NCBI RefSeq assembly: GCF_009834535.1
Contig: NC_045713.1
Location: forward strand, 6,634,001-6,698,000
Length of the DNA: 64,000 nt
Direction of reading: 5' to 3'
DNA from: Camelus ferus
Taxonomy: Eukaryota
In this document: positions 1-64,000 of the stretch, piece by piece
How positions within the stretch are numbered: the stretch's first letter is position 1
How the letters are laid out: the number at the start of each line of letters is the position of its first letter
The notes under the pieces: model-generated
Databases searched by the model: none
The model's input: only the letters and a program-made list of their open reading frames with translations
Told to the model about the DNA's origin: nothing
Program-made: the position numbers and the translations under genes

Positions 1-2513
<2,513 letters not shown>

Positions 2514-2564
2514 CCCAGGCGGGACCCCCACGACCCCCTGCCCTGCCCGCCAGCCCCCCAGCTG

Positions 2565-2582
2565 TATATACTATTTATTTAA
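2565..2582 (+). promoter_or_regulatory. AU-rich element in the ACHE 3' UTR
   Basis: TATATACTATTTATTTAA within an otherwise GC-rich UTR. AChE mRNA stability is known to be regulated by Hu proteins through a 3' UTR ARE. Confidence 0.6.
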
Positions 2583-2713
2583 GGGCTGGGATATAACAGG
2601 ATCCCTAGACCTTGCCCGCCCTCTCACCCCGACTTTCCCCCAGGGCTCCCTGCCCTCTGCATGTCTCGGGCCGAGCCCCCTCCCCCGCGGTGCCTTCGCC
2701 CCTTTGGGCTGCC

Positions 2714-2719
2714 AATAAA
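2714..2719 (+). terminator. ACHE proximal poly(A) signal
   Basis: AATAAA about 200 nt after the T-exon stop. Confidence 0.85.
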
Positions 2720-2799
2720 CTGTTACAGCCACAGGAGTGTGCGCGACTGGGGAGCGGGGGTCCAAGCAGCAGGCCTCAACCACTAGGGCTGAGTGAATG

Positions 2800-3320
2800 G
2801 AGGGGTAGGTGCTAGAGCCGGCGGGAGGCACGGACCTCCGAACTAGGGTGCTGAGAGTTGGATCGCCTCAGTCGCGGCGGCGAGGACGGCCCGCCCTGCG
2901 AGGTGGAGTTCACGCCTGCGCAGTGAGGCCAGCGGCGCGAGCGCGGCGGTGCATTGTGGGAGCCCCGCGAATGTGTGTGATCTTTTCGGCCGCTGGGTGC
3001 TACTTTGCTACCTGGGGCCCGGCGGGAGCGACCCCAGAGTCCTCGCGCCGGTTCTGCCCGAAGCTAGCCCAAGACCCGGGCTGGGAGGAAGCGCTGGAGC
3101 CTGGAGTCTCCCTGGAGTTCGTTCCGCGCCGCCTGGAGAACGTATCTGCCCGGCTCGGCGACCGCCGCTCCCGCCCATCACCCTGGAGCCGCTGAAGGAC
3201 GTCCACCTGGGCCTGGCTCCGCCCGGCCGCGGCCCGGCTCGCCTTGCCCTCCTCTCCGGCCACTACCTCTACTACCACTACGGCTGCGACGGCCTGGATG
3301 ACCGGGGCTGGGGCTGCGGC
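2800..3320 (+). promoter_or_regulatory. UFSP1 CpG-rich promoter with ZNF143/SBS-like and NRF1-like motifs
   Basis: High CpG density. GCGGTGCATTGTGGGAG at 2946-2962 (reverse CTCCCACAATGCACCGC, SBS consensus); CACGCCTGCGCA at 2911-2922. Confidence 0.6.
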
Positions 3321-3839
3321 TATCGCACTCTGCAGACACTGTGCTCGTGGCCAGAGGGCCGGCCTGCGGGAGTGCCTGGGCTGGCTGCCGTGCAGGCGGC
3401 TCTGGAGGACATGGGCGACAAGCCCCCTGGGTTCCAGGGCTCGCGGAGCTGGATCGGCTGCGTAGAAGCCAGCCTCTGCCTTGACTATTTCGGGGGGCCC
3501 CAAGGGCGCCTATGTCATGTGCCCCGTGGAGCCGGGCTTCATCGGGAACTGGAGAGGCTTTACTCCCACTTCGCAGGGGGTGGGGGGCCTGTAATGGTTG
3601 GAGGGGATGCGGATGCCCAGTCCAAGGCCTTGCTGGGAGTGTGCCTAGGGCCAGGCACGGAAGCCTATGTCCTGGTATTGGACCCTCACTGCTGGGGTGC
3701 TCTAAACAACCCCAGTGAACTACAGGCTGCTGGGTGGGTGGGCTGGCGAGAAGCAAGCATGGCCTTTGACCCCAACTCCTTCTACAACCTGTGCTTGACC
3801 ACTTGTAACTCGGAAAAGCAGCAGCACGCCCTGGACTGA
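3183..3839 (+). CDS. UFSP1: UFM1-specific peptidase 1, intronless, predicted CUG start, 218 aa
   Basis: Peptidase C78 motifs GWGCGYR (catalytic Cys codon 3315-3317) and DPH (3681-3689). No in-frame ATG lies upstream of the Cys; ACC-CTG-G at 3180-3186 has a strong Kozak context. The first in-frame ATG (3411) gives a 142-aa product lacking the Cys. Confidence 0.93.
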
Positions 3840-3949
3840 GGCTAAGGTCCCAGAACTGAGACGTCTCCAGCTCCATACAAGCTCACCTACCCCCATCTCA
3901 AAGGCAGAGCCCCCAGGAAATCCCAGCAGAGCCTGGGACCTATAGTGTC

Positions 3950-3955
3950 AATAAA
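3950..3955 (+). terminator. UFSP1 poly(A) signal
   Basis: AATAAA 110 nt after the stop. Confidence 0.85.
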
Positions 3956-4049
3956 GTGGCAAGGCCCAGCCAACCATGGCCCCAGCCAATCTTTGGGAGA
4001 ATTTGGGGAGGTATACATACACCAAGTCAGGAGTCACTACGGAAGTGCT

Positions 4050-4055
4050 TTTATT
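4050..4055 (-). terminator. SRRT poly(A) signal
   Basis: TTTATT on + (AATAAA on -), about 100 nt past the SRRT stop. Confidence 0.85.
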
Positions 4056-4151
4056 GGCAGTAGGGCTGAACGTACAAAAAATTCTCCAAGCTGGATGGAA
4101 CAAGGCAGTCACAAGTATAGATGATACCCAGAATAAGGAAAAGTAGATGGC

Positions 4152-7100
4152 TCAAAAGAAATCCACATCATCTGGAGCATCCAGGTCACGGTATTCCACA
4201 ATGGCCCGTGGGTCTCCACGGACCATCCTGTGAAATAAGAAAGAGGTAAGATGGGGTGAGAGTTGAGGGCCCCCAAAAGGGACTTTGAAGAGGACAAGAA
4301 AGCTTAGACACCTTAGCCCATTCTCACCTGTTTCGAGGTTTCCCAGGATAGCCTCCCTGGCCACGGAAGGCATCGTAGTTCCCTCGGCCAGCACCATAGG
4401 GAGCATGGGGGTATGGAGGCCCTCCTGTGGGGACCGCAGGGCGAACAGCGCCAGCTGTGAAAAAGACCAGCGTTGAGTTGAACAACTGTGACCTCAACTA
4501 TATCCTAGCTAAGTTTTCTTTCTACCAGCCCCTCACCATCACTAAGTCCTTCCAACTCTCTCTTGTACTTACCTCCATAGCCCAAGATGGGAGGCCGGGG
4601 CTGGCCATAGGGCATCAGGCCCTGAGGAGTCTGGTGTGGGTAGGGAAGTCCCGGGGTCAGGCCTGGGGGGAGTACAACACAGACAGGGACATGAATTACT
4701 GCGGGGGGGGGGGGGGGGGAGGCAGGGTAATGACTAATGACAACGGGCTTTTTAGTAATATGGCCTGAGATTGGGATAGAAACTTTTCAGGGTATGACAA
4801 GTTAAAGAGAACCAGGAGTCTGAACAGCCAAGGGACAGGGAATGTGGCAGACCCTCATGGATCGTATCTTACTCTGGGCAGGGCCAGGTGGCTGAGCTGG
4901 CTTGATCTCAGGCAGAGCTGGGCGCTTAGCATCAGTGAGAAAGTTGTTAAAAAATGCCACTTCCTTCTTCACTTCCTCAATTTTCTCTGCATGTTTGTTA
5001 AAGATATGTTTGCGTACAAACTCAGGGCCCTGGGTGAAAAGAGGAGGGGGTCAGAACAGAGTGAGCAATGTGGGTTCCTTAACTCTCCAGACCTAATCTG
5101 GAAGATAAACCTCCCCTCCTTCTAATCCCAATGAGCAGTTCCTCCCCAGGCCTTGAGGAGGCTTCCTCGCTCAATCCTCTCCACCCACAGTGCTAACACA
5201 ACTCTCTAACATCCCAGACCTTGAATTTCTTGCCACTGAGAGGGCACAGCCACTTATCCTTGCCCAGTTCCTGGGTGTTAGAAGTCACAAACTTTTCCAC
5301 TTCCTGCTCAGGGTCTTTGCGACCCATCTTCTGGGCCTCTTCCTCTGAAAGAGATTCCCGCACGCTCAGCAGGGGAGTCAGCTTCTCCTCAAATGTCTTC
5401 TGCCACTCTAGCACTGCGGTTTGGAACAGACAGACAGCAGGTTGGAGATGGGAGCCAGGAGCAAGGAACAAGCCAGAAGGAGGAGATTAGAGGAGAAGGT
5501 GCACAGCATAGCTATCTACCAGAGCAGAATGAAGGCCAGAGGCATCTAAGAGAAAGGGACCGAAGGGTCAAGGAGTGGGGAGGCCAGGAGCTCACCTTCT
5601 CCATGACTGATGCGGTTGGGCGGCATGGGCCCCCGAACATGGATGATGCCACAACGGTTGGGCATTTCATCCTCATTGGGGTACTCGCACGTGTTATAAT
5701 AGTCCAGGGAATGCACAATGCGCAAATAGAGGAGCAGTTTGTCCAGAACCTATGAGAAGTGAGAAGCCGTGAGTTCACCACACTCCTGCCCCTTTACTGC
5801 CGGGAGCCAGGCTCTCCCACACCCCACACTGCTCTCCCAGCACCTTAATCAGCTTCTCATCCCGCTCCACGTTGATCTCTGCTGGGTTTCCTTCCTTAGG
5901 AGGCTCCTCAGGAGGGGCCCCCCCACTGCTCCCCAGCAGCTCCTCCTCCTCAGCACTCACTTCCTCAATCAGGTAGTCAGTGATGTTCTTTAAGATCGGG
6001 TTCTGCGAGGGCAGACTCTGGTAGGGCGAGAGAGGTGGAGCAGACAAAACTCCTCAGGGTAGGTAGCCTAGGAACCTCCTCATTTGAAGAGGCAACATGG
6101 GGCCAAAAAGAGTTCGGGACTCAGCTGGCCTGTTACCTTTCCCTTGTTACTTGTCTTCATTTTTGTATTTGTTCTGCCCTAGCCCATAAATAATCACTAA
6201 TGCCAATCTGTTTTGTTCAAAGCTGGAAGCTGCCCAGGAGGAGAGGGGCAAAAACATGGGCAGGTATAAGGGATCAATGCTACAGATCAAGTAGGGCCAG
6301 AGGTGCCCATGGCAGATGAGGCAGTACCAGCGGCTTCTTAAAAAGTTCCACCAGGAGACACTGACTGTTGGCAGAGGAGGTGTCCCAGGCTCAGAGGCCC
6401 AGAGCTGGGTCCTGTCGTCCAGCGTATGGATCAGCTTGGCTGCCAGCTTGATGTCATTGCGCACTATCTGCTTGTGCTGGGTGATACCGTTGATGTTGCG
6501 GACGCGGCGGGTCAGGTCTCTGTTCACGCCAGGACTCAGCTCACATTCCCGGAGCTGGAGGAACAGAAAGTTTACCAGCACCGGCCCAAGAAGAGCCACT
6601 CAAAGACTGGCCCTGCTGACAGTGCTAGGGATTAGACAACGTCCTGAGGACTGGGACCAGATGTGTCTCGTTCACGGCAACAGTCCCAGAGCCGAACCCA
6701 GAGACAACTATATACAATTCGCATGGGCAGACTAAATGGATGAAACAAGGGGCAGATAAGTGAAGCTACCAACGAACAAAGGAATCAGAGATCAAGCAGA
6801 GCATGGAAAGCCCCACTTCCTCTTCCTCTGCAGCCCCACTCCCAGCACTCACTCGGATATTCTGCAGGTTCCAACAGATCTCCTTGATATTGACGCTGCG
6901 GTCAAAGGTGACCCAACCACGACGGAAAAACCTAAACAAGAAAGAAAATGTCAGCAAAATTCTGGGATGGAGGTGACGTGGGCCACTAATCTTCCCTTGT
7001 ACCCTTTCCCCAAGGTCTCCAGGGTCACACCTCCCTCCATTCCTCACCTCCTCTCCGGCTGGGGCTCGGATAGTGCTACACGCATAAAGCCTGGGTATCT

Positions 7101-10100
7101 TTTACAGAGCTGGAAAAAGAAAAACAGAAACCCCACTAAGTGACTCAAGGGTTCACTTCTTCCTCCAATCCCCATGTCCTCAGAACCCTAGAGAACTGCC
7201 TTTTAATCTTTCCTTGGAATAAGAAAAAATAAAGGGCTTAAGAATAATAGCACTTGAAAGCTAACAGTGCAGTCAGGGCCAGCCCTCGAAGGGCATGAGC
7301 CCATGGGAAGGGGGCCGCCCTATTAGAGAAATAAGGATGTATATAAAAGCAGTGCCAGATTATCTTCTCCCTGCCACCCCACTCAAAGGAATGGAGCATA
7401 GGTGTCTTCCCCGCCTCCGACACCATTTTCCCCACTCACAGAAATTATCTCAGCCCGGGAGATGTTGGGTGCGATGTTGCGCATGAAGAGAGAGCAAGTC
7501 TTATGCAGAGGTCGGGGTTTACATTCCAGCCCAGGAGTGTCCTTAGGCTTCTCCCTTTCTTCTTCCTTAGGCTTCTCCTTTTCCTTGAGTGCTTCTTCTA
7601 TGCAGGAAGTGGTAGGAATTAGTGAAAACTGATTGTTAATTGATGAGAGGAGGATAGAGAAGCTGTCAGACCTACCCCCCACCAGTCTCTCCCAAAAGCC
7701 CCCCTCCCATCAATTTCACCAGCCTCTCACCTGTCCCACCCTTGTTCAGTAGGAAGAGACCAGACTACAAGCAGAGAAAATAAAACCTACCAGCCTCTTC
7801 CTTCTCCTCCTCGGCCTGGCCGCTCTCGGATTCCGACTCCGACTCGGACACACTGCCTTCGTCAAAGCTGTCGTCACCACTGTGCTTCCTATTCCGCTTC
7901 TTGCTGCTCTGTGAGAGCCACGGCAAGAGAAGGGGAGTTAGGTACCAGGAACTAACACTGATGCTGACCCTGTGCAAGGGGAGACCCTACCTTTTTGGCA
8001 TCTTTCTCAGAGTCTTCTTTTTTCTCTTCCTTGTCCCCGTCACCCTCGGATTTCTTAGTTTTGTCATCACTGGAGCTGTCATTTTCAACCTACAGGTAAA
8101 GACAAATCACCAGGGATGTCAGTCTCCCCTTCAGCCTTTACCAGAGGGCCCTGCCCACCCTCCACAGCTGAGCCCACCAGTTCCTCTCCCCTACTCAATA
8201 CTCAACCCTCTAGAGTTCCAGCTCATTTGGACCCACCACTAAAGCAGCTCCACCCTCCTCCCCAGGCCTCACAGGCAGCACCCAGAGGCCCCAGCACTCA
8301 GACCTGTTTGCCGTCTTCTTTCTTGTCATCCTTATCATTGGCCTTGCGCTCTCCATCCCCCAGGGCTGGTCCAGCCCGACCTTCCTCTTTCTTGCTGGGC
8401 TCCCCAGGCTTTCCTGCCTGTTCCTCCTCCTCCTCCTGCTCCAGGATACGTAGATCATTCTCTGTACCTCCTTCCATCTTAATCACAGCTACCAACAAAG
8501 GGAGCAGAGGCTGTCAGTCTACTTCCATTTCCAACCAAGACCTTGGTCACAAGACGGCCCCACCCCTCCCAACCCATATACCTGCATCCAGCATCTTGAC
8601 AATGGCATCAGCTTTGTCTATGTCCAGCAGAAGATTATCAAACCAGCCACTCTCCATGAGGGACAAGAATACTCTTAGTCGGTTTTGCAGGGCCCCCCGG
8701 GCCTCCTGCCGTCGCTTCCCCACCTCATCTGGGTGGTACTTAGACCGAAACCTTGGAAGGAAGGGAGGAGGGAAGAGACCAAACAGTCACTGGAGGCCAG
8801 GGCCAGGACATGGGGAGGGGGCCCAGGAAAGTTAGGGCATAGCCCCCATCCTCTCACACCCACAAAAGATCATAAAAGCAGAGATTAGGGAAAGAGGGGT
8901 ACACTAGAACCACCCAATCCCCCCCCCAAGAGAACCAGAAGTTATGCTCTGAGAAGATCTGGGGGGGAACCAGGAACTAAGAGCTCTGGATTTGGGAAGA
9001 GCATGACTACAGGGGGAGCCAGAGGTAGAGAGGCAAACTGATTGCCCTAAGTGCCTGGGAAACACAAATTTTAAAAAGCATAGTTTCCCAAAGCTTCCGA
9101 GAGGAATGCTAAGGAAATAGTAAGCCCCAAAGAACCCCCCTCTCCTTACCAACCCCAAACTAGTCATTAAAAAGATTGCTCCCACCAGCTCCCTCCACCC
9201 CTAGGTGGAAGACAAGGGAAACCTGAAATCACCAGAAAGGAAAAACCAAAAAAAGGCAGAATACCTTTCTCCCCCCTTGGGAAGATAAGCAGATGGTGAA
9301 GGGACAGGGAAAGACCAAAGGGAGAAACTGAAGTGCCCTTATAACTCAGTTACTGCCCACAGGGATGGAAAGAGGACAGGGGTGGAGAATTATGGGTAGA
9401 GCATGAAAAAGAAAACACTTAAGGTGTGGGGGAAGAAGAAATTAGGATATGGGAAAAAGGGGGAAAGTGTGAGAAAGTCCCAGAAATCAAAAACAAATGG
9501 GGAAAACTAAAGACCAAATGGAAACTGGAGGGGGGGAAAAAAGCAGCAAAAAGTGTTAGGCAGGAGCAAGAACAGGTACATAGAAAGAATGAAAGGTATA
9601 TGAGGGGGTGAGACAAGACACAGAGAAGAGGGGACAATGACAGAACAGAACCANNNNNNNNNNNNNNNNNNNNNNNNNNNNNNNNNNNNNNNNNNNNNNN
9701 NNNNNNNNNNNNNNNNNNNNNNNNNNNNNNNNNNNNNNNNNNNNNNNNNNNNNNNNNNNNNNNNNNNNNNNNNNNNNNNNNNNNNNNNNNNNNNNNNNNN
9801 NNNNNNNNNCCCGGATGCCCCACCCCCGCGGGACTCCGCGGTGGGGGCCCTGACTGACTAACTGCCTAAGCAATCACATTCAGCTAAACCGCTGCATTGT
9901 GCACAGCAGTGCCCTGCCTGTCTGCCTGGCCGGGCAGCGCNNNNNNNNNNNNNNNNNNNNNNNNNNNNNNNNNNNNNNNNNNNNNNNNNNNNNNNNNNNN
10001 NNNNNNNNNNNNNNNNNNNNNNNNNNNNNNNNNNNNNNNNNNNNNNNNNNNNNNNNNNNNNNNNNNNNNNNNNNNNNNNNNNNNNNNNNNNNNNNNNNNN

Positions 10101-13100
10101 NNNNNNNNNNNNNNNNNNNNNNNNNNNNNNNNNNNNNNNNNNNNNNNNNNNNNNNNNNNNNNNNNNNNNNNNNNNNNNNNNNNNNNNNNNNNNNNNNNNN
10201 NNNNNNNNNNNNNNNNAGGATGCCACAGCCACACAGGGTCCCGGCGATCAGGGATGACAATGACCCAATACCAGCAAGTGGGAAGCAGTCTGTCTGCTGC
10301 CCCAAGGGAACAGGTGGCTCTGGCCAACTGCCTGGAGGTGTCTCACTCACTGAGGACAGTGGGGAAGGGAGACGGGGTGGGGGCCGTGGCGGACATGGAA
10401 GTGAGGAGGAGAACCCATCAGCCAGTGCTATTGTACTTCCCTCCCCCACCCCCAGGAAGTTCTGGATTGGGGAAAATGGGAAGAGGACAGGGCTGCAGGC
10501 TCCACTGGCGGGGCCAGGGGAAACATGCCAGGGAAAAGACAGCAGGAGAGTAAGGGGCACTCACCACTCCTCATCTTTATGAGCCAGGAAGAAATCCTGC
10601 ATCTGCTGCCTTCGAAAATCCAGCTTATAGTCGTTATAGCGCTTAACTGCCTCTGTCTCATCCACAGAGTCATCCAATGACAGGAGAAACTCCTTGAAGG
10701 TCTTCATCACGGGTGGTGGCACACCCAAGTCAATCTCTGCGATGCTGCCCAGCCTGGGGGGGGCCCGGTCAGGAAGTCTTGGTTGTGGGGGAAGAGGGTG
10801 GGGGGATGGGGGGCCAAGGTAGCCAGCTGCCCCCTTCCTTTGCCCACCAGACACCACCCCAGACACTGACTGCTACCACCCCCACAAGCACTCCTCTGAG
10901 TGCCTAAGCCACTTCCTGGCTCTAGCCATGGTCTTCAGCAACCCCAATCCATCCCCCGAGCCTACTGACTCCCTTCTCCCGAGAACCCCAGGTCTTTACC
11001 TGGCCTGGATAGGCAGAACATGATGCTGCATGATGTGGACGTCTGGGTGGCCCCAGGGCTGAGGGGGGCCATAAGTTGGGCCCCCACCCCCCCCAGCATA
11101 GGGCATCTCATAGCCACTGTGGTATGGGTCAGAGCTGTGCTCATCCCTGAGGGTGGGGGACACAAAAGTCAGACAGAGAAGGGAATCACCTCTCCAGAGC
11201 ACAAAGGAGGATGGAACAGAAGGAGGGGCACAGATGGAGTATGGTCTCTCACCAAGGATTTAAAGGGATTAAATAAGGGTGGGTTTATGGGAAGTTTGAG
11301 AAAAGGAAATGACAAAGACAGTTCTCAGCAGAAGTAAGGGTAGATAGCTGAGGCCCAGGTAGGACAGAGGCTAAGGAGAGAAGACAGAGCAACTGTTGCC
11401 GTCTCACCAGTCTCGCCTCATGCGCTTCTGCGGGGGGCTGAGCTCGTGGCGGGGAGGAGAGAAGCGCTCTCGCCGATTCCTATCGTAATCACGATATTCG
11501 CCCCGGCTGCGACGCTCCCGGCCGCGGTCCCACTCTCTGGAGATCAAAACAAGTAACGGTAAATAAGACATGGTTGGTTATCCCACGGTCACACTCCTGG
11601 ATAGGCCCTTCCCAACCTATCTCTAAGAAACCAGACTAAAAGCCTGAAATTATACAACTAGCCTCTAAACAGAAAAAGGCTCTCATCTCCTTCCATAACT
11701 TTAGGCATTACCCACAAACTGATGGCTCACAATTCTTCTTCCAGCCTGGCCTTTTTCCTGAGTTCCAGACCAACATTACCAGTCCCCTCCTAAACAGCCA
11801 TTTTCACCTCAAATTCAACATGTCAGAACTGCACCTGTTAATTATATCACGTGGGCCCAAATTTGCTTCCCAGTCCTGTTTCCCACTCTCAGCTGCATCA
11901 ACACATTACCAGGTATCTAGTTATCAAGTATCACACTCACCATTATTTGTAACTGACTTGTTAATCCTCTGCCTCAAGGCCTATCAAAGCTGTCCTTCTC
12001 AGGGGGAGGTGTAGCTCAGTGGTAGAGCACGTGCTTAGCATGCAGGAGGTCCTGGGTTCAATCCCCGGTACCTCCATTTAAAGAAAAGAAGAAAAAAAAG
12101 CTGTCCTTTTCTTTGCCATCCCCACAAACTCTGCCCTGGTCCATGTGCCCTGGTCCTGGACATTTTGCCTTTAAGTGAAGTCTTGGTCTGGTTTCCCTGC
12201 CTCTGGTCTCTCTAAGGTCAAAGTGATCCTTCTCAAATACAAATCCAATCACACCATGCCCCTGCTTAAATGCCAGTCCATAGCACTGTTCAAAACCTTG
12301 GTTCCAGGCTCATTCCAGGCTCTCTACCAATCACCAGCTGACCCATCCCCATCTTAACAAAATAAAAAAGAAAATCCTCTGTTGTCACCTGGTGGTTTTA
12401 AAAAGTTTTAAAAACTTTTGAAGATTAACAAGCTTTTGCTTATGTAGGTTGTATCTATTCACTCAACTATTCAAAAATTGAACCAAAAATACCAAATAAC
12501 ATTGAAGTTACACAGTAACACAAATTATATACTTTTATTTAAAAATGGCTATTTTCCAAAAAAAAATTTTAGTGAGAAAAGTTACACGGTTTTTCATTTA
12601 CAAATCTTTTCAAAGCTGGCTTAATAGAAACAGCTGGATTCTCATAGTATTTGCTTCTCTATTCAGCCTGTTACGAGTTGTTTAGTTGAAAAATATGCAG
12701 AAAAGCTGGCCTCACACTGATGTGCAGTTGGAAAACAGGAAGATTTTAATAGCTTTTTCAGATAACTGGGGATATTCTTTATTACCCAAAATTTAGCAAG
12801 AGATAGTTTCTTAAAGGCTAGTTGCAATGTTGAATCTAAAAACTAAATTAATGAACATTTCGTACTCTGCTACATTAAAATTCATTGTTCTACCTGGCTC
12901 TTTCAGTGGATCTTGACACATCTCATTACACAGTATCAAAGTGTCATCATCATGAGTATCACTGCCCATCTCACCAGAAAGTCTTTAATGGGAAGCTGTC
13001 AAACTAACACTGGCAGACACAAGTTTTCAAAATTTTAGTTTTCACTGGCAAGTTCCACTTCCTCACCTGCAACAAAACTGACAACGTTCTTCGAAGTAGT

Positions 13101-14862
13101 AACAAGTTCTCTTAGCTTGTGTTCAAGAAAATATCTGCCAAATACCCAAATATTAATAAGCACTGTTTGATAGCCTTTCATTCGGGTAAAAATGGCACCC
13201 CAACAAGGGGGTCGGGGGCAGAGAAAAGGACCTGTTAGTTTAACTCACAACTCAATCTCACAAAAGTTCTTCCTCAAGATAACCACTATCCTATACCCAG
13301 AAATGCTTTACGCATACTTCCTGTGCATCATGTGTACTAAAAAATAGTCAACAATCCAATTTAATAAGATTTAAAATTTTATTGCTTCCTCAAGGACATT
13401 AAGTGAAACTGACTCTTTGTTTTTGTTTTTTGTTTTCAACTCTTTGGTGCCACTGCCCTGATTTGTGCTAAGGCACCAGCAGGTTTACCTGCCATTGCTA
13501 TAGCACCAAATGTCAATATGGTGAAAACAACAATACTATCTTAGCATTACTACACAAATAATTGTGAGCTCACAGCCTCCTTAGGGTCTGCGGATGACAT
13601 TTTGAGAACAAATACTCTGAAGAAACTAGAACACGTGCTCTTTTCTGCACACAACTTTATGTCCCCATCTCCAAGTTGTACACTCCACCAATGTCTGGGT
13701 AATTCCCACTTGTATTTCCAAGTCTTGCTAAGTGTCCCTTTTCTGTAGCTCTCCCCTGCGCCACCTCCACCACTTCTCCCCTCCCTCAGAAGATCTGTTC
13801 CCTCAACGTTTCACATCTCTATGGTGATCTTTCATATACGTTCATTTGCAGCATATTCCCAAGGCCATTTTGGCCCCTACTCCAAGCCCCAGACTGTAAA
13901 CTCCTTAAGGGCAATAACTACACCTTATCCATCTTCAGAATTCAGATGAACACCTTTGGCTTTCTTCTTTCTTAGACAATACTAAGGAAAACAAAGTGCC
14001 CTATAAAGTCTCCGCAGTGAAGAGATACACGGAAAGACTGAATGACTTACTAAACTCATTCTTCAAAATGATATTGAATGAATAAATGCTACCACAATAA
14101 GTCACCTCAAACTCTTTTTTCCTGGTAATCTGTCTCCAAATCAAACCTTGCCATCAGCTCACTGATTAGATATTTGCGATGTCCCTTAAAGAGTCAGCCA
14201 CAGTCGGGCTTATTTTGACTATTTAAAACATCAGCTGTTTCTTAAGGGAAAAACCTTAACTATAATTAACTCAAGAACATCCCAGAAAACTAATCACTAG
14301 CTGAGTCAAGCCTAATCAATTAACCCAACCACCACTGCTCAAAGAATTCTTTCTGATTTTAGGCTAAACAACTACAAGAAACTTAATTACATCCTGCCAG
14401 GGCACTGGTCTGACAACCTCTCCAACCAAATCTACTCTGTAATATTACTTTCTTTAAATCTATCTGTTTAGGTATAATTCACAAACAATAAAATGCACGC
14501 AGCTTAAGTACATGAACAAATAATGCTTTTTCATACTCAAACTCTTACCACTATTGCTTCAATCTTCTGGACATTTCAAAAATCAAGCCATAGCAATGAG
14601 CAAATAGGTTGAACCACATGAAATGGTCGAGTATGAACGATTTCACATGGTTCGCCCTAATAAAATCTTAAGGGAAATGTAATCAGAGTGGAGTGCAAAA
14701 TAAGACAAGCGGACAAAATCAAGGAAAAGTAGCGTCTTACCGGTCATTCCAATCGTCCCCTCGACGTCTTTCATCTCTTTCTCGGGAACGGTCATAGTCG
14801 CTGCGCTCTCTTCTAAACTTGTCCCTGCGCCTTCGATCATACTCATCGTCACTGTCACCCAT
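4152..14862 (-). CDS. SRRT: Serrate RNA effector / ARS2, 19 coding exons, 876 aa (or 872/875/871 aa)
   Basis: Exons 5'->3': 14862-14741, 11536-11408, 11146-11000, 10753-10565, 8751-8582, 8488-8304, 8089-7991, 7908-7791, 7597-7440, 7109-7048, 6931-6853, 6554-6366, 6017-5844, 5749-5596, 5413-5220, 5029-4873, 4674(or 4662)-4573, 4454-4328, 4227-4152. Total 2631 nt in frame, [16 protein letters not shown]...[14 protein letters not shown], including the RRM and C2H2-like zinc finger ([10 protein letters not shown]...KHIFNKH). Confidence 0.99.
9654..9809. other. Assembly gap (156 N)
   Basis: Run of N in SRRT intron 5. Confidence 0.99.
9941..10216. other. Assembly gap (276 N)
   Basis: Run of N in SRRT intron 5. 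Confidence 0.99.
12002..12100 (+). mobile_element. tRNA-Ala-derived SINE (camelid Vic-1-like)
   Basis: tRNA-like head with A box (TAGCTCAGTGG) and B box (GGTTCAATCC), then an A-rich tail. Target-site duplication AAAGCTGTCCTT[C/T]TC at 11986-12000 and 12097-12111. Confidence 0.9.
12380..13615. mobile_element. hAT-Charlie (Charlie1-like) DNA transposon remnant in SRRT intron 2
   Basis: AT-rich 1.2 kb block with motifs I recall from Charlie1 (ACTGCCCATCTCACCAGAAAGTC, GGGAAGCTGTCAA, CTGCCAAATACCCAA, GGTGCCACTGCC..GCTAAGGCACCAGCAG). Not database-checked. Confidence 0.6.
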
Positions 14863-15700
14863 GGCGCGGTCTGAGGGGGCCTGGAGCCCAGACACGGAAG
14901 GTCAGGGTGTGGAACAATGACGACCAAAGCAAAGAATCGCTCCTCTGAAGCAGCACGCCCGCCTCCCTCAGCAAAGGCCTGCCTTCCGCTATGCCCGCCA
15001 TCCTAAACCCACGTCCCGGGCAGCAAGGAGGACTGCGACGCTCCACCCTCCCCCGCGGGCCCCCAACCCCTGGTTCTCCAGGCCTCTCCCCTCCCCCACC
15101 TGGGAGCGATAGCGGCCGTTAGTCTCGCGCTCTGGCCAGCAGGTTCTCCGGGCGACCTGGGCCCGCCTCTTGCCTCGGGCGCGCGACGAGGACGGCGAGG
15201 AGCGTGAGACAGACGCGAGGCTCTCAACAGGGCCGAGAAGACCCGAAGAAAGTGGGACAGCGAGGATGGGCGGTCGGCGCGCGCGCTCGAGCTGCGCCTG
15301 CGTCAACCGCAGAACAGCGCCTCGAAACACAAAACTATACCCAGCTGCGCTTGAACTGCAACCAAACCAAAGACGGAATGGCTGGGAGATTCGGGGAACG
15401 ATGGGAAGGGGCGGGGCCCCGGACGTCTCGCGCGCTTTCCGGGGCGGGAACTTCGCAGGCGAGAGGAACTACGGACGCCGAGACGGACCAAACATGGCCT
15501 TGGGAGAGCGCTGCAGCTCTGTGAGCGGGGAGAGTTTCTTCCCGCCGAGGTCGGACGTCGAAGGTCGCACTTCCCCGGATGTGTCTAGGATCTGAGTCAG
15601 TTCGCGTCTAGCCGCCTTGCCCCTCACTTTGGTCGGGGAGTCTCCTGATCTCATCGGGAGTGGCTCCCCCCTCTCCTAGCGCAGGGCAGTCGCTTAGGTA
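14860..15700 (-). promoter_or_regulatory. SRRT CpG island, promoter and non-coding exon 1
   Basis: Dense CpG directly upstream of the start exon. NRF1-like TGCGCCTGCG at 15293-15302, E2F-like GGCGGGAA at 15443-15450, and GC boxes. Confidence 0.8.
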
Positions 15701-16384
15701 GTACGGGCGTTTAGTGGAATACAGCAACCATTTTAAAACATTTACCACCATTCTGTGCTCCCACCAGAGAACCAGCCTGTATTTGTGCCTCAGTACGTGC
15801 TACCAGCAAAACCCACTGTTCCTGCTCTTCTTCCAGAAAGGCACCCTATCTTTAAGCAAAACTGGCAAACGCCAACCAGTACCTTGATGAGATTGATTGT
15901 AGGTTGAGGGCCTGACCACCAAGCAGAATCTGGCTTGCCCCAGAGAAAAATTCACCACACTGGGGATAACACCAAGTCCTTGTTCAGTGAGTTGAGTGTG
16001 AGGACTTAAGGATAGGAAATGCTGCCTGTCTGGCTCCCAGCACTGAGAGGAAGAGTATTTTTACAGGAAACTATATTAAAAAGAGTGCATAGTGGAGGTG
16101 CAAAAAATTGGCCCTTCTGATCTTGGTTCTGCCACTTTGGAAGAATGCAATCTGAGGAAACCACTTCTCAGCTATAAAAGCAGTCACAACAATCAGGCTC
16201 CTGTTGGGCTGCTATGAGAATCAGATGAGACAACACGCTTAAAAGTGTTTTGTCAACTCTTGAGGGATTATTATTTCACGATTGGAGGAAGAGGAGACAG
16301 CATTTGGTGACAAAGTTATAAAGGTAGATGTCAGGGAGGGTGGTTGATGAGAAGGGAGAACACGGCACATGCTTCTGGGGAGAC

Positions 16385-19300
16385 TCAGCAGTCGGTGGTG
16401 ACGGTGGCCGAGAGCTCCTGGATGCGCCAGGCACTGCAAGCCTTGCATAAGATGTGCCCATCCAGCGGGTAGCAGCCCTGACACTCACCCTCAGAGGAGA
16501 GCAGCAGCCCACACTCCTGTTCAGAAAGAAGCAACAGCTTTCCATCAGGCCTTGACCCCTGAGTTCCTTCTCCCTTGTGGTCTAACATACCCAGCACCCC
16601 AGACCCCAATAACCCTGTTTCCCCTTATCCAGGTCCCCTGACCTCGCATTTGTAACAGCCAATGTGAAAGCTGCGATCCAGAGCAACGATTCTCACAGTC
16701 TCCTCCTGACCTGGCTCAGGCATGATGGCTCCACCACACACTGAGCATCGAGGGGCAAACTTCCTGGGGGAGAAGGGAACCAAGGATGCTGTCAAGCCCC
16801 AGGGCTGGAGGAGACTAACAAAAGAGCCCAGAGAAGGTGGAATGCAGGAGGGCACAGAAGTGGCCAGAGGTATGGTCCTGGATCTTAGGGGAAGATGATA
16901 AGAAACAAGAGAGGCTGGTACTCGGACATAAAGGAGAAATAAGGAAGATGGGAAAGGCCAGGCCAGATATCCTGAGACAAAGGTTGGGAACCCGGCTGAC
17001 CTGTGGAAGTCCTCAATGCAGTGGATCTGGCTGGTGGCATCCACAGTGAAAGGGATGCCATCAAGACCGCGGTGGCACACCACACAGGTGAAGCAGCCAG
17101 GATGGTAGGCCTTCCCCATAGCCCGCAGAATCCGGTCCAGGATGGGCTGGGAGCACGTGGAGCACTTCTCAAGGGTGGCCTGTTGGGAAGGAGGGCAGGA
17201 AGGTCAGGGGCTGGGGAGACCCATGCAGCCCTGACTGGCATCCTGTTTAGGTAGCCCACTGCATGTGATGCAGTGAAAGGTGGCCTTGAACAGATCTGAG
17301 TACAAGTCCCAGCATGGCAGCTTCCTAGACAAGCTATTTAACCTTTCTGAGCTTCAGTTTCCTTCAGTAGTAGTATCTGCCTTACAGGGCAATTGTGGGA
17401 ATTTAGCACATTCCCTTAAATCTAAAATAAATGCCTCATACTTGTAAGAGGATATTGTCTTTCCCCTCCAGCAGCCAGGATATAGCTACTTACTTCATTC
17501 CTCCCTTCTTACATACCAGTTTCAGTCCCCCAGCCTCAAACCCTGTTCCTCTCTGGGGCTTGGACATCTAGTTCCCACCTTGGTTGGAAGGCCCCTGTCT
17601 CCTGCTGCTGACTCCAGCCCCCCTCACCCCCACCCCCGCCCAGCCCCAACCACTCACCACATAGCAGCTCTCACAATAAGCCCTCCTCTCCACGGCGTAG
17701 AAATGTTGGCCCCGGAGCTGGGCCCGGCACGTGGAACACACAAAGCAGCCAACGTGAAAGACACGGTCCAGGGCTACAACCCCAGCCCCATCCCCAACCA
17801 CATCTTCTCCACAGCCACCACACCGGCCTGGGGTTGAAGAGGAACAGGGTCAATCTGCACAGGCTTGGAAGCCGGACCCTCTGTTCATCTGACTCTCCAG
17901 CCCCACCTCCCCTTTCCTGCTCCACCTAGGGTCAGCTCACCGAAGTATTCCCCACTGGGCGGGTGGTTCATGTCATGTACCAGCTTCTTAGTCAACCTCT
18001 CAAGTTCCTCCTCGGGAGGCTGGCTCAGGGGAACCTGGGAAGTGAGAATCAAGGGTTCGGCCCTACCTCTAGCTCCCAATACTGTCACTGAAGGTCACTG
18101 AGGGTGACTAGGCAATTCCACCCAAAAAGCTCATCTGAGAACATCTCAGCCCAGGGGCCAGAGGTGCCCTTCTAGAAGCCAGTATGCAGATCTATCCCCT
18201 CCTTCCTTTATTTCCAGACCTGCCCAACACCCCCCGGGGGTCCAGAGCTCCCACACCTCAGACTTCTGACAACCAGGACATCAAATACCACCCTCACGCC
18301 ACCCAGTCCGCATCCCGTTGTCTTTGAGGACCCCAAATCCCAGTGCCCGGGGCTTACCGGGGTCCCATACCCGCTTCCTCTTCCTGCTGCAGGGTTGGAG
18401 GCCCCAGCAGCCTCCTCTTTACCCGCTGGCCCTGGCTCACGGTGGCTCCGATAGCCAGCCCCCCAGACTTCACCTCGGCCTGGGACAGGAAAGTGGGGGC
18501 CCGGAGGGGGCCCAGGGGCCTGAGAGGCCCCCCGCCTGGGGGGGCCACAGCCTCTCACTGGTTGTGCCACCTTCACTTGCACAGGGAAGGCAGGGCCGGC
18601 GGGGGTGCTGGCCGTAGCATAGGAGGCTGGAGTAGGGCCCCCATAGGGGGACACTGGGAGCGGTGGGGGAGGAACACCCCCTCCGTTGGGCTTCAGGGAG
18701 CCTGAGCCTGAGCGATAGGCAGGGGGCTGAAGGGACTCATAAGCCTGGGGAGAAACGCAGACCAGAAGGAGTGAACTGGGCACATTCCATGCCACACATC
18801 TGTGGAACCCCCTACCCCATATGTGTGGCACCCGGGTTAGCACTGGTTTTGACAAGGACCCGACCCCAGGCGACTGACAACCTAGTAAGTTTTGGTGGCC
18901 TGGCTCCCTCCACGCTGGTGTGTGCATCACTCACACAGAGGGGGAGGGGGGCTGAGAATCCAGAGCAGGGACCAGGCTGGAGGGGAGGGGCAGGGGACAA
19001 GGACTGAAGGGACAGAGGCAAGACAGGGGAGTCACCTGCCGGTCAGGCCGCCGTGGGGCATGACCACGACTCCCGTCCAACTCGGCCAGCATGCTGGTCA
19101 GGGAATCAATCTCAGCATCCAGACTCCCTGGGCGCAAGCCCCCCCTGTCTGGGGGTGGTCCCTGGGGATGGAGCAAAAGCAGGGAGAATGCAAATCACCT
19201 GGCCTCCTCTCCTGTCCCAAGTTCCCACCCCGCCCCCAATCTCAGTGCTCACCTGTGAGCGCTGGGGTGCTCCATGGCACCCCACCCAGGCCAGCCCCCG

Positions 19301-19776
19301 ATCCTCCGGTCCCCCAGGGGCCTGGTAACACTGCTCAGATGGGAGAGGGCAAAAATTGACCCTGGGGTGGGGCTGGAGTGCTGGGGTGAGGGAAGAGAGA
19401 GCAAAGGTGGGGATGGGAAGAAGAGAGTGACACTTGTGGAGGCCGCCGTCTTGGGTCCCTCTTCTCCCCTCCCCCCTCCCCCCCCGCACTTGGGGTCGGA
19501 GAACGGGGCAGGGGGCAGGGAGGGCTGCCAGAGGGCAGGGGCTGCGGGTTTCAGGGCTTGGGGAAGCGGCGGTACGGGTGGGCTCAGCGGGAGGCAAAAG
19601 CCGCCGCCGGGCAGAGGTGAGCGCTGGTGCCCCGATGGCCTCCTCGGCGGCGCTGGGGCTGCCTTACCTGCTCCGTGGGCTGGCGGCGGCCCCGAGGCGC
19701 CTCGAGGGAGCGCTCTCCCCTGAGGGGCTCTGGCGGGCTCCGGCTGCTTCGGGGGAAGCCAGGTGGGCCCGGACAT
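16385..19776 (-). CDS. TRIP6: Thyroid hormone receptor interactor 6 (zyxin family, 3 LIM domains), 9 exons, 481 aa
   Basis: Exons 19776-19668, 19380-19253, 19161-19036, 18744-18358, 18034-17941, 17827-17658, 17179-17001, 16763-16643, 16516-16385; total 1446 nt. MSGPTWLPPKQPEP..., a Pro-rich N-terminus, three LIM Cys/His patterns and the PDZ-binding end TVTTDC*. Confidence 0.99.
17290..17450. mobile_element. MIR fragment in TRIP6 intron 6
   Basis: AAGCTATTTAACCTTTCTGAGCTTCAGTTTCCT resembles the MIR core. Confidence 0.55.
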
Positions 19777-20240
19777 GGCCTAGATCGGGGGACTCCAGAC
19801 AGCGGTCAGGGCCCCACGGAGCCCCGGGCCTCTGACTTGGATCCCTTCTTCCGTCCCACACCTCACTTGGGACTCCAGGAAAGAAACTTTTTCTGGCTTT
19901 TTTTTTCCCCTTCCTCCCCAATTTTGGGGACGGCCACGCCCCCGGTGACGTCACTGCATTCCTGGGGGAGGGTCACGTGGCCCCTAGGCCCTAAAGTGCA
20001 GTCCCTCCCCGAGTCGGCCCCCTTCTGTGAGCCAGGAGGGCTTTCCGCGGGCGCCTGCGTCTAGGGGGCTGCGAGCAGCCCGTTTCCACGAGCCGCCACC
20101 AGGCCCAGCGCCCCAAGTCCGGCACTTGGCCCCCTCGCCACTGGGAAGCTCCCGAGCCCCTCTTTCCCCATCCCCCATACAGATTTCTCCCTCTTCCCGT
20201 CCCACCCACCCTCTCCCGTCCAGAAGTGCGCCGCCAGTGT
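19590..20240 (-). promoter_or_regulatory. TRIP6 CpG island/promoter with perfect CRE and E-box
   Basis: TGACGTCA at 19946-19953 (inside palindrome GTGACGTCAC); GTCACGTG at 19972-19979; high CpG. Confidence 0.75.
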
Positions 20241-20255
20241 GTAGTGTTCTGGTCT

Positions 20256-20261
20256 TTTATT
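20256..20261 (-). terminator. SLC12A9 poly(A) signal
   Basis: TTTATT on +, about 385 nt past the SLC12A9 stop. Confidence 0.8.
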
Positions 20262-20645
20262 CATGTTCAGCAGTTAGAAAAATAAAACAGAACAAAAACA
20301 TCACAACCTCAAGGGTCAGGGAGTCTTGGGTGAGCAGGGGAGACTGAGGTAGCCTAGCGTCACAAGCGGAGACCCAGCCCCCGTCAAGGCACCGGTGAAG
20401 GGAGGGAGGTCAGCAGGGGAGGACTGCTGATTTCCTCCCCCAGCCTGGTGGGGACAGCTGCCCTGCGTTAGTGCACCGAGGCCCCTCTCCCAGAGACGGA
20501 GAGATGCCAGAGACCAGGATCCCCTAATACTTCCACCAGGGTCCGAGTCCCATGTGCGAGACAGGCGGGAGGCGGCCCTTCCCTTCCTCACCCGATAATC
20601 CAGGTGGGCCGCCCAACCTGGGCACTCTCTACTTGGAAAGCGGCT

Positions 20646-23600
20646 TCATAGATCAGTGCAAGTGACAGGGGTGACGCCATGAATGAGCAGAGTGGGGCCC
20701 AGATCACGGCTCAGAATTTCCAGCAGCGCCAGGTAGCGAGGGTAACGGGCAGGATCAGCAGGAGGCCGAGGCAGGTACAGGAAGGTGAGGGCGGTGGAGG
20801 GCCCCTGCTCGCCATCTCCACCCTCTGGCCCACCAGGCCCTCCTCCTCTGCCACGCCCCTGCTGGGCCCGAACCAGGGCGTTGGCGCTGCATGCCAGGGC
20901 CTCTGCCTCAGCGTCTCCCCGCCTGCCATTCACGAAGTCCCCTTCCTCCTCCTCCTCAGGCTCCTGGGACCCAGCCCCCTCACCCCACACCACCTCCTGC
21001 ACCTCAGCCCGGATCCTTAGCTGGCTCAGCAGTGCCCGGAGCCGCCCCTCAGCCGCCCCAGGGGCCTCCCGAGGCCCCAGGCACAAGAAGATCCGGAGGC
21101 GGGCACTGTGCCAAGCGGGCACCATGCCCAAGATGGTTGCCATCTGCAGCAGGAAGAGGCCACAGACGTCCACATAGCCGGGCCCACCCCGGGGCCGCAG
21201 CAGATTGAGGGGCCACACGTCCACATGATGCGGCTGAGAGGTGCCCCCAGACCCCCGGCTCAGCCGCTCGGGGGGCAGGGCCCCACAGGCCCGGGCCAGA
21301 ACCACGTTCTTGTTCATTTTCAGGGCATCTGCCACCGTGGCCACGTAGTCCTGGGGACTGAGAGCCCGGGGGCTCCCAGGAGCCCGGGGTGGAGGAAACA
21401 AGGTGCTCAGGGCTGGGGACCCACCCTCCTGGGTACCATCTGCAGGCTCAGAGAAAGCTGGGTCCGTCAGGAAATGGTCCTCAGGTGCAGCATCATCATA
21501 GAAACCCAGGACCAGCGTGTTGGGCTTCATGCCACCTGGGGGCAGAGAGGGGCAGAAATCAGACTCACAGAGGAATCAGACTCACAGGCTGAGTTCACAC
21601 CACGCTGACAGGCGCCCACTCCCACGCGCTGACAGCGACGTGTGTCAGCCATTAGGTATGACATTTCCACTGTGCTTGGCCTCTTAAGGCAACACTTTGC
21701 ACATTTGCATAATGACTTTTAGTTTTCCCAAACACTTTCACATGCTTTTATTTTATTTATCTCCACAACTAATCTCCCCCACTTAAATAGGCAAAGTTTG
21801 CCTTAGGATTCTTTTAACTAAGGAGCACGTCTGGTCTGTTGCAGTAGGATGCATTCACTCTAGATTTCAAGCTGCACACCTTTTTCGTGACGGGATCTAA
21901 GAGTCTGACTCCACTGGGCAGACGTGGGACCCCCTGATTAGTCAAGCTCATGGCCTCACTCCCCAGGGAAACAGGGCCTGGGCCCTGCTAGGGGAGGATA
22001 AGAACTCGGCGCTGGGGCTACACAATCTGTTCCTACAACTGCAAAGCCCTAATGGTGGCACGACCAAAGCACAGTCCCCTGAGAGCTAACATCTGCACTC
22101 TAACCCGGGGGAGGGCTCTGTCCTGTTGAAAGCACTTTGTGTTTTAACCCATCTGATCCCTGAAGCAACCCTATGAGGTAGGGACTATTACTCACCCCAT
22201 TTTACAGATAAGGAACCTGAGGCCCAGAGCGATGAAGTCACTTGCCCAAAGGCTCATGGCTGGTAGACACCGGGGCCAGCAGGCGAACCCCATGTGTCCA
22301 GCACCTGAGCCCATTCTCTGAGCCTCTAAGCTGCTATGTGCACCAGCTGCAAAGCCCCAAGTCCCTGCTGACAGCTCCTGGGTTTCAGTACCTGAACAAC
22401 CAGCATGGAATCAGGTAATTCCTCCTTTAACAGGGCTGAGTTTATGGGAAGACTCAGACCTCTTCTAAGACCTTCTCAGGAGACAAATAGGTTACTTAAA
22501 ATCTACCAGTAAATCAAGTTGGACATGCTGGGGGACTGATCACTGAAAGGAAATCTTTCCCTTTTTATTTGAATCATTTCCCACAGGGTAAATTTCATGC
22601 AAGTGGTGGTCTCTTGGCTCAGGATCCCTCACAAAAGGTGGAGCTGAGGAGAGAGCTTGGATGCTCCAGGGTCTGTCACATAATGCTCAGTAACACCCCC
22701 AACACACTTTAGCAGGTGGGAACTCCAGCTGATCTTGCAAATTAAACAAGTCTCACTCCCTCCTGAGCATTTTCCAAGGTTCTGATTTACACTGACCAGG
22801 GCAACGTCCAACACTTGAACTTCAGCCAAACTGTAAATGCAGCCCAAGTATGCACTCAGAGGGGGCACAGACCCCAGTCCCAGGACTGAGAAAGGAGGAG
22901 GTGGCTGAGCAGTGATTTGGAGGAGGCAGGAGTGCAGGGCTGGAGGCCTCCGCACAAAGACACAGCCACAAAGCTGGGAGTGTCCCACTCCATACAATAG
23001 CATCAGTCCCACACACCCTCCGCGTCCTTTGTGGTTTCTGGGAGCCTTGTTACACCAACTCCTATTTCTCCACACCTTTCGAGACCCAGCTGAGATACCA
23101 TCTCATCACATTGCCGGCCATATCAATGCATAATGGTCTTCCTTCCTCTGAATTGTGGTGGTTAAAAAGCATCTGCCCTACATTTGACAGGGCAGCTGCC
23201 AGCCTCAAATGTTTCTCCCATTGTCCCCAACAAGACAACATGCTTTTCAGAGCCTGTGCCCCAATTATGGGTCAGGAAAAAAACAAAAACCAGTGTCACT
23301 CCATCTCCAGTCCTTAAGGCATCTCCTTGGAGACCTTATCACGCCCTGTGCTTTATCTTTTGAGAACTGAGTTCTATATGCACTAGATTGTGGGTTCCTT
23401 TTGGAGTTTGCAATCTGTGGTTTGCTCTCTGGGGGTAGGGAGCAGAGATTTTCATGGAGCAGGTTGGGGGACCTAGACAGGAGCAGCTCACCAAGGCCTG
23501 AGATCCGCAGCAGGTGCTGAGCCCCCTGGCGCACGGAGGGCGAGAGGGTGAGGTCCACGAAGGCCTTCACCTGGGCCCGGTCCACCAGGCTCAGCCACGC

Positions 23601-26600
23601 CCCATACTGTGGCTGCACGGGGTCCGAGGGCAGGCAGTCTGCAGAGAAGGTAGGCAGCAAATGTGGCCCAGACTCAAGTACTTTCTCCCAGAGTCCAAAT
23701 TGCAAGTGGGCCGAAGAGACAGATCTGGGCAAGGGTGTGGCTGCTAGGAAGGGTCAGCTGGGAAGAAGGATGGTGCCTCTGGGATGCAAAGAACACAAAG
23801 AGCATCTGAGAGTGAGATGGAGAGAGAGGCTGGGGGTGAGTGGAGGGCAACTGACCGAGGTCTCCCAGGGTGACGTGGCCCAGCACGTAGAGGCCCCCTT
23901 TCTTGAGCTGGTTGGCCAACCGCAGCAGAGGCAGTGCGCCCCGGGGGTTCCCCACCAGGAGCAGCAGCTGGGGCCGCCAGAACTTCACGTGATCCTTCCG
24001 GACATCCAACCGGAGCAGATATTTACGAACCTGGACAAGGTGAGGTCGTGGGAAGATGGGCTCCGGTGGACAGCCCCCTCGACCTCTCTCGGACAGGAAG
24101 AAACTCCAGCCGAGGGAACAGGAGGCCTCCTTGGGGCGTAGGTGTTCCCAGGCCGCCTCCTCCCCTCCCCTCCCCACCCTCCTCCAAGTCCCCCCACCAA
24201 CCTGGTGGAAAAGCAGGGCCTGGCTGACGTAGCCCCAGCTGCTGGGGCCTCCTCGAGCAGTGAGCAGGGCGGAAAGCAGGCCCATGAGAAGCAGGGAGCC
24301 ACCAGCGGCCCCAGGGCTGATGAGAAACATCATGAGCAGGCAGGAGGCCACCCCCAGCAAGCAGGTGTGCCAGGAGAACAGGCTGAAGGTGGGACTGCGG
24401 GCAGACAGAGAAGGGAGGATGCTCAGGAAGGGCTGCCCTGATACGGAGCCACTCCACTCTATCCCCGACCTCTCCCACTGTGGTCCGAGGCCTGCCCACA
24501 CCTCCCTCTCTTTCTCTGCAGACACAAGCATCTTCTCCTCTCACCGGAAGTTGGGGGCCGAGGCCCACTCCAGGCTCAGGCAGGACAGGTCCACAGCAGC
24601 ATAGGCCACCAAGTAGAAGACAGTGACCACAGCGGCCAGTGTGTTCAGCTTCCCAGCCAGGAGCACCAGCTGGACAAGGACCAAGAGGCTGGGCCTTCAT
24701 CAATTCCCCCCACCTCGTCAAATGCCAACACATGCTGTCTTTTCAGCCCTGTCTCCCAGCACCCACATGACCCTTTCTGGTCCTAAAAGCATAAGCAGGA
24801 GGGGCTTAGGGGCAGGGGGAAGGCTGCTTGAAGAGGAAGGCTTACCTGCACTAGGCTCCAAGAATAGAGCACAGCCCCCCAGGGGTTCCCCCCTCGGGAT
24901 ACAACCTTGGCCGGTGCCAGGATCACTCCTGTGCAAACAGAAACACAGGAGTCACGTCAGCCTGGGCCAAGCGGGGGACCGAGACAGACATAGGAGGGCG
25001 TGCCCAGAGCCAGGCAGGAGGCAGGGGACAGTGCACCGAAGAGGTCATCCTGGGCCAGGGCGTGGAGGATGCGGGAGGCGCCGATGAGGGAGCTCATGGA
25101 GGCTGAGAGCGACGTGGCATAGATACCAATCAAGACCAGCGGGGGCCACAGGCTGATGGCCCGGAAGAACCCATAGTCCTCCTGCAGCAGGGTCCTACAG
25201 GGAGGGAAAGGAAGAGGATCCAGAGAATAAATATGCACCATCCTAGGGTCCTGGTGAGAACAATGCTTTCAACACTGGGTGAGGTTAAGCACTGGGTATT
25301 CTCAACAGACCCTAGCCCCGATCTTAAGGACCATATTAACAGATCAAGTGTGCCCAGGGGTTGATCTGCCCTACTCACGGGGGATTTGGCTGTCATTGGG
25401 GTGCTTTGAATTTAATCACATGTGCACATTCCCAACAGTATATGCACAAGAAGCCAAATATTTATGGAAATACAAATTGACTAGAAAACTTTTCCCCACC
25501 CCACCCCCAAACCAAGTGCTTACAACAGTACCAGGCACGAAGCAGATGCTAGCTGCAGGTTGGCTATTACCACATAGCCAGCCTACCCACTGAAGGCAGC
25601 AGCTCCAACGCTCTCCCAATGGGACAGACAGTCCCGATTTTTCCCTGCACCCCAACAACTTCAGTATCTACCCCCCAGCCTGTGCTGCCCTTGATGATCC
25701 AGGTGTGCCAACCTTGTTCCAACACCCCACCCCACCCCTTTAAAGACCAAGCTCACCCCCTCCCCAGGCACCTGTCACAGGTGAAGCTGGAGAGGAAGAA
25801 AAGCAGGATGTAGATGAAGAAAGTATAGGCGACAGCGACGATCGTGCCCAGAGGAATTGCCCGGCTAGGGTCCTTCAACTCCCCTGGAGGGAAGGGAGCA
25901 AAGGGAGAGAGGTCAGCCCTCCACCACTCCCTCCATCCCTGAGCCCTCAGCGCCCCCACAGGGGCACAAGATGGCAGCCCCCCAATCCCAGGAGGTGGCA
26001 GGCAGGGGTTCTCACCCGACATATTGGCCCCAGCCATGATGCCCGTGCAGCCATTAAAAAGGACAGCAAAGACGCTGGCAAAGGTCATCATGGCCCCCGT
26101 GGTGTAGTCCTTGGCGTAGCCAGCTGAGGATGGGACCGTTCTCAGGGAGGAGAGGGTGTCAGCATCCCTTCTAGGGACCCAGGCATTTTGGCCCTGCCAC
26201 CCCCTCCTCAGATTCCAAACCCCAACCTGCCTCCCCACCATCCTCACCAAGACCCCAGCCCTGACCCCATATCTGACACTGGCTCAGCCAACCTCCTCAC
26301 CTCCTTCTCCCCCAGATGCTCCAGTCCTCCCTCCAGCGCTTCATCAACGCTCTTTCCTAAGATGCCTTCCCTCCCGCTCCTATCTGAACTTCCCAACCCA
26401 GCTCAGCCCACTCTAGCTCCACCAGCTCCCACCCTCCCCAGTCCATACCCAGATCTCCCTCCTCTGGACTCCTCTGTGATTCACAGATTCTCCTCTGTGA
26501 GTCTACTTGAATCACATTCAGTCCTATTGTGCAATTTGTTTCCTGAACGTACGTCTTATCTCTCCAAGTAAGTAAGTTCCTCTAGGGCAGGGACTATCTT

Positions 26601-28653
26601 GTGGTCACCCTTGTACCTCATTGGGCCAAACACACAGCAGCCCACACACGCCGAACAGATCTTAATCAATCTGCATTACTCCAAGGCCCAGATGTCCTGC
26701 CCCTGATTTTCCCTGACATCTGTTTTCACCTGGGATTCCAGAGGCCTGTCCCCTACCATGTGCCCACCCCTCTCCTCGAGAACCCCAGCACTCTTGTGCC
26801 CAGCTCACCACCCAAATTGGCCTTCAGAGTGCTGCTGTTGAAGCCAGTGAAGTGGCCGACCTGGGGCGGCAGGGAGGAGCCATTGGGGCCAGGCTGAGGG
26901 GTCAGGGGGATGTCCCTGGGCCCCACAGCCACAAAGCTGATCAGCACGGAGGCCAGGGAACCAGAGACCAGCAGGAATGTGAGGAAGGAGGCCCGGGCAT
27001 AGAGGCCAGCCCCCAGCGTGCAGACCCCGCCCACCAGGCCCAGCAGCAGGGAGCCATAAAGTAGATTCCAGCCGTAGCCCTGGGGCAGGACTCGGAGCCC
27101 ACTGGACCCTGTGGCATCTGTAGAGAGGAAGGAACAGAGTTAGAAGGCCACATTCCAAGGAGGGACCCCAACCATGACTCAAAACAGGGACAGACCCCAT
27201 CTTCGGTCCACTTGTCCTCATAGAAGCCATCTTTCCCACTCCCCCACCCAACTATCCCAGCATCCTAGCCCTCCCTGCTGGGTACCACTATTCTTGCTCT
27301 GTCAATTTGGGGAGTGTTAGTCTGGCCTCCCTGACTACACGGTAAGCTCCTCGTGGGCCAGGACAATCTCTCGGATGTCTACAAGAGTCTAGGCACTCAG
27401 TAGGAGCTGGAGAAACCACCGTACACCCCTCCTGGAGAGGGCTTCTCTACCAGCCATGATCCCAGAATCCTAGACCCTGCAAATCCTCAGAGCTGCCCTG
27501 ACCAGGGTGGGGAACACAGACCAGCCCCGAAGACATCAAGCACAGCCTCCACCAGCCCCAGCAGGGAGACTGCACAGCCACAGACGTTAGCCAGGTAGAA
27601 CATGAGGCCAATGCTGCCCCCAACCTCAGGCCCCAGGGTCCGGCTGATCATGACTAAAAGTGGAAGCAGGAGGTGAGTGTTAAGGGAAAAGAAACTGAAC
27701 TGGAGCATGAGGATGGCCCCGAACACAAAGCATGCTGCAGCTGGCCCTCCAGGCCTCACCTCCCTGAACACACCAGGACTGTTCTCAGAGGCAGTGTGTC
27801 CCAGTGCAGCCACTCCCAAGCCACGTGACTTTGTCCAAGTCACCAATGCTCTGGAATCTCGTCTGTAAAATGAATACTACCTAACTGACAGGACTGTTAG
27901 GAGAGCCAAAATGGCAACTGAGAAGGCCCCTGGTGGTCTGGAAAGTGGAACTAACATGGAAGGCCACATTGGTCACCTTCCCCATTCCAACCTGTCTGCT
28001 GGACATTCATTGGAACTTGCCCCCTCTTATCCTGCGCCCCCGGGGGGGTGGGAGGGGCCCTCTCCTTCTCCTTATGACAGAAGAGCCCAGACCCCAGTTC
28101 ACGGATGTTGGAGGATACAGTAGGCTCCGCCCCCTCGCACAGCTCCATTGGTGGCGATGGCACAGACAGAGAGGACGGTGAGTGCCAGGATGAAGTAGGC
28201 AACCAAGAGCATGGCCAAAGCCTGCAGCAGCCCAGCATGGCCCACCACGAACCCTGGGACAGGAGTGGTAAAGCAGGTCAGATGGTGGCTCATGCATCCC
28301 ACCCCCTTTCCCATTGGTCATCAGTTACCTCCAGGGCAGAGCCAAACACAAGGCCATGGGGAGCCCCCTCCCCCAGCCCTTCATCTACCCACTTCTCCCA
28401 GGGCTCTTCCCCAACTTCATCCCAGTCCCAGCCATCCCTCCCACTGCACCCCTGAATAAGACCCCCACTCACCAATCCTCAAGAAGACAACTATACTGAA
28501 CATGGACAGGACCGTGGGCACCACCACACCCAGGAAGGTGGAGAGTTTCCGGGCAGATGCCCCTCCAGGACCTCCGGCCCCATTGGCAGGGAAGGCAACT
28601 CCCTCCTCCCCCAGGAGCCGGTAGGCCAACAGAGGAGAGTTCTCACTGGCCAT
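20646..28653 (-). CDS. SLC12A9: Solute carrier family 12 member 9 (CCC6/CIP1), 13 coding exons, 915 aa
   Basis: Exons 28653-28473, 28253-28119, 27653-27522, 27117-26809, 26123-26016, 25883-25772, 25194-25037, 24928-24846, 24669-24545, 24394-24202, 24030-23856, 23638-23492, 21535-20646; total 2748 nt in frame. MASENSPLLAYRLL... with cation-chloride cotransporter motifs (GGGAYFMISRTLGPEVGGSIG, GIMAGANMSGELKDP, KFWRPQLLLL); ends VTPVTCTDL*. Confidence 0.99.
22150..22335. mobile_element. MIR in SLC12A9 last intron
   Basis: CCCATTTTACAGATAAGGAACCTGAGGCCCAGAG...TCACTTGCCCAA, the MIR core. Confidence 0.75.
27820..27905. mobile_element. MIR fragment
   Basis: TGACTTTGTCCAAGTCAC...CTGTAAAATG resembles the MIR core. 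Confidence 0.55.
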
Positions 28654-29349
28654 GGCTGAGAGCGGGCAGAGGAAGTCACCAGAGGTTACGAGGCCTGCAA
28701 AGAGTTTGCTGAGTGGAAAGCAGCTCCGTGGAGTCCCCCCAAAACACCTCTAACCAAACACCCCAAAGCTTCCCCCAAAAGGAAACACACACACTCACTT
28801 ATATTCACCAGCAACTCAAAGTGTTAGTTGGGGGCAGCCTGGTCCTGGCCACTGCCCCAACAAAGGCAGACTCTACAGGCCTCAGCATTGGGTACCAAGG
28901 CCCTCACAGCTCCTGGGGGCCACCTCTTGCCCCATATGCCTGAGACTAGGAATGACAGTGGCTGTGGCAAGGTGCAAAGATCCTCACCCTTCTTAACCAG
29001 CACAAGAGGAAGCAAATCCTCAAAAGGGAAGTGAGTTATGGGCAGGAGGCCCTCTTCACTTGCTCATCTGGAGTCCTGAGCCGCCCCCCAAGATCCTCCA
29101 TGCAATCACCTCAGCTCAGGGCAATAAGAAACTTCTGAATCTTCCAAAGCCCCATCATCCATCAACCCTTTTCCTCAATCCATCTCGAACAGGCTCCTCT
29201 GTCCTTAACCTCACCAGATTCCTCCCACCCACACAACGCAGCCCCTAAACTCTACCATCCCAACCATTCCTCGACTACCAATACCAAAACATCGGCCGGC
29301 AACACAAGGTGGGTCCTCCTCCCCCAACCGGTTCCTGCCCACTTTCTCC

Positions 29350-30160
29350 CGGGGCAGGTTGGAGGGGGCCGAGATTCCTTCTCCCCGGCCAGGCGCACCC
29401 TCCACAGCCCGGGTGTGTCAGGGCGCTCACTCACCCACCGGAGGACGCAGCTGCTCGAGGTTGATCCCCGGGATTTGGAAGGGTCCGCTACAGGCGGAGG
29501 GGGCGCGGGTGCCGGAAAAGACAGCTGCGGCTACCGGGATGCCAGGCCCGGAGCCTCTCCCCCCGCCCCAGCACACACGCGCCCCATTGGTCCCCAGGCC
29601 CAGCCCCGCCCCTTGGGCGAGCCCGGGGAGGCCCCGCCCCTCGGGGCTCCCGCAGCCAGCCGGGCTCCCGCCCCACGTGCGACCGGGATGCTGCCCGGGT
29701 TCGCTCCTCAGACGTGCGTCTTTGGCAGGCTGCGGGCCACGGTTCCCACTGCGCCCATCACCGCGGTACAAACAAGCGCCTGCCGCGCGGGCAGGACCCC
29801 ACTCGGGGCTCGAAGGCGGCCCGAGGAGTCACTGCTGAAAGGGGCGTGTCGTGACGGCGGAAGGCCTCCGGCAGGTGGGCGGGGCCACGGCACCTGTCAC
29901 AGGTGCGCTGCGGGGAACGCTGGGCCCCGTCGGTCCGCGCCTTACCGAGTCCTAGTCCTCCAGCCTCTCGAATCCCTGTACAGTCCACCAGGTCCCGGCC
30001 TCAGCCCTCAGCCCAGCGGGGCCCTCCCCTCGCGCCCAGTCCAGCCCACAAGCTGCGCCCTTCGCTTCCGCCACCGGAGGGAGCCATTGGCCGCCGATCC
30101 GGGAGAACCCTGCTGGCGCGGGAGGCCGTTAATTGGCCTCCTTTGCCTCCAGCTTTTGAG
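29350..30160 (-). promoter_or_regulatory. SLC12A9 CpG island, promoter and non-coding exon 1
   Basis: Dense CpG. Strong minus-strand donor GG|GTGAGT at 29435/29434; exon 2 acceptor at 28695; E-box CACGTG at 29674-29679; CCAAT (ATTGG) at 29586-29590; GC boxes. Confidence 0.75.
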
Positions 30161-30269
30161 CCTCCCGGCAAAGTGTTGTGTCCTCCAACAGAGATCACAG
30201 GATTTGTGAACCTCTGAGAGTTACGGCCACCTCCTCACTCTTTACAGGTACCGTCACCATCAGCGCCAA

Positions 30270-30625
30270 CTGGCAACGTTTCCTCATCTGTAAAATGGGG
30301 ATTAACTAGACCCTCCGGCAGGAAGTGGCTGTGAGAGTTCAGTGAACTAATTAGGCACTTGAAATACCGAAATGTTCAATAAATTATTTGCATAGGGCAC
30401 TACGTTAAATACGCATAACCACTTTGTGAGGTAGATACCATTGTTATTTCCATTTTTCACATTAGGAAATTGAAGCTTGGAGAGCTTCAGTAATAATTTC
30501 CTAACTTTCATAAACTGTCGTTTGAGCCTCAGGAAATGAACACCGGTTTTCCTGCCACTGGTCTTTGGCTGTAAATTATCCGCAACATTTCCATAGGAGA
30601 GGAAGGGGCTCAAAGTAGCACAAAT
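30270..30625. mobile_element. MIR fragments
   Basis: TTTCCTCATCTGTAAAATGGGGAT and CCCATTTTTCACATTAGGAAATTGAAGCT cores. Confidence 0.6.
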
Positions 30626-30659
30626 GTGGCTTTGCCAGGGAAAGGTCTCATGAGCAGTT

Positions 30660-33535
30660 AACTTGTGGCATCTTTAGTAGTCATCTCTGCTACCCATGAC
30701 ACGGAGCTTGGCTCCTGAGTCTCTCCAACACCACTCCTGTCACAATTTTTGTTGTCTTCAGTATCCACATTGATGAGACTTCCAACACTCGGCTGGCCGG
30801 TGCTTAAACTCCACTTCTACATAGATCTCACCCTCCATCCCACCCAATGGTTATGCCTAGACTTGTCGTTACCAGTTACTTTGGACCCTCCATCTTTTCA
30901 TTCACCACTTCTAGTTATACCTGTAGAGGAAAAAAATTAATCTGACACTTGCTAAAATGGTAAGGAAGACTTTATTTAGGCAATTGGTGTCAAGACTCAC
31001 AATAGGGAAGAGAGATGGGGCTCAACCCCAAATATAGCAAAGACAGCTGAGTGTTTATAGCCAACAAGCAGAAGGAGGGGGTCAGTGAATGGAAAATTAC
31101 TAAGAGGAAACACTAAGTTTAGGGGGACTCTAGCTAAACAGACTCAATAGGATTCTTGCTAAAGGCAGGCCAGGGTGATCAGATATCAAGCTTTGGGTGG
31201 GGGATTCTCTCTAAACTGAGCTAGGCAGGCCCAGCAGGGATGGGGGTCAAGGTCGAGGCCTAGTCCAGAAGAGGTTTCAGAGGAAACTGGCTGATGTTTG
31301 GTCAAGGAGAAGGTCTTTGTCATGCCCTAACTCCAACAATCCTCCACCTCACTGGACCTCCTAACACACTGATCCTGCCTTGTGCCCACTGCCCTCACTC
31401 ACTTCCCTTCTCATCCAGCTTCAAGTTCACGATCAGTGAAAAGCACTCCTTTGCCCCTCACTTTATCACAACTCCTGGCAAAATCACAGCCTTGGTAAAG
31501 GCAACTCTCCACCTACCCTGAACCTGCCCAAGCAGCTAAACATGGCTGGACACCCATCCACCCATAGAACCAGTCTCATTTCAAATTCATGGCCGTGAAC
31601 CTCAAGTGGGCACTCATGCCTCCCTGCATTCAGACCAGGTTTTTCCTCCGGTCCACTCACTCTCCCACAGTCCTAGATGACTATTAAATCTTCCCCCCTC
31701 TCTCCAGTGGTTTCTCTTCCCATCTCTATCTCAGCTCACTACCTTGCTTCCGAATTCATTGAGAAGACAGGAAGCATCAGAAAAGACTCTCAAAGCTCCT
31801 AACCACCCACCACGCTAGGTTCTGCCCTCCCTCTCATTAATAGAGACGAGCTGATTGTGCTCCTAGCTGAGGTTAACCTGCCACTAGGTCCTATCTCATC
31901 ATCCCGCTTTCCCTTTCCATTGGGTCATTCCCATTAGTATACAAATATGTTTTTATTCTTTTATTTGTCTTGTCTTAAAAAGGAAAATAAAAGAATTTTC
32001 TTGAATCCACACACATACCATTACCATTTCATTCCTTTGTTGTTTCTTCTTTATAGCAAAACTTCTCTATAGAAGTTGTCTGTACTAGCTGTTTCCAATC
32101 CCCTCCTCTCATTTCTTCTTAAACTCACCAAGCCCAAGCTTTTGCTCATCAGCAAAAGGGAAACTGCTCATCAAGTCACCAGTGCCTTCCATGGTCAATC
32201 CAAGGGTCATTGCTTAGTCTCCTTTGCTGGTTCTTCTTCATCTCTTGTCTCAACTCTGGAGCACCCTAAGGTGTTGGAGGAATGGCCAAGAGGCCACTGT
32301 GGACTGGAGGCTCCATTGAGGACCAGAAATTCAGTCCACAGACTTCTTTTCACCCACTTACACCTATTCCTTTGGTGGTCTCACTCAATCTCCTAGATTT
32401 ATTTATTTATTTTTTATTGTTGGTTGGTTCAGTCTCCTAGTTTTAAAATACCATCCATATAATAGTGTATAATAGTGCCCCAAGGGTGTATCTTCAGCCC
32501 AGATCTCTACTCTGAACTTCAGACTGTATGTACAACAACATAGTAACCTCTCTGCTTGGACATCAAACAGGCAACTCAAACTTGATCTGCCCCAAATCAA
32601 ATGCCTAAACATACACCTACAGCCTACTCCTCTTGTGGCCGTCCCACCTTCCCAGTTGCTTAGGTTAAAAACCTTAAGGTTATGCTCAAGTACTCCCTCT
32701 CATATCCCACATCCAATCCATCAGTAATTCTTTTTGTCTCTATTTTTAAAATATAACCAGTGTCCAACCACAGTTTATCACCCTAGTCCAAGCCACCATC
32801 ATCTCTTATCTGCATTATTGCAACAACCCTCTAACTGATTTGCCTGCTTCTGCCCTGGCCCCTATGTCTATTCTAAGCAGATCGGTTAGAGTGATGTTAT
32901 TAAAAAGCAACTATCCCTTCGTGACGCTTCTCTTTTCAAAACTGTCCAATGGTTTCTCATTTTCCTCAGAGTAAAAGCCAAAGGCTTTTATATGAAGGGT
33001 AACCATACTTACCTCCTGAAACACCAACTACCACAGTTTATGCCTGTTGCCTTGGCATAAGTATTAACAGCATTTCCTTTGCTCAGAAGTGACTCAGAGT
33101 GGTCTATATATTATGTGGGCACCCTACCCACGAAGCCCTATCCGGTCTGCCTCCTGCCTTCACCCCTCCTCATCTCCTGCCTGATCTCTGTCTGGGCTGT
33201 GACACACAGAGCATGAGCCTCTTTGTCTTCTGGGCTCAAATATCATCTTCTTAGTGAAATCTCCTCCGCTGGTCCCATTTAAAACTGAACTACGCTTTCC
33301 TTCCTTCCCATCCCATTTCCTATTTTTTCTACTTTTCCTATATATTTTTTCCTCCATAGCGCTTTTAACACCATCTAATAGATGTCGTTTACTTGTTGAT
33401 CTTGTTCATAGACTGTCTACTTCCAACAGAAAGTTAAGCTCCACGAAACAGGAACTTTTCTTTTCTTCGCTGCTTTACTCCGGTGCTTCTAACAGTCCCA
33501 GCCACTCCGGTGACGTTAGTAACCATTCATTGACT
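30660..33535 (+). mobile_element. Long degenerate LINE-2, interrupted by the LTR
   Basis: L2-like motifs throughout (CTAGACTTGTCGTTACC; CTTCAGCCCAGATCTCTACTCTGAACTTCAGAC; GGCAACTCAAACTTGA; 3'-end-like sequence near 33400-33535). Confidence 0.7.
30922..31322 (-). mobile_element. Solo ERV1-type LTR (MER31-like)
   Basis: 401 bp bounded by TG...CA. The minus strand begins TGACAAAGACCTTCTCCTTGACCAAAC, like the MER31 5' end as I recall it. Internal minus-strand AATAAA at 30971-30976; degenerate 4-bp TSD TACC/TGCC. Confidence 0.7.
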
Positions 33536-33539
33536 GTTC

Positions 33540-34100
33540 TGGGAACCATCGCGGACCTGGGACGGGGGGCGGTCTTGCTCCTCACGTGACTGCAGCGGCC
33601 CCGCCCAGCTCGCTGGTAAGGGAAGATGGCGGCGCCCAGGGTGGCCTCGGAGAGAGGGCAACCAACGAGAGGGCGCAGGCTCGCTAGAGCGGCCACCCCC
33701 GCCTCCTAGTCTGCGGTTGCGTCCTGGGAAGGCGCGAATTCAGGGTCTACGTGCTGGTCCTCCTCTCCACCATTTTTAAACGGGAAAGAAAGTAGCTAAT
33801 CAAAGGCTACTTGGTCTGACCTGCCTACTACCTCACCACCGTTTGGGATTCCCAGGACCTAGGCGTGTAGGACGAGGTCGTGGGATGCGGTATCTGGGTT
33901 CTTCTCCCCTTCGTGTTGGCTCCTGGGTCAGCCTATTAAGTCCAGCCTCCGGTTCTAGGGATCCTCGAACACACACCAGGACCGCCCCTCGGAGACAAGA
34001 GCGTCCATTTCCAGCTCCACGGCGCCCCACTCCGAGTTCGCGTTCTAAATGCTAATTACCCGGCAATCTACCCTCCCCACCCCTGCAGTGAACTCCCCAG
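33540..34100. promoter_or_regulatory. Orphan CpG island with CLEAR/E-box, YY1 and GC boxes
   Basis: CTCACGTGAC at 33581-33590, AAGATGGCGGC at 33623-33633, GGGGCGG and CCCCGCCC near 33566-33606; CpG-dense. No coding exon of a flanking gene lies here. Confidence 0.7.
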
Positions 34101-35462
34101 GATTAAAGTCTCGTGAATCCGGACCCCCTCCCCCAGGCCCCTGGGGCAGATGAGCCCTTGGCCACCGCCCCTCCAATTTCCTGCAGACCCAGCAAACAAA
34201 AGGCTCGGGAAGAGAGGCGAGGCTGAGTAGGGCGCCCTTCCTGCAGGAGCAGCTGATGGAGCAAAATGACCCAGGAGGGAGAGGAGGGGAGGGATGAAAT
34301 TCCAGGGTTCCTGAAGGACCACAGCGGGAGGCCAGGCTCCTGGATCCCGGAGAGGGAGGGAGGGAGTCCAGGAAAGTGGATGTGAAGGGCCCAGGCAGGA
34401 CAGCGGAGTTTGCTAGGCTCTACCAGATCCCAGCTGCCCGGTGGGGGTGATGTCAACCTTACGGAATGAAGGGGGTGGGGGGAACCCTGGATTTCAGGTA
34501 AGCTCTCAGGCCCCCAGGCTGGAATGGTGGGGGCTGGGAGAGGCCTGAAGCCCTGCGTCATCTCCTCTGGGGCTAGCCTACCGCTCCCCTGGCCCGACCT
34601 GCTACCCTCTGTGCTGGCCCCACCCTGGCCTGGCTTCCTGCTCCTCCCCAGGCACAGATCTCTCCCTGCCAAGCTCTACGAATCAGCCCGGGGGCTTCTT
34701 GTCCCTTCAGGACCTCGGTAGTTAGCCCCCAGACACCAGTAGTCCTTATATTCCCTCCTAGAGCCATTGCCCCTACCCCCATCCGCGCCAAGGACACAAT
34801 GGTAAGGGAAGGGCCACGTCCAGTGGGTGGGTGGGGGGATGCTGGCATGGAGTTGGGGGGGCTTGGCCTCATATCCTGTCAGCCTGCCAAGGGAAGAGAG
34901 GAAACAAAAGACTTCCCCCTGCTGGGACAATGAGCCTCCCATTACCTCTCCCCCTCCTCCCACTACCCTCCTCCGTTTTAGCTCGGGCCCCCTGCCCCTT
35001 TGCCTTCCTTCTCTGTACCTTCTTGCCCTCTGGTAGCCTTGGCCTCTGCTGTGAGCTCTGCCCTTCCCCTGCCCTCCTTCCTATCAGTTCACACTGATGC
35101 CTGCTCCTAGTCCTGGCTGTTTCAGTCCCCTGCTATTCTTTCAGTGCTCAGGGTCCCTTTCTCTGTCCCCAGTGCTGAGTTTGGGGCTGGGTGGTCAAGG
35201 GCCTGGTGAATGTTAGGGGGTAAATTACACCCATTTAGTGGCCAGTAGACAGTAGTGGCTCCCCCACAAGAGAAAGGGACCAAGGCAGAGGGAGGGAAGG
35301 GGAGAAAGGATGTGGGGTGTGTCCTACAGGTCCTTAGAGGTGAGGTCGCGGAAGGCTGTCCTGTATGCTGAGTGTGGTAGCAGAACATCACAGTGGAGTC
35401 AGGCCCACTTGCTGGCTACTAGAGTGCCTTGGACAGGTCACTTAACCTTCCGAGTCTGTCTC

Positions 35463-35645
35463 TTTTTTTTTTTAATCGAAGTATAGTTGATTTACAGCAT
35501 TGTGTTAGTTTCAGGTATACAGCAAAGCGGTTCAGTTATGTATATAAATACATATTCTTTTTCAGATTTTTTTCTGATATTGGTTATTATAGGTTATTAT
35601 AAGATATTGACTATAGTTCCCTGTGCTATACAGTAGGTCCTTGTT
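35463..35645 (-). mobile_element. L1 3'-end fragment (cetartiodactyl-type)
   Basis: T-run followed by GAAGTATAGTTGATTTACA...GTTAGTTTCAGGT..CAGCAAAG...TAGTTCCCTGTGCTATACAGTAGGTCCTTGTT, a typical antisense L1 3' UTR. Confidence 0.8.
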
Positions 35646-35689
35646 TCCTGTCCCATCTTTAAAGTGGATTTCAGAGTAACACCCATCCT

Positions 35690-36153
35690 GCCCCTCTCAT
35701 GGGGTTCTTGTGATGATTTAAATATGATAATATTTGTTTAGGAAAAAAAAGAGGAAGCAGTAAAACTTTCCTTAGTCTTCTCAATCTACACAGCCTCCTC
35801 CATACCCCCTGTTCCCACTCACTGAAGTTTCCATCACCATCATATGCCAGTGACTCCCAAACGTGTTTATCTCCAGCCAAAAATCTGTCTCTGAGCTGCA
35901 GATTCACTGAGCTCAGATCTAGCTGACTTCTGGACCGGCTGTCTGGATGGTACATAGGGATCTGAAATTCAACATGCCCATCCTCTTCCTCCCACCGTGG
36001 TCCTGTTTCACTAGCTCCTACCTACTGAGTCTGAAACTTGACTCATGCTTGACTTCAGTCTCCCTCACCCTCACAGCGTGGCTCCAAACCCTGCCCATTC
36101 TAGCTCCTTGACATCTCTTGGGTCCTCACCCTACACAAACACACACGCACGCA

Positions 36154-36185
<32 letters not shown>

Positions 36186-36990
36186 CCCATCCATGTCAGT
36201 TCAAGTTCTCACTGTCATTTGGAGAACTGCATTTGGTTTCTCTGCCTTCAGTTTCAATCCCTCTCAATCTTCTCTCCAGAGTTGTACCAGCAGGAACTTT
36301 CTGTACAAATCTGATGATGCCGCTTCTTTGCCTAAAACCCTTCGGTGACGCTCCAGGTATGCAGGACAAGTCTGCATTCCTGGAAGGTCCTGTACAATGA
36401 AGAGTGGCCCTTGCCCACCTCTCCAGGTCATTCCGTGTCACTGGTCTGCACGCCACACCCTGGCGGCGTGAAGGCTGGCTGGCAGCTCGAGGACCATCTC
36501 ACCACATCCATGCTTTGATAGTTATTTGTCTTTCTGCCTTTAAACCAACCTTTCCCATCAGTCTCCTCTAGGATTCATTCAGACAGCACCATCTTCTCCA
36601 GAAAACTCACCTTGAACCTAGAGGTGGGATTCATATGCTTCCTCTGTGATCCCATGGGACCCTCTGTCTGCCACGTTTATGCTCAACGCATAGCCTCCTG
36701 TGTTCTGTTGATGTTTTATGGCTATTTCTACTCCTGGGCTGTCAAGTCCTAGAAGGCAGAGGATGACTTTGTATCCCCAACCCTGTTCCATAGTAAATAT
36801 TCAATAAATAATTGCTGAGTAAATTAAAGAATGACTGGTCAATAAAGGAATGACTTGTCAACAAATATTTACTGAGCATTTACTCTGAGACAGTCTTGCG
36901 CAGGACTTACAGCAATGAGCACAACATATGTTATACCTGCTTTCATGAAGCTTAGAGTCACGTACAGTCACTAATAAATTAATAAAGACG
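35690..36990. mobile_element. LINE-2 fragments
   Basis: CATCACCATCATATGCCAGTGACTCCCAAA, CTCTGAGCTGCAGATTC, and the 3'-end motifs TAAATATTCAATAAATA and CAACAAATATTTACTGAGCA. Confidence 0.6.
36139..36186. repeat. Compound microsatellite (CA)n(CGCA)n(CA)n
   Basis: Directly visible. Confidence 0.95.
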
Positions 36991-37049
36991 TGTCCATTAC
37001 AACTTTGTACATGATGAGTTCCAGAAGGTTTGTGGATTCAGATTTGTGG

Positions 37050-37645
37050 ATCCTGAAGTTTATACAACTTGAGGGAAGCTTCCTTAAGGAAACAAAAACA
37101 AAGCCATCAATATAAAATTAGGGATAAAAGTTAATGTTTACCCAGATTGAGAAATTACAACCAGTTGCAAGGTTAAGGTGACAAACACCACAAATATTAC
37201 AAAATCTAGAAAAACAACAGACTATTTGTAGTTAATAACTGCCAACACATCGCTATGATACTTTCATGTCCTACCTGTTTCTTAGATGTGAACTTTTTGA
37301 CCACCTCTTTACATAGTAATGATTTTATAATGTTATTTTCTATTCTCTCTCAAGCCATCTTTTCTCCAGTATGGTTGCTTGAATTTTGTTTCTTTCATTA
37401 TTGTGAGTTTATAAAAATTTCATTGAGCTTGACAACTTATTATGGTCATGTCAAAATCTCTATCAAATTCCTTTCAAGTAAGAGCTGTGAGATTTAGGGC
37501 CACTTCAAACGTTCTCCTGCTGTGACTCACCTTGAAAGCTGTTTAAATTGATGGCATTCATTAACCAGGGTGGTGAGAGGAGCCTGGAAAGTAAGGGGTG
37601 CCTAGGCTTAAACTTCCCCAGCTCCTGGGTAAACTTAACTCTAGA
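37050..37645. mobile_element. Old hAT-type DNA transposon remnant (ends resemble MER53)
   Basis: AT-rich block starting GATTTGTGGATCCTGAAGTTTATACAAC and ending GGCTTAAACTTCCCCAGCTCCTGGGTAAA; family assignment from recall only. Confidence 0.4.
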
Positions 37646-40600
37646 CCTGGCAGGGTCAGGTGGGGGCCGTAAGAAGGGGGCTAGGAAATGGGAAAAGGAG
37701 TGACGATGTCTACAATTGAAGGTGAAAAGGGATGATTTGTTTGTTGTTTGTTATATATAGAAAAGGTCCTAACTCCAAGCCCACTCCAGACAATTGTATT
37801 TGAATAGCAAAAAGAAACCCTACCAGCTGTTGGGGTAGGGATGCATGCTCCACGCAGGTACCCCCATGGCAATGATAGCGGCATATTGCCTGTGGACAGG
37901 GAACATGGGTGACAGCCTAATATTTGGGGTGGGAGGACAGTGCAAGTACTCTAAGTGCCCTAATAATGAAGAAAGGAGTGCTCAAGATTGGTTTGGGTCT
38001 GTGGAGCGAGCAGGGAACCAGGTAGTGACATGGATGCTCACCTGTGTAACGTAACTCAGTGAATACTGAATTAGTTTGCCTGCGAAGTGGTCCTGGGTGA
38101 TCAGAGGGCGGAGGAAACGACCTCACACCCATAGGAGAGGCTGAGGGTGATTTTTGAGCACTGGAGTGAAAAATCTCAAGGTATCATCTCCATGGAGGGG
38201 GGAAATCATGGGATTTCCACCAGATTATGAGATCTTTGAGGTCAGGAGCCCTGTTTTACAAATCTTGCAAACTAGTACAGCGATCATCTGGCACATAGTA
38301 GATGCTCAAGAAAGGTTTCATTTTATTCATTCCTTCACTGATATACACTGGGCATTAGGAACTGGATTACATGCTGGGGGATGGGGGCTGAGGTCCCGTG
38401 ATGGGGGATTGACTAGATTTTTTCTTACCTATGGTACTCTGCTCCCTCTAGCTGAGGGAGTCCTGGTGTCAGGGGTCAGTGGCACAGCACTGGACTCTTC
38501 GGTGAGCTGTTGCATCTCTTCAGCTCTCTGTCTCAGCAGCCCCTCACTCCACCCTTTGTCATTTCTTTGTGCTTCTGCATTTCTCTTCCATTCAGGCCAT
38601 GCACACACCCCTCCCCCATAATGATGAACTGCATCCCCCACCAAAAGAGACAACTTAAGCAATCAAGGGTCTGGGGTGAGGGGGTGAAGGCAGGGCCCAG
38701 GAGGGGGCAAAGACATAACTTTTGAGGCTGGAGAATGAGGGCAGAGAGAGAGCAGGGAAAGGTGTGCTGGGAAGAGATGGATAACCTGGAGGAGAAGCTG
38801 AATAAGAAGGGAGTCTGGGCTTGGATCCGGGAGGGAGGAGGGAATTCCCAGCCCTGGCCTGGTCTGCCTGGCTCCAGCCAAGCCGGCTGTTTCCTGCCCT
38901 CCGTGACCCCCCACCCCGGAGCAGGACCCAGGCAGGGCTACGAGGAAGGGCAGGGGTGTGGGGAGCACCACTTGTGGCAGCAAGATAAGTGGGCTGGGAC
39001 AAGAGGTCACTGCAGGTCTGGCTGTCCTCACTGGGGATCAGGGGCTTGGCAGCACCCCAAGCTTCCAGGACTCCGCTTTCCCTCTCTCTTGTCTCCTGTA
39101 GACTGTCCCCCTCTTCAGTACTTTGTGAGTCTAAGCTCTTTCCTTCCAGCTCTTCCACTGGCCAACTCTGGGAGCACCCTCTCCATCCCCCTCACGACCC
39201 ACAATATAGGTGCCCTGACGCAGAACCGGGTTGGTGGGAGGAGCACTGCTTTCCTGGACCCTCCCCTGTAACTGATGAGATGCGAGGGGGAGATGGCGAC
39301 AAACGGAAGGGCCCTCCCAGTCATGCCGAGGGCCCCCAGGAGCCAGACAGGAAACAGCCTCAGGAAAGACAGACAGCGGTGGCCCCGGCGCGAGCCCCAG
39401 GGGTCAGGGCAACGGGTGTCGCGGCGCCCTCCTAAACGCGACAGTGAGAGTGAGAACCATGATTTGGGAATCCATCCGGACCCCTCATTCTCTCGGACCC
39501 AGCTACTTTTTATTTACTCTTGCTTCCGTGGGTTTTTGGACTCCAGGTGACCCTCTTCCTCTGCACATTTTTCAGCGCTAGGTTGCGCACACAGTGGGTT
39601 CCCAATACATAATGTTTGTTGAATGATTGTGTGAACGTTCGCTCCAGGGTTATCTAAGCTGAGATCGCTGCATCCAGGCCCGCTGGGACACCCCCATCCT
39701 TAAAAACTTTCCCCAAATACGGTCCCCTGCGCCAACGAGGTGGAAGCATGGAGGAGTAGAATCCGAAGTTCGCAGTATGATCCGATAGGGCTTCGAGTGT
39801 GTGGCGCACATTTACGCGCACGTCCGTGCGGCCCTCCATGCTGCTGGGTGTGTTTCTCTGCTCTCTGGTGTCTCCCTGGCTCGGACCTGCCCAGGGGGTC
39901 CCTGGGCCCAGGCCCCGACACGCGCGGTCCGGGCCAGGGCGCACGGCCACGGTGCAGGTCTGGGCGGTCCCCGCGCTCCGCGCCCGCCGCCCCTCCCCCT
40001 TCTCCAAACTTTCTCCCAACTTCCCGACCTGCTCCGCTCGGTGGCCCTCTCCTCTTCCCTCATGAATTATTCAGCAGCGCGTGCTCCAATCGGCGCGCCC
40101 CGGCCCCCTTGCGGAGCCCGGGCTAGTGGGGCGCTCCCCCCGCCCCCCGCGTGCCCCTCCCTCCCCGGCCAGGCGCCGCCCGGCCCAGTCCCAGCCCAGC
40201 CCCAGCCCGCCCGGCCCCGCGCCGCAGTCTCCCTCCCTCCCGCTCCCGTCCCCGCTCCGGCTCCCACCCTCCCCGCCCGCGCGGAGCGCACTCGCCCGGC
40301 AGCGCGAGTAGCACCGCTCCAGGGAGGGGGGAAGACCGCGAGCGGCCGGCCCATCCCCAGCCAGCCGGGGCGGGACCCCGAGGCCCCGGAGGGACCCCGA
40401 CTCCAGCCACGTCTTGTTCTGCGTTCACCCGGCGAGGCTGCTGCCAGGACGCCCTCCGCCTGCCCGTCTGCGCGCGTGGCGGGGACTCGGGGCCACACCT
40501 GGGCTCCGCCACCGGGTGCCAGGGGCGCCTTCATGGGCCCGCGCTGAGGGCCCCAAAAGAGTCCCGCGCGGGGAGTCGGCATACACCCGCTCAGGGGGGC

Positions 40601-40665
40601 TTCAGACCTGGGGGGGCTAGAGCCCCCCAAACTCGGATCGAATCCAACCAGAGTGAGGCGGCGCC

Positions 40666-55027
<14,362 letters not shown>

Positions 55028-55970
55028 TCTGCACCTCCTCTCCTGGCCCCACAGCTCTGGAGCAGCAGGAATTCCCACGCTGGGAACACAGCTCCCCTTC
55101 TTCCTGGGGCAGAGTCTGGTGGGGACCCAAGAGGCCCCCATTCCTGTGCCCCACTGGATTGCACTTTGAACCCATGGGGGTGAGGAGCTGGCAATTTGGA
55201 GAGACAGGATTTGGGGATTCTGCCATATGGGAGTGTGGAGATCACATGCCCCCAGGTGGGGAACCCCAAACCGAGGGTGCGGGAGAGCCCTTCCCTCAGG
55301 ATTGGGTGTGACCAGAGGAGAAGTGATGCTCTGTATCTGCCAGCAGCCCAGGGGTGGTTGGGCCCCACTCCCGCAGCCTCCCTCCATCCCCAGTTAGGAG
55401 CCCCGGGTGCCCCTCCTCACCTTGAAGGGCTGAGGCCCTGCAGACCAAAGAGAAGAGGGCGACTAGCCTGCGAGCTCGGGAGTGCAGCTCCGCAGCGCAG
55501 GCGGGAAGGGGTGTCCAGGCCCAGTGACAACATTGGGCTTGGATGTCCCAACCTTGCTGCTGTCTCCACTGAACTCAGTTTTCCCTTGTAAATGCCCCTC
55601 CCCCATCTGCTGCCTTCATATTGAAGGTTTTTGAGTTTTATTTTTTGTTTTTGGTCTTATTTTTCCTCCCCCCCCCCACTTTTTTTTTTCGTTTTCATAC
55701 CGTCCTTGTCATACCTTTCTGTGTTAGAGGGGACCTGTTTCATTATCGCCTCCTTTGCCCAAGTTGAAACAGGGACCCATCGTTGTGTCTGTTTCCAGAA
55801 TAGCACCTTGGTCAGGCCACAGCCCCAGACATTTCCCTGCCTCCTCCCAAACCCCCACCCTGGCTGTGTCCATGAGGGGTTGTGGGGGGCAAGCGGTGGT
55901 GGAAACCAGAGACAAGACACCGGTGCTTGGAGGGGTTCTTAAGTTATATTTAAAACAATTGTTTTGTATA

Positions 55971-55976
55971 AATAAA
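55971..55976 (+). terminator. EPHB4 poly(A) signal
   Basis: AATAAA in an AT-rich patch about 940 nt after the stop. Confidence 0.85.
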
Positions 55977-56525
55977 AGAAAATGGGAATTGTCCTGGCTC
56001 AGGGGTGATTGGGAGTGGGGTGGTGGAGGATGGACTAGCCTTCTGAGGACGGTGGGGTCTAGTGTGGAGGAGTTTTTGAGCCAGACTGACTGAAAGGGGT
56101 CCGAGGTCTGTTGACGGGGCTGTGGGAAGGCTGGGTGCTTGGTTCCCAGCTCCAGGGTGTGTTTGAGGTGGTGGGGTGGGGGCAGTGGGAGATGAGTCAT
56201 TGGCAGCTGCTTCTAACGGCTCCAGATGGCTCTGCCAAGAGCCTGGGGCACCTCCGGGGTGGGGCTGCCCTCTCCCTCCCCTGCCCTGGTTCCCTAGCCC
56301 TGGCAGGGGGGCTCCGTAAGGCAAGGAGGTCTTGAGCTCAGAGCCCTGCCCTATAGCCCCCTGAGGGGTGAGGGGGGCACTGGCTGGGGCGGAGGTCCAG
56401 TTCAATGAAGAGGGCAGATGTGGGCCAGATGTTGGGGTTGGTTTAGAGGCAATGGGGGGGGAGTGTCTGCACTGGCTGTGGGGGAGGGGCAGAGGCTGGA
56501 GGGGAAGATGTGGACCCCCTACGTG

Positions 56526-56528
<3 letters not shown>

Positions 56529-56592
<64 letters not shown>
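56529..56592. repeat. (AC)32 microsatellite
   Basis: Perfect dinucleotide run. Confidence 0.98.
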
Positions 56593-56595
<3 letters not shown>

Positions 56596-58250
56596 TGCAC
56601 GCTGGGCTGGGTGGGAGGACAATTCCCCCTTTCAAGATGCTGCCCAGGCAGGTTCTCCCAGCCTCTTGGGAAGGGAGGGGAAACCACCTGAATGTCTTCC
56701 CCTAACTTCTCCTTTCCAAACAGGAAGATGAGGATGGGGTCAGTTCCCCTGTTGTCTTTCTCACCGTCTTTGGTTTCCTTCTTTGCTCCCAGTCTGTCCG
56801 CCCTCCGGTACACCTGCAGGGGCAGGCCTGGACCAGGTCAGCTTTGTCAAGCTGGCGCAGCCTTGCCATTTCTACATCTCAGTTGCCCCCTGTTGTCGTG
56901 TTGGGGTCACTACAGGACCTCAAGTCACAACCTCTGCCCCTCCCAGCCCAGGGAGCCTCCAGCAGTGATCCTGTCCCGATTTCCGGCCTCTACAACCATC
57001 TTCTGGAGTCTCTAATACTCTGGAATCCTCTGTCCCCTCCTTCAAATACATACGACCCATGTTTTGTACCCCCAAAAGGGGATGAGAAGGACTTGGTCCT
57101 GCCGAGGACAGAGGGAGTATGGGTTCCCCTCTGGAAGGAGGAGGTCTATCCGGAGAATGCTGGTCTAGGCCACCCCCTTCCCCTGCCAACCAGACATCCA
57201 AGCTAGATAAGGTGACCTTAGCCGGGTGAGGGGAGGAACAGAAATGGAGGGCGCAGGGCACAAAAGAATAGAGGCAAAGGGTCAAAGGCCAGGTGAAGGG
57301 AGCTGGGGGGGTGGGCAGGCATGCAGCTGGGAGCCCCGGGATGCCCAGTTCCAGATTGTGAGCTGCTCCCCCCGCCAAGGGGCACCCCTCCCTTCTTGGG
57401 GCCTTTTCCCCAACCACCTGGGGTCTCCTTTCCTTATGTGAAGGTGGCTGCCGGGGTTTTCTTGGAGGCTAGCACGGAGTAAGGATTCCTTTCTAGAACA
57501 CAGGGTCTGGCCTACTTTGGCGTCCCCTGTCCCGTGGGGTCCCACATCCTGACCCCCCAGTTGGCAGCCTTCCTTTTCTTCTTAAGAGCTCAAGCAGGAT
57601 GGCCCAGCCCCTCCCCCCAAGCAAGGACCTGCCTGGTGGGAGGCACGAGGCACAGGGCTCAGGGTGGGAATGTTTGCACTTCAGCCTTTGGCTGAGGTGA
57701 GCTGGTCACTCCTAATAGGATGGGGCTCAAAACTCCTCACAAGCCAGCCCTCAGACCCCCCTCCTCCGTTACCATAGTAACTCCAATGCCCTTTTGGGAA
57801 ATGGACACGTGCAAAAGGTGGGGCCCTCCCCAGAGGGTCACAGGCCCGTTCACCTTTTGGACAAAGCCACATTCTCCATCCTTAGCCTCTGCCCAGAGAT
57901 TAATCTCATTGTTAGAAATGTAAATCCTCTCCTCAGGGTCACCCTTCACTACCCCTGGTGGGGAACTCTGAGGCCAGGTCCTCTAAGAACTAGGATTCCT
58001 GGGGTCAAGTCCTTTCTCCTGTATCCCCGAAACCAGAGGGTGGATGGCCCACCCTCATGTGGCTTTGTCTAAGGGACAGACAGCCCCTTACCTCCTCAGA
58101 CCTCAGTTCCCCACCCCTTTGGACATTGTGGGGGGCACCCAGCCCTCAGCCCCCACACACCAGTCTCCCTATTTCTCCCCTCAAGACCCACCTCACAGAC
58201 CCCTCCTCTACCAGAATCATGTGGAAATTCACATCTCAAAAATTAATAAT

Positions 58251-58256
58251 TTTATT
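58251..58256 (-). terminator. ZAN poly(A) signal
   Basis: TTTATT on +, 21 nt beyond the predicted final stop. Confidence 0.7.
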
Positions 58257-58277
58257 TCTTTTTTTTTTGTGGACAAC

Positions 58278-61114
58278 TCAAAACTCAGCGATGGTGAAGG
58301 GATGCTCTGGAGCAAAGTCTGAGGAGAAAGCAAGAAGAACTTTCTCGAGGTCTCAGGGTCAAGGCTCACCTGGACCCGCCAGCTTGTCTCGGTTCTGGCT
58401 CTGCCTTTTATTCCTGAGGGCATGGGGAACAGACACAAGGGTGGAAGGTTGGCACCCACTCCCCATGCTTACTCTCCCCCACCAGCCCCCCAGCAACTCA
58501 CCTTCTCCTCCACCGCTTCCTGGAAACGCACTCCCTGGTCACTGCGGGCACTATGACCACCACGGGCACCAGCATTCCCAATAGGATGGCCACAAAGTTG
58601 GATGCTTCTGGGTGCAGGAAACAGAAACAGGGACATGGGATAGGAAGGGGCAGGGGAGAGACACTCCCTTTCAGTCCTCGGCTGCCACCCTGAAGGGACC
58701 CCACCCCCTAAATCCCTGGGTGGCTGGTTCTCCTTCTAGGAGGGTGCCGCTCCCAAGGGTCTCAAGGCCCTGGCGCTGCCCTCCTGTTGCTGGACACGCA
58801 ACTCCCATAAACCTCTCAGGGGGACATTCATCCAGCCAGTCCCCTAGAGACGAGGGTATTATGTCGGCCAGGGCTTCTGGAATCACTTCCAACGGTCACC
58901 TGGGAGCTTATGAAAAACATAGATCTCTGGGCTCCCTCCAGATCTACCGAATCCAAATCCTTGGGGTGGTCCCGGAATGAGCATGTTAAACAAGACACCC
59001 CCGGCCTACCCCGATCTTAGGCGTGAGATAAGGATAAAGTTGGAGAACCACTGGCCCAGAGGCTCATGGGAATTAGGCTCGTGAAAAAAACCAGTAGAAG
59101 GTACTGGAGAGGCTTAGAGGGACACAAGAGTGGGGAATAACAGCAGGGTGATGCATTGGGGTCACAGAAGTGGAGAGCTCAGGTTCAGAGGGAAGATTCC
59201 AGCGTATGTGGGTAGGACCCCGGTCCTGCTAATCTTTAGGGATCATATATGTTGATAAATAATGTTGTATTATTATATTTTACATAGTAATAGATGACAC
59301 TGAAAATATGTTATCTACTGCACATCTATAATAGCTATCTTTTAGGTTACTATTATATACATGGAATAATTCTGCAGCTGTCGTAGGTGGGGAAGGAGTG
59401 GTGAGGATACAGGGCCTCGGATGAAGTTCTTGCCTGGTTTTTTGCGGGGCAGCACGTCCCGAGGCTCTGAGCAGAGGTCTCCCCCGTAACCAAGTTCACA
59501 CTCACAGATGAAGTGGGTTCCCCACTCCTGGCACCGCCCGTCATTCTGGCAGGGGTTCTGTAGACACGGGCTATCTGCAAGGATGGAGGGCAGTGGGAGG
59601 GAGTTCTGGGAGGACACCCACAGTCAGAGGAGAAAGCAGGGGCTGACAGAGGCTGGTCGGGGTCCTCTGGTCAGGCTTCCTATTCTGGCTGTACACTCAC
59701 GAGCCCTGGGCTCTAGGGAAGTCGCTCGCCCTATCTGAGCTCCATTTTCTTTACTGATAAAATGGGGAGGCTACGCTAACCCCCAAGTGCTGAGTAAGGA
59801 CTAAAGGGGATCCTGGGAAGCTAATGCTGGGAAAGGGCCCAGCACAGTGCCCGGCAGAGAGCAGATGCTCAGGGAAGGCAGGTCCATTCTCTCTACACCT
59901 TCCGAAAAAGAGAGCGAGAAAGGGATGAAATGGCATGAACTTCCTGACGTTGATGGGGTGGAGTCCCAGGCATAGGACTGGGAGGGATAGTCCTCAGTCC
60001 AAGGACCCCTGCCCCCTGCCCAGGGTAAGAGGGCAGCTTGAAGCCAAGTGGTGGTCCAGGCTCACCTCGAAAGCAGCCACGAGTGAGGTTCCCCAGGGTG
60101 CAGATCTCCCCAGTGCTGCAGCTGAGGGGCTCACACAGAAGGACCCCCGAGCTGGCGCAGGTGCAGCGCTGAGAGCAGTCCTCGGTCACGAAGCTGTCAC
60201 CCTGCTGGAGAGGGAGAAGGGCCAGGAGGGGGAGGTCTGGTTTCCCTCCCGCGTCTGACTGTCCTTTCGCACCTCCACCCCCAGGGCCTCGCACGGCCGG
60301 CCCGGACCTGATAGTAGATGCCCTTGTCGGTGCAGCCACAGCGGGACAGGGGAAGGCTCCGGGCACCACTGTAGGCGTAGCCTGGGAGGCTGGCACAGCC
60401 CTCCACACAGGGGCCATCGCAGTCCCCAGGGACCACCAGGCTGGCACAGGAGGCTGGGCAGGGGCTCATGCAGCTCTGATAGACAGTATTGGCCGGACAC
60501 TGCAAGGCTGAGGGGACAGAGTCGCAGTCAGAAGGTGGTGGGCTGGGGCTGGCCCCGCAGGGATGGGGAAGGCGGCCACCCCACAGAGCCCAGAGCCTGG
60601 TATCCGCAGGGAAGCAGAAGAGTGGGCCAGTTTTTCATGGTTTTTTGTCTGTGACATTAATGCAGGTGGGGAGTAGCCACTATGGGGAGTGGGCGAAGGA
60701 GCGGGAGGGGGTTGCGGGAGTCAGGGCGAGGCTTCCAGGTGAGAGCAGAGAAGGGGCCAGGACACTGACGTGGGGAGAGCTGAGGGCTGGGGGAACCAAG
60801 ACAGGATGCGGAGGAGGGGGCAACGGTGGGGGCTCAGAGCTGAGCAGAGGGTGGAAATAGCCCAGAGGGTGAGCAGCCAGCTGTGGGGGAAGGTCAGGGC
60901 CTCACCACAGTGGGTGTGGTCCCGCCAGCCGGCCAGGGAGGCGCCCGCCTCCTGGCAGATGGTGGCGTAGCCACTGAGGACCTGGCAGCGCAGCTCCTCC
61001 TGCTCTTTGGGGTCCCAGGCGGCACACAGATCAGACACACAATGCCTGGGGGGACGGCAGGGACAGTGGGGGGCTGTCAGCAAGGAAATCCAGCCTTGGA
61101 AACTCCAGCCGGTT

Positions 61115-61148
<34 letters not shown>

Positions 61149-64000
61149 CAAGGTACCCAAGCCACGGAGAAAGACTTGAGCCAAACAGAGAAAGAGCCGA
61201 TCAGAGAACAGGCTGCAGGACCTGGAGAAAGGCCATCCCTCATGTCCTCGGTCCCCAACTCACTCCTGGAAGGGCTCTGGGGCCACAATCTGGTGACAGG
61301 CAGCGAAGGGGCCCTGGGGGTCCACCAGCACCCTGCACGCCTGTGTGTTGTTGATGAGCTCCAGCTGCTCCGGGCTGCATTCAGACACATGAAAGCCTGA
61401 CTCTTTTTCCTCTTCCTCCTCTCCTATGGCCCTGGGGCAGAGAGCGGGAAGGGCCAGGTAAGGCCCAGGAGGCCTGCAAACTCAGGAAGAACTGGGGAGG
61501 GGCGGAAGGGGAGGGCATGGGCAGGGACTGGGACCCGCGAGGCAGGGGCCGCGCCTTCAGAGGGGGAGGAAAGACACGTTGGAATTAGATGAACCAGGTG
61601 AGTCTGCCCAGGCCCGGGCCCTCGGGGTTCCTCCTCCTGCTGAGGATACAGGGTGAGCGGGGTGTGGACAGACAGTGGGCAGTGTCTCCTCTCCCCAGGG
61701 CCCGGGCCTCCCTGCTCAGAACCCCCACCCTCTCACCTTGAGAAGCGGGCGAGTCCTCCTCCCTCGGTCTTCTTTACCTCCCAGCTGTTGCCGAAGAGGA
61801 GGAGGTTTTGGGTGAGGGTGCCGTCAGGCAGCACAAAGTCATTCCTCTTGTTTTTGTCGAAGTTGCCGCACAGGCCGAGCACCAGCCTCTGGTAGGTGAT
61901 GGGCAGGGAGATCACTGCAGGAGGAAGGGGCGTCTGGAAGTGAGACTGCCCACCTCATCACTTCCCACCCTTCCTGGGTCCTCCCCTGGAGCTGGGGCCA
62001 CCCTCCCAGGCAGGGGTCCTCTCACCACACCAGGCCCAGATGAGATGTGGTTCTCCCGCCCCCATCCCAGGACCATTCCTTCTCCCCTCTGCTCTCCACC
62101 CTCAGCTACCTGCGTTGTGCCTGTCATTGAAGCTGATGACCATCTCAAAGTCTGTGATCAGATACAGACGATGGCTCCGCAAGAAGATCGACAGATGGTC
62201 ATTGGGCTTGTAGGGGATGGCCATCTTCTGACCATTGACCTGGAGAAGGCAGACAGGAGCCGAGGGGCGTCCTGAACCAACCTGACTCTCTGCCACTTCA
62301 GCCTCTGCCCCCTTGCACATCTCGGTGCCTCTCCCTGCCATCATTCTGGGGAACAAGCTACGCCAGGAAGCTCCCCTGTTCCCAGTGGCAGAGGCCAACC
62401 TGAGTTCCGCTCCCCTTGAAGCCCCAGCCCCTTTCTTGCTAAAAAACTGGCAGGGAGGATGCCCCCGGTACTTCTTCGCCCCGACTCCACCTCCACGCTG
62501 CACCACTGCGCGATCTTTCCTTCTGTCTCCCCCTGCCTCTCTCCTACCTTGTCTGTAATCCCACTGCCCCTCTCTGCACAACCACCCACCAAGTGAAGAG
62601 GGTGCCTTCTACAACCAGGCAGCCTCTGCCAGAAACTTCCCAGGGAACACAAGTCCTGGCTTCACCTGCTCCAGGTGGCCTCTGTGGCCCGGTCTGCCTC
62701 CCCAGCCCCTCCTGGCCTGCCCCAGCTCTTACCACAATCTCCAGTTCATCCTGGAGCTGGACTGTGTAGCCGTAGACCTTCACAATGACTTCATGCAGGA
62801 AGATCGGCTTGAAGGACGGATACACCTTGTTGCGTCCCTCCACAACTACGGGCTCCACCCCATCGGGGAGCACGTCCATGGTCTTGACTAGCGTGTAGGT
62901 CATGTGTCCTTCAAAGCGGTAGCTGAGGCCATCAAATGTGCGGTAGTGGGGATCCCCAAAAACTGTGCATTGCTCCCACTCTGCCAAGAAGGTCCAATGC
63001 TGAGAAGGCACCCTGCCTGATATAACAGCCCCTCACCTGCCCTGGTGTCTCCTGCTGCCTTCCCTCTTAGCCCTGTGTCCTTAGTCTTCAACTTTCCCCC
63101 TCTCCCAGCTTGAGAGGCTCTCCTCGTCTGGTCCCACCTTTGGTTGTTAAGATGGCAGAGCCCAGAGAGGATCATGCAAGCGACCAGGGAGCTGGTCAGA
63201 GCCCGAGTGCGTGCCCAGGCCCACTCCACCCCTCTGACTCCAGAGCCCTGCAGCAGGGCCCTCTGGCTCCACCTCGGCCCCGAGCCACCTCCCTCCGCCT
63301 CTCTGGGGCCTCTTACTGTCAGCTGTGCAGCTGTCCTTGCCCTTTTCTTTGGAGCTGGGCTGGCAGTGAGAACCAGAGGGGCAGGTGAAGGGCCGGCACT
63401 GAATGGCTCCCCCTTTGCAGGTACAGCTGTTCGAGCAGCCTCCGGAGAGCCAGGACTTCCCCGCCTGCAGAAGCCGCAGGAGGAATGAGAAGTGAGGGCA
63501 ACAGGGCAGCGCTCCCTCCTCCCCGACCTCAGCCCTAGCCCCCTGGTCACAGGCAGCCCCGGTGCCATCTGTGCTCTTACGGCCCCTGCACCGCCCTCTA
63601 AAGGCACTGTGCTTGCCGTCTCACACGGGCTGATCAGGTGGCGCTACTGGCCCACGTTAACAGATGAGGAAACTGAGGTCACAGAGGTCTCCTTACTCGT
63701 GAGGGGTACTAGCAGGATTCAAACCAAAGCCGTGCTCCTTCCACTCTACCATGCCATGTCCCACTTGTTTGGATTCCTCAGACCCCAAACCCCAAACCCT
63801 GCCTGTCACCAGCCTTCCCAGCCAGGGCCAGACCTAGAGACATGGGCACCCACAGCTGAGAGGCACAGGAAAGGAGAAAGCACCATCCTGAAGGTGTGTT
63901 GCCCCCTCCCCGATGTCCCGTCCCCACTCACAGGGAGGTAGGCACCCTGGGTGTCTTTGCAGCCGCACTGACTCCTAGACACACACTGCTGCCCACTGAG
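58278..64000 (-). CDS. ZAN: Zonadhesin, 3' part (end of D3 TIL/TILa, VWD4, C8, TIL, TILa, EGF, TM, tail); 5' part lies beyond the window
   Basis: Exons 64000-63932 (partial), 63464-63317, 62980-62733 (CTVFGDPHYRTFDG), 62239-62110, 61914-61737 (GLCGNFD), 61431-61264, 61045-60906, 60507-60308, 60204-60066, 59574-59434 (EGF CLQNPCQNDGRC; GC donor), 58607-58502 (TM), 58413-58370 and probably 58318-58278. Phases are consistent throughout; the terminal exon is less certain. Confidence 0.95.
58880..59055. mobile_element. MER5A-like hAT element
   Basis: TCACCTGGGAGCTTATGAAAAACATAGATCTCTGGGCTCC...AGTTGGAGAACCACTG resembles MER5A. Confidence 0.65.
59745..59900. mobile_element. MIR fragment
   Basis: TACTGATAAAATGGGGAGG...CCAGCACAGTGCCCGGCA. 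Confidence 0.55.
61116..61148. repeat. (TG)12(AG)n microsatellite
   Basis: Directly visible. Confidence 0.95.
63625..63760. mobile_element. MIR fragment
   Basis: TTAACAGATGAGGAAACTGAGGTCACAGAGG...GGATTCAAACC core. Confidence 0.75.

Follow-up and report, generated by a model that had tools for sequence, protein, structure and literature searches.

At this locus the central question is where translation of UFSP1 begins. In the window, meaning the whole 64,000-nucleotide stretch of DNA analysed here, the codon for the catalytic cysteine precedes the first in-frame ATG, and a protein begun at that ATG is 142 amino acids (aa) long; the first-pass annotation had pointed this out, and direct reading together with a script confirmed its coordinates. 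It had further placed the start of an active, 218-aa protein at an ACC-CTG-G in a frame that is open upstream, where every coordinate also holds, and had concluded that active UFSP1 needs a CUG start. That conclusion is supported by the conservation of the CTG and by a spacing of 228 nt to the first in-frame ATG, which is the same as in human UFSP1. The features on which the argument rests are collected in Table 1.

Table 1. Features of the UFSP1 locus, in window coordinates.
Feature	Position	Strand	Remarks
ACHE C-terminal tail, stop TGA	2511-2513		Read directly
AATAAA poly(A) signal of the upstream gene ACHE	2714-2719	+	
Probable core promoter	2914-2962	.	GCCTGCGCA at 2914-2922 and GTGCATTGTGGGAG at 2949-2962
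Out-of-frame ATG and 74-codon uORF, ending 10 nt past the CTG	2971-3195	+	Weak context: C at -3, T at +4
Conserved leader block TCTGCCCGAAGCTAGCCCAAGACC	3052-3075	+	DNA alignment columns ~224-252
ACC-CTG-G, proposed CUG initiation codon (CTG 3183-3185)	3180-3186	+	CTG in 11/11 placentals and in echidna
Full UFSP1 CDS (predicted), single exon, 218 codons and stop	3183-3839	+	Pfam C78 and structure 2z84 match
Tyr equivalent to mouse Tyr41 (Y33 of the 218-aa form)	3279-3281	+	
Catalytic Cys, TGC in GWGCGYR, equivalent to mouse Cys53 (C45 of the 218-aa form)	3315-3317	+	
First in-frame ATG, counterpart of mouse Met85; the annotated 142-aa 'inactive' form begins here	3411-3413	+	
Asp-Pro-His box, equivalent to mouse Asp175 and His177 (D167 and H169 of the 218-aa form)	3681-3689	+	
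AATAAA, likely UFSP1 poly(A) signal	3950-3955	+	Read directly

Judged from its sequence, the open reading frame from the CTG is a single-exon UFSP1 gene, encoding a UFM1-specific cysteine protease of family C78. The 218-aa form matches the Pfam Peptidase_C78 profile over residues 22-204 (148.3 bits, where the Pfam gathering cut-off is 29.1; E 2.8e-43; profile positions 4-200 of 200), and the 142-aa form therefore lacks the first third of the domain, the cysteine included. The best match in the PDB is mouse UfSP1, 2z84 (381 bits, E 2.3e-113, query residues 1-210), and it starts at query residue 1, the residue encoded by the CTG itself; the match to UfSP2, 3oqc, is weaker at 135 bits. The short single-domain form and the ACHE/SRRT synteny mark the gene as UFSP1, apart from UFSP2. 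The order ACHE > UFSP1 < SRRT is kept in all 11 related loci fetched (10 placentals and echidna), with the 3′ end of SRRT lying beyond the UFSP1 poly(A) signal on the minus strand here, and with SRRT likewise on that strand in each of the related loci. The gene thus characterized is an ordinary mammalian UFSP1 protease gene, for which cleavage of pro-UFM1 and of UFM1 conjugates is predicted.

In a FastTree phylogeny of ~2.7 kb of locus DNA, the window and the whale Kogia form a group (support 0.999) within Laurasiatheria, which indicates that the window probably derives from a cetartiodactyl-like placental mammal. The window contains two runs of N, at 9654-9809 (156 bases) and 9941-10216 (276 bases).

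In a cross-species alignment of UFSP1 proteins, the columns of the catalytic Cys and Tyr and of the Asp, Pro and His are invariant. The study of mouse UfSP1 by Ha and colleagues in 2008 reportedly assigned Tyr41 to the oxyanion hole. The cysteine corresponds to the Cys53 named by Ivanov et al. (2011, PMC3105428). Both protein and DNA alignments show that cross-species protein conservation begins at LEPLKDVH, the point at which the first-pass annotation had placed the start of the protein.

The frame is open upstream of this point as far as 2847, that is, for 112 codons of 70% GC, and ends at TGA 3837-3839. Such openness is unremarkable, with an estimated chance of roughly 0.15. According to a script-based analysis of the frame, the first ATG in it after the upstream in-frame stop, TAG 2844, is the one at 3411. 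In the context of the CTG, atcaccCTGg, positions -4, -2 and -1 are C, while -3 is A and +4 is G; the Kozak context, which the first-pass annotation had called ideal, is a strong one.

One alternative, which is the reading of public annotation, is that translation starts only at AUG 3411, giving a 142-aa protein without protease activity. This codon is the first in-frame AUG and stands in a good context (G at -3, G at +4), and databases use the AUG for this genome and for dozens of other mammals. Such exclusive use is nonetheless highly improbable, given the way in which the 76 codons before 3411 evolve. Over the stretch from CTG to ATG, the first, second and third codon positions have 27/77, 15/76 and 59/76 variable sites, and the only indel is one of 6 nt that keeps the frame. 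This is the pattern of a coding sequence, and these codons carry the invariant catalytic Cys and Tyr. In human cells, moreover, the form begun at the AUG is virtually undetectable (Liang et al. 2022, PMC9168615). Upstream of the CTG there is no codon periodicity, indels measure 1, 2, 5, 7, 19, 20 and 43 nt, and the sequence is strongly diverged, with 36-86% identity to the window. The protein-coding signature starts at CTG 3183, not upstream of it.

The first-pass annotation had named an alignment of the start codon across mammals as a check, and this alignment places a CTG at the same codon in 12/12 species. The loci compared with the window are those of elephant, anteater, flying fox, pygmy sperm whale (Kogia), zebra, galago, naked mole-rat, pika, Mus pahari, arctic fox and echidna. 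The placental set (n = 11, the window and 10 others) covers Afrotheria, Xenarthra, Laurasiatheria and Euarchontoglires; no marsupial UFSP1 appears among the 120 matches listed. Counted over kindred species, and hence not over independent events, all 11 placentals carry the equivalent of CTG 3183 together with a purine at -3, and 10 of the 11 have G at +4; with echidna added, the figures become 12/12, 12/12 and 11/12. The echidna start reads gcgCTGg, with G at both -3 and +4. The distance from the CTG to the first in-frame ATG downstream is 228 nt in 10 placentals and 234 nt in Kogia, where the longer spacing is due to one 6-nt in-frame insertion. An in-frame ATG before the Cys is absent in 8 of the 11 placentals.

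Elephant has an in-frame stop that precedes the CTG by 24 nt, and anteater one that precedes it by 33 nt, which confines the start to within a few codons of the CTG in these two species. These stops bear on the possibility that another near-cognate codon, CTG 3081, 3192, 3207 or 3213, is used instead of or besides 3183, yielding slightly longer or shorter active proteoforms. The alternative CTGs are in frame; 3081 is flanked by G at both -3 and +4, and 3207 is conserved in 10 of 11 species. Yet CTG 3081 and its surroundings are not conserved, and the elephant and anteater stops lie downstream of its equivalent. Both 3192 and 3207 have C at -3, while 3213 varies synonymously (CTG, TTG, CTT or CTA), as does CTG 3294. 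In human UFSP1, mutation of 226CUG and 247CUG, the equivalents of 3192 and 3213, had no effect, whereas mutation of 217CUG abolished expression (Liang et al. 2022). Use of one of these other codons is accordingly an unlikely account, although it is the least implausible of the alternatives to CUG 3183. A minor longer proteoform may exist in this species, as the frame is open to 2847 and CTG 3081 has G at both -3 and +4.

A longer protein from GTG 2949 was also considered and rejected. The open reading frame list shows an 'M' at this position, which the first-pass annotation had correctly recognized as a GTG. The codon lies within a conserved promoter-like motif, being part of GTGCATTGTGGGAG, and the region upstream of the CTG lacks a coding signature; a Pfam search of the 112 codons upstream of the CTG (2847-3182) gave no match.

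An active enzyme could also arise without a CUG start if an upstream exon were spliced in and supplied an in-frame AUG, as in some NCBI models of echidna and several mammals. The NCBI model of echidna, which extends over 7.2 kb, has such an exon, and the window frame is open for 112 codons upstream of the CTG. Several observations make this arrangement very doubtful. Mammalian UFSP1 consists of a single exon (Ivanov et al. 2011), and so does the mouse gene. The ACHE poly(A) signal stands just 464 nt upstream of the CTG, with conserved promoter-like motifs between, and its position leaves less than 470 nt for the UFSP1 promoter and leader together. The 23 nt that precede the CTG contain no AG dinucleotide. 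The long database models (250-374 aa) have mutually conflicting N-termini and read through the non-conserved leader: the ATG at which the 326-aa horse model starts is replaced by a stop in Equus quagga, and the bobcat model begins in another frame. In the echidna model, the acceptor of the upstream exon sits inside a repeated SINE-containing unit.

The echidna repeat is a feature in its own right. At positions 7575-8060 of the echidna locus (L011), a unit of ~200 bp, made up of a SINE-like sequence and the first ~20 UFSP1 codons with the CTG, is present three times in tandem, and only the third copy runs on into the full open reading frame.

The region between ACHE and the CTG has the layout of a compact promoter and leader. 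Two blocks, GCCTGCGCA and GTGCATTGTGGGAG, are conserved across placentals (DNA alignment columns ~80-130) just 3′ of the ACHE poly(A) signal and probably form the core promoter. The first is presumably an NRF1-like palindrome; the reverse complement of the second resembles a ZNF143 SBS site. Farther downstream, TCTGCCCGAAGCTAGCCCAAGACC, 131 to 108 nt upstream of the CTG, is kept in most placentals and overlaps the -126..-97 element of human UFSP1 (Liang et al. 2022).

The leader is poor in ATGs. Across the 200-nt leaders of the 11 placentals, 1 out-of-frame ATG is observed against ~10.7 expected from composition, and the window has no ATG in the 200 nt before its CTG. The leader ATGs that have been gained are all in frame, at -24 in Mus, -60 in Heterocephalus and -72 in Vulpes. 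With few upstream AUGs, the leader would let scanning ribosomes reach the CTG; one caveat is the ATG at -212 (2971), close to the probable transcript start. Among the species compared, ATG 2971 occurs only in that of the window. By comparison with the human leader of 216 nt, its place would be at the cap or upstream of it. The uORF that it opens would be relevant only if the transcript starts upstream of 2971, in which case it would compete with the CUG and lower its use. A hairpin 14-20 nt downstream sometimes aids non-AUG starts, and such a structure was considered here as an aid to the CUG and rejected: the fold of 3183-3262 gives no signal of a stabilizing hairpin downstream of the CUG (-33.8 kcal/mol, where shuffled sequences average -33.9; z = 0.02).

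Taken together, these data make it very probable that active enzyme can be made only by ribosomes that scan through the leader and initiate at CUG 3183, reading it as Met. Ribosomes would scan the GC-rich, AUG-poor leader of ~200 nt and initiate at CUG 3183 with Met-tRNAi, where most of them would be captured by the strong context, with A at -3 and G at +4. Ribosomes that leak past would next encounter the weak AUG at 3298, which is out of frame, and after it AUG 3411, from which the catalytically dead 142-aa form would be made. The use of CUG 3183 in this species, its reading as Met and a role for eIF2A are expected by homology to human UFSP1.

The age of the CUG can be judged from outside the placentals. 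In the protein alignment, Met1 of the UFSP1 of gecko, lizard, monitor, alligator, caecilian, newt and limpet aligns exactly to the Leu encoded by the CTG, with M-x-L-L-x-x-V-H in the non-mammals, compared at the protein level only, and L-E-P-L-K-D-V-H in the window. Given this alignment and the CTG of echidna, the simplest history is that an ancestral ATG changed to CTG in stem mammals, and this is probably what occurred. It is likely, in fact, that the CUG start is pan-mammalian: the ATG-to-CTG change would precede the monotreme split, the AUG-free leader would have been kept for more than 150 million years, and in-frame AUGs would have been regained several times independently, in murids, the naked mole-rat, canids and possibly, at the very same codon, the jerboa. 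The first-pass annotation had called the CUG probably ancient because it took the window to come from a distant lineage. The great age is supported by the CTG in 11 placentals and echidna; the distance is not, the lineage being just another placental that groups with Kogia.

As for the jerboa, a Jaculus jaculus protein reads AAMELLKDVH, with Met exactly at the position of the mammalian CTG, at the protein level only. This Met may represent a natural reversion of CTG to ATG.

The exact 142-aa product of 3411-3836 is present in NCBI and UniRef. Its 90% cluster and the neighbouring clusters list dozens of proteins of 142 aa under the name 'inactive Ufm1-specific protease 1', which span carnivores, bats, pigs, whales, elephants, horses and others, and the long models described above belong to the same clusters. 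The short form on record among 'inactive' cluster mates indicates that automated annotation takes the ATG, and the expectation of the first-pass annotation that the start would be mis-called proved correct. UFSP1 of this species and of dozens of other mammals is thus listed either as a 142-aa 'inactive' protein or with an invented N-terminus, which is a problem of annotation. One consequence is that comparative or knockout work in livestock and wildlife could wrongly take UFSP2 as the sole UFM1 protease.

Some cetacean records show a different kind of irregularity. The UFSP1 models of Phocoena sinus, Monodon monoceros and Sagmatias obliquidens look damaged, with internal deletions; in the vaquita model His replaces the catalytic Asp, and these models carry 'LOW QUALITY' or '-like' names, while Kogia is intact. 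The damaged models of dolphin, porpoise and narwhal type could reflect either decay of the gene in Delphinoidea or merely poor gene models.

The CUG start itself is already known, having been predicted in 2011 for most mammals and proven in 2022 in human cells. Ivanov et al. (2011) described UFSP1 as a single-exon gene in which 16/20 mammals have no in-frame AUG before Cys53 and the first AUG corresponds to mouse Met85, and noted that a functional enzyme would result from a CUG that lies near mouse Met1 in a good Kozak context. As the first-pass annotation had noted, human UFSP1 was later shown to start at an upstream CUG (Liang et al. 2022; Millrine et al. 2022, PMC9638016). Liang et al. (2022) proved the 217CUG start by mutagenesis, endogenous tagging and mass spectrometry (MS), found Met at position 1 of the protein, and showed that translation depends on eIF2A and that efficient translation needs a leader element 97-126 nt upstream. 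Millrine et al. (2022) provided Ribo-seq, MS and activity data for human UFSP1 and cite Ivanov et al. (2011).

Liang et al. (2022) state that the CUG mechanism is restricted to primates. The statement is contradicted by the CTG in 11 placentals and echidna, and by Ivanov et al. (2011); it probably stems from reliance on annotated protein starts. With the mechanism established, the value added by the comparative data lies in correcting this statement and the annotation, and the locus offers what would be a clean, long-lived case of a main open reading frame wholly dependent on CUG initiation.

Compared with the coordinates and motifs printed in these papers, the window shares with human UFSP1 the ACHE-UFSP1-SRRT neighbourhood, a CUG upstream of the Cys and 228 nt before the first in-frame AUG (217CUG and 445AUG in human; Liang et al. 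2022), the purine at -3 and G at +4, and a conserved leader block at the human -126..-97 element. The two differ in the hexamer before the CUG (ATCACC in the window, ACCGCC in human) and in the equivalent of human 190CUG, which is CGG in the window; the out-of-frame ATG at -212 likewise sets the window apart from human UFSP1. Relative to the set of Ivanov et al. (2011), the window supports the same claim, with a single exon, no AUG before Cys53, a first AUG at Met85 and a CUG near Met1. The present comparison goes beyond that set by adding Xenarthra, Afrotheria and a monotreme, by matching the CUG to the exact codon of the non-mammalian Met1, and by counting the depletion of AUGs in the leader. 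Mouse UfSP1 (2z84) represents the other outcome: it is AUG-initiated and 217 aa long, and the equivalents of its Cys53, Asp175, His177 and Tyr41 are all conserved in the window. Mus pahari keeps the CTG codon as Leu9, and murids, having gained an in-frame AUG 24 nt upstream of it, do not depend on the CUG.
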